IMG/VR virus record: IMGVR_UViG_3300019758_000001
Coordinates: 2,597-66,596 of that record
From: a virus
DNA: 64,000 bases
Reading direction: 5' to 3' (one strand)
The position numbers and the translations under genes were made by a program. Shown here piece by piece: positions 1 to 64,000 of the stretch. The notes under the pieces are model-generated. The model saw only the letters and a list, made by a program, of their open reading frames with translations. It was not told the DNA's origin and did not search any database. Position 1 is the stretch's first letter; the number at the start of each line of letters is the position of its first letter.

Positions 1-1
1 A

Positions 2-244
2 AGAGCAGTAGAGATTATACGTATTTGCCTAGAGGAATTAAAAACAGAGAAGTATGAGCAATCAAGAATAGGTCTGGCACGCATAGCTAATCAGGCTTTA
101 GATGTGATCGCTAGTGTAGATCCCCTTGCAAAGATTATGATCGATACTGGGAATGCTAAACGAACTAAGGACTGGTTGGAGTTGTGTGGTGAAACTGAAA
201 TGCAAGTCATGTCAACAATTATAGATGCAGATTGGAGAGTTTAG
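2..244 (+). CDS. Hypothetical protein, 5'-truncated by the window edge
   Basis: Open frame 2 (RAVEIIRICLEELK...DADWRV*), read manually. Confidence 0.55.
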   Translation, partial: RAVEIIRICLEELKTEKYEQSRIGLARIANQALDVIASVDPLAKIMIDTGNAKRTKDWLELCGETEMQVMSTIIDADWRV

Positions 245-246
245 GC

Positions 247-393
247 ATGAGGAATATAAGTGTGAGTTTCCTCGGAAGGGAACGAGGTAGTCTTGATGTG
301 TTTAGGGAAATAGTTGGCACTATGATAGTTAAGCACGGGCATACAGATAAGGATATAATTAGAATGGCGAGCGCAAATTACGAGATTGTGTAA
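247..393 (+). CDS. 48-aa hypothetical protein (copy 1; diverged copy at 63836-63982)
   Basis: MRNISVSFLGRERGSLDVFREIVG...NYEIV*. Confidence 0.55.
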   Translation: MRNISVSFLGRERGSLDVFREIVGTMIVKHGHTDKDIIRMASANYEIV

Positions 394-411
394 AAATTAA
401 AAGTTCGCACT
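247..411 (+). repeat. Direct repeat of 63836-64000 (341-411 identical to 63930-64000; 5' part diverged)
   Basis: Manual alignment, offset 63589; 17 substitutions in the first 94 nt. Confidence 0.95.
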
Positions 412-474
412 ATTCAGTTTTGTTCTTAATAATAAAAGCAGTAGATTTGAAATGTAATTAAAAATAAAGAAGAT

Positions 475-813
475 ATGAAAGTAGGAGATGATGTATATTT
501 AGAGCCATTAAATAATGCTGCAATACGCAGTAATGAGTCAATCAAAACGACAATCACTAAGATTGGAAGAAAGTATATAACAGTTGAGAAGTGGGATTGT
601 AAGTTTTTTAAAGATACTATGATGCATTTCAATGGTGATTATGGTGGTAATTACAGGCTTTATTTTTCAGAGCAAGACTTGTTGGATAAGCAGGAATCTG
701 TACAAATAAGTAGGGAGATTGGGTTTAGATTCAGTAATTATTTCGCAACACCTCAATTCAGCCTGAGTGCATTAAGACAAATAAAGGAAATTATTGATAA
801 TGATAAGATATGA
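475..813 (+). CDS. Hypothetical phage protein (small beta-barrel-like)
   Basis: ORF after TAGATTTG promoter (442-449) and A-rich leader. Confidence 0.75.
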   Translation: MKVGDDVYLEPLNNAAIRSNESIKTTITKIGRKYITVEKWDCKFFKDTMMHFNGDYGGNYRLYFSEQDLLDKQESVQISREIGFRFSNYFATPQFSLSALRQIKEIIDNDKI

Positions 814-1004
814 AATACTACCAAACAGAATACTCAGCAGGATCATTAGGTTCTCAAGGCGTTATTATAGCTGAGTCGCAGGAAGAGTTACTGCAAGAGT
901 TAGATAAAGTAGACTTGGCGTATATTGATTATATTAGAGCCGTAAAAGATATAGAGTACAAGGAATTAGAGCTCCCGATTCACGTATCATGGGATGAATG
1001 CTAA
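810..1004 (+). CDS. Hypothetical protein
   Basis: ATGA overlap with upstream gene. Confidence 0.7.
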   Translation: MKYYQTEYSAGSLGSQGVIIAESQEELLQELDKVDLAYIDYIRAVKDIEYKELELPIHVSWDEC

Positions 1005-1045
1005 TCTAGTTTGTTTCTTAATAAAACTATACCGATATTTACATC

Positions 1046-1246
1046 ATGAAAGTTAAAGTAAGCACAAAATACAGCATTTGCCCTGAGGTTCAATTAAGAG
1101 ATCGCGGATTTGAGGTCTGGTCGTGGGATTATGACATTAATTATATCACAATGGATATTACTGGCGATGAATCTAGACTACCTGAATGGGCTACGTTAAT
1201 CACTCCTGCCCTTTATAGTGGGAATAAAAAGAAAAAAATATGGTAA
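1046..1246 (+). CDS. Hypothetical protein
   Basis: ORF downstream of early-promoter repeat at 1006-1024. Confidence 0.65.
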   Translation: MKVKVSTKYSICPEVQLRDRGFEVWSWDYDINYITMDITGDESRLPEWATLITPALYSGNKKKKIW

Positions 1247-1455
1247 ATTATCACGACGCAGATCTTATTCCGATTCATATCAGGGATGGCTTTGACAGGT
1301 ATCACAAGCCGTATTTAGTTGAGTCTGGTGAGTACGGCTATTACGTGCAGCAACGGTGGGATTCTCTTGTTGATGAATATTGCGAAGAGTCGATACTTAA
1401 TAAGATTAACGAATTGGAAAGTAGATTGGATAATTATAAAAATAAGAGAAGATGA
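1240..1455 (+). CDS. Hypothetical protein
   Basis: Overlaps upstream stop; same strand as neighbours. Confidence 0.6.
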   Translation: MVNYHDADLIPIHIRDGFDRYHKPYLVESGEYGYYVQQRWDSLVDEYCEESILNKINELESRLDNYKNKRR

Positions 1456-1628
1456 AATACGAAAAAGGAAAAGCCTACCTATTAGACGGAAAGCACAAAG
1501 TAACACTAGTCCATTTCTGAGCTACGATGATTTTTTGTAAAGTACGAGATGAGGAAACTGGTGGTGAATGGGAAACAATGCTTGGGAGATTAACCGCTAT
1601 TTAGATTTGATCTTAACTTATTCCTGCT

Positions 1629-1636
1629 TATATTTG
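1629..1636 (+). promoter_or_regulatory. Bacteroidota sigma70 -7 element (TATATTTG)
   Basis: TAnnTTTG with TTTG about 20 nt upstream. Confidence 0.7.
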
Positions 1637-1660
1637 TAGGGAACTAATAAAACAAATGAT

Positions 1661-2029
1661 ATGAAAACACCAGATTTAAGAAAATGCGAAAAAGGAGATA
1701 TCCTAGTAACTGTACATGGGAATCCGCTAATTTACGTTGGTGCAATCAGACCCGAGCCATATCCACACGAAATCGCTTATCCAGACCCTAAAATGGGAAA
1801 TGGCAGCAGAACATGGGATGGACAGGTATTCTTGAAATCGAAATTGGAGGCTGATGAGGATGTTGCTTTTATTTTGAAAGAGTATTTGGGAGAAGAGTTG
1901 ATGTTTGAGTATTACGACAAGACATTGGAGAAGTGGGTATTTGACAGCGACTCTATTACTCCTGCCTTAATTAAAGCGAGTAATAATTTTAGATACATGA
2001 AAATACTACGAGATGAAAATGACAGCTAA
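1661..2029 (+). CDS. Hypothetical protein
   Basis: ORF directly after promoter. Confidence 0.75.
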   Translation: MKTPDLRKCEKGDILVTVHGNPLIYVGAIRPEPYPHEIAYPDPKMGNGSRTWDGQVFLKSKLEADEDVAFILKEYLGEELMFEYYDKTLEKWVFDSDSITPALIKASNNFRYMKILRDENDS

Positions 2030-2198
2030 AGATAAGGCATTACAACTAACTCTAGCGTTTGGTTACGACACGTATCTAGCACAAGAATGTGTTAAGCAAA
2101 TCACTTCTGCCCTTGAAGATTATGGACAAGGAACTGATGAGCTTCAGAATATGGATAGATTAATGGCGTATTGGGATGAAGTTTACGAAGAAATATAG
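2013..2198 (+). CDS. Hypothetical protein
   Basis: Overlapping operon ORF. Confidence 0.65.
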   Translation: MKMTAKDKALQLTLAFGYDTYLAQECVKQITSALEDYGQGTDELQNMDRLMAYWDEVYEEI

Positions 2199-2203
2199 AA
2201 TAT

Positions 2204-2551
2204 ATGAAAAATAAATTAGGAGTATCAGATTTTAACTTTAATGAGAATTCTTATTGGAGAAACGACAAGCAATACACGGTAAAAGACCTGATCGACTTAT
2301 CGAAGGATTTACCAGATATTAAGATTCCTTTATCCGTTATAGATCTCGGAATTATGCCTTGGGGCGAGCAATCCATTCACAGCTTAGCTTATCATATAAA
2401 AAGAATGAACGATGCAGATTTATCTCATCCAGTAATACTTGATGATATGGGATTTATTTGCGACGGGTGGCATAGGGTTTTAAAAGCAGTAGTCGCAGGT
2501 GATGAATTTATATACGGAAGAAGATTAACTACAATGCCAGAATCATGCTGA
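2204..2551 (+). CDS. Stand-alone ParB/Sulfiredoxin-like N-terminal domain protein
   Basis: ADLSHPVIL...ICDGWHRV (DGxHR motif). Confidence 0.75.
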   Translation: MKNKLGVSDFNFNENSYWRNDKQYTVKDLIDLSKDLPDIKIPLSVIDLGIMPWGEQSIHSLAYHIKRMNDADLSHPVILDDMGFICDGWHRVLKAVVAGDEFIYGRRLTTMPESC

Positions 2552-2710
2552 GACGATATTTCTACAAGAAACGCATAGCTCGACTCATAGAGCAAAAAGC
2601 TTGCGAGGTTCGAATCGCAGAGGGTATATTTAATTTCATACCAAGTAAGTATTACAGTCAAGCACTTTATGTCGCGAAAAAGCAATTAGAAACATTAAAA
2701 AAGTTAAGAG

Positions 2711-3313
2711 ATGAAAAATGAAATTAGAATTGACGGTATTTTATATCGTAAGGCTGAAGAGGCTGAGATTAAAGCAGGTGAATGGTGGTATCACAGTACT
2801 GGATCTGTAAATTTAATCCTAGAGGTTACTGACGATCACGGCGGAACAGTTAAATGTATGCCGACCTATGGAGATGGTAAGAATGCGTCATTCCATGGAG
2901 TATCCACGATGACTGACAGGGTTGATATTAAGGAAGTTGAGCGCCTACTTATCAGTCAGGCTGAGAAGAAAGGGTATAAGAAAGGGGTTAGTGTTAATGG
3001 GACGTATATAACCAATAGGCTAATTAGGTCTGAAGAGTTCAGTATTGAGGATTCAGGATTATATATGGATGATTTCTTAATTTTTAATAGCGAAACAGGC
3101 AGGTGGGTAGAAATTATCGAGGAGAAGAGGCCGCCTTACAATAATATTTTTGGTACTAAGTTTTTTGACGGTGATGAATTTTGGTGGGTAGGCCAAAAAG
3201 GGGAGATTACTATGGGTGATTCTTTCGACGACCAATGCCACACCAATAAAGCCTGTTTATTCATTGGGACTTGGCGCGAATGCCATAAGTGGATTTACGA
3301 TAATTGGAAATAA
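2711..3313 (+). CDS. Hypothetical protein
   Basis: 200-aa ORF in operon. Confidence 0.75.
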   Translation: MKNEIRIDGILYRKAEEAEIKAGEWWYHSTGSVNLILEVTDDHGGTVKCMPTYGDGKNASFHGVSTMTDRVDIKEVERLLISQAEKKGYKKGVSVNGTYITNRLIRSEEFSIEDSGLYMDDFLIFNSETGRWVEIIEEKRPPYNNIFGTKFFDGDEFWWVGQKGEITMGDSFDDQCHTNKACLFIGTWRECHKWIYDNWK

Positions 3314-3349
3314 AATCACAAAATACTTGCACGGTAATTATATTGGTAG

Positions 3350-3357
3350 TATATTTG
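3350..3357 (+). promoter_or_regulatory. -7 element TATATTTG with CTTG -33 box
   Basis: Consensus match and spacing. Confidence 0.7.
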
Positions 3358-3380
3358 CCGTGTAATCAAAACTAAAGAAG

Positions 3381-3758
3381 ATGAGAAAAAAAGAACTAAT
3401 AAAAGCCCTAAACGTATACACATTCAAAGACCTAACCATGCTTAAAGAGATATGTGAATGTCATTTAAGCCAAGGCAGGACAGCTAAAGTCGAAGAAGAT
3501 TGTGTCAGGATATTTAGTGAGGGTGGATGTCCATTATTCAAGCTCACAATGAAAGAAGCTCAATGGGTGTCTCGTAGGCCTAAGAATTTTGATAGCATTT
3601 CGAATAAATATCTTGAGAGGATGTATAAAGGTGGAGTGTATAATCGGATCGTAGGGGTTAATCCAGCAATGATGCAAATGGATAAACCTTATTCGTATAT
3701 TGATGAGGATGAGACATATAGACCAAGTATGAGTTTAAGTAAAGCTAACCCAAAATAA
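3381..3758 (+). CDS. Hypothetical protein
   Basis: ORF after promoter. Confidence 0.7.
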   Translation: MRKKELIKALNVYTFKDLTMLKEICECHLSQGRTAKVEEDCVRIFSEGGCPLFKLTMKEAQWVSRRPKNFDSISNKYLERMYKGGVYNRIVGVNPAMMQMDKPYSYIDEDETYRPSMSLSKANPK

Positions 3759-3768
3759 AAAGAAAGAT

Positions 3769-4281
3769 ATGAAATTTAAAAAAGGAGACAAGGTAAGAAT
3801 TAAGAGTTTAGAATGGTATAACACTAATAAGGATTCTAGTGGAGATATTGATTGTCAAGTTGGATTCGAGGAAGATATGCTTAAATATTTCGGATTAGAG
3901 ACTACTGTAACTTATGCTGATGGATCATACAGGGTAGATATTGATAATGGTAAGTGGTCTTGGGAGGATATGTTTTTCGAAGAGGACATTCCAGACAACA
4001 CGAAAAAATACGGGCAAAAGGATGAAGATATTATTACAATCTGCCAAAACCGAAACCTTTCATTCTGTTACGGTAATGCTCTGAAGTATGCAAAACGCAT
4101 TGCAATGGTAGCTGAAATGCCTGATGATGAACAGCATCTATATAAACATACTTATCATAAGGGTGGACAGTTAGACTTAGATAAGATGGAGGATTATATC
4201 AAAAGAGAGGCAGAAGTAGATTATGAGTCGGCTGAGTTCTTATTTGAGGAATGCATGGAGATCTTAGGGGATGTCGCATAA
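3769..4281 (+). CDS. DUF3310/SaV-like domain protein with N-terminal KOW/SH3-like segment
   Basis: NLSFCYGNALKYAKR resembles the DUF3310 FxxGNxxKY motif. Confidence 0.6.
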   Translation: MKFKKGDKVRIKSLEWYNTNKDSSGDIDCQVGFEEDMLKYFGLETTVTYADGSYRVDIDNGKWSWEDMFFEEDIPDNTKKYGQKDEDIITICQNRNLSFCYGNALKYAKRIAMVAEMPDDEQHLYKHTYHKGGQLDLDKMEDYIKREAEVDYESAEFLFEECMEILGDVA

Positions 4282-4433
4282 GCATACTTGGAACGTTCAA
4301 GTGATAAAAGGAAAGACTCTGTTAAAATTCCCGAATAAAGAAACGGGTGAGATGGAGTCTTATTTCGAAAAAGAGGCTACTTTAGGAGAAATGTTAATGA
4401 TGGTTAAGAAATCAATTTTAAAAAATAGAGAAG

Positions 4434-4820
4434 ATGAATGATAAAATTAAATGGTTTGGTAGATATTTAGGGTGTAAATGTTCAGTGCAAGGTGAGCGCG
4501 ACCCACTTAAACTTATAGGTGTGGATTCTGATAATGTTGCAGATTGGGCATGTTTCAAAAGCAAAGCCTTATTACCTCAAGTCGTTGACGATTGTGTTTT
4601 AATTCTAAAAGAGCTTAAGAATATAGGTAATGAGGATTTTGCTGAAATAAATAAATTAAGAAATAATATTCATGGAACAGACGACGTAGTGTTTGAAGAT
4701 AAGCATGAACTCTTACACTCGTGGCACTTCCTACCAGAAGAAGTAGACTTCCTGCGCTCCAAAGGTTACGCAATCGGAATCCCTAAAGAATATTATATTA
4801 CGGAGGATGAATTAAAATAG
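4434..4820 (+). CDS. Hypothetical protein
   Basis: ORF; LILKEL...DFLRSKGY pattern. Confidence 0.7.
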   Translation: MNDKIKWFGRYLGCKCSVQGERDPLKLIGVDSDNVADWACFKSKALLPQVVDDCVLILKELKNIGNEDFAEINKLRNNIHGTDDVVFEDKHELLHSWHFLPEEVDFLRSKGYAIGIPKEYYITEDELK

Positions 4821-4826
4821 AGAGAG

Positions 4827-5102
4827 ATGAAAAATGATATTGAAAGACTTAAGAGTGCTGTTGATTTATTAAAGTCAGCACTGGATGAAGACACATTAGA
4901 TTTATACGATTCGTGCGATGAGTCGAAATTCTACATTAGCATCGCTGGTTACATGAGTGGAGATTATCTTGATGTCTACTTCTCTAGCTACAGTCCTAAG
5001 TGGAATAATGAGATAGACTTAAGTATGTGTGTCACTGAATGTGTTCCAGAACTTGAAGTTTTACTGAGTGATTATTCAGATTTATTTACATACGAATCAT
5101 GA
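4827..5102 (+). CDS. Hypothetical acidic protein
   Basis: ORF in operon. Confidence 0.7.
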   Translation: MKNDIERLKSAVDLLKSALDEDTLDLYDSCDESKFYISIAGYMSGDYLDVYFSSYSPKWNNEIDLSMCVTECVPELEVLLSDYSDLFTYES

Positions 5103-5174
5103 AACCATATCTACAGAAAACAATTATGAACACATGGGACTTGATTGACAGAAAATCAGGTCGCATTATAACAC

Positions 5175-5456
5175 ATGACTACTATGGCATCGAAAGCAAG
5201 AATGATAGCAGCTCGCAAGGGTATGATCTCAAAGAAGAAACAGGAAGAAACAAAGAAGGGTGTGATATTTCGCCTAGAGAATCCTGATAATATCGAATAT
5301 AATGACACCTCTATTCTCTACTGCTCAAGTGTTTTGGGAAATTTAGTTTACTGCCCATGTCGAGGTAATGAGTTTATTATCAGTAAGTTTGAGGAGTATA
5401 AAATTAAAGAGGTGATATTAATTGTACTGAAAAACACTGGAGATGCTATCTTATGA
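5175..5456 (+). CDS. Hypothetical protein
   Basis: ATGA overlap with the primase-like gene. Confidence 0.55.
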   Translation: MTTMASKARMIAARKGMISKKKQEETKKGVIFRLENPDNIEYNDTSILYCSSVLGNLVYCPCRGNEFIISKFEEYKIKEVILIVLKNTGDAIL

Positions 5457-6352
5457 AAAAAGAAATAAATTACCACAGCTTATTCGAATCCCTACCTAGA
5501 GTGACTGGGCTTCCTTGGGTTCGTAAAGGTAGAAAGTATTACGGATCATTCTATCTTGATGGTACGAAACATCCCAGACGAGACAAGTCAGTGGCTTACA
5601 TGAAAGGAGATAAGATTGTATTAGTCGAGCAGGGTAAAGGTACGCAGGACTTATGGCAATTATTCTCGGATCGAGGAATAACGGATAAAGAAGTTGGAGA
5701 TTTCTTAAGAAGTGAATCTGACTCTAATTTCGTACCACCTCCATTTGTCGAACCAGAAGTTAAGTATGTATTCAGATCTTCAATGGATAAAACACTAGGG
5801 TTGCATTCTGACAATTTATTTATTTGGCTGTGCAGTTTATTCCCAAGAAAAGATGTAATCCAAACATATAATCTCTACAATGTCGGATCTATGTATAATG
5901 GAAACACTTGCTTTTGGATGATCGATGAGAAGCAAAATATCTGCCACGATAAGATAATGACTTACGATCCCAAGACTGGCAGTAGAGATAAAGGTAGATA
6001 TGGTAATGGTCGTAGATTCCAATATGATTTCGGATTTACTTCTACTCCTGCTTTTGGAGATCATCTTCTTGATAAATTCCACGGACAGAAAATTTATTGT
6101 GTCGAAAGCGAAAAAACAGCATTATTATTCTATTTAACATATAAGAAGTTGTGTATTGCAACATCAGGCTCGTCCTGCTTATATAAAGCAAAGCCAAACC
6201 ACACATTATTAGGCGATTACGATAAAGCAGGAGAGAATTGGTATAACTCTGGAGGTGTAAATTGGTGGGATCATTATGACGAAAAAGTAGAAGACGGTGA
6301 TGATATTGGTGATATTTTAGTAAAAAAAAGACTTAAAATCCTTGCAGGTTAG
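5453..6352 (+). CDS. Primase-like Toprim protein (DUF6371-type)
   Basis: CVESEKTAL and GDYDKAG Toprim motifs, DDIGD, AFGDHLL. Confidence 0.75.
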   Translation: MKKEINYHSLFESLPRVTGLPWVRKGRKYYGSFYLDGTKHPRRDKSVAYMKGDKIVLVEQGKGTQDLWQLFSDRGITDKEVGDFLRSESDSNFVPPPFVEPEVKYVFRSSMDKTLGLHSDNLFIWLCSLFPRKDVIQTYNLYNVGSMYNGNTCFWMIDEKQNICHDKIMTYDPKTGSRDKGRYGNGRRFQYDFGFTSTPAFGDHLLDKFHGQKIYCVESEKTALLFYLTYKKLCIATSGSSCLYKAKPNHTLLGDYDKAGENWYNSGGVNWWDHYDEKVEDGDDIGDILVKKRLKILAG

Positions 6353-6563
6353 GAAACTTATGTGTAGATTTGAATAAACAAAAACGAAAAAGATATGAAA
6401 AAAGAAGATTTAGTAATTGGTAAAGAGTATTACGGCACTGACGAGCCTGATTATATAATTGAGCTTACAGGTTTCGATGAAGATGGCGATCCTGAATTCG
6501 ATAAGCAGCTTGATTGCTGGTATATGGATACTTTTCTTAGATGTTTTAAACCTGTAGACTAAT

Positions 6564-6791
6564 ATGATAGACATAGAAGAAATATCGTCAGAAGACATGA
6601 TCGTAGAGTTAGACTTAAGAGGCGACACTCCCGTGGAGATAGAAATAGAATATGAAACCGAATATATCGAAACAATAGTGGAAGTTGAAAAGCCAATCCA
6701 TGATTTATACAGACATTTATGTGATATTTGCGAGGTTGGATATTACACCAGTAAAGAAGATATACTAATTAAATTAAAGGAGAAGATATAA
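6564..6791 (+). CDS. Hypothetical protein
   Basis: ORF in operon. Confidence 0.65.
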   Translation: MIDIEEISSEDMIVELDLRGDTPVEIEIEYETEYIETIVEVEKPIHDLYRHLCDICEVGYYTSKEDILIKLKEKI

Positions 6792-6792
6792 A

Positions 6793-7047
6793 ATGAGAGA
6801 AAAGTTTGATAAATTTTTAACTAAACACGGTATGAGGGAAGAGTTTACCACTGAGCTTACTGAGTGTGAAAAAACACCATACCGAACAATATCGGAACTG
6901 ATCGCAAAATGTGATGATGAGTCAGAATTAATTGCAGAGGCGTTCGTGTGGAAGTTGAATAACTGGGCTGTCATCGATAGAGAGTGGCGTATCGAATGTA
7001 ACACTAAAAAGCGTTTTTACTGTAAGGAGAAAGGGTTTGGGGTATGA
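6793..7047 (+). CDS. Hypothetical protein
   Basis: ORF in operon. Confidence 0.65.
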   Translation: MREKFDKFLTKHGMREEFTTELTECEKTPYRTISELIAKCDDESELIAEAFVWKLNNWAVIDREWRIECNTKKRFYCKEKGFGV

Positions 7048-7232
7048 AAATGAAAGTTAGCGTAGGAAGTGTTGAATTCACGGAAGAGAATGGCACTGAA
7101 TCCCAATTCGACATGGTTAAAGAGGCATTTATGGAAGGAACTAAACCTGTAATGTTTAATTTCAACAATGGCCCTGTGATAATTCACCCAGAATATTATA
7201 AGCTACATCCAATAACTATTACTAAAATATAG
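7044..7232 (+). CDS. Hypothetical protein
   Basis: ATGA overlap. Confidence 0.65.
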   Translation: MKMKVSVGSVEFTEENGTESQFDMVKEAFMEGTKPVMFNFNNGPVIIHPEYYKLHPITITKI

Positions 7233-7237
7233 AAAAG

Positions 7238-8470
7238 ATGAAAGAAGAGTTGAAACAGGTATTGAATCTCCCGAAATCGGGGAGGAAGGAAATATCAGAA
7301 CTTCTAGATATACCAGAAGGTAAGGCTAGAAACCTAGTCTTTATTAGGGATAACTACAGTGTGATATCTGAGGTTATGAGTGAAGAGACTCTTAAAATGG
7401 GTCAGAAGTTAGCAGCAAGCAAACAGAAGTTCCAAGACATTAATAGAATCGAAAGAAAGCTTTTTAGGGACGATATAAGGCTATATAATGCTTTATCCGA
7501 ACAAACCTTAGAGTTGACAAACTTATTAAAGCACGAGTCATTTAAAATAGCCACAAACCCATATTCTGAATCAAAGTCTGCACCACATGGTATTTTTCAC
7601 ATTTCAGATCCGCACGGTAACGAGCTTGTATCGCTTCCGCACAATATGTACGACTTTACAATCATGTCGAAACGTGTAGAGAAGCAAGTTAAGGAGTCGA
7701 TTAAGTACTTTAAATCTGATAATGTGACTAACGTAACTGTCTGTATGACAGGAGATATGCTTAATTCTGACAGAAGAAAGGACGAAATTGTTGCGATGGC
7801 TACGAACAGATCATGTGCTCAATTCTTAGTTGCTCAAATCTATATCAATGCGATGCTAGAACTTAATCAGCATTTCAATATCTTCTGCTCTTATGCGGAT
7901 GGCAATGAATCTAGAGTTGGCGAACATATTGGATTTGAAGACACAATCGCATCTGACACTTATGATACTGCAATTTACAATATCTGTAGGATGATGCTTG
8001 ATGATAAAAAGGGCTTTACCTTTGATGACCGACTAGGAGCTAAGAAAGTAATCTCTGTAAATGGACAGAAAGTGCTTTTAATACACGGCCACCAGAAGTT
8101 TGGAGGCGATCCAACAGCAGCAGTTGGTAAGTTGGTTGCTCAATATGCAAAACAAGGAATCAACCTTAGATATGTATTGTTTGGACACCTACATCAAGCG
8201 GTAATTAGTGAGCTTTTTGCAAGATCTGGAAGTACAGTTGGTGCAAATGCATATAGCGAGGATGGATTAGGATTATCAAGTAGAGCAAGCCAGAACGCAT
8301 ATAAGGTTTGGGCTGATGGTAGAATTGATGGTACAATGATTGACCTTCAGGATTATTCGGAATATTTAGGCTATCCAATTCAAAAAGAGCTGGAAATGTA
8401 CAATGTCAAATCAGCATCTAAAGTGAAAGGTGTTAGTATTTACGAAACAGTATTAAGTAATTTGCATTAA
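7238..8470 (+). CDS. Calcineurin-like metallophosphoesterase with N-terminal HTH/coiled coil
   Basis: ISDPH, GDML, GNE, IHGH and FGHLH motifs. Confidence 0.85.
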   Translation: MKEELKQVLNLPKSGRKEISELLDIPEGKARNLVFIRDNYSVISEVMSEETLKMGQKLAASKQKFQDINRIERKLFRDDIRLYNALSEQTLELTNLLKHESFKIATNPYSESKSAPHGIFHISDPHGNELVSLPHNMYDFTIMSKRVEKQVKESIKYFKSDNVTNVTVCMTGDMLNSDRRKDEIVAMATNRSCAQFLVAQIYINAMLELNQHFNIFCSYADGNESRVGEHIGFEDTIASDTYDTAIYNICRMMLDDKKGFTFDDRLGAKKVISVNGQKVLLIHGHQKFGGDPTAAVGKLVAQYAKQGINLRYVLFGHLHQAVISELFARSGSTVGANAYSEDGLGLSSRASQNAYKVWADGRIDGTMIDLQDYSEYLGYPIQKELEMYNVKSASKVKGVSIYETVLSNLH

Positions 8471-8475
8471 AAATC

Positions 8476-8506
8476 AGAAAGGGTGTCGTAACGGCATCCT
8501 TTTCTT
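8476..8506 (+). terminator. Intrinsic terminator
   Basis: AGAAAGGGTGTC-GTAAC-GGCATCCTTTTCT hairpin with T tract. Confidence 0.75.
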
Positions 8507-8518
8507 AAAACAAATAAG

Positions 8519-8833
8519 ATGATAATAGAATTAAAAGAGATTACCCTGAAAATGGGAGAAGAGTTTAAATCAGTAAGTTACCCTGAAGATGGGGTTTATT
8601 TCGTAACAGCATCCCCAAACAACAAGGATCAATCTGCAACCACAAGTATTGTTATGGTTGAAAACGGAGGCATTGCTCTTGGTGGTATTAGCAGAAAAAC
8701 TATAGAGTCTCAGTACGCTCCAAAACCAGAAACTGTAGAAGTTGAGAAGGAGGTGGTAATTAAAGAAATTGGAGGTATTACTGAAGCGACTTTACTTGAG
8801 GCAATGCGAATCGCAGCAGGAACGAAAAAGTAG
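8519..8833 (+). CDS. Hypothetical protein
   Basis: Last ORF of the + strand block. Confidence 0.7.
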   Translation: MIIELKEITLKMGEEFKSVSYPEDGVYFVTASPNNKDQSATTSIVMVENGGIALGGISRKTIESQYAPKPETVEVEKEVVIKEIGGITEATLLEAMRIAAGTKK

Positions 8834-9002
8834 ATTTGCCACCCTCAAAATAAAGTTGTATATTGCAAGTATTACAATACATCTTTTCTTTACTTTTCTT
8901 TTTTTTAGCCATCGGGATTCCTTCTCGGTGGTTTTTTTGTGCTCACATCTGGCGTGTAGACATAAAAAAGCCCAGCTCAATTAAGAACTGGGATTAGCTT
9001 TG

Positions 9003-9323
9003 TTACGGCATTGCGTTTTTCAACAACTCTGAAGATACACCTCTCCGTATATTATTACATTTTTCAATAGTCTCGACTGGATCGTAAAATTCAACACCTT
9101 TTTTTCTGATTTTCTGTAGCTTATATCCATTATGCCCCATCCACCATAAGAAATAGTCTATTGTGAATACGTGAGCATCTACCCAATTAACATCTTCAAG
9201 AACTTTAGTCTCTCCATCTTTCCATTGCCCATAAATAGCTTTGAATAAATCTTTTTGATCGTGGAAATCTTTCATAAAATCAGGCAGATGTTCGCCACCA
9301 TTCATGTACGTTTTTGTATTCAT
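9003..9323 (-). CDS. Hypothetical phage protein
   Basis: HLPDFMKDFHDQKDLFK...FLWWMGHNGY; start adjusted to ATG at 9323. Confidence 0.75.
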   Translation of the reverse strand: MNTKTYMNGGEHLPDFMKDFHDQKDLFKAIYGQWKDGETKVLEDVNWVDAHVFTIDYFLWWMGHNGYKLQKIRKKGVEFYDPVETIEKCNNIRRGVSSELLKNAMP

Positions 9324-9478
9324 ATCTTCTTTTATTTTAGTTTCCTCAAACCTAATCATTATATTCCTAACGACCAAACTTTTGAGCACAAAAAAAAGCG
9401 ACCCTCTCAGATCGCTCGTGATATCCACTAACCTATTCCAGTGTGATATCCTATATGTAATGTACAAAATATTTACGA

Positions 9479-9937
9479 TTAGCGCAAATCACCATCTCCT
9501 TTAATAACACCTCTTTCTAATCTAGATTGAAGCTTATCGATATTCATTTGAAGGATCTCTTCTAAATCAAGCCCGTAGTAAAACATTACACACAAAGCTT
9601 TAGTGGTAGGATGTTCTGTTCCGCATAGGAATTCAACGAACTTATCCTCTGTAATTTCAGCAGGAGTGTGATTATTATAATCATCCCAAACCCCGTACGC
9701 TTCTTTTAAAATATTATTCCCTTCTAAGAAGTCAATCTCAGATGTCATCCACATACAGTCACCAGCTTCTTTCTTTAGATCCTCCAAACCCAACTCTTTA
9801 TCTCCTCGAAAAGACTTGGCAATTTTTCCCACCAATTCTCCAATCTCTTCTTGTAATCCTAAATACGGGTAAGCTCTATGTTCGTATGATGCGAATTTAT
9901 GTGCTTCTTCTTGGTAATTGTGTCTTGTAATCTTCAT
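9479..9937 (-). CDS. mazG: MazG-like nucleoside triphosphate pyrophosphohydrolase
   Basis: GLQEEIGE...KKEAGDCMW...NIDKLQSR...GDGDLR. Confidence 0.9.
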   Translation of the reverse strand: MKITRHNYQEEAHKFASYEHRAYPYLGLQEEIGELVGKIAKSFRGDKELGLEDLKKEAGDCMWMTSEIDFLEGNNILKEAYGVWDDYNNHTPAEITEDKFVEFLCGTEHPTTKALCVMFYYGLDLEEILQMNIDKLQSRLERGVIKGDGDLR

Positions 9938-10004
9938 CTTGTTGTATATTTTTAAGTAAAAAGGACGACTAAAAAGCCACCCTAAGTTATTCATTATCAG
10001 TTAG

Positions 10005-10373
10005 TTAGAATGGGAGATCGTCCTCTTCTGGTGCAGGAGGCATGTCGGCAGCATTGAATTCTGGCATCGAAGCACTCGCAGCTTCACCTTTCTCAATTCT
10101 CCACGCTTCAAGATTCGAGAAGTAATTTACTTTCCCATCTTTCTCCCATTTACGTCCTTTGATATTAAAGTGAACCGTAATCATATCATCTACTGAGATA
10201 TCATCTAATAATTCACAGCGATCTTGAGTTGCTTGGAATTTAATAAAATCGTTCCAGTCAGGATTTCTTTCATTCTCAACTTCGATTACAAACTCTCTTT
10301 TCTTAAACTTATCACTAATCTGCTGTGTATCCTCTTTCAAGATAACTTTTCCTAATTGCTCGAAACTACTCAT
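10005..10373 (-). CDS. DUF3127 single-stranded DNA-binding-like protein
   Basis: FKKREFV...VHFNIKGRKW...YFSNLEAW and acidic DDLPF tail. Confidence 0.88.
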   Translation of the reverse strand: MSSFEQLGKVILKEDTQQISDKFKKREFVIEVENERNPDWNDFIKFQATQDRCELLDDISVDDMITVHFNIKGRKWEKDGKVNYFSNLEAWRIEKGEAASASMPEFNAADMPPAPEEDDLPF

Positions 10374-10378
10374 CTTAC

Positions 10379-10915
10379 TTATGCTTTTTTAATTAAATTA
10401 ATAAATTGTTCAATACTTACCTCTTCAAGGTTGTTAACTTCATCTCCATTCCATAAGCCATCCATGCCTAGCTTTATAATAGGCCATTCGCAGCTTAATG
10501 TCGCATTAGCCTCATCAACCAGCTCTGGCTTAACCGAATAAGCTCGAATAAAGTCAGCTTTACTCTTCGCAACACAATAAACATCCTCCAACTTAGGTTC
10601 AACCCAAAGTCCATCAGTGCAAACATAACCTCTCGATTTGAATTCTTCGATTTTACCTTCACGTTCAGATGCGTGGGCTTCTCTAATAGATTTCACTTCG
10701 ACTAATCCAACACCTTCAACTCCAATAAGACCTAGATCATCTAAACCTTCTCGCATCTGTAATATGGTATTTTCATTTACTACGACAAAGTCACCTTTCT
10801 TTGGCTCATATTCGTCTTTAATAGGCTTCATAATTACTTCGACATCCATTTTCAGGTCAGTCTCTTTAAGGAAATCAACAATTCCCTCTAATGTTTTAAT
10901 TTGATTCTCATTCAT
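10379..10915 (-). CDS. Hypothetical protein
   Basis: ORF after TAGATTTG promoter (10942-10949). Confidence 0.7.
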   Translation of the reverse strand: MNENQIKTLEGIVDFLKETDLKMDVEVIMKPIKDEYEPKKGDFVVVNENTILQMREGLDDLGLIGVEGVGLVEVKSIREAHASEREGKIEEFKSRGYVCTDGLWVEPKLEDVYCVAKSKADFIRAYSVKPELVDEANATLSCEWPIIKLGMDGLWNGDEVNNLEEVSIEQFINLIKKA

Positions 10916-10949
10916 TTTCTTTTGTTTTTATTAGTACATGACAAATCTA

Positions 10950-11450
10950 CTACTTCTCTTTTAATAATGCAAGCAAATTTGAAAATAAAATCGTTTTTAC
11001 ACCAGTTTTTTTTATGTAGTCCATTACAAACTGAGCAGGAATGCCCTTTCCACGACCTTCTATGTAATCCCAAAACATTTCAACTGATGTTATAAATGCA
11101 CCTTGACCACACTTTTCTACTATGAACTTGGCTTGATTATAAACATGCAAACTGTCATGTCTTGAGTTTTCGGTTTTTAATTCAAGTCCATGACATCTGT
11201 GATTACTAAACCACATTAAGTCTGAAACTGATTTACGCACTCCCATACCTAGTTTTGCAGCCCCCTCAGCTCCGTTCGATCCATTTGCATCATATCCTAT
11301 CAAATCATTTTCCCTCTCAGGATATCGGTCGTAATAAGCTACTACGATCGACTGTTGTAATTTCGACTCTGGTGGGAGATCTATTTTCTTTTTACGCTTC
11401 GCCATCATTTCGAGAGCCTCCTTGCGTGACGTGGGTTTCTTAGTTGCCAT
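10950..11450 (-). CDS. VRR-NUC (PD-(D/E)XK) nuclease, putative Holliday junction resolvase
   Basis: ESKLQ...GVRKSVSDL...GLELKT...Q. Confidence 0.8.
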   Translation of the reverse strand: MATKKPTSRKEALEMMAKRKKKIDLPPESKLQQSIVVAYYDRYPERENDLIGYDANGSNGAEGAAKLGMGVRKSVSDLMWFSNHRCHGLELKTENSRHDSLHVYNQAKFIVEKCGQGAFITSVEMFWDYIEGRGKGIPAQFVMDYIKKTGVKTILFSNLLALLKEK

Positions 11451-11523
11451 CCTTCAATATACAGAAAAAGCGGCAATCCACAAAGGAATTACCGCTTTAA
11501 TTGCAAAAATCAACAACAAATTT

Positions 11524-12177
11524 TTACCAACTGCCTTTAATAGTTTTCTCTCTTATACTTCTTATATATTCAGTATCAGAATTTATCAGCGCTGTGTTTT
11601 CTTCTAAATCAGAGTGGATGTATTCGAAAGACTTAATTCTGCTTGAATCACCAACGATATCTTTTAATAAGCCAATACAATTACTTGAAATCATTTTAGA
11701 TAAATCATCATTAATGTAGATATACATCAACTCGTCACACTTATACAACTCCTGCTCTTTCATCCATACTCCCAGCCAAGATTTATGATCGATATGGCAC
11801 GATGCTACAATCTTATCGTAATCCCATGCAGTAAGGAATTCTTCTGGCTTTCTAGATATATCTTCTAAATATACGCAATCTGGTGTTTTATCTTGATCTT
11901 TTCTAAATGAAAATCTACTTCTATTATTAAAGTAAAATCTCATACAAGATTCTTTATATTCTGCATCACTAAAAACATCGATAGCACTATCTCTAGTCCA
12001 TTTAGACGCATTTGAATCATCCCAGTATTCTCCGTAAAAACCAGCTTTTCTCGCATTATGTCTTGCATGTAACATCATAGCAGTAGTCATACCACCACCT
12101 CTTCCTGCTCCGATTAAAATAAAATCTGCCTTAGATTCTAATACTTTTTGTTGCATTCCTTTTTGTGCTGTAATCAT
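11524..12177 (-). CDS. Degenerate paralog of the terminase large subunit ATPase domain
   Basis: Colinear with this genome's TerL: QKGMQ/QQGMQ, GAGRGGGMT/GGSRGGGKS, VYLED/IYIDE, ASCHIDHKSWL/GSCNPNVDSWL, IKSFEYIHSDLEEN/IKSFVFIKGDLAEN. Confidence 0.85.
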   Translation of the reverse strand: MITAQKGMQQKVLESKADFILIGAGRGGGMTTAMMLHARHNARKAGFYGEYWDDSNASKWTRDSAIDVFSDAEYKESCMRFYFNNRSRFSFRKDQDKTPDCVYLEDISRKPEEFLTAWDYDKIVASCHIDHKSWLGVWMKEQELYKCDELMYIYINDDLSKMISSNCIGLLKDIVGDSSRIKSFEYIHSDLEENTALINSDTEYIRSIREKTIKGSW

Positions 12178-12194
12178 CTCTTTTGTTTTAGTTT

Positions 12195-12236
12195 ATGTGA
12201 ATATAAGTAAAAATCCCCACCGAAGCAAGGATTTTA
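12195..12236 (-). promoter_or_regulatory. Terminator hairpin overlapping a promoter for the TerL paralog
   Basis: Minus strand AAAATCCTTGCTTCGGTGGGGATTTTT followed by TATATTCAC. Confidence 0.55.
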
Positions 12237-12240
12237 ATGA

Positions 12241-13794
12241 TTATTTATACTGCCTAATTAGTCTGTAAATAAACGGGTATTTGTATCCCATCCTCAACAT
12301 CTCCTGCTTAAATTCCGCTTCACCCCTTCGAAACAAAGTTCGCCACACCCACGCTTGTTTGAAACCAGATAATTTCGCGTGAGCTTTTAACCCTTCAACT
12401 GTCATTTCATCAAAGCTATCAGCATCATTTTCGACAATCTCAATTAATTCTGCCCGCTTTTCAAGCTTGTGTCCTGAAAACCTGTGGCCGCACTTACAAA
12501 TATCAGCACTAGCTAAAACTAATCTACCACAACCATACTTACCTTTGGAATCTTTACTTTTAGGATCACACTCTTTCATTGATGGAACTCCCACTGTATC
12601 AGACTGTTCGTGAGCGAGTTCCCATTCGAAATCATCTTCCGACCTTCCTAATCGCTGAACATTTGTACCCATATCAAGAATAATACAATCTTTTTTACCT
12701 TTAGAAGCTCTAACACCCCTTGCGTATATTTGTATCATCAACGGGAGGCTCTGACTGGCTCTATTGATTATCACACAGCCTAAAGGTTTATAATCAAAAC
12801 CGATCGAGAGTATGGATATACAAATCACACCTTGAGCTACTCCATTCTCTAATGCTTTTTTAACATCAGATTGATTTATTGAATATTGCTTGTATTTCTG
12901 ATGAAGATCGTAAGTTTCTTTATAATCTAAATATCGCTCCCATCCAATCCCTTCTTTTTTCTCAGGTTCTTTTGGCTTGTTAATAGTAGATATCGTGTAG
13001 AATGTTTTAATTCCAGCTTTATTAAATTCAACCGTTGTACGAATAACATGGGCAATACTGGTGCAGAAACATAGGAATTGCCTATTCTCACCATGTTTTT
13101 TATATTGCGATATCACACCCTCGTAACGCTCAGGAGAATTAAAGTGTTCGTAATTAGATTTAGTTTGGAAATCACCAGTTGAATTATCAACCTTAATACC
13201 ACTAACGTCATCTGGAACTACAAAATATCTACATGGAACTAATCTGCCTTTCGCAATAAGTTCTTTTACAGAAATTGACGGAACTATAACGTCCCAATCT
13301 AATAATAATTGTCTCTGATTGCCTGATCTTCGGGGACTTCCAGAAAAACCCACCATTCTCGTATTATCAACTAATCCGCTTTCAAACAGGTAGTTACAAA
13401 AGCTTAAGTGTGCCTCGTCTATGAGAATTAAATCCAATGAGCTTACGAAATCACAATACTCTTGAGTTTTCATCCTAGACTGCAATGTTTGCAAAGAAGA
13501 GCAGTAGAGTAACTGATCTAAATCCGCATCTCGCTCATCATTAAGCACAATCATATCCTGCAAGCCATACTCTTCTAATGACTCATTATTTTGTCTAAGT
13601 AAAACCAATCTGTGACTAAGGACAAGAACCTTGCTCTTTTTAGCCACAGCCTGACTAGCAATATCCGCGATGCAGAAACTCTTCCCGCCACCACAAGGCA
13701 TTGTAGCCATTACGTGCGGAAATTTAGTTAGTGCATTACGGATATCATTAACGAACTTCTTCTGATAATCGAATAGTTCTATTTTACTCATCAA
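12241..13794 (-). CDS. Superfamily 2 DEAH helicase
   Basis: MPCGGGKS, LIDEAH, SGSP, GFDYK, QIYARGVR; C-terminal Cys cluster. Confidence 0.92.
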   Translation of the reverse strand: MMSKIELFDYQKKFVNDIRNALTKFPHVMATMPCGGGKSFCIADIASQAVAKKSKVLVLSHRLVLLRQNNESLEEYGLQDMIVLNDERDADLDQLLYCSSLQTLQSRMKTQEYCDFVSSLDLILIDEAHLSFCNYLFESGLVDNTRMVGFSGSPRRSGNQRQLLLDWDVIVPSISVKELIAKGRLVPCRYFVVPDDVSGIKVDNSTGDFQTKSNYEHFNSPERYEGVISQYKKHGENRQFLCFCTSIAHVIRTTVEFNKAGIKTFYTISTINKPKEPEKKEGIGWERYLDYKETYDLHQKYKQYSINQSDVKKALENGVAQGVICISILSIGFDYKPLGCVIINRASQSLPLMIQIYARGVRASKGKKDCIILDMGTNVQRLGRSEDDFEWELAHEQSDTVGVPSMKECDPKSKDSKGKYGCGRLVLASADICKCGHRFSGHKLEKRAELIEIVENDADSFDEMTVEGLKAHAKLSGFKQAWVWRTLFRRGEAEFKQEMLRMGYKYPFIYRLIRQYK

Positions 13795-14095
13795 TATTGC
13801 CTATCAGTGAGTCGAACTGTTTATTAGTCCAATTAGCAGCCCTAAATATATAATCTGTTATTTTTAAATCCTTATCGACTATGTAATTAACACAACTAAG
13901 TATCGCGAAAATAACACTAAGTATAAATTCTAATATTAATAACAATAATCCACACACCATTACAGTTATAAGTATTATTATTCTCCTAATTACTCTCACA
14001 CCTCTCTTATTTTTTTCGTTAATTAAAGACGCGAGATTATCCCACGCCTTATTGAACTGATCTAATGCTTCTGCTAAAGTTCTATGTCGCTCCAT
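13784..14095 (-). CDS. Hypothetical membrane protein
   Basis: Long hydrophobic segment. Confidence 0.65.
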   Translation of the reverse strand: MERHRTLAEALDQFNKAWDNLASLINEKNKRGVRVIRRIIILITVMVCGLLLLILEFILSVIFAILSCVNYIVDKDLKITDYIFRAANWTNKQFDSLIGNIDE

Positions 14096-14655
14096 ATCAC
14101 ACCCTTCTTATATAATTGATACATTATCTCAGCTTCATGTATCGCATCATCTCCTGCTCTATGGATTTCCTTATATCCAGTGTTCTCTCCCATTAAGTGA
14201 ACCCAAGCTTCATCAACCGATGCGAATTTACCACGACCACGACCACTCTTATAGGGCAGGTCAAACCATTTAGCAGAAGTCTTCATAGGACATGGTAATT
14301 CATTTGGTAATGAAAATCCACGACTACGCAACCACCCGCAATCGAAACTACTGTTCCAAAAACTAATGTTTTCGTACTTATCTAAAATGGACTGAATTTC
14401 TTGCTCGTAAACTTCAAAAGGCTCACTGACACGAACTTCTTCATGTGTCATATATCCGTTTTCGAACAACCAAGCTTTTCGATCTTTAGCTGACAATCCT
14501 TTTTCTCGGAACACTTCATCGAATAACGGCTTTATTTTTCCATTCTTTAGGTTTAATTCGACAAGTCCGACTTCAAGCAAGCATCCCTTACTTGGCTGTA
14601 AATCAGTGGTCTCCACATCACCGATCAAAACAAAATTACTACTTTTCTTTTTCAT
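14074..14655 (-). CDS. DEDDh 3'-5' exonuclease (DnaQ-like)
   Basis: DVETT, WNSSFD, HRAGDD. Confidence 0.9.
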   Translation of the reverse strand: MKKKSSNFVLIGDVETTDLQPSKGCLLEVGLVELNLKNGKIKPLFDEVFREKGLSAKDRKAWLFENGYMTHEEVRVSEPFEVYEQEIQSILDKYENISFWNSSFDCGWLRSRGFSLPNELPCPMKTSAKWFDLPYKSGRGRGKFASVDEAWVHLMGENTGYKEIHRAGDDAIHEAEIMYQLYKKGVIWSDIEL

Positions 14656-14661
14656 ATCTCT

Positions 14662-14982
14662 TTATTTTAACATTTCAATCCAAACTTCAGTAATCTTAAT
14701 CTGCTCCTTATAAAATTCACAAACACAATTGTCATAATCGAAATCCATCCAGTCATAATGTTTCAATATGACTGAACTGTTCTCAGTAGTGGCATTTATA
14801 TCTTTAAATGTAATATTAACTCCAGAACCGTAACTTGTATAATTCATCGACACATCAAGTGATTCTGATCTAATTTTAGATAATATAATCTTACTGACCT
14901 TAATAATATTTGCATCAAGCTTCTTCTGTAATCTCTTAGCTTCTGCTTTTCTGTGATTTACTAATTCATCTGTTGCGAACAT
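14662..14982 (-). CDS. Hypothetical protein
   Basis: ORF in operon. Confidence 0.65.
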   Translation of the reverse strand: MFATDELVNHRKAEAKRLQKKLDANIIKVSKIILSKIRSESLDVSMNYTSYGSGVNITFKDINATTENSSVILKHYDWMDFDYDNCVCEFYKEQIKITEVWIEMLK

Positions 14983-14999
14983 ATTCTATTTTTTTATTA

Positions 15000-15188
15000 T
15001 TACATATAATCTTCTGGATCATGATCGGATTCTTCATATTCCCATTCGTGACCACAATCCATGCATCTAAACGCATCGCATTCCATCGAAACTTCATCCG
15101 ACTCGCATCTAGGACATGGATCTGGGTCGCTTTGATTCCAAGGAGCGTACTGATTGTCAGCTCCCATCGGATAGTTGAAATTATCCAT
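15000..15188 (-). CDS. Small zinc-ribbon protein
   Basis: NYPMGAD..APWN, CPRC...CMDCGH. Confidence 0.7.
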   Translation of the reverse strand: MDNFNYPMGADNQYAPWNQSDPDPCPRCESDEVSMECDAFRCMDCGHEWEYEESDHDPEDYM

Positions 15189-15384
15189 TCTGCACCTCCA
15201 CGAAAATAAAATTAGGCACTCCGAAAGGCCCAAGAAAATCGGTACATTCAAAATCTCCTAACTTAAGATCCATGCATCTATTTCGCTGACCATAGCATGA
15301 TTTGCAAGAGTCTTCTATGCGCTCTTCACATCTAAGCTTCACACCGTCAAGTTCGAATTCATCGCCAATTTCGTATTTTTTCAT
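15181..15384 (-). CDS. Hypothetical Cys-rich protein
   Basis: CKSC...C...C. Confidence 0.65.
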   Translation of the reverse strand: MKKYEIGDEFELDGVKLRCEERIEDSCKSCYGQRNRCMDLKLGDFECTDFLGPFGVPNFIFVEVQNG

Positions 15385-15424
15385 CTTATTTCGTTTTAGT
15401 TTCTGTAAATCTACGCAACCTTTA

Positions 15425-16201
15425 TTACAATTCTAAATAATTTTTATCTTTCCACCATTTATTTATATCCTTGGCTTTATATTTATATTCAGCCACAAGT
15501 AAGATGAATTCATAAACTCTAGGAATCCTATACTCTATCTGTTCGATTAAATCCTGAAACTCCTCTCGCTTATACTTAAATACTAATGCTCGATTATAAG
15601 GCAATCCAGTTTTATTATTTACATGGGCATTGTAGATACAGTAGTGAACTTCTGTGCAGTGTGGAGATGCGACTAAATGTGTTGCTAGTTGATATTCATA
15701 CTCAGCTTTAACATCCTCTTTTTTTGTCAGATTAGGATCGGTTAATGTTATGGCTTTAATTCTATTGCTGCATGACTTTATTTCACCAACAGCATACTCC
15801 TCACCATCTGAGTTAATCACAAAGTAGTCAGTCGAATCTCCTCCTGCTTCTCCTGCGTATGTTCTGAATTCGATTGCTCCATCAGAATGTGTTCCTGAAA
15901 TTATCGAGTCCATTCCAGAATTCTCTTCTAGCCATTCAATAGCCATAATCTCACCCATCTTCCCAAAATCAAGGCTGTATGCGTGGATTTGATCTGGCAT
16001 GTCATTCTCTCGAATATATGTAGCTTTCTCATTAATGTACGCTATAGCAGACACACCGAACTGAGGAGTTAAATCCTCCCCAGTTTTCTTGTCAACCTTT
16101 TTCTTGCCTTTTTTAAAGCAATTGTCAGTTTCCGATGCAGTTATTCTATGCGCACGATCAATAAGCCATTGGACTTCCTTATCGCTTAATTCTTCTTGCA
16201 T
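15425..16201 (-). CDS. YqaJ/lambda-exonuclease-like recombination nuclease
   Basis: WLIDR..RITAS, GKMGE, STD, GEIK, YEYQL. Confidence 0.8.
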   Translation of the reverse strand: MQEELSDKEVQWLIDRAHRITASETDNCFKKGKKKVDKKTGEDLTPQFGVSAIAYINEKATYIRENDMPDQIHAYSLDFGKMGEIMAIEWLEENSGMDSIISGTHSDGAIEFRTYAGEAGGDSTDYFVINSDGEEYAVGEIKSCSNRIKAITLTDPNLTKKEDVKAEYEYQLATHLVASPHCTEVHYCIYNAHVNNKTGLPYNRALVFKYKREEFQDLIEQIEYRIPRVYEFILLVAEYKYKAKDINKWWKDKNYLEL

Positions 16202-16743
16202 AATAGTTCTTTATCAGCTTTAGTTAATTCATATTTCTTCTCAACCATTTCAATCGTATTATTCTCATCTTCCAACCACTTAACGATATCAGCCCAGTTT
16301 TTTGATTCTGGAGTAAGCTTAATTTTCTTTACAGCTCCAGTTGCAGTAATCTTTGGTTGAGTTGGATAAACGTAAAGAATTTCACCCTCTCCATTTGGCT
16401 CTTGAGGGTTCTTTCCCCAAGTCGCACCGATTGTAACAGGAATATCCTTCCAAAAATCGGTGTCACGATACTTGAGTTTCCAATCCTTAACACCATCTTT
16501 TACCATTTTTCTCTGAACGAATGCAGCAATTTGCTTACTCATTTTTGAAGCTAGAATAATATCTCGCTTAATGAATTTATTTGGATAAAGCTTGATTACG
16601 AACTTATCTTTCTTACTCATTCCGAGCTTGCAGTTCATAACCTCTACAACCTCTTTAATTACTACGTCGCACTTAGGCTGCGGGAGATCCATTACTTGAA
16701 GATACTCCGACGTGCGCTTCTTGTGTTTTCTATAATCTGCCAT
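16186..16743 (-). CDS. Putative single-strand annealing partner of the exonuclease
   Basis: Adjacent to the YqaJ-like gene; SEYL...VVIKEV N-terminus; function inferred from position. Confidence 0.45.
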   Translation of the reverse strand: MADYRKHKKRTSEYLQVMDLPQPKCDVVIKEVVEVMNCKLGMSKKDKFVIKLYPNKFIKRDIILASKMSKQIAAFVQRKMVKDGVKDWKLKYRDTDFWKDIPVTIGATWGKNPQEPNGEGEILYVYPTQPKITATGAVKKIKLTPESKNWADIVKWLEDENNTIEMVEKKYELTKADKELLCKKN

Positions 16744-16744
16744 C

Positions 16745-17065
16745 TTATTCTTCCTCCTTTAAGTTAGTATATTTCACAAGTAATTCCCTAATTATATCCT
16801 CTAGAGCATCATCGCCCTCGCTTGAAATAGTGACTATATTGCCAAATTCTTCACATTCAACATCAATGTTATCACCAACTGCATCAGATATGCTGTCTAG
16901 AGTGTTTATTATTAAATCCTCGATGTCATCAGCTTTTCTAATCTCATCTAAAGCGTCACAATATCCACCCCAATTATCAACACCAGCAGCTTCTAACGCA
17001 TTCAATACAGCTTCAGATCGCTCCAACTCTTTAAGTCTACTCTTAGTTACTTTTACATCACTCAT
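16745..17065 (-). CDS. Hypothetical protein
   Basis: LNALEAAGVDNWGGY motif, common in phage proteins. Confidence 0.75.
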   Translation of the reverse strand: MSDVKVTKSRLKELERSEAVLNALEAAGVDNWGGYCDALDEIRKADDIEDLIINTLDSISDAVGDNIDVECEEFGNIVTISSEGDDALEDIIRELLVKYTNLKEEE

Positions 17066-17532
17066 TCTGAATCCTCCTTATTTTCAGTCATTAATTTCAC
17101 TTCTTCCAGTGCTTCATCCTGCTCATCATCTCCTATTACTTCTGCTGCTTTTTCTTGACACAGTTTAATATGCTCTTTGATCATATCGGTTGAAATCTTC
17201 AAATATGCATCGATATCTTCCTCTTTCATCTCAGTACCATTATATGCGTTTCTGACTAGATTAAAGAAGCTGTCGGTAGCGTAAATGATTTCTGCATTAT
17301 GACACATAGATGACATGTAATACATCGCTCTAACTTGCGTCTCCATGTGTTCTCGCATATCTTCTTTGTCGGATAGCTGTAGCAAATAAGAATGTAGGTA
17401 ATTCCCTACTCCTACAACTGTTTTCCACTGAAGAGATTTTGACTCGATCTCTAATTTCTCCTCACTGAAACGCAATTCGAATGCGTCTAGTTGGATTTTT
17501 TTTAGCGTTTGCTTACTGTTCTTTTTTGCCAT
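17062..17532 (-). CDS. Hypothetical protein
   Basis: ORF in operon. Confidence 0.7.
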   Translation of the reverse strand: MAKKNSKQTLKKIQLDAFELRFSEEKLEIESKSLQWKTVVGVGNYLHSYLLQLSDKEDMREHMETQVRAMYYMSSMCHNAEIIYATDSFFNLVRNAYNGTEMKEEDIDAYLKISTDMIKEHIKLCQEKAAEVIGDDEQDEALEEVKLMTENKEDSE

Positions 17533-17726
17533 TATAGTAACTCTTTTAGTTTTGATTTAGCCTCATTTATATCAGATTCCCATTTCTTAATTAAAATAGG
17601 TTTTACTAAATCCCAGTCTGAATCAGAAAGCATCATGCCAAGCCATTGTCTTGACGGAATATCTTGATTTATCTTCTTGGTGGTATCGTCTATGATTTCA
17701 GTAAGATTCTTGTATTCTTCATTCAT
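17532..17726 (-). CDS. Hypothetical protein
   Basis: ORF in operon. Confidence 0.65.
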   Translation of the reverse strand: MNEEYKNLTEIIDDTTKKINQDIPSRQWLGMMLSDSDWDLVKPILIKKWESDINEAKSKLKELL

Positions 17727-17769
17727 CTCATCTTATTTTAAGTTGGGGCATATTTCAGCCCCGTTAATA

Positions 17770-18348
17770 TTATTTCTCATTACCCCACTCATCCCTAGGT
17801 GTAATGTCAACTCCAATCTTCATCTGGTCGTTTACTTGGCTAAACTTCTTAACACTTTCTCTTATCCCTGCATTAACCTCATTGAGAGCATTAGTCGTAT
17901 TTTCAGTAATTCCCTCAACCACACTTTGTAGATTATATTCGAATACATCCATTATAGGACTCTCGGAAATAGCAGGGGTCTCATATGGCGCAATCATATC
18001 CGAAAGACACTCATCTAAGAACTCGTAGGCATGCTTTACGTTGTTTGCTTCTACTAGCATGTATTCCACTGTCTTCTTTTCTTTCCCACTATCAGAATCC
18101 ACATCAACGAATGTCACCTTAGTCTTAAAGAATCTGTCACCATCTGGATTACGGAATACCTGAGCGATATTAGATGGACTCATATTTGATATAATGAAAT
18201 CTCCTGAGATCATCTTCTCAAACTCCTTAGTCGCTAACGCCTCACCCTCTGTGAATGATACAGCATCGAATAAATAAGGCTCGGTTACCTTCTTAGTTTT
18301 TCCGTCCTCTAATGTTTTTTGGTACTTTACTTTAGTTTCGAACTTCAT
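17770..18348 (-). CDS. DUF4494 domain protein
   Basis: FETKVKYQKT..DGK.KKVTEPYLFDAVSFTEGE...ISESPIMDVF. Confidence 0.9.
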   Translation of the reverse strand: MKFETKVKYQKTLEDGKTKKVTEPYLFDAVSFTEGEALATKEFEKMISGDFIISNMSPSNIAQVFRNPDGDRFFKTKVTFVDVDSDSGKEKKTVEYMLVEANNVKHAYEFLDECLSDMIAPYETPAISESPIMDVFEYNLQSVVEGITENTTNALNEVNAGIRESVKKFSQVNDQMKIGVDITPRDEWGNEK

Positions 18349-18423
18349 CTTATTTTGTTTTAAATTGTTTTACAAATATAATGCACTCTTTTGAGTATTC
18401 CTAATTATTTTTAAGTTTTTTTA

Positions 18424-18648
18424 TCAGAACGGACAATCAGAGGTAATAGGCTTTCTTAATAGTGACCTAAGTCTTTTTAAACTCATAAACTTGCCATCTA
18501 TACAATATCCAATCATTCCATTTTTAGATATTTGCTTTATTCTTCTTCCTGTTCTTAAATTAAAACATTCGTTTAGCTCATTCCATACGTAATAAGGGTG
18601 AGTTGAAAGTTCATATTTTACTGTATAAGTTATTGAAAATGTTTTCGT
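18424..18648 (-). CDS. 74-aa basic protein without an N-terminal ATG (ACG start or pseudogene), next to the attI-like site
   Basis: Open frame TKTFSITYTVKYEL...CFNLRTGRRIKQ..NGMIGYCIDGKF.SL..LR...DCPF*; absent from the ORF track. Confidence 0.6.
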   Translation of the reverse strand, partial: TKTFSITYTVKYELSTHPYYVWNELNECFNLRTGRRIKQISKNGMIGYCIDGKFMSLKRLRSLLRKPITSDCPF

Positions 18649-18679
18649 TGATAGGAAGTTAAAGTTGTTTTATAAAGTA

Positions 18680-18838
18680 GTTACATGGCATTAGTCGAGT
18701 CTGGTTATTTTGTTTACTATTATGTTTTTAAACCCATTGTCTTCCAGCACCCTTACTGCGTCTTTGAGATTCTCGGCGTAAAACAAGTAATTGTCGTAGT
18801 CGTATTTGATCTTTATCATGCTTTTAACGCCATGTAAC
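18680..18838. mobile_element. Integron-like gene cassette 1 (42-aa ORF at 18691-18819, minus strand)
   Basis: Bounded by perfect inverted boxes GTTACATGGC (18680-18689) and GCCATGTAAC (18829-18838). Confidence 0.75.
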
Positions 18839-18923
18839 AACACCTAAATTGTATTGCCATGGTCTTTATTGGTTATTTGAAGTGTTTTTGGTCGGCAACA
18901 CAACTTAGCCTTGTCCATTAGAG
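18832..18923 (+). repeat. attC-like site
   Basis: TAAC, 5-nt spacer, arm CTAAATTGTATTGCC / arm GGCAACACAACTTAG, then ATTAGAG. Confidence 0.75.
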
Positions 18924-18956
18924 ATCATAACGCTAGCAAGCTAGCTTAAAATTCCT

Positions 18957-19136
18957 TCATTTATAAATTCTCTTATATCCGTTGTTTTTTAAAGCTCTAT
19001 CAATTAATCGCAAATTTCTAGTTGCTTCAATTGTGAAGTCACCACCTTCACCACACATAGCACTTATGGTATCGGCAACATCTAAGAATGCCAAAAATTG
19101 TGCTTGAGTTAATTCTAATTTTATCTTTTTCGCCAT
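18957..19136 (-). CDS. 59-aa cassette-borne hypothetical protein
   Basis: MAKKIKLELTQAQF...YKRIYK*; flanked by ATTAGAGATCATAA and TTATGATCAAC. Confidence 0.7.
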   Translation of the reverse strand: MAKKIKLELTQAQFLAFLDVADTISAMCGEGGDFTIEATRNLRLIDRALKNNGYKRIYK

Positions 19137-19234
19137 GATTATAATTTATAAATTCTCGGTCTTATTATGATCAACGCTAAAAAACAAGTATTGTACATAA
19201 TTTTAAGGTCAAAACATTCAAGAAAAAGCGCAGC

Positions 19235-19620
19235 GCATAACAATATGCATAAATAATGCGCTGGCTCTCGTATCAACCTATCCCCCTCTCACGTGTGATC
19301 ATTTAATGGCACAAGGGTTTCTGGGCGCACTCCCTACCCATTCTGCACCATCATACACAACTGGGAAGTAAACAAATTTTTCACCCCATGCTGTAAAGTA
19401 TGCACCCTTGCTCCCACCGTAGCCATCATTAAACTCTTCTATGAGTTCTGCATCTGTTAGCGTAGTTTGCATCTTTGTAAAATCATCCCCACGCACATTA
19501 AATTCTTCTTGTAGTATTTCTTTCCAATTTGCCATCGCTCTTAAATTTTAAAGTTTATATTCTCGTTTCAACATTTCTGCGTATTTGTAAAGCACACTAT
19601 TCACACATTCAACGTTACAT
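19235..19620 (+). repeat. Long attC-like element enclosing a gene
   Basis: GCATAAC...ATGCATAAATAATGCGCT (19245-19262) pairs with AGCACACTATTCACACAT (19591-19608)...GTTACAT. Confidence 0.7.
19299..19535 (-). CDS. Hypothetical protein inside the attC-like loop
   Basis: FNDGYGG..G..FTAWGEKFVYFPVVYDGAEWVGSAPRNP. Confidence 0.8.
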   Translation of the reverse strand: MANWKEILQEEFNVRGDDFTKMQTTLTDAELIEEFNDGYGGSKGAYFTAWGEKFVYFPVVYDGAEWVGSAPRNPCAIK

Positions 19621-19712
19621 CTTTCACACTACAAACATACAACACATAAATCACGTGAACAAATAAATCCCCCGCAACTTTCATTACGAGGGATTATTTA
19701 TATTCATTCTAA

Positions 19713-20168
19713 TTAAAGTTTCTCGTCTAAAATCGAGTTAAGAACTTCATTTTTAAGGATATATGGGTTTCCGTCATACCATCCTTTTTCTTTGATTAAA
19801 TCTTGCATCGCTTTCCTTTCAGTTGGTCGAACAAAGCTTCTGCGCTCCAATTCCAAGTGAGCTTCATCCCAGATCTCTTCAATATCCTTCTGCCTTTGAG
19901 CTTCTGCAGCCATTTTCTGCAACTCCTCTAATTTACTCTCGGCTGTTTTCTCTACGACTGGAGCGTCATAATAAAACTGCAACACTTTTCGGATACGATA
20001 TCTGAATCCTTTATCCTTTACACATCTACCATTTTTATAGATAGCGAAATCATCTTTCCCGAACTCTCGCTCTACTTTAGCAATACACTCAACACCCTCT
20101 GGATATTCATCTACCTTAGACGGCAGGGATTTGAGTTTGTACATTTTTAGCACTTCTTGTCTCTTCAT
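19713..20168 (-). CDS. Hypothetical protein
   Basis: ORF overlapping the portal 3' end. Confidence 0.65.
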   Translation of the reverse strand: MKRQEVLKMYKLKSLPSKVDEYPEGVECIAKVEREFGKDDFAIYKNGRCVKDKGFRYRIRKVLQFYYDAPVVEKTAESKLEELQKMAAEAQRQKDIEEIWDEAHLELERRSFVRPTERKAMQDLIKEKGWYDGNPYILKNEVLNSILDEKL

Positions 20169-21591
20169 CTTCTATTTGTTTGGTTAATCGCTCCACTTCT
20201 TCGGGAGTCGCATATTCATTTATTTCCGCAGCAGTCTCTTTGGATAATACACTAGCTTGCGTCAATAGTGCAATCTTCTGAGCTACTTCCATTGTATTTG
20301 CAGGAACATATACATCAATCTCAGAGATAACATCCAACTTCTTCATGTCAGTACTTCTACCTTGCTCCATCCCCATACCTTCCATTGTAATCGATTCGAT
20401 TTGATTCAGGAAGCTATGATAATTAGGAGCTTTATCTAACGCATATTGGATTGCAGGATTGTAGTAATTTCTAATCGCTGCACCTGTAATATCACCACCT
20501 TTAAGATCTGCGTTTCTAATAATAACAGTTCCAGTGATATCAAATAATTGATCAAAGTATGTCTCAATCTCATACTTAAATCCTGGACTTACATCGTTCT
20601 GTTCCAGTAACTTAGCCTCTGAATTCTCTTCACCTAAGATAACTTTTCCTTGAGTTCCCTTTGCAGGTAAAACTTCAATATCACCAGTAAGAGATAATAT
20701 TCCAAGTGCGAAATAAGCATCAGATTCTCGAAGGTCAGATAAGGTTCTTTCAAGTGTCTCAATCAACTCCTGCCCATCCCCCCATGCTACATCTGCGTTG
20801 CGCTGATATGCTACAGGAACTTGTGTGAATCCATGAGCAGCAGAGTCAATGAGAGTCCATCTTTCGTCCTTTAATCCTAGATACTCTAAAGTCCTAGCGA
20901 ATCCACTCTTCTTCTCATCTGATAACTGAGCGTAAGTTTCAACCTTTCTTTCTGAGATAACGTCAATAGTATCTACAGTCACATCTTCGTAGGTTGACTT
21001 GTATCTGCGAACAAAATACTCGAGAGTTGAGCCATCTTTGTGATAGGTTGGAATAAGTGAATCTCCATTTTCATAAGACCATACATTCCACTTCAATCTA
21101 CCTTTCTTATCCTTGAAGAAATATACTGCACCATCACCTGTATTTAGAGCGGATTTAATCCCTAAGTACATTGCTTGATGAACACCTTTAGATTTGCGAT
21201 ATTCCTTGTAATCGATAAATAAGTCACCATCCGACTTTTTAGTTGCCGTAAGTTTTGGAGCATTACCGATAAGATGAACTGCTTGTTTGAGCGAAATCAT
21301 CTTCTGTAATGACAATCCAACTCTAGATACTAGTTCCTTTCTTACGAAATTCCCTTCCTCGTCACTAACTACTTTATCAGGATATATCGATGTATTGTAT
21401 ATTTTATGTCCTCTAACGTCATATTCAGCAGCAAATTCAGCTTGAGTCATCTCGATATAACGAGTCTCTGGAGCTAATACTTCACTGTAGGCTACGCTTC
21501 CTATTACCGATTTCTTTTGCTCCTTTTTCGCCTCGGGAGCTGCTTGCCTAACGAAAGGCTTTTTAACTAATAATTTATTGACTTGACTCAT
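20116..21591 (-). CDS. Portal protein (SPP1 gp6-like)
   Basis: About 490 aa, downstream of TerL; HGFTQVPV, GDITGAAI, LSKETA motifs. Confidence 0.88.
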   Translation of the reverse strand: MSQVNKLLVKKPFVRQAAPEAKKEQKKSVIGSVAYSEVLAPETRYIEMTQAEFAAEYDVRGHKIYNTSIYPDKVVSDEEGNFVRKELVSRVGLSLQKMISLKQAVHLIGNAPKLTATKKSDGDLFIDYKEYRKSKGVHQAMYLGIKSALNTGDGAVYFFKDKKGRLKWNVWSYENGDSLIPTYHKDGSTLEYFVRRYKSTYEDVTVDTIDVISERKVETYAQLSDEKKSGFARTLEYLGLKDERWTLIDSAAHGFTQVPVAYQRNADVAWGDGQELIETLERTLSDLRESDAYFALGILSLTGDIEVLPAKGTQGKVILGEENSEAKLLEQNDVSPGFKYEIETYFDQLFDITGTVIIRNADLKGGDITGAAIRNYYNPAIQYALDKAPNYHSFLNQIESITMEGMGMEQGRSTDMKKLDVISEIDVYVPANTMEVAQKIALLTQASVLSKETAAEINEYATPEEVERLTKQIEDEETRSAKNVQTQIPAV

Positions 21592-21644
21592 AAGCTGTAA
21601 TATAATGAAAATATGGGAGACTAGCAAAGTAGTCTCCCTTGTGA

Positions 21645-23063
21645 TTATCTTATAAGAAAACTACAGTTAGATGTTCTGATATTGTCGTAAGGCGAATCTG
21701 TAACTCTACAAAATAATTCTACATAGTCACCATTAGTGAAATTATAGTAAGGCATCATCATTGATATACTCATTGTGTCGTTTGGCTCAATAGTAGCTTT
21801 CTTGTTAGGATATGGATTATTAGCCTCGTCCCCATTAATTCTAAATTGCCACTCTAACTTCCTAGTATTTACATCATCGTGATGACCAGTGAATGTTGCA
21901 AATATACTTAACCCTTCACCTCCGTTATTGTAAACCCATCTATTATTAATTAAATCAAATGTGAAATTCTTTTCAAGTTCAGGCGTAAAAGTAGCGTCAA
22001 CTTTATACCATTGCGACTGATTAGTACATATCGTTTCTTCATACCCGAAGTAACCAGCAGCCCAAGCTATATCTAATTTATCATCAACATAACTCTCTTT
22101 AGCTAGGTTGTCAAATGAAAACACCTGCCTGTCATATTCAACGTACAACTCTAATGAGCTGTTGCCCAATAGATCACCGCCGTCATTTTCCCATTTATTA
22201 GTAAATTCAATCACCTGATCCTTAATGTATCTTTGTGGAGTGGAAGTGCCTTCAAAATAGAAATCTATCTTATGTAAGCCAGCCCCAATAAGATCAACTC
22301 CTATATCATCAGCGTATTTGAATTTATCTGGATAACTCTCTATTATCTTATTGGTTGTTAGTGATTTAGCTTGAAATCTAAAATTCCTAACCGTTCCGTT
22401 AGTCTTAACGTATAACGCATTCATTATGAAGTTATCTAAAAACTGAACACTAACGACTCCACCTGATGATAATACCGTATCAGAGATACCTTGAAATACT
22501 TGCCTTTCTTCCGCTTCAGCACAAACCTCAAACGTATTGCTGCAGCCGCTTTTATCAATCTCCTGATATGGTATTTGATATTTAGAACCAGTTATGTTTG
22601 ATGTATTGATCTGCTGAGGGCCACTGCCAGATAATCCAAGCCCATCTCCAAGTATATATGTCGCTGGTATTGAATCCACTCCTGCCTCGGCTACTATAAC
22701 AGTTGACACTCTTATTTTTCCATCTTCATCTTGAGATATGTTAGACCCATTAAGATTACCTAACCCATCACTTTTAGGAATCACTCTGTTAGCCACATTT
22801 ATATCGCCCCCTTCTATAGAGGGCTTAACGAAAAAAGAGTCAATCTCCAACTTTAAATCTTCAAGAGTGCCATAAAGAGTATCGTTTTCTCTTTTTATTT
22901 TAGATATACTTGTCTCTTGTAATATACCGTTAGTCACACTGAATTTACCGCTATTACTATTATAAACTCCATAACATCCATTAGATATAGATATTGTTCT
23001 TGAAACCCCATCCATGTCGATTACAAGGCTTCCGTTTGCATTTAAATAAACTTTTACTTCCAT
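21645..23063 (-). CDS. Putative virion fibre/adhesin with C-terminal C1q/TNF-like beta-sandwich
   Basis: Beta-rich; IPKSDGLGNLNGSNI fibre-like stretch; FTNGDYVELF C-terminus. Confidence 0.45.
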   Translation of the reverse strand: MEVKVYLNANGSLVIDMDGVSRTISISNGCYGVYNSNSGKFSVTNGILQETSISKIKRENDTLYGTLEDLKLEIDSFFVKPSIEGGDINVANRVIPKSDGLGNLNGSNISQDEDGKIRVSTVIVAEAGVDSIPATYILGDGLGLSGSGPQQINTSNITGSKYQIPYQEIDKSGCSNTFEVCAEAEERQVFQGISDTVLSSGGVVSVQFLDNFIMNALYVKTNGTVRNFRFQAKSLTTNKIIESYPDKFKYADDIGVDLIGAGLHKIDFYFEGTSTPQRYIKDQVIEFTNKWENDGGDLLGNSSLELYVEYDRQVFSFDNLAKESYVDDKLDIAWAAGYFGYEETICTNQSQWYKVDATFTPELEKNFTFDLINNRWVYNNGGEGLSIFATFTGHHDDVNTRKLEWQFRINGDEANNPYPNKKATIEPNDTMSISMMMPYYNFTNGDYVELFCRVTDSPYDNIRTSNCSFLIR

Positions 23064-23074
23064 CTGCTATATTA

Positions 23075-25054
23075 TTATAGGTTATAAATTCCCTTCTTCT
23101 TAGACTTTCCTTTTTTCTTTTCTAATGTGTGTATAATAGCATAAACTAGTGCTTCAAGAAAGTCAGGTGAATGACCTAAGATAAGCTTCATCCCTTTCTT
23201 GCCAAGCATCTTAGTCTTACCATCACTTTCGTCTATCTTTAAGGCTCGTCTTTCATGCTGAAGTATTTCTCTTACGGTCATTTTACCTTTCTTACCGTAA
23301 TCAAATCTCTTGTATGATAATGGCTCGTCTATACTTAATTTAGTGTCAAGTAGTAACGATCCTAATTGCCACATAATTTGAGACTTCAACTTATCGAAAC
23401 TCTCATCATTATTAAGTGGTCTTGCATTTGGTTGAACTGCATATGCTCTTTTAAAATCAGCAAGAACCTGTCCATTACCCACTGCATCGTAATATATATC
23501 CTCTTCTCTGATATTATATTTATCGACCAATCTTCTCACTAATGCCTTTAAATCGTCAGGTCTTAAGAATGGTCTGATTTCTATATCTACAATGTGCAAT
23601 CCGTCCATTATTATAAAAACGCAAGAATCGTCACCGAGTAAAGCAACGTCAATAGCAAGCCTAAATCTACCACTCCTTTGTTCTGAGTTGTCAAACATAG
23701 CTTCCATTACTGACCTTGGAATCATTTCTTCTCCATCGTCCTTGACGTTCCAGTTTCCAGAGAAATTTCGAGCAATCTCAGCTTTCCCACCCATTGCGAT
23801 ATTTGCAACATAACTTGAGTCGGATTCGATAAGTTTTGCATTTTCTGCCAAATCACCTTTTATGAAAACGAAGCTTTTTATCATATCATATCTAGACATC
23901 CCGTACTTGTCGGCAAATTCAGGTTTCCAAGCCATATCTATAAATGTCTTAGCTTGCTGGTAAACCTCCTCTTTTGTATTTCCCCAATAAACATCATCTA
24001 CCGTACTGCCGTAAACGTAAAAATAACGAACCTTACTGTCCCTCTCTGGATCTATATATCCATCATCATTAATATACCAATCAATCCATTTTCGTAACCA
24101 ACTGTCTACGTTGGGGTTACAGCTACCATGAAGCCTATTTCTTATTCCTAATGAGTTACGGTTCGACTGAATAAGTTTTAAAACTGTATTGAATTTAACT
24201 TGGTCAATCTCATCAATATAGATGGCTGGAATCTCAAGCCCCTTAAATCTGGATTCGATCACAGAATCACTTTCATTCTCCAAGTGGTCAAACGTAACTG
24301 TAGCTCCTGATGGGAATACAAATTGTAATGCTGACCTTTTTTCTTCGCCACCAAGCGCAGGGTAAATTAATTTCGCCTTATCAAAAAGCCCACCGCCTTT
24401 AGTTAAATCCTTAAGGTTTTTACGAAACACATTGGCTGTGAATTTAGGATTACGCACATCGTATAATATATCTAACATGATAGCAAATGAGTTATGCGTA
24501 ACTATTCCATTGTCAGTCACATATAATCCATCCTCACCAGTTAATGATATACATCTACAATCCGCAACACCTGTATATCTGCAGCCTAAAACTTGCTCCA
24601 TCTGTAAATCACAACCACTCTCTTTATGCATAGGAGTGTATATTTCATAACCATTATCTAAAGCATAAGCTATTTCAGTTGTAGTTAAAACCTTTCGCTC
24701 TTTCTCATTTATAAAAACATCCCATAAATGGTCGGTAGATGCTTTTGTTGATTTTCCACTAGCAGTAGTTAGTGTGTATATATCTAGAATGCCTTTCTCA
24801 TGTATTTGAAATACAAATTGAGTGTCACCAACTGGATCTATCACTTCTGAGCCAACTTCTAAATCCCCAATCTTAACATAACCATTAGTAGTTTTTACCT
24901 TAGAGTCCTTATCCTGAGCCTTCCCACCGCCTCTTGAGCCACCGAAAACGATAAAGCTCGCATCAGCTAACAGAACCGACTCCTGCATCCCTTGCTGCCC
25001 ACAGAAATCAATATCTTTTAAAATACTATCATCTAATTCTTTTCTTGTAATCAT
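23075..25054 (-). CDS. terL: Terminase large subunit (intein-containing)
   Basis: Walker A GGSRGGGK/S, Walker B IYIDE, SCNP, nuclease motifs AIDVA, YDAVG and HSPD; start adjusted to ATG at 25054. Confidence 0.95.
   Translation of the reverse strand: MITRKELDDSILKDIDFCGQQGMQESVLLADASFIVFGGSRGGGKAQDKDSKVKTTNGYVKIGDLEVGSEVIDPVGDTQFVFQIHEKGILDIYTLTTASGKSTKASTDHLWDVFINEKERKVLTTTEIAYALDNGYEIYTPMHKESGCDLQMEQVLGCRYTGVADCRCISLTGEDGLYVTDNGIVTHNSFAIMLDILYDVRNPKFTANVFRKNLKDLTKGGGLFDKAKLIYPALGGEEKRSALQFVFPSGATVTFDHLENESDSVIESRFKGLEIPAIYIDEIDQVKFNTVLKLIQSNRNSLGIRNRLHGSCNPNVDSWLRKWIDWYINDDGYIDPERDSKVRYFYVYGSTVDDVYWGNTKEEVYQQAKTFIDMAWKPEFADKYGMSRYDMIKSFVFIKGDLAENAKLIESDSSYVANIAMGGKAEIARNFSGNWNVKDDGEEMIPRSVMEAMFDNSEQRSGRFRLAIDVALLGDDSCVFIIMDGLHIVDIEIRPFLRPDDLKALVRRLVDKYNIREEDIYYDAVGNGQVLADFKRAYAVQPNARPLNNDESFDKLKSQIMWQLGSLLLDTKLSIDEPLSYKRFDYGKKGKMTVREILQHERRALKIDESDGKTKMLGKKGMKLILGHSPDFLEALVYAIIHTLEKKKGKSKKKGIYNL
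24491..24919 (-). mobile_element. 143-aa class 3 mini-intein in the TerL Walker A motif
   Basis: Starts with Ala (AQDKDS); block B STDHLW, block F CRCISL, ends VTHN/S; no homing endonuclease. Confidence 0.9.
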
Positions 25055-25064
25055 ACATATACGT

Positions 25065-25101
25065 AAAAAGAGAGATAGCAAAAACCACCTCTCTATAGGT
25101 T
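25065..25101 (-). promoter_or_regulatory. AACCTA-NN-GAGAGGT hairpin with U tract in the terL leader
   Basis: AACCTATAGAGAGGTGG-TTTTTG-CTATCTCTC-TTTTT. Confidence 0.7.
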
Positions 25102-25149
25102 TAAAACGATTCTGTAAGATACTAAAAAATACTCTAACCTGAAAGATTA

Positions 25150-26127
25150 CTATAACGCCTGAAACATTTGCCTAACTTTGGTTGATATGTATTTATTTAC
25201 ATCTTTATTAGATAATCCATTCTTAACCATAACATCTGCCTCTTCTGAGTTAACATCTCCAACTACCCACCTAATAAGATCTCCCATCTTTTTTATGTCA
25301 ATCTCATCATTACCAAATACACTCTCAATGCCTTGATTGAATCTATTTTCGGTTACGGAATATTCAATGAATTCATTTATAGAATTTAACTTCTCTACAT
25401 CAACACTTGCTAGGGTTTTTACTTTAGATACTGAATGCTTCTCTCCCTTAACTTTAAATTGATACATGACACCGTCATACTCGCAACTCCACACAACACC
25501 TTCACCAACACCGTTATCTACACCGAAAGCTTTTGCTACTGGACATTCAAGTTCTATAGCCTTAGTTATATCCTGAAGCTCATTTTGCTTTAGCTGTGGA
25601 TTATTGAAATCAATTGTAATATTAAATGTGGCGTAATCATTGATGTTAAATATGCCATAGTCGGAGCATTTAATATCCTCACTAGGAAGCCAATATGAGT
25701 CGAAATCCTCATCATCTTGCTTTGATATCTTAATTCCGAATACGTAAAATGCCTTGTCTAGATTAGATATCCCAACTCCTTTTTGAACTCCTAATCCTGC
25801 CCATTCACCATAAATAGATACGGTAAATATATTAGCATCGATTTGATACGCATTAATAATACTGTCAAATAAAGAGCAGAAGTGAACTTTTCTACTGTCA
25901 GCGAATTTCGCAAATCCAGCATTATCTTGCTCTGGTGTTATTACGTTATTCCTTGACTGAATCCAAAAACCGTCTGTAGAATTAAAACAAACTGATGCGT
26001 TAGTTCCGTGTAGTTTCACTGTTCCTTTAAAGGTTAAAGTTGGCTTCTCTCCGTATCCATAAGCTCTATTGATGTCGGATATCGTGTTTCTAAACTGCTG
26101 AATCTTAGGGTACTTTGTGTGTTTCAT
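25150..26127 (-). CDS. RNA ligase (Rnl2-like nucleotidyltransferase)
   Basis: KLHGTN, YGEWAG, FYVF, GEGVVW, FKVKGEKH; own TAGATTTG promoter at 26154-26161. Confidence 0.85.
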   Translation of the reverse strand: MKHTKYPKIQQFRNTISDINRAYGYGEKPTLTFKGTVKLHGTNASVCFNSTDGFWIQSRNNVITPEQDNAGFAKFADSRKVHFCSLFDSIINAYQIDANIFTVSIYGEWAGLGVQKGVGISNLDKAFYVFGIKISKQDDEDFDSYWLPSEDIKCSDYGIFNINDYATFNITIDFNNPQLKQNELQDITKAIELECPVAKAFGVDNGVGEGVVWSCEYDGVMYQFKVKGEKHSVSKVKTLASVDVEKLNSINEFIEYSVTENRFNQGIESVFGNDEIDIKKMGDLIRWVVGDVNSEEADVMVKNGLSNKDVNKYISTKVRQMFQAL

Positions 26128-26227
26128 TTTTCTTTCTTTTAATTAATAATACTCAAATCTACGTAACTTATTTTTAACCACCAAACATTTTTGCGATTAT
26201 TTTAAATAATATCTAATCTCGCCAACC

Positions 26228-26821
26228 CTAACTAGCGTACTTATTATATAGGATATCTTTTATGCCATTACTAGATCCGATAATATTGAATAATGAAACG
26301 TAATCTGATATTACAGCATCCCTTACTTTAATCATCTCAATGGTCATGTCAGCTTTCTTGATCATCTTCTCAAAACCGAACATATTCGACACTGCTTTAT
26401 TTGCGACAGTATTAGCTTTCACATATGGGATTTTATCGTTTTTCAATAAATCAGGCAGGAGTTGATGAAGAGTCGCCATTACTTCTAGTTGATGAGATCT
26501 ACTACTTGTCATGAATTTCTCGTCATGCAATAAACGTTCGCATTCTATAAAGTATGTTCGAACCTCATCACCTTTGGTTGTTTTCTCAGCCATAGCGATA
26601 CGTTTAGCGCAATCTAACGTAATAGTATAGTCTACTCTATTATGCCCTCCACGCCCCTCTGTTTGCGTCACTTTTGGGGGAAGCAAAGAATAATCATCAC
26701 CATCTTCGAAAAATGGATTATTAATAATTCTCTTCTTAACCCAATCCGAAAACTTCTTCTTACTTCCTAGTTCCTGATGCAACTCTCTCGCATCCACTCT
26801 TCCTTCTTTAAATAATTCCAT
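26228..26821 (-). CDS. AntA/AntB-family antirepressor
   Basis: VDARELHQEL...FSDW.K.RI...GGHNRVDY.ITLD.AK.IAM...VRTYFIECE. Confidence 0.9.
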   Translation of the reverse strand: MELFKEGRVDARELHQELGSKKKFSDWVKKRIINNPFFEDGDDYSLLPPKVTQTEGRGGHNRVDYTITLDCAKRIAMAEKTTKGDEVRTYFIECERLLHDEKFMTSSRSHQLEVMATLHQLLPDLLKNDKIPYVKANTVANKAVSNMFGFEKMIKKADMTIEMIKVRDAVISDYVSLFNIIGSSNGIKDILYNKYAS

Positions 26822-26822
26822 A

Positions 26823-27089
26823 TTACTCCGTTTTAGATCTTAATTCTTTTACTAGATATTTTAATAGTACCTTTCCGTATTCCTTCTTACTTAAATGCCT
26901 ACCATCTTCGTGCATAAGCTCATTTATTGGCATCGCAATTTCAGCATCATTCTCAATGTAGTCGATTAGATTAGCAACTTGTTTTTCAGCGTAAGTAATT
27001 ACGTGCATCTCGATACAATCCAATCCGTAGCTATCCGTAGTGCATAATCTATCTATACAGCTAACCGTTCTTTCTAATTCTTCATTCAT
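26823..27089 (-). CDS. Hypothetical protein
   Basis: ORF; start adjusted to ATG at 27089. Confidence 0.6.
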   Translation of the reverse strand: MNEELERTVSCIDRLCTTDSYGLDCIEMHVITYAEKQVANLIDYIENDAEIAMPINELMHEDGRHLSKKEYGKVLLKYLVKELRSKTE

Positions 27090-27214
27090 AATAAATCCTC
27101 CTCTTCTAATTCTTTTAGATTCTTTTCTTGCATAAAACTTGCAAAGCTTCCTGTTCCTGCCATAAATAATGCGAATAATAAAAAGCAAATTATCTTTAAT
27201 ACTATCATCTCTTC

Positions 27215-27493
27215 TTATTTAGTGTTAAATGTAAATACAACATCATTGCCTTTGTAGAAATTATCTTTGCAATGGATTTCAATTTGTTTATTATTATCAC
27301 TCGCATCTTTAATCTCTTGCTCGGTTTCCTGCACGTGATAAAATGTAAATTCAGTGTCATTTATGGTAATCTGAATCATTCTACCAGTGGTGGCATCATT
27401 ACAGCCGCATTCATCTTCTAGGTATATACTTCCGCATCTATCACATATTGGAATTGAGTGTGATAATTCACCTTTAAGAGTTATTATCTCCAT
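27215..27493 (-). CDS. Hypothetical protein with CxxC
   Basis: CDRCG...CGC. Confidence 0.65.
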   Translation of the reverse strand: MEIITLKGELSHSIPICDRCGSIYLEDECGCNDATTGRMIQITINDTEFTFYHVQETEQEIKDASDNNKQIEIHCKDNFYKGNDVVFTFNTK

Positions 27494-27500
27494 TCTCTTC

Positions 27501-27893
27501 TTATTTTAAATCATTAATATTCACAGCAAGCCCATCTTCAATAAGGCCGAATAAATCAATATGATTCCTGCACGCACACTCATATGTTCTGTAAGGTGTA
27601 TCTTTTAATTCCATATCTCCTCTATGTAATTCCCAGATATCAACAACCACATCCATATTACAACCTAGCAGTTTCATGACTCGTCCACCCAACACATCGC
27701 CGCAATAATCCGACAATGGGCGAAGGATTGGATTGATTTCATCTAACTCTAATTCTATCTGAGCGTATCCGTCCATGAATATCGCCCCGTAAGTTGCTAA
27801 CCCAAACATTTCCATAACACCTCTTCTTGTATCACACTTTAACTTGTAAGGTGAGTAAGGTGCTAGGTGTTTCATCTCTAATTTCCTTTTCAT
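27501..27893 (-). CDS. Hypothetical phage protein
   Basis: LEMKHLAPYSPY...PILRPLSD...HIDLFGLIEDGLA. Confidence 0.8.
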   Translation of the reverse strand: MKRKLEMKHLAPYSPYKLKCDTRRGVMEMFGLATYGAIFMDGYAQIELELDEINPILRPLSDYCGDVLGGRVMKLLGCNMDVVVDIWELHRGDMELKDTPYRTYECACRNHIDLFGLIEDGLAVNINDLK

Positions 27894-27897
27894 CTCT

Positions 27898-28287
27898 TTA
27901 TTCTTTATAATATTCAGTAAAATCATTCCAGAAATCTTCATGGCTGATATTTTTGTTATTTATTCTTTCTAGCAATTCGACACAGTCTCCATCAATAGCT
28001 AGTATTCTTATCATTGGAATGCCGAATTCAGTAAGTTGTCTGACATCCTGACTATCTACATTGTCATTATCTCTTATTCTATCAAACACAAATTTCATGT
28101 ACTTAAATTCAATACCAATCCTTTCAGACACGCTCTTAATTATATTATTCCGATTATACTCTTCACATATATTCGCGTGATATTTCTGAGCATACTCCTT
28201 AATAATGAAGCGAATATAGTCCTCTTCGAAAGCTTGCGTCGTCATTCTAGCTTTAAGCCATTCTATGTGACGGTCTAATTCTGTCAT
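27898..28287 (-). CDS. Hypothetical protein
   Basis: ORF in operon. Confidence 0.65.
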   Translation of the reverse strand: MTELDRHIEWLKARMTTQAFEEDYIRFIIKEYAQKYHANICEEYNRNNIIKSVSERIGIEFKYMKFVFDRIRDNDNVDSQDVRQLTEFGIPMIRILAIDGDCVELLERINNKNISHEDFWNDFTEYYKE

Positions 28288-28514
28288 TACTTATCCTCCT
28301 GCTTTTTGTCGTCAACACCTTTAGCACTCTCAATATTTGGCCTACTGGGTTTTTCACATATCATATAGTGTGTGTATCTGCCGAGAGGTATAAAATCATC
28401 CTTACCGTAAAACTCAACCTCATCAGTAATATCATTATACAACCAAAGATCTAACTCTTCAACTATCGCCCCACCTTCATTCTTGTCTACTTTTATCCAT
28501 TCTTTTTTACTCAT
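28287..28514 (-). CDS. Hypothetical protein (DUF551-like)
   Basis: WIKV...THYM....P..P. Confidence 0.55.
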   Translation of the reverse strand: MSKKEWIKVDKNEGGAIVEELDLWLYNDITDEVEFYGKDDFIPLGRYTHYMICEKPSRPNIESAKGVDDKKQEDK

Positions 28515-28524
28515 CTTTTCTCTT

Positions 28525-28824
28525 TTATTTATAATTAATTGAGTTGCTTAAATACTTAATACTATCGCTTGAATTCCTAACCTCTTCCCATACGAGATCA
28601 CTGAACATTATATCCTCCCTTATGTGATGCGGTAGGTGGTTAATTAATGCACATAAATTTTTACATGGCGTAAGTTTATTCCTAGTATCTGCAATATATT
28701 CATCTACGAAATCTTGAAGTAAGTCGTTAATGGTAGTATACCCTTTAGGCGTCCTCCCTAACTTCTCGCTTGGATCTAATCCCTGCTTCTTTAAAAACTC
28801 CGTAATACTAATTCTATGTTCCAT
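28525..28824 (-). CDS. Hypothetical protein
   Basis: ORF after TAGGTTTG promoter (28854-28861). Confidence 0.7.
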   Translation of the reverse strand: MEHRISITEFLKKQGLDPSEKLGRTPKGYTTINDLLQDFVDEYIADTRNKLTPCKNLCALINHLPHHIREDIMFSDLVWEEVRNSSDSIKYLSNSINYK

Positions 28825-28925
28825 CTTTTATATTTTTAGTTATTAATATATGACAAACCTACAACCTTTATTTTACAATTCCAAGGATTTGCGTGATTAA
28901 ATGCATTTTGTTATCTTGCAGGTAT

Positions 28926-29072
28926 ATGGGAAAGAAGTATCGTTACAAATGTCCACTGTGCAGGGGTTTTATCGCCGAGACAGACACAGAGACTAAAGTT
29001 ACGGCATATTGTAAGAAATGCCACGAGTATGTTAAGGGTAAGGAATTTAAACGCCCAAGAATACAAAAATAG
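28926..29072 (+). CDS. Com-like zinc-ribbon regulator (48 aa)
   Basis: MGKKYRYKCPLC...AYCKKCHEY; first gene of the late operon; below the ORF-track size cutoff. Confidence 0.7.
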   Translation: MGKKYRYKCPLCRGFIAETDTETKVTAYCKKCHEYVKGKEFKRPRIQK

Positions 29073-29079
29073 AGAATTT

Positions 29080-29127
29080 AACCTAGTGAGAGGTTTTTGG
29101 GAAACACCCAAGAACCTCTTTCTTTTT
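29080..29127 (+). promoter_or_regulatory. AACCTA-NN-GAGAGGT hairpin with U tract in the head-operon leader
   Basis: AACCTAGTGAGAGGTTTTTGGG-AAACA-CCCAAGAACCTCTTTCTTTTT. Confidence 0.7.
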
Positions 29128-29137
29128 ATATATAAAA

Positions 29138-29842
29138 ATGAGAGACAAAATCTTATTAAGACTTAAGGAGTTAAGAGGGACTGCGAATAAAGACGTGTCC
29201 GATAGAACTCTAGAAACATTCGCAACTCAATTAGAGGCGACAATTACTGAAGATGGTCAATTAGAGGCAGGGGTATTGCCATATAAAGGTATTATCGAGT
29301 CGATTCAGGGAAATTTCAATGCATTTGCAGCAGCGAACGCAAAACCAGTTGAACCAATAGTTAAGCCAGTAGAGCCAGTTGTTAAACCAGTTGAACCAGT
29401 AGAGCCAGTGAAGAAAGAAGGATTAACACTAGAGGATTTAACCGCAGCTATCACAGCAGCACAAGCTCCATTACTACAGGAGATTAACGCTATCAAAGAC
29501 GGCAACGTGAAAGCTAAAATGATTGAGGATGCAAAATTAGCTATCTCAGAGAAATTCCAATTGGAAGAGTCTGAAATGGCAGGTTCTAATTATATTCTTG
29601 AGCAGATCTCAGACCGAGACTTCGAGAACGTAGAAGCTTTTGTAACTTCATATGAAAGTGAATACAATAAGTTAAGAGCAGCGACAGGAATGGGAACTGT
29701 AATGCCAAAAGATAATAAGGTTCTAAATCCAGACGAGCCAGTTAAAGATTCTTGGGCAGAAAAGAAGAAAGCCGAAATTAAAGCTGCAGAAGATAGAAAG
29801 CAAGAAGCTCATGATAGAATTCATGGCGATAAAACAATTTAA
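29138..29842 (+). CDS. Capsid scaffolding protein
   Basis: Position before head genes; helical; KPVEPVV repeats. Confidence 0.7.
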   Translation: MRDKILLRLKELRGTANKDVSDRTLETFATQLEATITEDGQLEAGVLPYKGIIESIQGNFNAFAAANAKPVEPIVKPVEPVVKPVEPVEPVKKEGLTLEDLTAAITAAQAPLLQEINAIKDGNVKAKMIEDAKLAISEKFQLEESEMAGSNYILEQISDRDFENVEAFVTSYESEYNKLRAATGMGTVMPKDNKVLNPDEPVKDSWAEKKKAEIKAAEDRKQEAHDRIHGDKTI

Positions 29843-29852
29843 TAAGCAATAA

Positions 29853-30494
29853 ATGAGAACATTTAATAGCAATAGATCTTACAGCGAATCAGTTGGTGGA
29901 TCAATGAAGATTTACACAAAAGAAGTGTATCCTCTTCAGGGTGGTTTTCAAGTTGACGCAGCAGACTTACCTTTAGTGGGTAATGTGTTACCAGCAGGAA
30001 CGCCAATCAAGTGTGATGATACGGACAATAAAAAAGCTACGGTGCATTACGCATTTCAAGTTTTAGAAGATGTAGATGCAACTCACATTAAAGTTAAAAA
30101 GTATGGTGAGAATGTTTTAGCTAAAGTAGGTATGTTTTTGATGAAAGCTCCCGCAACAGCTACAACTACTGGTCAAGGATATGAAATTACTGGTATTGAT
30201 TCATCTGACGCAGAATTTGACATTTTAACAATGTCTGGCGATCTAGGTGAAGCTGCTAGCGATACTTTAGTTGAATGTGTAGCTGAGGCTGCTGATACTA
30301 CGATTAAAGTTCTCCCTAATGCTCTTTCTGTAGCTGACGTTTATGTTGATGCAATGGCATTCGATTTTGGTATTTCAGGCGCATTTATGTCACATGGTGA
30401 GGTTTACCAGCGTAGAATTTCTCCAATCGCTCCAGCAATCAAAACATATTTGAGAGAGAATGAAGTTTATTTCCGTTTCTCTAACTCTAAATAA
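29853..30494 (+). CDS. Head decoration/cement protein
   Basis: GGF...LPAGTPI; lies between scaffold and major capsid genes. Confidence 0.65.
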   Translation: MRTFNSNRSYSESVGGSMKIYTKEVYPLQGGFQVDAADLPLVGNVLPAGTPIKCDDTDNKKATVHYAFQVLEDVDATHIKVKKYGENVLAKVGMFLMKAPATATTTGQGYEITGIDSSDAEFDILTMSGDLGEAASDTLVECVAEAADTTIKVLPNALSVADVYVDAMAFDFGISGAFMSHGEVYQRRISPIAPAIKTYLRENEVYFRFSNSK

Positions 30495-30504
30495 GATATA
30501 AGAT

Positions 30505-31593
30505 ATGACAGTAAGAAATAAAACACAATATAATGTATCTAAGATCTTAGACGAGGGTACATTCCAAACCATTTCCGAAGTAGCTCACATGAGATACGAA
30601 ACAGGAATTTGGAGAGAATATGCAGATTTAGATAGAGTACAGCGTTCAAGAAGTTGGAACTCAATCGTAAAAGAGAATAACGTAGCTGTAATGGCGACTT
30701 TACTTGACGTAAACTCAGCTAAGCCATTAACTAGCCTTGGAGGTTATTCTAAGTATGGTGGGGATATTCCTAAGATTGGTATCGCATCTAAAATTGAAGA
30801 GCAAGATATCTTGAACATTCAAGAAATGAAAGCTTTCGGTGATGATCTTTCTGAGGATGACGCAAAAGAGTTGATTTATACTCCTCTTGAGACTTTATAT
30901 GAAGGTATCCATTCTAAACTTGACTTCTTTTGCTTACAAGGTGCTTCTACAGGTAATATCGTAGTTGACGTAACCAATCAGGTTAACGGTAAGTATATCG
31001 CAGTTGATCTTAATGTTCCTGCTGCAAATAAGAGAAGTGCTGGTACTGCATGGTCTGATCCTGCTGCTGAGCCAGTTCAACAATTGATCGCAGAGCAAGA
31101 GTACGCTGAAGACACATTGGATTTGAATCTTTCTGATTTCCACTGGGAAATGTCTAAGCAAACTTACAAGACTTTCATTACTCATCCAAAAGTAATCGAA
31201 TTTGCTAAGAACAGAGTACAGGCAGTGAATACTGACTATATCATGACTAAGAGTCAGATTAGAGCAGTCCTATCTGATTTCGGTTTAGCTCCTATCGTAA
31301 TTGTTGATAAGAAGTGTAAGTTTGATTCTGACGGTAAGAAAGTTGAGATTCAGCCTTGGGAGAATGACAACGTGGTATTAATCACAAATACTCCTTGGTT
31401 TGATATGAAACGTGCTAAGTCGGCATTATCTTCTGTAGATGATCCTTCTGCAATGATTTCAGAAGTTGAAGAGGTTATCGTAGCAGCTTCTACTTGGGAT
31501 GTTGAAACAATTACCAATAAGATTTCGGCTGAGGCTTGGATGTTCCCAGTGCCTAAAGACCCTAAGAAAATCTTAATTTTCGATATAGCATAA
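30505..31593 (+). CDS. Major capsid protein (lambda gpE-like)
   Basis: 362 aa; GDIPKI, VPAANK...WSD..A.P, AEAWMFPV. Confidence 0.85.
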   Translation: MTVRNKTQYNVSKILDEGTFQTISEVAHMRYETGIWREYADLDRVQRSRSWNSIVKENNVAVMATLLDVNSAKPLTSLGGYSKYGGDIPKIGIASKIEEQDILNIQEMKAFGDDLSEDDAKELIYTPLETLYEGIHSKLDFFCLQGASTGNIVVDVTNQVNGKYIAVDLNVPAANKRSAGTAWSDPAAEPVQQLIAEQEYAEDTLDLNLSDFHWEMSKQTYKTFITHPKVIEFAKNRVQAVNTDYIMTKSQIRAVLSDFGLAPIVIVDKKCKFDSDGKKVEIQPWENDNVVLITNTPWFDMKRAKSALSSVDDPSAMISEVEEVIVAASTWDVETITNKISAEAWMFPVPKDPKKILIFDIA

Positions 31594-31600
31594 TTATAAT

Positions 31601-31627
31601 GGGGAGTTAAACATCTCCCCTCATTTT
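31601..31627 (+). terminator. Intrinsic terminator after the capsid gene
   Basis: GGGGAG...CTCCCC hairpin with T-rich tail. Confidence 0.7.
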
Positions 31628-31633
31628 CCTTAT

Positions 31634-31972
31634 ATGACACCACAAGAATATTTATCTGGTTTATTTGACTATACATTTACAGCCGCCAATTACGCTTCTG
31701 TCTTTAAGAAGAGGGGTGTTGAGGATCTGGTAGATGTAGATAATAACACAGAAAAGAGTCTGGAATTATCTCAAGCTGACCTATACATGATATTATATAC
31801 TGCACTCTCAAAGGGTTCATCTTCCAAGAGTAAAGGCGATTGGAGTAAATCAGATGGTGGTGCTATGATTGGTGTGACCGACAGAAAGTCTTGGTTCAAG
31901 GAAGCTAACCGAATCTATAGAAAATACGGTGAAGGCACTTACTCTTTAACAGACGCTACAAACAGATGGTAG
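31634..31972 (+). CDS. Head-tail adaptor (DUF6706-like)
   Basis: Synteny; ANRIYRKYGE. Confidence 0.65.
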   Translation: MTPQEYLSGLFDYTFTAANYASVFKKRGVEDLVDVDNNTEKSLELSQADLYMILYTALSKGSSSKSKGDWSKSDGGAMIGVTDRKSWFKEANRIYRKYGEGTYSLTDATNRW

Positions 31973-32283
31973 AATTTGAATATCCTCACAACGTTATAAT
32001 CACTAGGGAAACCAACACTGGCTTTCCAGAAGACTCAGGTGTTCCGATAGATGTTTATATTGGAGAATGTGATGCTCAAGTTGGGGCCAGTGGAGAAACT
32101 TCACTGGTAGTAGATTGTGATTACACTGTCTTTATAAGCTCCACTTCGGTTGAGATTAAAAGAAGCGACAAAGTGGCGATTACATTCAATCCAACGTGGA
32201 ATGCTGTTGAGGGTACTGTAAAGCAGAAGGAATCAGTGATCGGATTTGGAACGACAATTTGGGTAACAGAATATGGCAACTGA
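31966..32283 (+). CDS. Head closure/stopper protein
   Basis: Synteny and size. Confidence 0.6.
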   Translation: MVEFEYPHNVIITRETNTGFPEDSGVPIDVYIGECDAQVGASGETSLVVDCDYTVFISSTSVEIKRSDKVAITFNPTWNAVEGTVKQKESVIGFGTTIWVTEYGN

Positions 32284-32719
32284 TAACAACAAGTTAATAT
32301 CTCAGGGGCTGGCTAGAGCGAAGCAAATAATGGATGCTCGAATATTAATCACGCTCAGAGAAACAGCTTTTGATCTAAAGAATGCTACCGAAGTCCCAGT
32401 TTGGACACACAATTTGTGGGATTCAATAGGATGTGGTATATTTAAGGATGGTGTTTTGATGGAGGTTGCATTTCCTTCTAAAGAAGCAGAAGAGCCAAGA
32501 ACGGACATATACGGCATAAGTGTACCAAAAAAGGATTACTGGGGTTATGATGAGTTAGAAGATATGGTTATGTCATATACTCCTGCTGCTAAAGGTTGGG
32601 TTTTATATTATGTCGCAGCAATGCCATACTCAGAATTAGTAGATAACCGAAATGACGTTGATGTCCTGAAGGAAGAATTAGTAAAACCGACTTTTTTAAG
32701 TCACGTAAGACGAATATGA
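32273..32719 (+). CDS. Neck/tail completion protein (HK97 gp10-like)
   Basis: PVWTHNLWDSIG...AAMPY..LV. Confidence 0.65.
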   Translation: MATDNNKLISQGLARAKQIMDARILITLRETAFDLKNATEVPVWTHNLWDSIGCGIFKDGVLMEVAFPSKEAEEPRTDIYGISVPKKDYWGYDELEDMVMSYTPAAKGWVLYYVAAMPYSELVDNRNDVDVLKEELVKPTFLSHVRRI

Positions 32720-33120
32720 TAGAATCTAAATTATCCATAAGTCGAATAGAGAAAGTTCTCAGGACAGTGATTAAAACCGCATATACTGGGTATGTGTCTT
32801 TTTCGAGCAGACCTCCAGATGTTGATGGTGGACTCGAAGATTTTATGGTAGTACAAGTGAACGGATCTGTCAATGGAATTATAGCGACAGATGAAGTTGT
32901 ATCTGGGAATGCAGTTGTCATGTTTGAATTATGGGCAAAAGATAAGGGAACATGTAAAGTAAAAAATGTTGATCGCTTGATTGGAATGAGAGATTTACTA
33001 ATGAGTATTATTCCTTATAATGATGGCGATTACAAAATAACATACAAGAACGAAGTGGGCGGCAGAGATAGACTCGGCTTTCACGGGGAATTCATTAATT
33101 TTAATTTAACAATAATATAA
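32716..33120 (+). CDS. Tail terminator protein
   Basis: Synteny before the major tail gene. Confidence 0.6.
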   Translation: MIESKLSISRIEKVLRTVIKTAYTGYVSFSSRPPDVDGGLEDFMVVQVNGSVNGIIATDEVVSGNAVVMFELWAKDKGTCKVKNVDRLIGMRDLLMSIIPYNDGDYKITYKNEVGGRDRLGFHGEFINFNLTII

Positions 33121-33124
33121 TATT

Positions 33125-33655
33125 ATGGCAGATACAGCAATGAGTCACACTATGGTTGTGAATAAAGGTACTGGAACGGTTTATTTAGCAGATCCAGAAA
33201 CAATTGATGTGGACACAGCGTGGGTTGAGGTCTTTAGAACCCTAAAGGACTCATTATCGATTACTCAGACTGCGCCCGACAAGACAGATATTTTCGTAGA
33301 TCAGGTTTCCAACCCGATTGCTTCTACTCTTGGAACAGGTGCTTTTGATATTGCATTTACAATTCCTGACTGTGCAGAAGAGGTATTGGCATACATGTTT
33401 GATACATCAACAGCAACATACGCTCCTGCAGGTAAAACTGGATTGAACGTATCAACTGCACTTAAAGTAGTTAATAAGATGTTTAGAGTTGACTTCGATA
33501 ACGAATCTTCTTTCATCGCAACAAACGTTGACCTTAATGGTGTTTTTGAAAAGACCGCAGATGGAACTTTCAATATTAACGTAACAGGTACAGTATTGGC
33601 TGCAAAAGGTGGAGCTTACGAGAACTCAGAATTAATCTTCTACAAGAAGTCATAA
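33125..33655 (+). CDS. Major tail tube protein
   Basis: Synteny; acidic and beta-rich; followed by a terminator. Confidence 0.75.
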   Translation: MADTAMSHTMVVNKGTGTVYLADPETIDVDTAWVEVFRTLKDSLSITQTAPDKTDIFVDQVSNPIASTLGTGAFDIAFTIPDCAEEVLAYMFDTSTATYAPAGKTGLNVSTALKVVNKMFRVDFDNESSFIATNVDLNGVFEKTADGTFNINVTGTVLAAKGGAYENSELIFYKKS

Positions 33656-33677
33656 TTCTTAAAGTAAATATAGATTT

Positions 33678-33712
33678 AATCCCCATAACGAAAGTTGTGG
33701 GGATTTTCTTTT
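33678..33712 (+). terminator. Intrinsic terminator
   Basis: AATCCCCATAAC-GAAA-GTTGTGGGGATT-TTCTTT. Confidence 0.85.
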
Positions 33713-33760
33713 GTCCCTATAATTCACTATATTACATTCTAAACCAAAATCAGAAAAGAA

Positions 33761-33976
33761 ATGAAATTAATCAATCTATTATTTGGAATGTCAGATGTTA
33801 TTAAGCTGGCTAGGGATTACGAGAAGGTATTAAGTGAACTTGCGCAATTAAAATTATACGTAATATTAAGAAGTCAAGGTGAAGATCATAAAACACTATA
33901 CTCGGACACTGAAGATATTCATGTTGTAATAAACCAGTTAGAGCAGTATGATTTTGTAAAAAAGGAGGAAGAATAG
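33761..33976 (+). CDS. Hypothetical protein
   Basis: ORF after a TATATTAC promoter-like box. Confidence 0.65.
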   Translation: MKLINLLFGMSDVIKLARDYEKVLSELAQLKLYVILRSQGEDHKTLYSDTEDIHVVINQLEQYDFVKKEEE

Positions 33977-34438
33977 ATGAAACAACCAAATGCAGAAATG
34001 CAAGCCTTATTGCACGAACTTAAGGAGGATAAGCCTTACGAGATTGAATTAGGCGGTAAAAAATACAAGGTGAAGTACCTTAAAGACAAACCAGCAGAGT
34101 TAGCGTCATACCAGTCTTTGAAATTAAGCGATTCGGCTCCAGAGTCAATTGAAGAGGCGATCAAGATGGCTGAGAAAGAAAGTGGCATTATGGCTAAATG
34201 TGTCTCATATCTCCTGCTTAATTCATACTGGAAGATTAAGTTATTCCATTGGATTCATTGGAGGTACTTAACATGGACTATGAGTAGACGAGCTTTAGCT
34301 TCTGGAGTTATTCACACTCAAATAGCAATCGATACAGAGTCTTTTACAATAGCTTCCTCATTTCTACGGGCAATGAACAATCTGAAAATGAGGGTGATGA
34401 AGGAGGAAGCAGAGCAATCGCAAGTAGAACCTGCGTAG
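33977..34438 (+). CDS. Tail assembly chaperone
   Basis: Between major tail and tape measure genes. Confidence 0.7.
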   Translation: MKQPNAEMQALLHELKEDKPYEIELGGKKYKVKYLKDKPAELASYQSLKLSDSAPESIEEAIKMAEKESGIMAKCVSYLLLNSYWKIKLFHWIHWRYLTWTMSRRALASGVIHTQIAIDTESFTIASSFLRAMNNLKMRVMKEEAEQSQVEPA

Positions 34439-34473
34439 GTGAGAAAAGCTCATTTCTAAAACAATTTCCTTGG

Positions 34474-34701
34474 GTGTCATCTTTTGAGTATGACTGGAAG
34501 ATTTCAATACACCTAAGGAGACTTATGTTTGCTGACGATGCAAGGATAGAATACGGCAAAAAGAAAACTCATATATCAGAAGATGAACGTGCAGAATTAA
34601 AAGCTGTAAATGATGAGATAGCAGCTAACTTGGCAGGCAATATCGCAAAAGCTAAAGAAAAGCGAGCGAGAAGAAAAGCTAAGGAAGATAACTCATTGTA
34701 G
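34474..34701 (+). CDS. Tail chaperone second ORF (gpT-like, -1 frame)
   Basis: Frame stays open upstream, overlapping the 3' end of the chaperone gene. Confidence 0.5.
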   Translation: MSSFEYDWKISIHLRRLMFADDARIEYGKKKTHISEDERAELKAVNDEIAANLAGNIAKAKEKRARRKAKEDNSL

Positions 34702-34743
34702 AATTGGAGGTTTTTTCGTATATTACTTAAATATATGAACCAA

Positions 34744-34783
34744 AACCTAATGAGAGGTGTCTGTAACGGATACCTCTCTTTTT
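34744..34783 (+). promoter_or_regulatory. AACCTA-NN-GAGAGGT hairpin with U tract in the tape measure leader
   Basis: AACCTAATGAGAGGTGTCTG-TAA-CGGATACCTCTC-TTTTT. Confidence 0.7.
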
Positions 34784-34795
34784 ATTATACAACAT

Positions 34796-37700
34796 ATGAG
34801 TGATAAGTTAGGAAGTCTTAGTTATGATTTAACTATAAATGAGCAGAAGCTAAATAAGGAGATTGAATCTATTGATGCTAAGTTAAAGTCAGCAAGTACT
34901 AGATGGGAGAAGCAATTATCCTTAAGCACTAAAAGCACTGCTGCATCTGCTAATAAGATATCTAGCGATCTACAGAAGCAATTTCAAGGTCAATTCACGG
35001 AGAGTATAAAATCCTTAACTACAAAGAATGATCAGCTTAAGATAATGGCTGACCAATATGGTAGGTTAGAGAAGGAGTCTCAAAAGGCATCTTTAGCTGA
35101 ACAAAAAAGGATACAAAGAGATATATCTGCTAACGAGAAACTAGCTAAATCTCAAGCTAAAAGAGTAAGTAAGAGTTTTCAAGGTCAGTTTACCGAGAGT
35201 ATAAGATCCCTAACTACGCAAAGCGATGAGCTTAAGAAGATGTCTAATTACTACAAGCAGTTAGAAAAGGACACTAATGCTTATTATAATAATTTAAGTA
35301 AAGAGACTAAAGAGGCTGCTAACGCCGAGAAGAAACATGCTCAGGCTTTAGAAAGGGCTGCGATTAAAGCTGAAAAGTTAGCTGAAAAGAAGCATAAAGA
35401 AACCTTGGCTCATAGAAAAAACGAAAGAGTATTAAAAACAAGCAATACGGAGTATAAAAAACAAGGTCTTTATCTTCAAAACCTAAGAACTCTCGCAGCT
35501 TCTTATGCTTCTATTTTCGCAGTGGCTAGAATTGCAGATAAGATTCGAGAAGTCACGGGTGAGTTTGAGTTACAAAACAAGGCGCTAGCTGCAATCTTAC
35601 AGAATAAAGAGAAAGCAGATCAACTTTTCGGGCAAGTGACTGATTTAGCCTTAAAATCACCATTTGCGATCAAGGAATTACTCACCTACACAAAGCAATT
35701 AGCAGCATATAGAATTGAGACTGAGAGCTTGATTCCGACATTGACTCAATTAGCGGATGTGAGTGCGGGTCTTGGTGTAGATATGTCGCGTTTGATTTTG
35801 GCTTATGGTCAAGTTAAGGCAGCTTCTGTTTTACGTGGGACTGAATTACGTCAGTTCACAGAAGCAGGAATACCTCTAGTTCAGTTACTTGCGGATAAAT
35901 TCTCTATATTAGAAGGTCGTGTCGTGTCAACGAATGAGGTGTTCGATAAGATATCTAATCGTATGGTATCATTTGCTATGGTGTCTGAGGTTTTTGAAGA
36001 TATGACATCAGAAGGTGGTACGTTCTTCGAGGCTCAAGCTGTACAAGCCAAAACACTTGCGGGTATGTGGAATATCCTTGGAGATGCTATTGATAAAGCG
36101 ATGTTCGCTATCGGTACTGAGAATATGGATGTTCTTAAGGGCGCTGTTCAGGGAGCTACAGATTTAACTAGAAGTTGGGAAGGTATTGCTAGAGCACTAG
36201 GTATTGCAGTTAAATCATTCGGAGTTGGGGTTGTAGCTCAGAGGTTGTTTCTCGGAGCAACAGGCAAGACTATAGTTTCGTTATACAGACAATCTATTGC
36301 GTTTGAAAAATCCACATTTGCACAAAAGAGGGCGACCGCTGAGATGTTAAGGGGGAATATCGCTGCAAATAAGACAATAAAGGGATTAAAGGCATTGAAA
36401 GGGGCATTGGGCGGTATAGCGTTTGGAGCTGTGGCTGGGCTAGGGTTTGCGCTGTACGATACCTATGTAGAGGCTGGCAGACTTAATAAGGAGTTAAATG
36501 AGCTGTCAAGTAGTGAGTTAGTGAGAGGTAAGAAGCTTGCTGACGGGTTTAAAGACATGGCAAGGGCTGTAACAGAAGCTGCTGACGGGTCTAAAGATCA
36601 GAGGGATGCGCTAGTGGATTTAAATAGAGTATATAAAGATTATATTCCCAATCAGTCATTAACCATAGACAATCTGAAGGTTATGGGTGATAATTATGAT
36701 TCGGTAACAGAGGCTATAGACAGGAAAATTGAAGCTCAAGCTAGAGAGAAGGCGGCTGATGTTATAAATAAGGAGTTCACTGAAAAATCAGAGAAGGCTT
36801 CTGGTAAATTTATAGATGCTTTAATTAATACAGGTAAGTTGACTAAAGAGCAAGCTGTGATATTTGCTGGCAACTTCGGGGATTCGTTTAAAAAAGCACT
36901 AGAGTCTGGCGATGAGTTTGAGTTTGGTAAGGAATTGCGCGATAATTTATCATCATTCCTAGAAACAGACTTGGTTGATGAATGGGGTACTAGTGTATTA
37001 AGAAACTACACTGACGTAACAGAGTCGGCTAGGGAATTCTTGATTGCATTCAGAGATCATAATGCAGAGCTAGAAAAGTCTAAAGATTCTTACGATGCTT
37101 TATTCCCTAAAAACAAAGGTAGATATACGTCAGAGATAAATAATCTTAAAGAACTTAGTTCGGCTTACGAAAACACAATCAAAAAGATAGATGCTACTGG
37201 TGATTTAACCAACGAGGAAGCTGAGACTAAAAAACTTGAAGCTCAAAAAAACAGAATATTAGCAACTATAAAATTATATGAAGATTTAGCCAAAGAGAAA
37301 GCTGAGTCAGAAGATGACAATTACTCCTTACTGAAAATACAGGCAGCTAAAAATGAATTAAAAGGCCTAGTTAAAGAGCAGGATAATTATGTAGAATCGG
37401 TAAGGAGAGCAATTAAAGAAGCTGGTGTTGGCGGTGCTTTTATAGTTACGGAGCAGGAGGCTGATGACACCTCTAAGCATCAAGCTAGGATTGCTAAAGC
37501 ATATGAAGAATCGGCTAACGAAATAGCAATAGCTAAAGAGAAGGTGAAAAGACTAAAAAGTATTGGTGTTGTTTTAGATGAAGATTCTAGTGAGGTTAAG
37601 GATTTGCAGAGGCGAATCAAAGAGAGAGAATTGCTAAATAAACTACTTTTTGACTCGTTGAGAATTGAAGATAAGGATGGAATTTCTGATGCGGAAAAAG

Positions 37701-40495
37701 CTAGATTAAACAACCTTAAAGCTCAAGTAAAATTACTTACGGACATTAAGAAAGCCCGCGAGGACTTATCTAAAACTCTCTCAGGAGATAAAGTTAATGA
37801 GAGTATCGAGAAGTTATTTCGAGGTCAAGCTGATGATTTAGGTATTGAAATTCCAATATCGTCAGACTCTTCTGCCTTTGTTGTGCAGTTAAAAAAGCTT
37901 GCCGTAGAAGGCGAGAAGTTAGGCGAGAAGGTTGGCGGTGCATTCGTTAAAGGTACTAGATCTAAGATAGCCAAACTACAAGTTGACGATATAGTAACTT
38001 CTGCTAAAGATGCCTTGAAAGCTCTAGATTTAGAGATTAAAAAGTCGAAAGGCAAGTATGATTTCTACAAGGATGTTTTAGGCATCACTGGAGATGAAGG
38101 GATTGCACTTAAGTTTGGTATCGACAAAAGGCAGTTTACTGAAGTTCTAAAGGAATCTACCGAGAAGTTTGCTAAATTAAGGGGTTTTGATTTAACTTTC
38201 GACGAGCTGAAAGATGGTTTTGATAAATTACCTCCTGAAATTCAGAAGAGAGTTGCGTCTGTGGATAAATCTATAGAAGAGAGCACTAAAAACTCAATCT
38301 TAGATAAACTTAAGTTTCTAGAACAATCAATTCCAGAAGGTCTTGGGTTGGAGTTTGATTTCAGTAATGTTATATCTGATCTTGACAAGAAAGTAAAAGA
38401 ACTTAAGAGGGAAGTTGCAAAGGCTGTTGTTAGCGCTGACACTGGAGAGATTGGTAAGATAAAAGAGCTTGAAGCATTGAAGCTTAAGGCTATAAATGAA
38501 GAAGCTAGGCAGAGAGCTGAGAAGATAGGTGGAGCTTATATTAAAGAACAGTTAGAGATTAAGCAATTAGGTCAAGCCTACTCAAATATGACTGACGCTT
38601 CATTGAAAGATATAGATAAAATACTTGCGGCACTTAAGCAATCGAAAGATGACTTACTGAGTGGTGATGGTATTGCAGCCATATTAGATAGAGCTAGTGT
38701 TTCAGGCGAATCAAAGGCTGGATTCTTTTCTGGATTGGCAGATACTAAAAATATAGATCAATTCCTACTTAAGCTTGATGAGATTAATTCAGAGATCTCA
38801 AACATAGATGAGTTAAGTATAGGTGATGCCACCGTGTCTGAAGAGGAGTTGGGTAGACTGAGAGCTGTTGTTGAAACATTGCAAGCTATGGGTGTGGCTG
38901 TTCAGAATGCAAGCGAGACTACAGATCGGTTCAAGACAGATAAGCAAATTACTGAATGGAAGAAGCTTGGTAGTGAAATGCTTGGTGTTATTGATATTAT
39001 GAGTGGTGTTGGTGATGCTTTTGGTGATGATTTATCTGAGAGTGGAAAGAGAGCTATTGCTGGAATTAAAGGGGTTGTAGGGGCTGTAACTTCATCAATA
39101 ACAATAGCTACAAATGCGGCTGGTAAAGCTTTAAGTGCATTAGAGAAAGCTTCGGTTATACTTACTATTGTGAGTACAGCAATGCAATTAGCTCAAGGTA
39201 TTCAAAATATAATAGGGTCAGCCGAGGATCGTGAAAATGAAAGGCTAGCCGCAGCATCTAAATTAGCAGCAGATAGATTAGAGATTGAGAACAAGATTAA
39301 TGATAGATATAGGGATCGAGAAGAGCTTCAGTCTAAAAATATATTACTGAATCAGAATTTCGCAAAGGACATGACCGATGCGTTTGAAGATTTCTACGTT
39401 GAAACTGATAAATTCAACGAAGCTTTAAATGCGTTAGAAACTGGTGGTATATTCACAGGTACAGGTTCAGCTAGTAATGTATGGGGTAAGAAAACAAAGG
39501 AGATTAATGTAGGGATAGCTGATTTAGTAAAAGGTCTTGAAGGTGGAACGAGTTCTTTTAGGAAAGCGTTAAATACACTTAGTAATGCATTGGGTCTTGA
39601 CTTCTTCGGTTTCGGAAGGGGATCTAGAGCTTCTAAAAGAGCTATTAAAGATTTAGAGAATACATTTAACGAAACTCTAAATATAATGGGTAAAAACGCT
39701 TCGGATGTGGCTAATTTTACTAACGACGAGTGGTTATTATTTTACCAGACAATGAATGATCTTGGTGCTATAACAGATGAAGGTACTAAGAAATTTTTAG
39801 AAATGGCAGAGGCGGCTCAACAAGCTGCTATTGATGCTCAGGAAGCTATGGATGGGTTCATAACCGACTTAGCGGGAGGATTGGAGAATGATTTAGCCAC
39901 TGCTTTAAGAAATGGATTCGAGCAAGGTATTGATGCTGCTGAGGCTTTTAAGAACTCAGTTGAGGATATAATGGAAGAGTTGGTTCTTCAAGGCATAATA
40001 AACACTCTGTTTGATGATGCTTTCGCCGACTTAGCTTCAAATATTAAAGAATCATTTGATCCAGAAAGCGGAAAGGCAGATAAAAGTATTGTAGATGACC
40101 TAGCTAAGTTTTATGATGCCACTGGTGGATTATATGAAGACGCAATAAATGCTATCGATGAAGCTAAGAAGGATGCTGAATCTAGGGGTTTTGATTTGTT
40201 TGGTGGAACTGAAGAGTTAGGTAGTTTGGCGAAGGGAATTCAAGGTGTAAATGAAGATACGGCTCGTCGCTTAGAGGCTTTATTGAATTCGATTAGAGAG
40301 GTTTCGATTGGAGATTCTGGCAAGATGACAGAGATTGTATCGTCAATTAATAATCAGTCGGTAATAGCTAGTCAAAGTATAGCTCACTTACAGACAATAA
40401 GTAATAATACGATGGGAATTAAGTCGGCACTAGAATCAGTATTGACAAATGCTCAAAGTACAGGTGGAACAGGGATTAAAGTTTACGTACAGTAA
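34796..40495 (+). CDS. Tape measure protein
   Basis: About 1,900 aa, helical; SPF...KQLAAY...LAYGQVKAA..LRGTELRQFTEAGIP tape-measure domain; ATG start at 34796. Confidence 0.95.
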   Translation: MSDKLGSLSYDLTINEQKLNKEIESIDAKLKSASTRWEKQLSLSTKSTAASANKISSDLQKQFQGQFTESIKSLTTKNDQLKIMADQYGRLEKESQKASLAEQKRIQRDISANEKLAKSQAKRVSKSFQGQFTESIRSLTTQSDELKKMSNYYKQLEKDTNAYYNNLSKETKEAANAEKKHAQALERAAIKAEKLAEKKHKETLAHRKNERVLKTSNTEYKKQGLYLQNLRTLAASYASIFAVARIADKIREVTGEFELQNKALAAILQNKEKADQLFGQVTDLALKSPFAIKELLTYTKQLAAYRIETESLIPTLTQLADVSAGLGVDMSRLILAYGQVKAASVLRGTELRQFTEAGIPLVQLLADKFSILEGRVVSTNEVFDKISNRMVSFAMVSEVFEDMTSEGGTFFEAQAVQAKTLAGMWNILGDAIDKAMFAIGTENMDVLKGAVQGATDLTRSWEGIARALGIAVKSFGVGVVAQRLFLGATGKTIVSLYRQSIAFEKSTFAQKRATAEMLRGNIAANKTIKGLKALKGALGGIAFGAVAGLGFALYDTYVEAGRLNKELNELSSSELVRGKKLADGFKDMARAVTEAADGSKDQRDALVDLNRVYKDYIPNQSLTIDNLKVMGDNYDSVTEAIDRKIEAQAREKAADVINKEFTEKSEKASGKFIDALINTGKLTKEQAVIFAGNFGDSFKKALESGDEFEFGKELRDNLSSFLETDLVDEWGTSVLRNYTDVTESAREFLIAFRDHNAELEKSKDSYDALFPKNKGRYTSEINNLKELSSAYENTIKKIDATGDLTNEEAETKKLEAQKNRILATIKLYEDLAKEKAESEDDNYSLLKIQAAKNELKGLVKEQDNYVESVRRAIKEAGVGGAFIVTEQEADDTSKHQARIAKAYEESANEIAIAKEKVKRLKSIGVVLDEDSSEVKDLQRRIKERELLNKLLFDSLRIEDKDGISDAEKARLNNLKAQVKLLTDIKKAREDLSKTLSGDKVNESIEKLFRGQADDLGIEIPISSDSSAFVVQLKKLAVEGEKLGEKVGGAFVKGTRSKIAKLQVDDIVTSAKDALKALDLEIKKSKGKYDFYKDVLGITGDEGIALKFGIDKRQFTEVLKESTEKFAKLRGFDLTFDELKDGFDKLPPEIQKRVASVDKSIEESTKNSILDKLKFLEQSIPEGLGLEFDFSNVISDLDKKVKELKREVAKAVVSADTGEIGKIKELEALKLKAINEEARQRAEKIGGAYIKEQLEIKQLGQAYSNMTDASLKDIDKILAALKQSKDDLLSGDGIAAILDRASVSGESKAGFFSGLADTKNIDQFLLKLDEINSEISNIDELSIGDATVSEEELGRLRAVVETLQAMGVAVQNASETTDRFKTDKQITEWKKLGSEMLGVIDIMSGVGDAFGDDLSESGKRAIAGIKGVVGAVTSSITIATNAAGKALSALEKASVILTIVSTAMQLAQGIQNIIGSAEDRENERLAAASKLAADRLEIENKINDRYRDREELQSKNILLNQNFAKDMTDAFEDFYVETDKFNEALNALETGGIFTGTGSASNVWGKKTKEINVGIADLVKGLEGGTSSFRKALNTLSNALGLDFFGFGRGSRASKRAIKDLENTFNETLNIMGKNASDVANFTNDEWLLFYQTMNDLGAITDEGTKKFLEMAEAAQQAAIDAQEAMDGFITDLAGGLENDLATALRNGFEQGIDAAEAFKNSVEDIMEELVLQGIINTLFDDAFADLASNIKESFDPESGKADKSIVDDLAKFYDATGGLYEDAINAIDEAKKDAESRGFDLFGGTEELGSLAKGIQGVNEDTARRLEALLNSIREVSIGDSGKMTEIVSSINNQSVIASQSIAHLQTISNNTMGIKSALESVLTNAQSTGGTGIKVYVQ

Positions 40496-40501
40496 TATAA
40501 T

Positions 40502-40915
40502 ATGGCAAATTTTTTCGTACAACAAGAAGGTGGCTCGGCAATAGATATCGAGGCTACCTATAATTTAAGAGTAATCAAACCAAAACCAATTTTCGTAGAG
40601 CAGCCGAAAGACTTATTTGTAAGAAGTTGGGCAGAAGAAGATGGGGATGATGTGTATATCCCTGCTGATAGGAAGATGAAATCACGCAAATTCGAGCTTA
40701 ACGTTTACTGCTCTGGTAACACGTTTTTGCAAGACTACCGAGATTTTTGTATCTTGCTTCAAGCGAAAGGGTTTGATTATTGGGACATAGATCAGGGTGT
40801 TCGGGTTGAATGCGTGATGGAGAAGCAGGAGATTGTGAGATATGATCAGATTGAGAAGAAATTAATAGGTAAAATAACAATACTAAATAATACAGGTAAG
40901 AATGAGTCAATTTGA
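40502..40915 (+). CDS. Distal tail (Dit-like) protein
   Basis: Follows tape measure; RSWAEEDGDD motif. Confidence 0.65.
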   Translation: MANFFVQQEGGSAIDIEATYNLRVIKPKPIFVEQPKDLFVRSWAEEDGDDVYIPADRKMKSRKFELNVYCSGNTFLQDYRDFCILLQAKGFDYWDIDQGVRVECVMEKQEIVRYDQIEKKLIGKITILNNTGKNESI

Positions 40916-43118
40916 TACTACAGATAAGAGTTATGATGGTGATGAATTCACTCCTACTGAGAAGGCTGAATTTAGATCTAATTGGGATATTGGAGAGGCA
41001 GATGATGAAGATTTAGAGAAAGTTGATGGTAAATACAAGCAGAAAGACAGATCAAGCTCTGGAAATCAAAAAGGCTATAAAATAATCCGTCAAAACTTCG
41101 ATTTCCAAAATATTCCTGCTGGTTATGATAATTCAATTTGGGAAATTAGATACGAGCATGATTTATTAACAAATACGGTTTTAATTCCTTCGGGAGTTGA
41201 GCTTGTTAATAATGGCGGGGTTTTTAAGAATGGAATTTTACAGGGGGATGACACTTTGTATAATTCTGTGGGTAGTCAATTATTTGAAAACATTGATTTT
41301 GCTGGCACTTTTAAAAATTATGAAATATTTTCAGGGGATTTCGACAAAACTTCCCTATTTAATTTTATTAATACGATTCAAACGCCCCTGCATATAAGAC
41401 TCAAGGAGGGTCAGTTTGGATATGATACAAGTGTACTATTACCTACGAATTCTATTTTGGAAGGTAGTGGAATTGGGAAAACGATAATTAAAAAAAATGA
41501 CAATAGTGATTTGAATCGTGCTGTTGTTGGTAATAAGGTTGGTGCGGCAAATATAAAAATTAAAAGATTATCAATAAATGGGAATAGCGATAATCAAACA
41601 GTTCCTCCAAATTCAACACGAAATAGCGGAATTCAATTAATTGCTTGCTCTGATTCAATCATTGAAGAAGTTGAGGTTTATAAGTGCTCTTATAGTGATG
41701 AATTGTATGATGGGGGTGCGGGGGCTATCAGTTTGGGTGAATCATCAAACAATTGTGTTATTCGTGATTGTATTGTAAGAAATAATGAATTCAGCGGAAT
41801 AATAGCCAAAGGTAGCTCATCAGTACGAATAATAAATAATAGAATTTTTGAAAATAGAATATCTGGCATAGACACAAATTCATTTTCCCCTTTTGCAGTT
41901 ATAAGTGATAATGAAGTTTATGACAATGGTCATAATTTTAATCAAATATCGTGCAATTCAAGAAGCCAAACGGTAACAAAAAACAGGGTTTACAGGAGTA
42001 ATCTAGTTGTTAATGGTGATTTTAATGTTGACTTATCAGGATGGACGGATGTAGGCACTTATTGGTCATGGGTTAGCGGTAGAGCTTACCACGCACTAAC
42101 TACGGTAAACCACCCTATATCACAAACAATACCCACGATTAATAATGGACTAATTAACATTGTGAGGTATAAGCTAGATATTATACAAGGGGAGGTTTTG
42201 GCTATTTACAAAAACAGTGCAGGTGTTAATGTTGAGAATAGATATACAGATAGCGGTACTTATTTTTTAAACACTAGTGATATAGATGATAATACCAGTA
42301 TATCATTCACTAGGTCAAATGGGATTAATACAGAATTTTATTTGAGCGATGTGGAAGTGTTCGCAATAAGTGGTGGTGCTATAAACCTAGACCATGCCAC
42401 ATTTATACATTCTGGTGATAATTCAATAATTAGCAATAATTATGTAAGCGGATCTACTTCGGGAATATCACTTGCTAGAACAACAGAATCAACGGTTAAT
42501 AATAATACAATTGAGCTATGTTTTAATGCAATAAGGGTAGTTGATGAAGTTTTTAATTCAACCATAAACTCAAACACTATTTCTCATGTTACAAATTACG
42601 GCATTCAAGTAAGCGGGTCTGATAATTGCATGTTGACGGGTAATCATATTTTAAACTGTAATAATTTTGGAGTATTCGTAACCAACACAGCCGAAAAGGT
42701 AACAGTCTTAAATAATGTCATTACAGATGATAGGAACACTCCGATTATGCCATACTGTATTAGTGTTGATGGCGCTAAGATTTATAACATGTACGTGAGT
42801 GGTAATATATTTAAAGGGTATGTGACAGGCGCTTTTTTAAGCTCAGGAACAAGTTTGAGAGGTATTAATGTAGATCAGGACGAGGTTAAGGTTTCAAGAC
42901 CTATAGTGTATATAAACGGAAAAAAAATACAAGATACTGCTAATGGTGTATTGCAATATGATTCTAAAAATTTGCAGTTTACGCTTAGCGGAAGTACAGG
43001 AAGCAGGCCCTCAGGTACGTACATTTTGATTGGTCAATCTTATTTTGACACGACACTTGGAATACCTATTTGGTGGGATGGTTTAGTGTGGAAGAACGCA
43101 ACAGGGGCAACTGTTTAA
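40902..43118 (+). CDS. Tail spike/depolymerase with parallel beta-helix and inserted carbohydrate-binding-like domain
   Basis: LEGSGIGKTIIK, repeated IxNNxI rungs, C-terminal GQSYFDTTLGIPIWW. Confidence 0.8.
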   Translation: MSQFDTTDKSYDGDEFTPTEKAEFRSNWDIGEADDEDLEKVDGKYKQKDRSSSGNQKGYKIIRQNFDFQNIPAGYDNSIWEIRYEHDLLTNTVLIPSGVELVNNGGVFKNGILQGDDTLYNSVGSQLFENIDFAGTFKNYEIFSGDFDKTSLFNFINTIQTPLHIRLKEGQFGYDTSVLLPTNSILEGSGIGKTIIKKNDNSDLNRAVVGNKVGAANIKIKRLSINGNSDNQTVPPNSTRNSGIQLIACSDSIIEEVEVYKCSYSDELYDGGAGAISLGESSNNCVIRDCIVRNNEFSGIIAKGSSSVRIINNRIFENRISGIDTNSFSPFAVISDNEVYDNGHNFNQISCNSRSQTVTKNRVYRSNLVVNGDFNVDLSGWTDVGTYWSWVSGRAYHALTTVNHPISQTIPTINNGLINIVRYKLDIIQGEVLAIYKNSAGVNVENRYTDSGTYFLNTSDIDDNTSISFTRSNGINTEFYLSDVEVFAISGGAINLDHATFIHSGDNSIISNNYVSGSTSGISLARTTESTVNNNTIELCFNAIRVVDEVFNSTINSNTISHVTNYGIQVSGSDNCMLTGNHILNCNNFGVFVTNTAEKVTVLNNVITDDRNTPIMPYCISVDGAKIYNMYVSGNIFKGYVTGAFLSSGTSLRGINVDQDEVKVSRPIVYINGKKIQDTANGVLQYDSKNLQFTLSGSTGSRPSGTYILIGQSYFDTTLGIPIWWDGLVWKNATGATV

Positions 43119-43144
43119 ATTTTCCTTATTTTTATATAAATTAA

Positions 43145-43288
43145 AATAGCAGTGCATTCTCAGGCATACCTAATGTTATAGTAACACACGTGGCTGGTTC
43201 CGCAAGGTCAGAACTTTTAAGGATTAACGCTATGTCTGCTAATGGATTTACGATGCATGATGACAACATTGAAGTTACAGAGGTTTAA
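43145..43288 (+). pseudogene. Start-less remnant of a tail-fibre (gp53/H-lectin-like) domain
   Basis: Open frame AFSGIPNVIVT...MSANGFT between in-frame stops. Confidence 0.4.
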
Positions 43289-43459
43289 TAGGTGGCATCA
43301 TATTAACACGAGAGTATTGAAGATTATGAAATTTTAAAAGGAATAAAGTATTTTGCAATTAATTAAATAAACATGCCAATATTAACACCTTTTAATATAG
43401 GGGTGGATTACATCGGAAACAGTGCAATCTACATTCACTTAATAACTAAGTAATAGTAA

Positions 43460-45901
43460 ATGTTAGAAATAAAAAGAAATACAACCATAATAGCATCCTC
43501 TCACGATTTTACCTATTCAGGTCAATTTATGGGAGAGAGGAAAATTACAGCTACAGTAGAATCACTTACCTCAATACAGTTTGCGGAGGGTGATAAGTGT
43601 GAGTATCGTGGAGAGAGTTATTATTTAATTAATGAACCTACTGAAAATCAAGCGTACAATAAGCAAGTGTTGACTTATACGCTTACATTAACTCACGAGC
43701 AGTATCAGTTTGGTCGTTTATTATTCAAAGATGTGGTTCCGAATAATCCATCTAATGAGTACTATAATAATAATACCTCAAGCGTTACTTTTATTGGGAA
43801 TGTAAACAATCTGATTGGGCGAATCATGGAGAACATGGATCGTTCATACGCAGGATGGGGATATGTGGTTTCCGATGATGTGTTTTTGGAGGAAAAACAA
43901 GTGACTTTGATTGACGGAACATGCGAGGATGCATTGAAGCTTATTAATTCTTTATTTGAATTAGAGTATTGGATAAGAAATAAAACTATTCACATCGGTG
44001 GTACAGCTACTCAGATTGGTGGTAATTTTGAATACGGACAAGGTAAAGGTATTTATGACATTACAAGAACCTCTGAGTCAAAGAAGATAATTACACGCTT
44101 GTCAATTAATAGCTCAGACAGGAATATTCCAAGTGACTATAGAGTTACGGCAGAGGATAAATATAATCCTCAACTAATGCTTCCTTACGTTACAGCGAAG
44201 ACGAATTACATCGACTCAACCAATATTGACTTAAATAATATCAAGGAGGGTGTTTTAGAGAATAAAGACATCTTCCCAAGTATTGAAGATGGGTCTGGAA
44301 TTAATGAGATTGTATCGGTTCAGGCTATTGAAGATGATGATGCTGGATTTACTATTGAAATAAAGAACTTAGGGTTTAGTATAGAAGATCAAATTATAGC
44401 TGGCAAAACTGCGGTAATGGCTATGACTTCTGGGTATTTATCAGGATATGAATTCGACATACACTCTATTAATGGCAATAACATTACTCTTGTAAGAAAC
44501 ACTGAAATAGAAAATAATCCACTACCAAACAACATAACTGCAGTTAGAAGTGGAGATAGATTTGTCTTACTTAATATCCTTATGCCTCAGAAATACATCG
44601 ATATAGCTGAGCAAAGATTATTACAATGGGGGCAAGATCAGTTTTCTAAAAATGGAATAGATAAAGACACTGTGACTTACGCTATTAAATTAGCAGAGGA
44701 ACAAATTGCTCGTGGAGTTATTGGGCACGGTAAGACACTGGGACATGAAAGTAAAACCCTTGGTGCTTCTACGAAAACTCTAGGTATTAAAGGTGAAAAA
44801 GCAGTTGTAGAGGCTGAAATTCTTGAAGGTAATACAATGCGTGTTATTGATAGAAAGAACTTGGTAGATGAAATTCTACCTATTCAGCAATTAACCATAT
44901 CTCATAAGGCTGGTCAAATTCTACCAGTGTATGATGTCAATGTGTCAAAATCAATAATCAGTAGTAGGTTTGTTGATTTAGAGAAAGCTCAGTACGCAAC
45001 AGAGCAAACGCTAGCTGAAAGAATTCAAGCACAAGAGCAGGAGAATAGGAAGAAGACAAAGGAGATTAAGCAGGGTAATTTCATCGAAACGAGATATGCA
45101 GTTAATGGTAGCTATTTAGTTCATCCTACATTAGTTATATCAGAGAGAAATCCTAGTGGATGGGCGTTAACGCCTCCCACTGCTGGCACTTTAGAAACCA
45201 TCTGGACTATTGAGTCTGAGATTAGCGGAGTTACTGGCAGGTTAGTTACTGGTGAGTGGACTATATTAGGTAGTGTTAAAGGAACTAATATCGGTGGTGT
45301 GTCATCAGAAAATAAAGGCGTTTGGGATAACGCTACATTGTATAGCGGTACTGCAACTACTATAGATATAGTAGATTATTCTGGGAGCAAGTATTACACA
45401 AGAGTTGATGCTGGAGCTATACCTACAGGAGCTCTACCAACCGATACGGCTTATTGGAATCCATTCGAGGTGAATCATGGCTCTATGGCAACTGATTTGT
45501 TTTTCGCAGAACTTGCTTATGTGGAGAACTTAGGGGTTAAAAACTTAAAAACTGCCGAGAGTGGTGAGAGAATGGAGGTTACTGAACTAGCTAATGCTCT
45601 TAAGTTTTTATTAGCAGATGAATCTTTAGCTCTTGAGATTGGTGGAGACATATATGGCAGTGGACAGAAGGGTTTAAGAATAACAAACGGAGTTGTAAAT
45701 GTAGACCATGACGGTAGTAATGTTGGTGTAGTTTCTATGGATAATAATGGTATTAGTGGGTATGTAAATAGGTTTTATAGTGTAGATCCAAACGATCTCC
45801 CATCTCATGTAACATTATTCGCTCCATGCTTATATTATAATGGTGTAACGAAGAAGTTAGTTTTTAGGGACGGAGATGATGTGGATCACAACTTATATTA
45901 A
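43460..45901 (+). CDS. Tail tip/baseplate hub (Tal-like) protein
   Basis: YSGQFMGER, FEYGQGKG..DITR, IITRL...SDRNIP, GDRFVLLNILMPQKY. Confidence 0.8.
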   Translation: MLEIKRNTTIIASSHDFTYSGQFMGERKITATVESLTSIQFAEGDKCEYRGESYYLINEPTENQAYNKQVLTYTLTLTHEQYQFGRLLFKDVVPNNPSNEYYNNNTSSVTFIGNVNNLIGRIMENMDRSYAGWGYVVSDDVFLEEKQVTLIDGTCEDALKLINSLFELEYWIRNKTIHIGGTATQIGGNFEYGQGKGIYDITRTSESKKIITRLSINSSDRNIPSDYRVTAEDKYNPQLMLPYVTAKTNYIDSTNIDLNNIKEGVLENKDIFPSIEDGSGINEIVSVQAIEDDDAGFTIEIKNLGFSIEDQIIAGKTAVMAMTSGYLSGYEFDIHSINGNNITLVRNTEIENNPLPNNITAVRSGDRFVLLNILMPQKYIDIAEQRLLQWGQDQFSKNGIDKDTVTYAIKLAEEQIARGVIGHGKTLGHESKTLGASTKTLGIKGEKAVVEAEILEGNTMRVIDRKNLVDEILPIQQLTISHKAGQILPVYDVNVSKSIISSRFVDLEKAQYATEQTLAERIQAQEQENRKKTKEIKQGNFIETRYAVNGSYLVHPTLVISERNPSGWALTPPTAGTLETIWTIESEISGVTGRLVTGEWTILGSVKGTNIGGVSSENKGVWDNATLYSGTATTIDIVDYSGSKYYTRVDAGAIPTGALPTDTAYWNPFEVNHGSMATDLFFAELAYVENLGVKNLKTAESGERMEVTELANALKFLLADESLALEIGGDIYGSGQKGLRITNGVVNVDHDGSNVGVVSMDNNGISGYVNRFYSVDPNDLPSHVTLFAPCLYYNGVTKKLVFRDGDDVDHNLY

Positions 45902-45907
45902 AAACAC

Positions 45908-46333
45908 ATGAAACACTTTAAAAAATCAAATTACGCCCACTCAGATACAGCTATTCGGGAGGGTATAGAAAATATCCCAGACGATCATGCCGAATGGAAA
46001 TTCGAAATGCTCGTATTTTGGCTATTAGATCCGCTTAGAGAGTTTTTGGGTGAGCCAGTATGGATTAGTTCAGGATTTAGAAGTAAGGCGTTAAATCGGA
46101 TTCTAAAGGGTGCGAAAGGGTCACAACATATGGCTGATGAGTGTTGGGTTGCGGTTGATATCGTAACTCGAGACCTGAAAAAAGCTTTTGAGTACTTAAA
46201 ACAGCAGGAGTTTGATCAAATTATACTAGAAGAAGCAGGAGATAAGAGATGGATTCATTTGTCATTAAGGATGGATGATAGGAATAGAAACGAAATATTA
46301 ATATATAAGAACGGACATTATGAGTATATTTAG
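45908..46333 (+). CDS. Endolysin, peptidase M15A family
   Basis: ISSGFRS..LN...GA..SQH...AVD...WIHLS. Confidence 0.9.
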   Translation: MKHFKKSNYAHSDTAIREGIENIPDDHAEWKFEMLVFWLLDPLREFLGEPVWISSGFRSKALNRILKGAKGSQHMADECWVAVDIVTRDLKKAFEYLKQQEFDQIILEEAGDKRWIHLSLRMDDRNRNEILIYKNGHYEYI

Positions 46334-46706
46334 TAAGTTAAAGCCACAGAAAATAATTGATGGTGTATTCTCAGGAATTGACAAAGCTATATTGTCGAAA
46401 GAGGAGATTGTAGATTATTCAGTTAAAGCTGCGTCTGCAAATTTAGAATTCGTAAAAGCTTGCCAAACCGAATCAACACCAAGATCAATAACTAGGAGGA
46501 TTATTGCTATAATGATATTGAGTCAATATTTCTTAGCTTTTAATATTGGGTTGTTAGGAATGGCGACAAAATGGTATGAAGGTAAGGAAATAATTACATT
46601 ATCCACTGAGGCTTTTGCTACGATTTCATTAGCGGTTGTTATCTTTTACTTTGGTAATCATATGCTTAGCCAAATAATCCCAAAGTTCGCTGCGAAGAAG
46701 AAGTAG
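46320..46706 (+). CDS. Holin (3TM-type-like)
   Basis: Two or more TM segments, FYFG, basic C-terminus; follows the endolysin. Confidence 0.65.
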   Translation: MSIFSKLKPQKIIDGVFSGIDKAILSKEEIVDYSVKAASANLEFVKACQTESTPRSITRRIIAIMILSQYFLAFNIGLLGMATKWYEGKEIITLSTEAFATISLAVVIFYFGNHMLSQIIPKFAAKKK

Positions 46707-46804
46707 ACTTTGTATATTTGAAGGGATTTTTGTAACTTACTACCTAATCAAATTTAGTAGTAGTATGTGCGACGACAAAAGTAAAAATGAAGTATTAGAT
46801 CCAG

Positions 46805-47206
46805 ATGAGCAAGATAAGCTTGGATCAAAATAATAAGAGAACTAATCTTTTCTTACCCGTAATTTCCTTTCTGGCGATTACGGGCTTCTGTATTTTATTT
46901 TCAGAGCAATACAATGTAGCTTGGTCTATATTCTCTAAGCATATAAAAGATGTTCTTATAATCTCACTACTACTTATAATTATACGAAAAGACAATAGCA
47001 TAAGGAATAAGATGTCGGCAATGGCTGTTATATCTTATTTTGTATCATCATTTAGCTTAAGATTGGGGTGTGCGGTAAACTCTGGGTTCGATTATAAAAT
47101 ATACAGGCTTGCTGTAAATGATCCTCAGATTGGGAATTTAGCTAATTCAATAGTGTTTATGCTTCTATTATTAATTATAACCTCCAATGCAGAGCATGAA
47201 CGATAA
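46805..47206 (+). CDS. Multi-pass membrane protein
   Basis: About four hydrophobic segments. Confidence 0.65.
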   Translation: MSKISLDQNNKRTNLFLPVISFLAITGFCILFSEQYNVAWSIFSKHIKDVLIISLLLIIIRKDNSIRNKMSAMAVISYFVSSFSLRLGCAVNSGFDYKIYRLAVNDPQIGNLANSIVFMLLLLIITSNAEHER

Positions 47207-47600
47207 AATAGATGCCTTAATTCTACTAATAGAGAATCAACAAGAGCAAAATAGATTAGTACTTGAAAAGGCTGATAACAGGAAGAAATCGGACAGTGTT
47301 TTCATTAAGATAGCATGTACGCTTGTAACGCTATGTGCAGGATTCATTGTAACTAACACGATGGATATCAGTAAGAAACTCGAAGGTAAGGCTGATAGGT
47401 ATTCATTGGCAGGTAAATTATCCACTACTGCTTATGCTGTATCTGAAGAGCAGAGAGCAGAAACCATCCTTAATTACATCGATTATACATCTAAGAATTA
47501 TCTAATCCGAGATGAAGAATTAAGAATTGCTGAGAGAGGTAGAGTTGAGAAATCACTCGGGGCAATGATTCATGCGGTTACTGCTCGTTCTGGTAAATAA
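47187..47600 (+). CDS. Single-TM coiled-coil protein (possibly lysis-associated)
   Basis: One TM segment flanked by helices. Confidence 0.6.
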   Translation: MQSMNDKIDALILLIENQQEQNRLVLEKADNRKKSDSVFIKIACTLVTLCAGFIVTNTMDISKKLEGKADRYSLAGKLSTTAYAVSEEQRAETILNYIDYTSKNYLIRDEELRIAERGRVEKSLGAMIHAVTARSGK

Positions 47601-47667
47601 AGAAACCTCACTTATTAGGCGGGGATAAAACACATGTTCGTTTTAGTACATGCGCTTTAGCTGCTTA

Positions 47668-47859
47668 TTATCGAGAACACTCCTTTGGTGTTTCAAACAT
47701 GGTTTTTAAATCAAAGAACTTTTCTTCTTTTACATTATCATCTTCAATTAAGAAGCATTCCTCGTATTTATCTACTACTTTATATTCTTCCCCTTTAGTG
47801 AAGTTCATTATTTTCGAACCATCCTCTCTTAGAGCTTCATTTTTGCATTTAACTATCAT
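47668..47859 (-). CDS. Hypothetical protein (DUF6501-like)
   Basis: VKCK...FTKGEEYKV. Confidence 0.6.
   Translation of the reverse strand: MIVKCKNEALREDGSKIMNFTKGEEYKVVDKYEECFLIEDDNVKEEKFFDLKTMFETPKECSR

Positions 47860-64000: not shown

What the first reader, a model, noticed from the sequence alone, without database searches (positions are those of the whole stretch)
11524..12236. Apparently inactive mini-copy of the terminase ATPase with its own promoter: candidate terminase decoy
Seen: the 217-aa ORF is colinear with the ATPase half of this phage's TerL over its whole length, with five conserved blocks. The Walker A Lys is Met (GAGRGGGMT), Walker B DE is swapped to ED, and the nuclease domain is absent. 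The frame is intact, sits among replication genes about 11 kb from terL, and follows a terminator/promoter unit, so it appears maintained and expressed before packaging. Established: Avs/AVAST STAND NTPases recognise the TerL ATPase fold. Inference: a decoy that occupies terminase sensors without activating them, or a dominant-negative subunit that delays packaging or poisons competing phages' motors.
Basis: partly seen in the sequence, partly recalled or inferred. Interest (0 to 1): 0.82.

Follow-up and report, generated by a model that had tools for sequence, protein, structure and literature searches.

The report
Dead mini-copy of terminase ATPase
This uncultured phage keeps a small, intact gene that is a stripped-down, enzymatically dead copy of the ATP-burning half of its own DNA-packaging motor; similar copies have been briefly noted in other phages, and what they do is still unknown.

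Summary
ORF217 (window 11524-12177, minus strand) is a true homologue of the ATPase domain of this phage's large terminase (TerL, 23075-25081): profile-profile probability 99.8%, E 1.2e-29, over 226 columns. A TerL fold appears in my own model and in an independent Atlas model. The Walker A lysine is Met or Val in 5 of 5 family members. Walker B DE reads ED in 3 of 5. The probable arginine-finger segment is deleted, and there is no nuclease domain. The family is tiny: 5 proteins found in two very large protein libraries. They stay open at 35-72% identity with only in-frame indels, although one is cut short at the C-terminus, so selection maintains the gene. An "own promoter" is not shown; two hairpins flank the gene. 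The decoy and dominant-negative readings remain untested: the one complex prediction gave no answer. My best guess, about 0.35, is a non-catalytic binding subunit that modulates the packaging motor. The kind is not new. A "truncated large terminase" was noted in Rak2-like jumbo phages (PMC5259590). This scan had already logged dead TerL-ATPase copies on other DNA, in at least 17 genomes. This one is an independent, rare family lying 10.9 kb from terL among replication genes.

The parts
11524..12177 (-). ORF217, the mini-TerL: a 217-aa, catalytically dead copy of the TerL ATPase domain. Met30 replaces the Walker A Lys (codon 12088-12090). Glu105-Asp106 stand at the Walker B position (11860-11865).
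12210..12235 (-). Hairpin between the helicase stop and the ORF217 start: 11-bp stem, UUCG loop, then UUUUUAC. A weak terminator-like or RNA-stability element.
   Evidence: -10.6 kcal/mol, z -2.45
11467..11498 (-). Strong intrinsic-terminator-like hairpin 26 nt after the ORF217 stop, followed by a U run.
   Evidence: -19.9 kcal/mol, z -4.89, 0 of 200 shuffles as good
23075..25081 (-). terL, the full large terminase and the functional paralogue (ATPase + nuclease). The start on record is probably Met10, giving 659 aa (P0007).
24491..24919 (-). 143-aa mini-intein inside the TerL P-loop, between GGGK and S. This is exactly the position where the mini-copy has Met-Thr.
   Evidence: Intein-less relatives read GGGKS without a break.
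12241..13794 (-). SF2 (ResIII/DEAD) DNA helicase directly upstream. This is context: ORF217 is the last gene before the strong terminator.

Best explanation
ORF217 is a pseudoenzyme: a duplicate of the ATPase domain of this phage lineage's own large terminase. It has lost catalysis and the nuclease half, and selection keeps it.

Shown:
- It is homologous to TerL over its whole length and has the TerL ATPase fold.
- The Walker A Lys is lost in 5 of 5 members.
- The Walker B catalytic Glu is lost.
- 29 of 56 strongly conserved TerL positions are lost, including all of the highly conserved arginines.
- The Q-motif, the first strand, the glycine-rich loop with its Thr-Thr, and the last strand plus lid helices are kept. 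These elements frame the nucleotide pocket, which in terminase rings lies at the subunit interface.

Inferred mechanism (about 0.35): the protein acts by binding, not by catalysis. It would be a non-catalytic partner of TerL that docks where a neighbouring TerL ATPase domain would dock. It can neither hydrolyse ATP nor offer an arginine finger. It would therefore cap or slow motor assembly, or restrain TerL while the genome is being replicated.

Its place as the last gene of a helicase-containing unit, ending at a strong terminator, would give it replication-phase timing. That timing is itself an inference.
For: Homology:
- hhalign probability 99.8, E 1.2e-29, 226 aligned columns.
- An HMM of 4 minis hits 80 of 80 TerLs. 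The best 30 all come from the window's own major TerL clade.

Fold:
- AlphaFold2 with a 31-row alignment gives pLDDT 88.2, pTM 0.87.
- The 14 best PDB matches are all TerL (P74-26, Sf6, D6E, T4), at E 3e-5 to 4e-3.
- BFVD TerLs match at TM up to 0.82 by query length.
- The Atlas's own model, independent of my alignment, matches TerL models at TM 0.79-0.87.

Dead site:
- Lys is replaced by Met or Val in 5 of 5 members, against Lys in 26 of 26 TerLs.
- Of 56 TerL columns conserved at 85% or more in 80 TerLs, 12 are kept, 15 partly kept and 29 lost.
- The losses include the Walker B Asp and Glu, the C-motif Asn-Pro, the Gly of the deleted RFKG segment and six conserved Arg columns.

Selection:
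- The 5 members share 35-72% identity and differ only by in-frame indels.
- 7.6% of possible nonsynonymous single-base changes in this ORF would create a stop. The 102 differing residues against P0004 would therefore give about 8 stops under neutrality (my arithmetic).
- 21 of the 37 invariant family positions fall within residues 1-38.

Rate, for the one phage pair with both genes:
- This assumes that mini P0003 and TerL P0086 share the 65,981-bp contig.
- Mini 72.4% identity, TerL ATPase 87.7%, intein 74.8%, nuclease part 58.0%.

Ring logic: in P74-26 TerL, R139 is a trans-acting finger, and R139 and R235 make contacts between subunits (bioRxiv 10.1101/080440, passages read).
Against: - No binding evidence of any kind was obtained.
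- The gene lies 10.9 kb from terL, among replication genes, not in the packaging module.
- It lacks the about 27-residue N-terminal extension of TerL and the whole C-terminal half. By my recall of lambda and other systems, these are the usual TerS and portal contact regions.
- The loss of conserved arginines may also have destroyed the ring interface.
- The family is very rare. Only 5 proteins were found: 2 hits beyond the query's own sequence in the 5.8-billion-cluster library, 1 more in the 1.84-billion-representative library, plus 1 cluster mate.
- Most relatives of this TerL in those libraries have no detectable mini-copy, so it is dispensable for packaging.
- One member (P0005, 193 aa) is cut short at the C-terminus compared with its near-twin P0006.
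- No DNA of the homologues could be fetched, so dN/dS was not measured.
- Naming RFKG as the arginine finger rests only on its position, 13 residues before the catalytic Glu.
Confidence: 0.4

Rival explanations
1. Exapted replication or recombination accessory. The dead ATPase domain now serves the neighbouring SF2 helicase or another replication protein, as an adaptor, loader or DNA-end binder, and has nothing more to do with packaging.
For: - It sits directly after the helicase and before a strong terminator, in a block with a DnaQ-like exonuclease, an exonuclease, SSB and MazG.
- It is far from terL.
- The TerL ATPase domain is the main DNA-gripping part of the motor (10.1101/080440, passages read).
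Against: - The conserved basic residues of TerL, the likely DNA and ATP contacts, are nearly all lost.
- Helicases of this type are common, while the mini-copy is found in only 5 proteins.
- Synteny in the relatives could not be checked.
Confidence: 0.2
2. Immune decoy or anti-sensor. The protein mimics the TerL ATPase domain and occupies TerL-sensing Avs/STAND receptors without triggering them.
For: - The TerL ATPase fold is kept while catalysis is lost.
- Avs1-3 are stated to sense terminase, and Avs1-4 to recognise the folds of terminase and portal by direct binding (PMC13581612, passages read).
- AlphaFold-Multimer placed the ATPase domain of a TerL against the KpAvs2 sensor domain (PMC11564622).
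- The mini evolves about 2.2 times as fast as the TerL ATPase domain in the one comparable phage pair (27.6% against 12.3% differing residues).
Against: - The only published small protein with a weak TerL-ATPase-like fold, Ksap2, binds and activates KpAvs2. A look-alike is as likely to be a liability as a decoy.
- No ligand that blinds a STAND receptor in this way turned up in my searches.
- The host and its defences are unknown.
- The family is rare, which fits poorly with a generally useful counter-defence.
Confidence: 0.1
3. Ligand binder. The retained Q-motif, glycine-rich loop, Thr-Thr and lid still hold a nucleotide or nucleotide-like molecule, so that the protein senses or sequesters it.
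For: - 21 of 37 invariant family positions lie in residues 1-38, the pocket-forming part.
- The Q-motif Gly and Gln are invariant in all 31 aligned minis and TerLs.
- The Lys is replaced by hydrophobic Met or Val (Met in 3, Val in 2 of 5) rather than by varied residues.
Against: - Loss of the P-loop Lys, the Walker B pair and the arginines usually weakens triphosphate binding greatly (general knowledge of P-loop NTPases).
Confidence: 0.1
4. Functionless remnant of a terL duplication that is on its way out.
For: - The family is very rare.
- One of 5 members is truncated.
- Every catalytic feature is gone.
Against: - The frames stay open at 35-72% identity, with in-frame indels only.
- About 8 stops would be expected under neutrality for the window-P0004 pair.
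- Conservation is strongly uneven along the protein.
- The model is confident and compact.
Confidence: 0.05

Closest known systems
'Truncated large terminase' genes of Rak2-like jumbo phages (CBB_274 of vB_PcaM_CBB; also reported for Sinorhizobium phages phiM12 and phiN3). Source: Buttimer et al. 2017, PMC5259590, section 'Terminase and DNA packing', passages read.
   Same: A second gene carrying only an incomplete terminase ATPase-type domain, in a genome that also has a complete TerL. Its function is unknown.
   Different: - Those genes lie next to terL in jumbo myoviruses. This one lies 10.9 kb away, among replication genes of a 66.6-kb phage.
- No sequence relation: tblastn of ORF217 against 50,697 phage records found nothing.
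- 121Q gp3, which scan notes name as a member, falls in PHROG 27915, not 979. It shows no BLASTP or Pfam similarity to its own TerL.
- So this is an independent origin.
This phage's own TerL ATPase domain (Terminase_6N type, PF03237) and solved TerL ATPase domains (P74-26 4ZNL, Sf6 gp2 4IDH, D6E 5OEA, T4 gp17 3CPE)
   Same: The fold, the order of motifs, the Q-motif, the P-loop glycines, the last strand and the lid. The protein ends exactly at the domain border.
   Different: No Walker A Lys, no catalytic Glu, no C-motif Asn-Pro, no RFKG segment, no N-terminal extension and no nuclease domain. It is 217 aa, against about 294 aligned ATPase residues in TerL.
Ksap2 (Bas60_220), a small phage protein with weak structural likeness to the D6E TerL ATPase domain (PMC11564622, passages read)
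   Same: A small phage protein, restricted to a narrow phage group, that resembles the TerL ATPase domain and works by being bound.
   Different: Ksap2 has no detectable sequence homology to TerL, and it activates KpAvs2. ORF217 is a clear sequence homologue of its own TerL, and its partners are unknown.
Pham3880 'terminase-like protein' of cluster C1 mycobacteriophages (PMC5050341, passages read)
   Same: An extra terminase-like ATPase protein that differs from the phage's TerL.
   Different: Pham3880 is drawn with P-loop, Walker B and C-motif and carries an intein, so it appears catalytically competent. ORF217 is dead and has no intein.
Dead paralogues that regulate active ring or oligomeric enzymes (pseudoenzymes in general; search listings and abstracts only of PMC10211241 and PMC7605207; clamp-loader delta and delta-prime recalled)
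   Same: A duplicate that loses catalysis and is kept as a binding partner.
   Different: No hetero-complex has been shown for any terminase copy.

Membership tests
Large terminase ATPase domain (Terminase_6N-type ASCE P-loop ATPase) | Sequence and fold homology to the TerL ATPase domain | tested here: met
   - hhalign probability 99.8, E 1.2e-29.
- The 14 best PDB matches are all TerL.
- The Atlas's own model matches TerL models at TM 0.79-0.87.
- The Pfam model itself does not match: 0 families at E up to 10.
Large terminase ATPase domain (Terminase_6N-type ASCE P-loop ATPase) | Walker A GxxxxGK[ST] with the invariant Lys | tested here: not met
   Met in 3 of 5 and Val in 2 of 5 family members. 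Lys in 26 of 26 aligned intein-less TerLs.
Large terminase ATPase domain (Terminase_6N-type ASCE P-loop ATPase) | Walker B hhhhDE with the catalytic Glu | tested here: not met
   VYLED or IYIED in 3 of 5 members, VYVEC in 2 of 5. In TerLs the Asp is 93% and the Glu 100% conserved.
Large terminase ATPase domain (Terminase_6N-type ASCE P-loop ATPase) | Trans-acting arginine finger and C (coupling) motif | tested here: not met
   The RFKG segment is deleted. The C-motif Asn-Pro, 100% conserved in TerLs, is replaced. Calling RFKG the finger is an inference from its position, by analogy with P74-26 R139.
Large terminase (whole enzyme) | C-terminal RNase H-like nuclease domain | tested here: not met
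   The ORF stops at the domain border. There is no second nuclease-domain copy in the genome.
'Truncated large terminase' / dead TerL-ATPase paralogues of phages | A second, incomplete terminase ATPase-type gene beside a complete TerL in one genome | tested here: met
   The kind is described in PMC5259590.
'Truncated large terminase' / dead TerL-ATPase paralogues of phages | Lies next to terL | tested here: not met
   10.9 kb apart, with the portal, exonucleases and the helicase between them.
'Truncated large terminase' / dead TerL-ATPase paralogues of phages | Common descent with the Rak2-like family | tested here: not met
   - No tblastn match in 50,697 phage records.
- 121Q gp3 is in PHROG 27915; ORF217 hits PHROG 979.
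- The minis form one clade that attaches to this TerL lineage.
Anti-Avs decoy | Binds a TerL-sensing STAND receptor without activating it | not testable with these tools
   The host and its defence genes are unknown, and no Avs sequence was at hand. Only literature passages were read.

The most novel reading that the evidence does not exclude
The mini-TerL is a molecular mimic used in conflict rather than in assembly. Made with the replication genes, it would present a TerL-ATPase-shaped surface with a filled but inert nucleotide pocket. It could blind host sensors of terminase (Avs-type STANDs), or it could poison the packaging motors of competing phages or satellites. In either case the phage's own TerL would be spared. 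If so, the many unexplained 'truncated terminases' of other phages might share this job.
Probability: 0.1. Interest if true: 0.85.

Novelty: new member of a known kind. Interest (0 to 1): 0.42.

Why it matters
Half-length, catalytically dead copies of the packaging motor keep turning up in unrelated phages. One paper noted them, and this scan has logged them in at least 17 other genomes. Nobody knows what they do.

This case adds an independently arisen family with three useful features:
- It sits away from terL, in a replication block bounded by hairpins.
- It shows a clear pattern of what is kept (the pocket-framing elements and the lid) and what is lost (every catalytic residue and every conserved arginine).
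- It gives a rate comparison with TerL in the same pair of phages.

If such proteins regulate motor assembly or fool terminase sensors, that would be a new layer of control in phage packaging or in the arms race with the host. Taken alone, this instance is a rare gene in an uncultured phage.

Tried and rejected
1. **Complex prediction** of the mini (alignment A6) with an intein-less TerL relative (alignment A5, first row P0009, 523 aa). The verdict was 'no answer', score 0.00 in both runs, and the controls were not folded. This is no evidence either way.

2. **Genomic context and DNA of the homologues.**
   - The search for related loci with the mini family found no mini in viral contigs or genome contigs.
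   - In metagenome contigs it found only a TerL relative.
   - Five TerL-relative fragments of 7-18 kb hold only their TerL.
   - So neither synteny nor dN/dS could be measured.

3. **Population variation.** All 13 listed holders are microbial-mat metagenome runs, and no RNA holder is listed. I laid 4 of the 13 runs. The listed pieces over the ORF (X3 11302-12129, X8 11856-12272, X10 11857-12126) were identical to the window. All 40 differences shown lie at 10044-10302 (the SSB gene); 48 more were not shown. No usable polymorphism came of it.

4. **First AlphaFold2 run** with only the 5 family members: pLDDT 46.9, unusable. The second run used TerL rows as well, so its TerL fold is partly built in. 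The Atlas model serves as the independent check.

5. **Sequence searches that found nothing.**
   - Pfam: 0 families.
   - PDB by profile: only chance hits, E 0.16 or worse.
   - The 'longer proteins' search with the family: none of the 8000 scored candidates reached E 0.01.
   - megablast of 7 kb of the window: no match.
   - tblastn of the mini against the phage records: no match.
   - The TerL family profile against the PDB matched nuclease domains only, so ATPase motifs could not be tied to solved residues by sequence.

6. **Split-TerL idea** (ATPase and nuclease as separate genes): rejected. A complete TerL exists and there is no second nuclease copy.

7. **Check of the scan's lead on 121Q gp3.** The gene lies directly upstream of terL, but BLASTP and Pfam show no similarity to its TerL. 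That claim therefore stays unverified by me. The CBB paper passage was verified.

8. **CHA_P1's 272-aa TerL-like protein** (a BFVD hit). It is not among the CDS of the first 50 kb by length, and PF03237 did not find it in the record. Dropped.

9. **Literature.**
   - Four searches returned nothing on a dead TerL paralogue, decoy or dominant-negative subunit: 'terminase, decoy, Avs', 'large terminase, paralog, Walker A, inactive' (0 papers), 'terminase, dominant negative, ATPase domain, packaging' (0 papers) and the six-term search.
   - 'truncated large terminase' as a phrase: 0 papers.
   - 'vB_PcaM_CBB, terminase, truncated' found the one relevant paper.
The Ksap2 homologue lists (Supplementary Data S9 of PMC11564622) were not seen.
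Full report
**What is there.** The window is nearly all of a 66,596-bp viral record with direct terminal repeats. ORF217 runs from 12177 to 11524 on the minus strand and encodes 217 aa. It follows an SF2 helicase (12241-13794). It lies in a minus-strand block with a DnaQ-like exonuclease, another exonuclease, SSB and MazG. Further upstream on the same strand are an AntA-type gene, an RNA ligase, terL (23075-25081), a 472-aa unknown and the portal.

An 11-bp hairpin with a UUCG loop separates the helicase from the ORF (-10.6 kcal/mol, z -2.45). A much stronger hairpin plus U run follows the ORF's stop (-19.9 kcal/mol, z -4.89). Terminator-like sites are enriched in this stretch: 8 against 2.7 +/- 1.6 in shuffles. 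Sigma-70-like promoter sites are not: 18 against 23.8 +/- 5.2. A private promoter is therefore not shown. One TerL relative is named by its source as coming from an Arenibacter assembly. That is a weak hint of a flavobacterial host, whose promoters this scan would not cover.

**Is it a terminase copy?** Yes.
- BLASTP against the phage's own TerL gives two blocks of 54% identity, at the two ends of the ATPase domain.
- PHROG 979 (terminase large subunit) matches at E 1.4e-6. Pfam finds nothing.
- I collected four homologues: P0003 (72% identical), P0004 (53%), and P0006 and P0005 (about 35%).
- I also collected 77 TerL relatives.
- A profile of the 5 minis aligned to a profile of 26 intein-less TerLs with probability 99.8 and E 1.2e-29. 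The match covers 226 columns, from the Q-motif to the GNW motif that ends the ATPase domain.
- An HMM built from 4 minis hit 80 of 80 TerLs. The 30 best hits all belong to the major clade that holds the window's TerL.
- In a quick maximum-likelihood tree of 85 rows the 5 minis form one group (SH-aLRT 96) on a long branch, so their exact point of attachment is unsure.

**Fold.**
- With the 5 minis alone, AlphaFold2 failed (pLDDT 46.9).
- With the TerLs added to the alignment, the model reached pLDDT 88.2 and pTM 0.87.
- The 14 best PDB matches are all large terminases (P74-26, Sf6, D6E, T4), at E 3e-5 to 4e-3 and TM 0.49-0.59 by query length.
- BFVD matches are TerLs at TM up to 0.82.
- That model leans on TerL rows, so the independent check matters. 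The ESM Atlas holds its own model of this very protein (pTM 0.81), and it matches TerL models at TM 0.79-0.87 over residues 1-217.

**What was lost and what was kept.**
- TerL reads GGSRGGGK, then a 143-aa mini-intein (24491-24919), then SFAIML. Intein-less relatives read GGGKS without a break.
- The mini reads GAGRGGGMTTAMML. The lysine is Met in 3 members and Val in 2.
- Walker B IYIDE has become VYLED or IYIED in 3 of 5 members and VYVEC in 2 of 5.
- I examined the 56 columns that are at least 85% conserved among 80 TerLs within the shared span. The minis keep 12, partly keep 15 and have lost 29.
- The losses include the Walker B pair, the C-motif Asn-Pro and the conserved Gly of RFKG. They also include six conserved arginine columns (P0007 positions 211, 299, 321, 338 and 343, the last kept in one member).
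- The 12-residue segment that holds RFKG is deleted in the three closest members. It lies 13 residues before the catalytic Glu. By analogy with the trans-acting finger R139 of P74-26 (10.1101/080440, passages read), I take it to be the arginine finger. This is an inference.
- The minis keep the Q-motif Gly and Gln, the first strand, the glycine-rich loop with Thr-Thr and the Trp after the C-motif.
- They also keep the block IKSF.YI..DL.EN.AL..SD..Y up to G.W. 21 of the 37 invariant family positions fall within residues 1-38.
- The about 27-residue N-terminal extension of TerL and the whole nuclease domain are absent. The genome holds no separate nuclease copy.

**Is it maintained?**
- The family is tiny. 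A word-indexed search of 5.8 billion clusters gave 2 relatives. An exhaustive HMMER pass over 1.84 billion representatives gave 1 more. One cluster mate was added.
- Even so, the frames are open at 35-72% identity, and all indels between full-length members are in frame.
- 7.6% of possible nonsynonymous single-base changes in this ORF would create a stop. The 102 differing residues between the window and P0004 would therefore bring about 8 stops under neutrality (my arithmetic).
- Conservation is strongly uneven along the protein.
- Against this, P0005 (193 aa) ends early compared with its near-twin P0006.
- One phage pair has both genes. I take mini P0003 and TerL P0086 to lie on the same 65,981-bp contig, because they share contig length and source. 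In that pair the mini is 72.4% identical. The homologous TerL ATPase part is 87.7%, the intein 74.8% and the nuclease part 58.0%.
- So the mini evolves about twice as fast as its parent domain, but not faster than other parts of TerL.
- dN/dS could not be measured.

**How it may work.** Catalysis is excluded, so the protein must act by binding. The pattern of retention (pocket-forming elements and lid) and of loss (Lys, Glu, arginines) describes a subunit with three properties. It could still present the face that meets a neighbouring ATPase domain in a terminase ring. It could not hydrolyse ATP. It could not activate a neighbour.

I therefore favour, at about 0.35, a non-catalytic partner of TerL that caps or slows motor assembly, or restrains TerL during replication. 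The rivals are:
- an accessory of the neighbouring helicase or of replication (0.2);
- an Avs decoy (0.1);
- a nucleotide-type ligand binder (0.1);
- a decaying remnant (0.05).

The one complex prediction that I could run gave no answer and counts for nothing. Published work on KpAvs2 shows that Ksap2, a small protein with weak TerL-ATPase likeness, activates the receptor (PMC11564622). A simple decoy is thus not the default expectation.

**Comparison with what is known.**
- Buttimer et al. 2017 (PMC5259590, passages read) report that phage CBB has two proteins with the gp17 terminase domain. [quoted passage not shown] - This scan's own notes list dead TerL-ATPase copies in at least 17 other genomes (jumbo phages, P1-type phage-plasmids, T4-like and rumen phages). 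So the scan has found this kind before, on other DNA.
- I verified the paper passage. I could not verify by BLASTP or Pfam that 121Q gp3 resembles its TerL.
- ORF217 shares no detectable sequence with those families and branches from its own TerL lineage. It is an independent origin of the same kind of gene.
- It differs in where it sits: 10.9 kb from terL, behind a helicase, between two hairpins. It also differs in its parent, a TerL with a P-loop intein.
- My searches found no paper on the function of any such copy.

**Verdict.** This is a new member of a known but unexplained kind, of moderate interest.

Noticed in passing
window 24491-24919 (minus), inside terL: A 143-aa mini-intein without an endonuclease splits the TerL P-loop between GGGK and S. 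It starts with Ala and ends with His-Asn. The TerL of the phage that carries mini P0003 has it too (75% identical). More distant TerL relatives of about 887-913 aa carry LAGLIDADG-type intein domains instead.
   Followed up: partly
L004 6330-6480 (the same contig as L006) and L005 about 865-960: In two IMG/VR records the TerL relative has a frame break exactly at the P-loop. The N-terminal part ends ...FGGN in one frame, and the rest (STRGGGKSYAMML...) continues in another. It looks like a 5-base insert. It could be a real defect, a recoding site or a shared assembly error.
   Followed up: partly
window 26228-26821 (minus); L004 5549-6211; protein P0070: An AntA/Bro-type DNA-binding gene lies upstream of terL, both in the window and in a relative. 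One TerL relative (P0070, 735 aa) has a Bro-N domain (PF02498) fused to Terminase_6N. No recognisable small terminase was found. This protein may be the DNA-recognition partner of TerL.
   Followed up: no
window 25150-26127 (minus): An RNA ligase gene (PHROG 548, E 3.2e-64) sits between the AntA-type gene and terL, an odd place for it.
   Followed up: no
window 10005-10373 (minus), the SSB gene: Contigs from four microbial-mat runs that are only 80-95% alike pile up on the SSB gene alone, with many substitutions and paired 1-base indels. They are probably conserved SSB genes of other phages in the same mats.
   Followed up: no
BFVD entry V5JWI7 (Pseudomonas phage CHA_P1, 272 aa); L018: An uncharacterised 272-aa protein of a cultured phage matches the mini-TerL model (E 3.5e-10, TM 0.69 by query length). 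Pfam Terminase_6N finds only the real TerL in that genome. It may be another ATPase-only terminase look-alike.
   Followed up: partly
window 24170 and 24735 (inside terL): In all four laid runs, contigs match terL only from 24735 onwards; in three of the four (X3, X6, X8), others match only from 24170 onwards. Before these points the contigs carry unlike sequence. This suggests related phages in the mats with a different or absent intein, or a mosaic terL.
   Followed up: no

Follow-up and report, generated by a model that had tools for sequence, protein, structure and literature searches.

We found that one small gene of a phage is enclosed by ends that pair with each other, and that the same frame recurs in other phages with changed letters and preserved complementarity, bears a mark specific to one strand, and coincides with homology breakpoints at its TAAC end. 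Our preferred reading, to which we assign a probability of about 40%, is that these frames and the hairpins next to them are structures folded on the sense strand which mark, and probably give rise to, the junctions where phages exchange single small genes. The region under study lies in the window, that is, the whole 64,000-nt stretch of DNA that was analysed, and would be a small-gene slot of a virulent phage of the Bacteroidota type in which at least ORF1 is framed. Read on the sense strand, which here is the minus strand, the frame runs 5'-GTTA-N6-GTT(A/T), 18-19 nt, ATG, one small ORF, (stop) AAT-N6'-TAAC-3', with ends that pair over 14 nt. Directly upstream stands a hairpin of the sense strand with these AAC/GTT letters at its foot, and directly downstream the conserved ORF0 module. 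The geometry would be like that of an integron array, with the crossover at or near AAC|GTT, the foot of the folded site, and the genomic setting would be like that of the PeSL cassettes of T4-type phages. Recombination would then take place at the frames, by an enzyme of either host or phage, and the folded molecule may be single-stranded DNA or RNA.

All strings quoted in the original prediction, which had described an integron-like cassette array in a phage that lacks an integron integrase, were present. GTTACATGGC was found at 18680-18689 and GCCATGTAAC (minus strand) at 18829-18838, and these perfect 10-bp inverted boxes bound the first proposed cassette as claimed. The pairing of the arms (18825-18838 with 18680-18693) extends to 14 nt: the first 10 pairs are perfect, position 11 is a G.T pair, and 3 further pairs follow. 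The distal arm (18825-18838, minus strand) reads GTTACATGGCGTTA, corresponding to GTTA-N6-GTTA, and the proximal arm (18680-18693, minus strand) reads TAATGCCATGTAAC and holds the stop codon of ORF1. This cargo of the frame (18691-18819, minus strand) encodes 42 aa, and its ATG lies 19 nt past GTTA. The sole relative of ORF1 detected was a variant with 98% identity, and neither Pfam nor PHROGs gave a family for it. Searches with the cargo proteins of ORF1, L027, and L023 revealed no second copy elsewhere, the L027 and L023 queries returning their own loci only; therefore, movement of a unit was not seen. Contigs from four other runs, fragmentary and of low depth, bridged the boxes (X5, 18442-19287; X3, 17884-18976; X8, 18526-19019), and they contained no joints and were identical to the window. 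No recombination event was thus observed, which at this depth does not count as proof that there is none. A miniature transposon (MITE) was also considered for ORF1 and rejected, as no further inverted-repeat copy was found in the window and no target duplication was seen.

Judged inside the single window, these repeats occur at chance frequency. Perfect 10-bp inverted repeats with a gap of 50-300 numbered 33 (24.3 ± 4.4 expected), and hairpins with 14-nt arms numbered 18 (16.8 ± 4.8). There were 4 GTT../..AAC 10-mers with a gap of 50-1500 (2.85 ± 1.64), a count reached in 9 of 40 simulations, and 14 pairs of 16-nt arms with at most 2 mismatches (6.4 ± 3.4). The first box pair is not due to chance, because the same frame, with covarying letters, recurs in other phage contigs.

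ORF0 (18424-18648, minus strand) is a member of a phage gene family of 74 aa and has ACG where its relatives have ATG. Its 12 relatives show 63-82% identity, and its homologs sit in 11 IMG/VR loci; eight other proteins of the window were tested against these loci, and none was present. The conserved leader of the ORF0 module (18649-18679, minus strand) can be aligned to its counterpart in 9 other loci. In six loci, DNA similarity to the window begins 20-45 nt upstream of the ORF0 start, at 18670-18694, and GCCATGTAAC (minus strand) is the exact onset of homology to this widespread gene. The first invariant letters in the alignment of ORF0 loci are TAAC, and the TAAC of the proximal arm constitutes these first conserved bases of the module. 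L026 and L028 have identical leaders and differ in the letters before TAAC. Two earlier expectations were borne out here: the first GTT adjoins a conserved platform, namely the ORF0 leader, and a homology breakpoint, that of the ORF0 module, coincides with the boxes, at TAAC.

Beside ORF0 homologs in IMG/VR phages, a different small ORF is enclosed by 5'-GTTA-N6-GTT ... AAT-N6'-TAAC-3'. N6 varies among the phages, complementarity is kept, and the G.T pair at position 11 forms on the sense strand only. Among the 6 loci with enough upstream flank to be compared, the 10-nt box ending in TAAC has an upstream reverse-complement copy that is complete (10/10) in the window, L022, L023, and L027 and nearly so (9/10) in L021; the partner in L024 comprises 8 nt only and lacks the extension. 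The N6 boxes were all different (GCCATG, AAGCCA, GGTTTA, and GCCCTA). Across the 11 loci, 8 perfect GTTA../..TAAC 10-mers with a gap of 60-1200 were counted versus 1.06 ± 1.06 expected; none of 200 simulations reached 8, and five control phage loci contained none. The strict signature, which demands G.T at position 11, yielded 4 matches, all on the ORF0 sense strand, and 0 on the opposite strands, in 9 control loci, and in 100 shuffles. When the whole genomes G001-G003 were taken together with the window, 41 pairs with 14-nt arms were obtained versus 14.7 ± 5.3, the simulation maximum being 29.

One frame is empty; the others enclose a single small ORF of 42-85 aa that differs from frame to frame. 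The ATG is at +18 or +19 in 4 of the 5 ORF-bearing frames (the window, L023, L027, and G001). Hairpins with AAC...GTT feet precede the frames of the window, L022, L023, L027, and G001, and all 5 stem mismatches inspected, counted by eye, are G.T on the sense strand. G001 contains three more units with a complete or nearly complete signature, and an array of small ORFs each of which ends in ..TAATG[C/G]CCTATAAC or ..GGTAAC. As had been predicted, a unit opens with the complement of its closing sequence, with invariant GTT/AAC, and this recurs in other integrase-less phages, over 10-14 nt in the window, L022 (two units), L023, and L027. The second unit of G001 has a start that is not complementary to its own end; therefore, the chain rule is not general. 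The cassette geometry is real and recurrent. L027 and G001 have their boxes and 5' leader in common and a similar upstream hairpin, and their cargo proteins are unrelated. This swap of cargo in a constant frame fits frame-frame recombination or selection of the frame better than movement of the whole cassette.

A sense-strand hairpin (18844-18908, minus strand) with a 15-bp stem, 2 G.T(U) pairs, and a 35-nt loop is located directly upstream of the ORF1 frame. Its arms (18844-18858 and 18894-18908) correspond over 14-15 nt with 2 mismatches. On the minus strand both mismatches become G.T, giving 16 contiguous pairs, and at the foot TAAT (18917-18920) is paired with GTTA (18835-18838), including a T.G pair. 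The hairpin core as RNA has an energy of -18.64 kcal/mol (z -2.49), and the RNA folds of the region have z values of -2.06 and -2.49. The minimum-energy fold retains the hairpin together with the 14-bp stalk, and so does the centroid fold. As single-stranded DNA the site reaches -8.9 kcal/mol (z -0.45) with a 33-nt open loop, no better than shuffles; for comparison, 8 real attC sites folded as DNA with nearly all bases paired and reached z values from -2.07 to -7.69. This is the site that had been taken for an attC. The hairpin arms do exist, their mismatches do turn into G.T on the bottom strand, and that strand, the minus strand of the window, is the one on which the fold forms; the assignment to attC fell on its low model score (7.1 bits), its ATT in place of GTT in the R' box, and its DNA fold.

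Considering these folds, a role in RNA only is a strong rival, which we regard as possible but doubtful. According to this assumption, the intergenic hairpins would function in the mRNA, as would the 14-bp stalk, in which the 5' UTR is paired with the sequence around the stop codon; they would act as processing stalks for double-strand RNases, in translational control, or as terminators. Selection would keep the elements, ordinary illegitimate or homologous recombination would swap the genes, and the sharp look of the junctions would merely reflect the sharp limits of the functional units. On the sense strand, the wobble of fixed position and every stem mismatch that was inspected are G.U, a pairing that suits an RNA structure just as well. 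Exactly one cistron is framed, by arms that lie on the stop codon and at -19..-6 from the ATG, the region folds as RNA whereas its DNA fold stays at shuffle level, and the frame is kept in L027 and G001 with different cargo. Moreover, no tyrosine or serine recombinase was found in 5 other contigs that were searched, including one complete genome. On the other hand, arms that are complementary in 10 of 10 positions, carry unrelated letters in each phage, and show no intermediates look as if they were copied from a template and not shaped by slow selection. Even between the closely matching L026 and L028 leaders, the ORF0 module breaks off exactly at TAAC, and a search of 18300-19800 against Rfam, with E up to 10, returned nothing relevant, so the region matches no Rfam family.

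The reading of the frames as exchange junctions could also be carried further, although we think this extension rather unlikely. Virulent phages of the Bacteroidota type would then possess a gene capture of their own kind, in which small genes are exchanged at the hairpin plus 14-bp frame, with the crossover at AAC|GTT, the ORF0 module as platform, and no tyrosine integrase. Such a system would be an integron analogue that arose or diverged outside IntI/attC.

Alternatively, ORF0 might itself be a selfish gene akin to homing endonucleases that inserts at hairpin feet, and the frames might be by-products of its choice of target. ORF0 does occur in unrelated contexts with sharp ends, and a phage with a portal of only 40% identity carries a 75% identical copy. 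A weak atlas lead (score 0.85) connects it with NUMOD4, a family found on 44% of that cluster; beyond this lead nothing supported our first impression of a NUMOD4 motif, which was abandoned. We consider this explanation distinctly improbable, since the 74-aa protein has no nuclease domain and no match in Pfam or PHROGs, and since frames are found far from ORF0 in G001 (666-1163 and 51045-51786) and, in L022 (5363-5527), without it.

The region is not a canonical integron. The attC search that had been proposed was run with home-made covariance models (R2 and R3) and not with the published IntegronFinder model; a further model, R1, was dropped as too narrow, being built from four near-identical 60-nt sites, and three MAFFT alignments of mixed attC sites (A6-A8) were left unused because their L boxes were misaligned. 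Within 18600-19700 the models found 0 sites, the best score being 7.1 bits for an R box alone, and no position of the whole window scored above 12.9 bits (E 1.7). A match of R2 at 62933-63004 was rejected: R3 did not recover it, and it lies within an array of ACAGAAC repeats. All 6 held-out class 1 sites were detected (13-28 bits). For the control sites in phages, placement relied on what Qi et al. (2023, PMC9892861) give in legends and text. In phage TJE1 the three best matches follow orf1-orf3 (17.4-23.6 bits), which agrees with the count of three given there, and in P12002L 0 of 2 reported sites were found; therefore, atypical sites could escape the model. The sites of L023 and L027 scored 13-15 bits (E about 1-2) versus 17-68 bits for real sites. 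As for the layout of an attC, R'' (ATGTAAC) is present, and R' reads ATTAGAG, with ATT and not GTT. The rod-like fold with unpaired spacer and extrahelical bases was absent at the window site, and the arrangement of R, internal loop, and L was present at the L027 site. In the window, L022, L023, and L027, the cassette begins with the complement of its own R'', and real integron arrays show such start-to-end complementarity too.

An array of true integron cassettes without integrase (CALIN) that is recombined by a host IntI is thus very unlikely. In its favor are the cassette geometry with AAC/GTT feet, the weak model matches that land on the L023 and L027 sites themselves, and the CALINs with IntI1-usable attC sites that Qi et al. 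(2023, PMC9892861) report in their text for virulent phages, including a Polaribacter phage. However, scores of at most 7.1 bits in the region compare with 17.4-23.6 in TJE1 and 13-28 in the held-out sites, R' begins with ATT, and the site has an open loop of 35 nt without extrahelical bases and a DNA z of -0.45. Cury et al. (2016, PMC4889954) define a CALIN by two or more attC sites within 4 kb. In the passages of the IntegronFinder 2.0 paper on taxonomic distribution (PMC9024848), 93% of complete integrons are in gamma-Proteobacteria, and the one integron named for Bacteroidetes proper is that of Salinibacter ruber M1; integrons are rare in this group. The phage indeed lacks a tyrosine recombinase, with no PF00589 match in the whole 66.6-kb genome. 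The wider claims did not hold: membership of the integron family fails on the attC model, the ATT of R', and a DNA fold at shuffle level, and we found no evidence for a borrowed host IntI in a lineage where integrons are rare. The supposed opposition between ORF direction and attC polarity depends solely on naming 18832-18923 an attC; the box pair is symmetric, and therefore the boxes do not fix a polarity.

ORF1-ORF3 are all on the minus strand. ORF2 (18957-19136, minus strand; 59 aa, phrog_21778) has relatives in Cellulophaga phages. The strings proposed for a second cassette around it were found (ATTAGAGATCATAA at 18917 and TTATGATCAAC at 19165), but its frame is weak: GTTGATCATAA at 19165-19175 and TTATGATCtctAAT at 18917-18930 are complementary at only 8 bases, with a gap of 3 nt. 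ORF2 also lies between the two copies of a perfect 14-nt direct repeat (18959-18972 and 19144-19157); as a genome-wide regulatory motif it was rejected, since just 2 exact copies exist. ORF3 (19299-19535, minus strand; 78 aa, phrog_21631) has relatives in Mycobacterium and Curtobacterium phages, and its GC content of 0.418 versus 0.361 for the window (95th percentile) is a weak sign of foreign origin. It has a promoter match upstream and, downstream, a terminator-like hairpin with a T-run (about 19220-19265, minus strand; z -1.96), which a simple terminator scan skipped because its loop exceeds 8 nt. This hairpin is what had been called a collapsed attC. The ORF3 leader contains an AAC|GTT junction, ATGTAAC|GTTGAAT (19607-19620, minus strand), without a hairpin body, and 3 of the 7 ATGTAAC matches of the window fall in 18680-19620.

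The Bacteroidota promoter consensus is TTTG-N19-21-TAnnTTTG. The left border of the slot (19632-19695, minus strand) consists of an intrinsic terminator (19666-19695, z -5.01) followed by a Bacteroidota-type promoter match (19632-19663), and both are kept in a relative with a 56% identical portal. At the right border a -7 box, TATATTTG (18373-18380, minus strand), precedes the DUF4494 gene (17770-18348) and is kept in L005. The gene order of L003-L005 is portal, 185-aa gene, five other genes, and DUF4494. In the relative with 56% portal identity the slot is filled by five tightly packed genes and showed no frames and no attC matches. Portal searches of IMG/VR and JGI contigs gave relatives of 56% identity only, a scan for the boundary pattern led to the same three contigs, and other sources contain closer portal relatives, at 67-78% identity. 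The content thus varies between conserved genes and has its own transcription signals, as in a moron or accessory slot. Also in this genome, TCGTTCGTTCG repeats near a small serine recombinase gene were considered as recombination sites and rejected; they lie directly upstream of start codons and were read as leaders.

Chance combined with phage mosaicism, that is, a moron-type slot with meaningless repeats, bordered by a conserved terminator-promoter on one side and a conserved promoter on the other, or with ORF1 as an invertible switch, would suit the chance-level statistics within the window, the conserved borders with five different genes filling the slot in relatives, and the small serine recombinase (54805-55578) of the window genome, but it has very little probability given that the cross-locus counts were reached in 0/200 and 0/100 shuffles, that the position of the G.T pair is fixed, that differing boxes and cargo among 11 loci argue against frames shared by descent, that no recombinase was found in the other genomes, and that no strand-changing joints were seen in the contigs of the four other runs, a weak point because these are contigs only.

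How phages gain and lose small accessory genes, many of which serve anti-defence or host takeover, is largely unexplained. If our preferred reading of the frames as exchange junctions is true, a short structured frame found around unrelated genes of unrelated phages, with its edge on homology breakpoints, would provide a defined and testable site for gene exchange. If the frames are recombined, phages would have a second cassette-type system alongside integrons and PeSLs, and metagenomes would offer a handle on its cargo genes. If the elements act in RNA only, they would represent a new per-cistron mRNA architecture in Bacteroidota phages.

Three known systems invite comparison. The morons and accessory-gene slots of tailed phages lack defined terminal inverted repeats and a covarying frame. 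The region shares with them a slot between conserved genes whose content varies between relatives, and an ORF3 with promoter match and terminator-like hairpin, and it differs in its covarying inverted frame. With integrons and CALINs it shares one promoterless small ORF per unit, a start complementary to the end with invariant GTT/AAC, folded sites between units with AAC...GTT feet, variable loops, and folding of one strand, as well as the absence of a nearby integrase that defines a CALIN. In contrast to them, it fails the attC covariance model, and most of its sites are without an unpaired central spacer or the layout of extrahelical bases. Its arms measure 10-14 nt rather than 7, its strand is marked by a G.T pair rather than by bulged bases, its sites fold on the sense strand of the ORFs, and the gene that adjoins the first GTT is a conserved one of 74 aa and not intI. 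Moreover, the phage hosts are Bacteroidota, where integrons are rare. PeSL cassettes of T4-type phages were reportedly treated by Comeau et al. in 2014. As described by Arbiol et al. (2010, PMC2839356), PeSLs are promoter-early stem-loop regulatory cassettes of T4-type phages. They are conserved direct repeats that combine a promoter with a terminator and recombine by homology, whereas the letters of the phage frames vary with complementarity kept, the inverted repeat encloses the gene, and no promoter is recognised in the frames. The likeness to PeSLs lies in short structured motifs between small non-essential genes in hyperplastic regions, in motifs that coincide with the junctions of insertions, deletions, and replacements without need of a dedicated recombinase, and in the gene-end motif of G001, which recurs after successive genes.

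The parent record, an IMG/VR virus of 66,596 bp, has direct terminal repeats and a completeness rating of 100%; the window covers its bases 2597-66596. The virus is present in part or whole in 12 microbial-mat runs. All genes around the finding lie on the minus strand: the portal gene (20116-21627, phrog_64), a 151-aa gene listed between the portal and ORF3, the small ORFs ORF3 (78 aa, phrog_21631), ORF2 (59 aa, phrog_21778) and ORF1 (42-50 aa, without family), ORF0, and the DUF4494 gene (17770-18348). The closest cultured-phage portals were those of Parabacteroides, Bacteroides, Riemerella and Cellulophaga phages (identity at most 29%). On the same strand, a 106-aa protein (16745-17065) matches the T7 gp5.9 RecBCD inhibitor at its N-terminus (PF25708, 52.4 bits), and its gene adjoins an exonuclease-like gene (phrog_149).

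In three contigs of portal relatives (L003-L005, portal identity 56%), the order of the portal, the neighbouring gene and DUF4494 was kept, and the slot held five other small genes, tightly packed, in which a model search found no attC match. DNA-level conservation was observed on both sides of the slot. The left border consists of an intrinsic terminator followed by a promoter match, TTTG-N20-TATGTTTG (a pattern with 11 matches in the window vs 2.35 ± 1.61 expected), and the right border consists of a TATATTTG box and its leader. Before the ORF0 loci were compared, the finding was read as an ordinary moron-type slot. In L003 (IMGVR_UViG_3300019758_000063, 8262-9337), the DUF4494 C-terminus is unlike that of L005 and a class II fumarase/aspartase-like ORF comes next; the contig is either chimeric or runs into cellular DNA here.

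ORF0 occupies the stop-to-stop frame 18424-18669 and has 12 relatives of 74 aa, with identities up to 82%. Its start codon (18646-18648, minus strand) is ACG in the window vs ATG in all aligned relatives, the frame being otherwise intact, which points to loss of the start codon, to initiation at a non-AUG codon or to an error of assembly. Homologs were found in 11 IMG/VR loci, in which none of the eight other window proteins tested occurred. DNA similarity between these loci and the window starts 20-45 nt 5' of ORF0. The first invariant letters of the alignment are TAAC, the last letters of the box GCCATGTAAC (minus-strand reading), which the original prediction had taken as a cassette boundary; the homology breakpoint thus falls at that box. 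Two of the loci (L026 and L028) have identical leaders, and the letters preceding their TAAC differ.

In every ORF0 locus with enough flank, we found the 10-nt box that ends in TAAC again upstream as its reverse complement: 10/10 in the window, L022, L023 and L027, 9/10 in L021, and in L024 no more than an 8-nt partner. The box letters themselves vary between loci. Perfect GTTA../..TAAC 10-mers numbered 8 in the 11 loci vs 1.06 ± 1.06 expected (0/200 simulations reached 8), and none occurred in five control phage loci. Extension of the arms gives GTTA-N6-GTT on one side and AAT-N6'-TAAC on the other, position 11 being a G.T pair (18680-18693 / 18825-18838 around ORF1 in the window). This strict pattern matched four times, always on the ORF0 sense strand, and was absent from the opposite strand, nine control loci and 100 shuffles. 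Each frame encloses one small ORF, unrelated between frames, except that the first frame of L022 is empty; in four frames the ATG lies 18-19 nt past GTTA. A sense-strand hairpin with an AAC...GTT foot precedes the frame in the window, L022, L023, L027 and the whole genome G001. Scans of three whole genomes (G001-G003) and the window gave 41 pairs of 14-nt arms vs 14.7 ± 5.3, three further units with the full or nearly full signature, and a small-ORF array at the end of G001. The original observation is confirmed, and the window site is one instance of a recurrent, covarying and strand-specific frame.

A non-coding stretch of 390 nt in L022 (5316-5704), 3' of a DNA methyltransferase gene, contains a long-range 20-bp helix (5363-5382 / 5508-5527), several GTGCTGC motifs, and an 11-12-bp helix TAACGTTCGACC/GGTCGAACGTTA that closes a span of about 160 nt. 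We read the stretch as a unit lacking an ORF together with a large folded site.

Our preferred reading, held tentatively at a probability of roughly 0.4, is that the frame may be a structured gene-swap junction working like integron or PeSL cassettes; part of the probability is given to none of the readings considered. L027 and G001 have boxes, leader and a similar hairpin in common around unrelated cargo, and exchange within or between frames, or frame selection, fits this better than whole-cassette transfer. In the second unit of G001 the chain rule is broken. No movement event was observed: in four other runs, the contigs that bridge the boxes are identical to the window and have no joints. 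No second copy of the cargo genes was found. An element active in RNA only ranks second and is rather doubtful; sense-strand G.T pairs, arm placement (5' UTR, stop codon) and RNA folds (z -2.06 and -2.49, both helices kept in the centroid) are as compatible with an mRNA element as with folded single-stranded DNA.

ORF0 keeps 75% identity (P0033) in a contig where portal identity to the window is down to 40% (P0026), the two proteins being taken as one contig since both are listed with a longest contig of 51,888 nt. Either conservation or mobility is thus much greater in ORF0 than in the structural genes. As an explanation of the frame, a by-product of ORF0 mobility is improbable.

The original prediction was an integron-like cassette array (18661-19620) served by the host IntI. 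Since Rfam has no attC family, models were made from real sites in the phage records MH445380, MZ568829 and MK672802, named as integron carriers by Qi et al. (2023, PMC9892861). Model R2 (9 sites; R box 7 bp, L box 6 bp) recovered 6/6 held-out class 1 sites (13.2-27.8 bits) and also held-out Shewanella sites. R3 was made from the 40 matches of the R2 control search (own set 20-68 bits). As an independent control, it found three sites 3' of orf1-orf3 in Tetrasphaera phage TJE1 (23.6, 22.0 and 17.4 bits), agreeing with the three in the figure legend of that paper (Qi et al. 2023), and recovered 0/2 of the sites reported for Polaribacter P12002L. Its top window match (12.9 bits, E 1.7, 25 nt) lay outside the finding, and within 18600-19700 it reached only 7.1 bits, in the R box alone. 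At the L023 and L027 sites R3 gave only 13-15 bits, yet the matches fall on those exact places. Eight real attC bottom strands folded with z of -2.07 to -7.69; the "attC-like" hairpin (18844-18908), as single-stranded DNA, had z -0.45, equalled by 65/200 shuffles. Judged by model and fold, this is no canonical attC array. The original interpretation is partly supported: its cassette geometry is real, as is a breakpoint at the box, but integron family membership was not borne out. A canonical CALIN is very unlikely; CALINs in integrase-less phages are already published (Qi et al. 2023). Use of the host IntI found no support. It is also unlikely a priori, since gamma-Proteobacteria account for 93% of complete integrons and a single one is named for Bacteroidetes proper in the passage of PMC9024848.

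The genome encodes no tyrosine recombinase, as predicted, though a small serine recombinase (257 aa, 54805-55578, minus strand; PF00239, 83.7 bits) lies 36 kb from the finding, so that "no integrase" holds for tyrosine recombinases only. Neither type was found in five other frame-bearing contigs, one of them complete. Repeats of the TCGTTCGTTCG type (CGAACGAACGA on the minus strand; 54580-56360) stand directly upstream of several early-region start codons and are probably shared leaders.

Considered in the window alone, the predicted repeats are not unusual. All quoted strings are present, and on the minus strand the two mismatches between the arms of the "attC-like" repeat do turn into G.T pairs; the "collapsed attC" is instead a terminator-like hairpin with a T-run 3' of ORF3. 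The window has 33 perfect 10-bp inverted repeats (24.3 ± 4.4 expected), 4 GTT../..AAC 10-mers (2.85 ± 1.64), 18 hairpins with 14-nt arms (16.8 ± 4.8) and 14 arms of 16 nt with at most two mismatches (6.4 ± 3.4). Chance, or an invertible switch, is nevertheless highly improbable, the across-locus counts being met by none of the simulations (10-mers) or shuffles (strict pattern).

Direct repeats of at least 14 nt at a spacing of 20-1500 numbered 10 in the window vs 0.72 ± 0.71 expected. A perfect 14-nt one, GAGAATTTATAAAT (minus strand, 18959-18972 and 19144-19157), flanks ORF2: one copy overlaps its stop codon, the second is 7 nt upstream of its ATG, and the window has no other exact copy. The non-coding stretch 62910-63180 is dense in ACAGAAC/GTTCTGT heptamers in both orientations (8/14 exact window copies within 62916-63157); it adjoins a promoter match (63200-63231) close to the GC-skew turn, and is a candidate iteron-like origin or regulatory region.

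Our literature search gave no match for a comparable inverted-repeat frame, though it may have missed a published one. The closest phage precedent for the frame is the PeSL cassettes, the promoter-early stem-loop cassettes of T4-type phages (Arbiol et al. 2010, PMC2839356).
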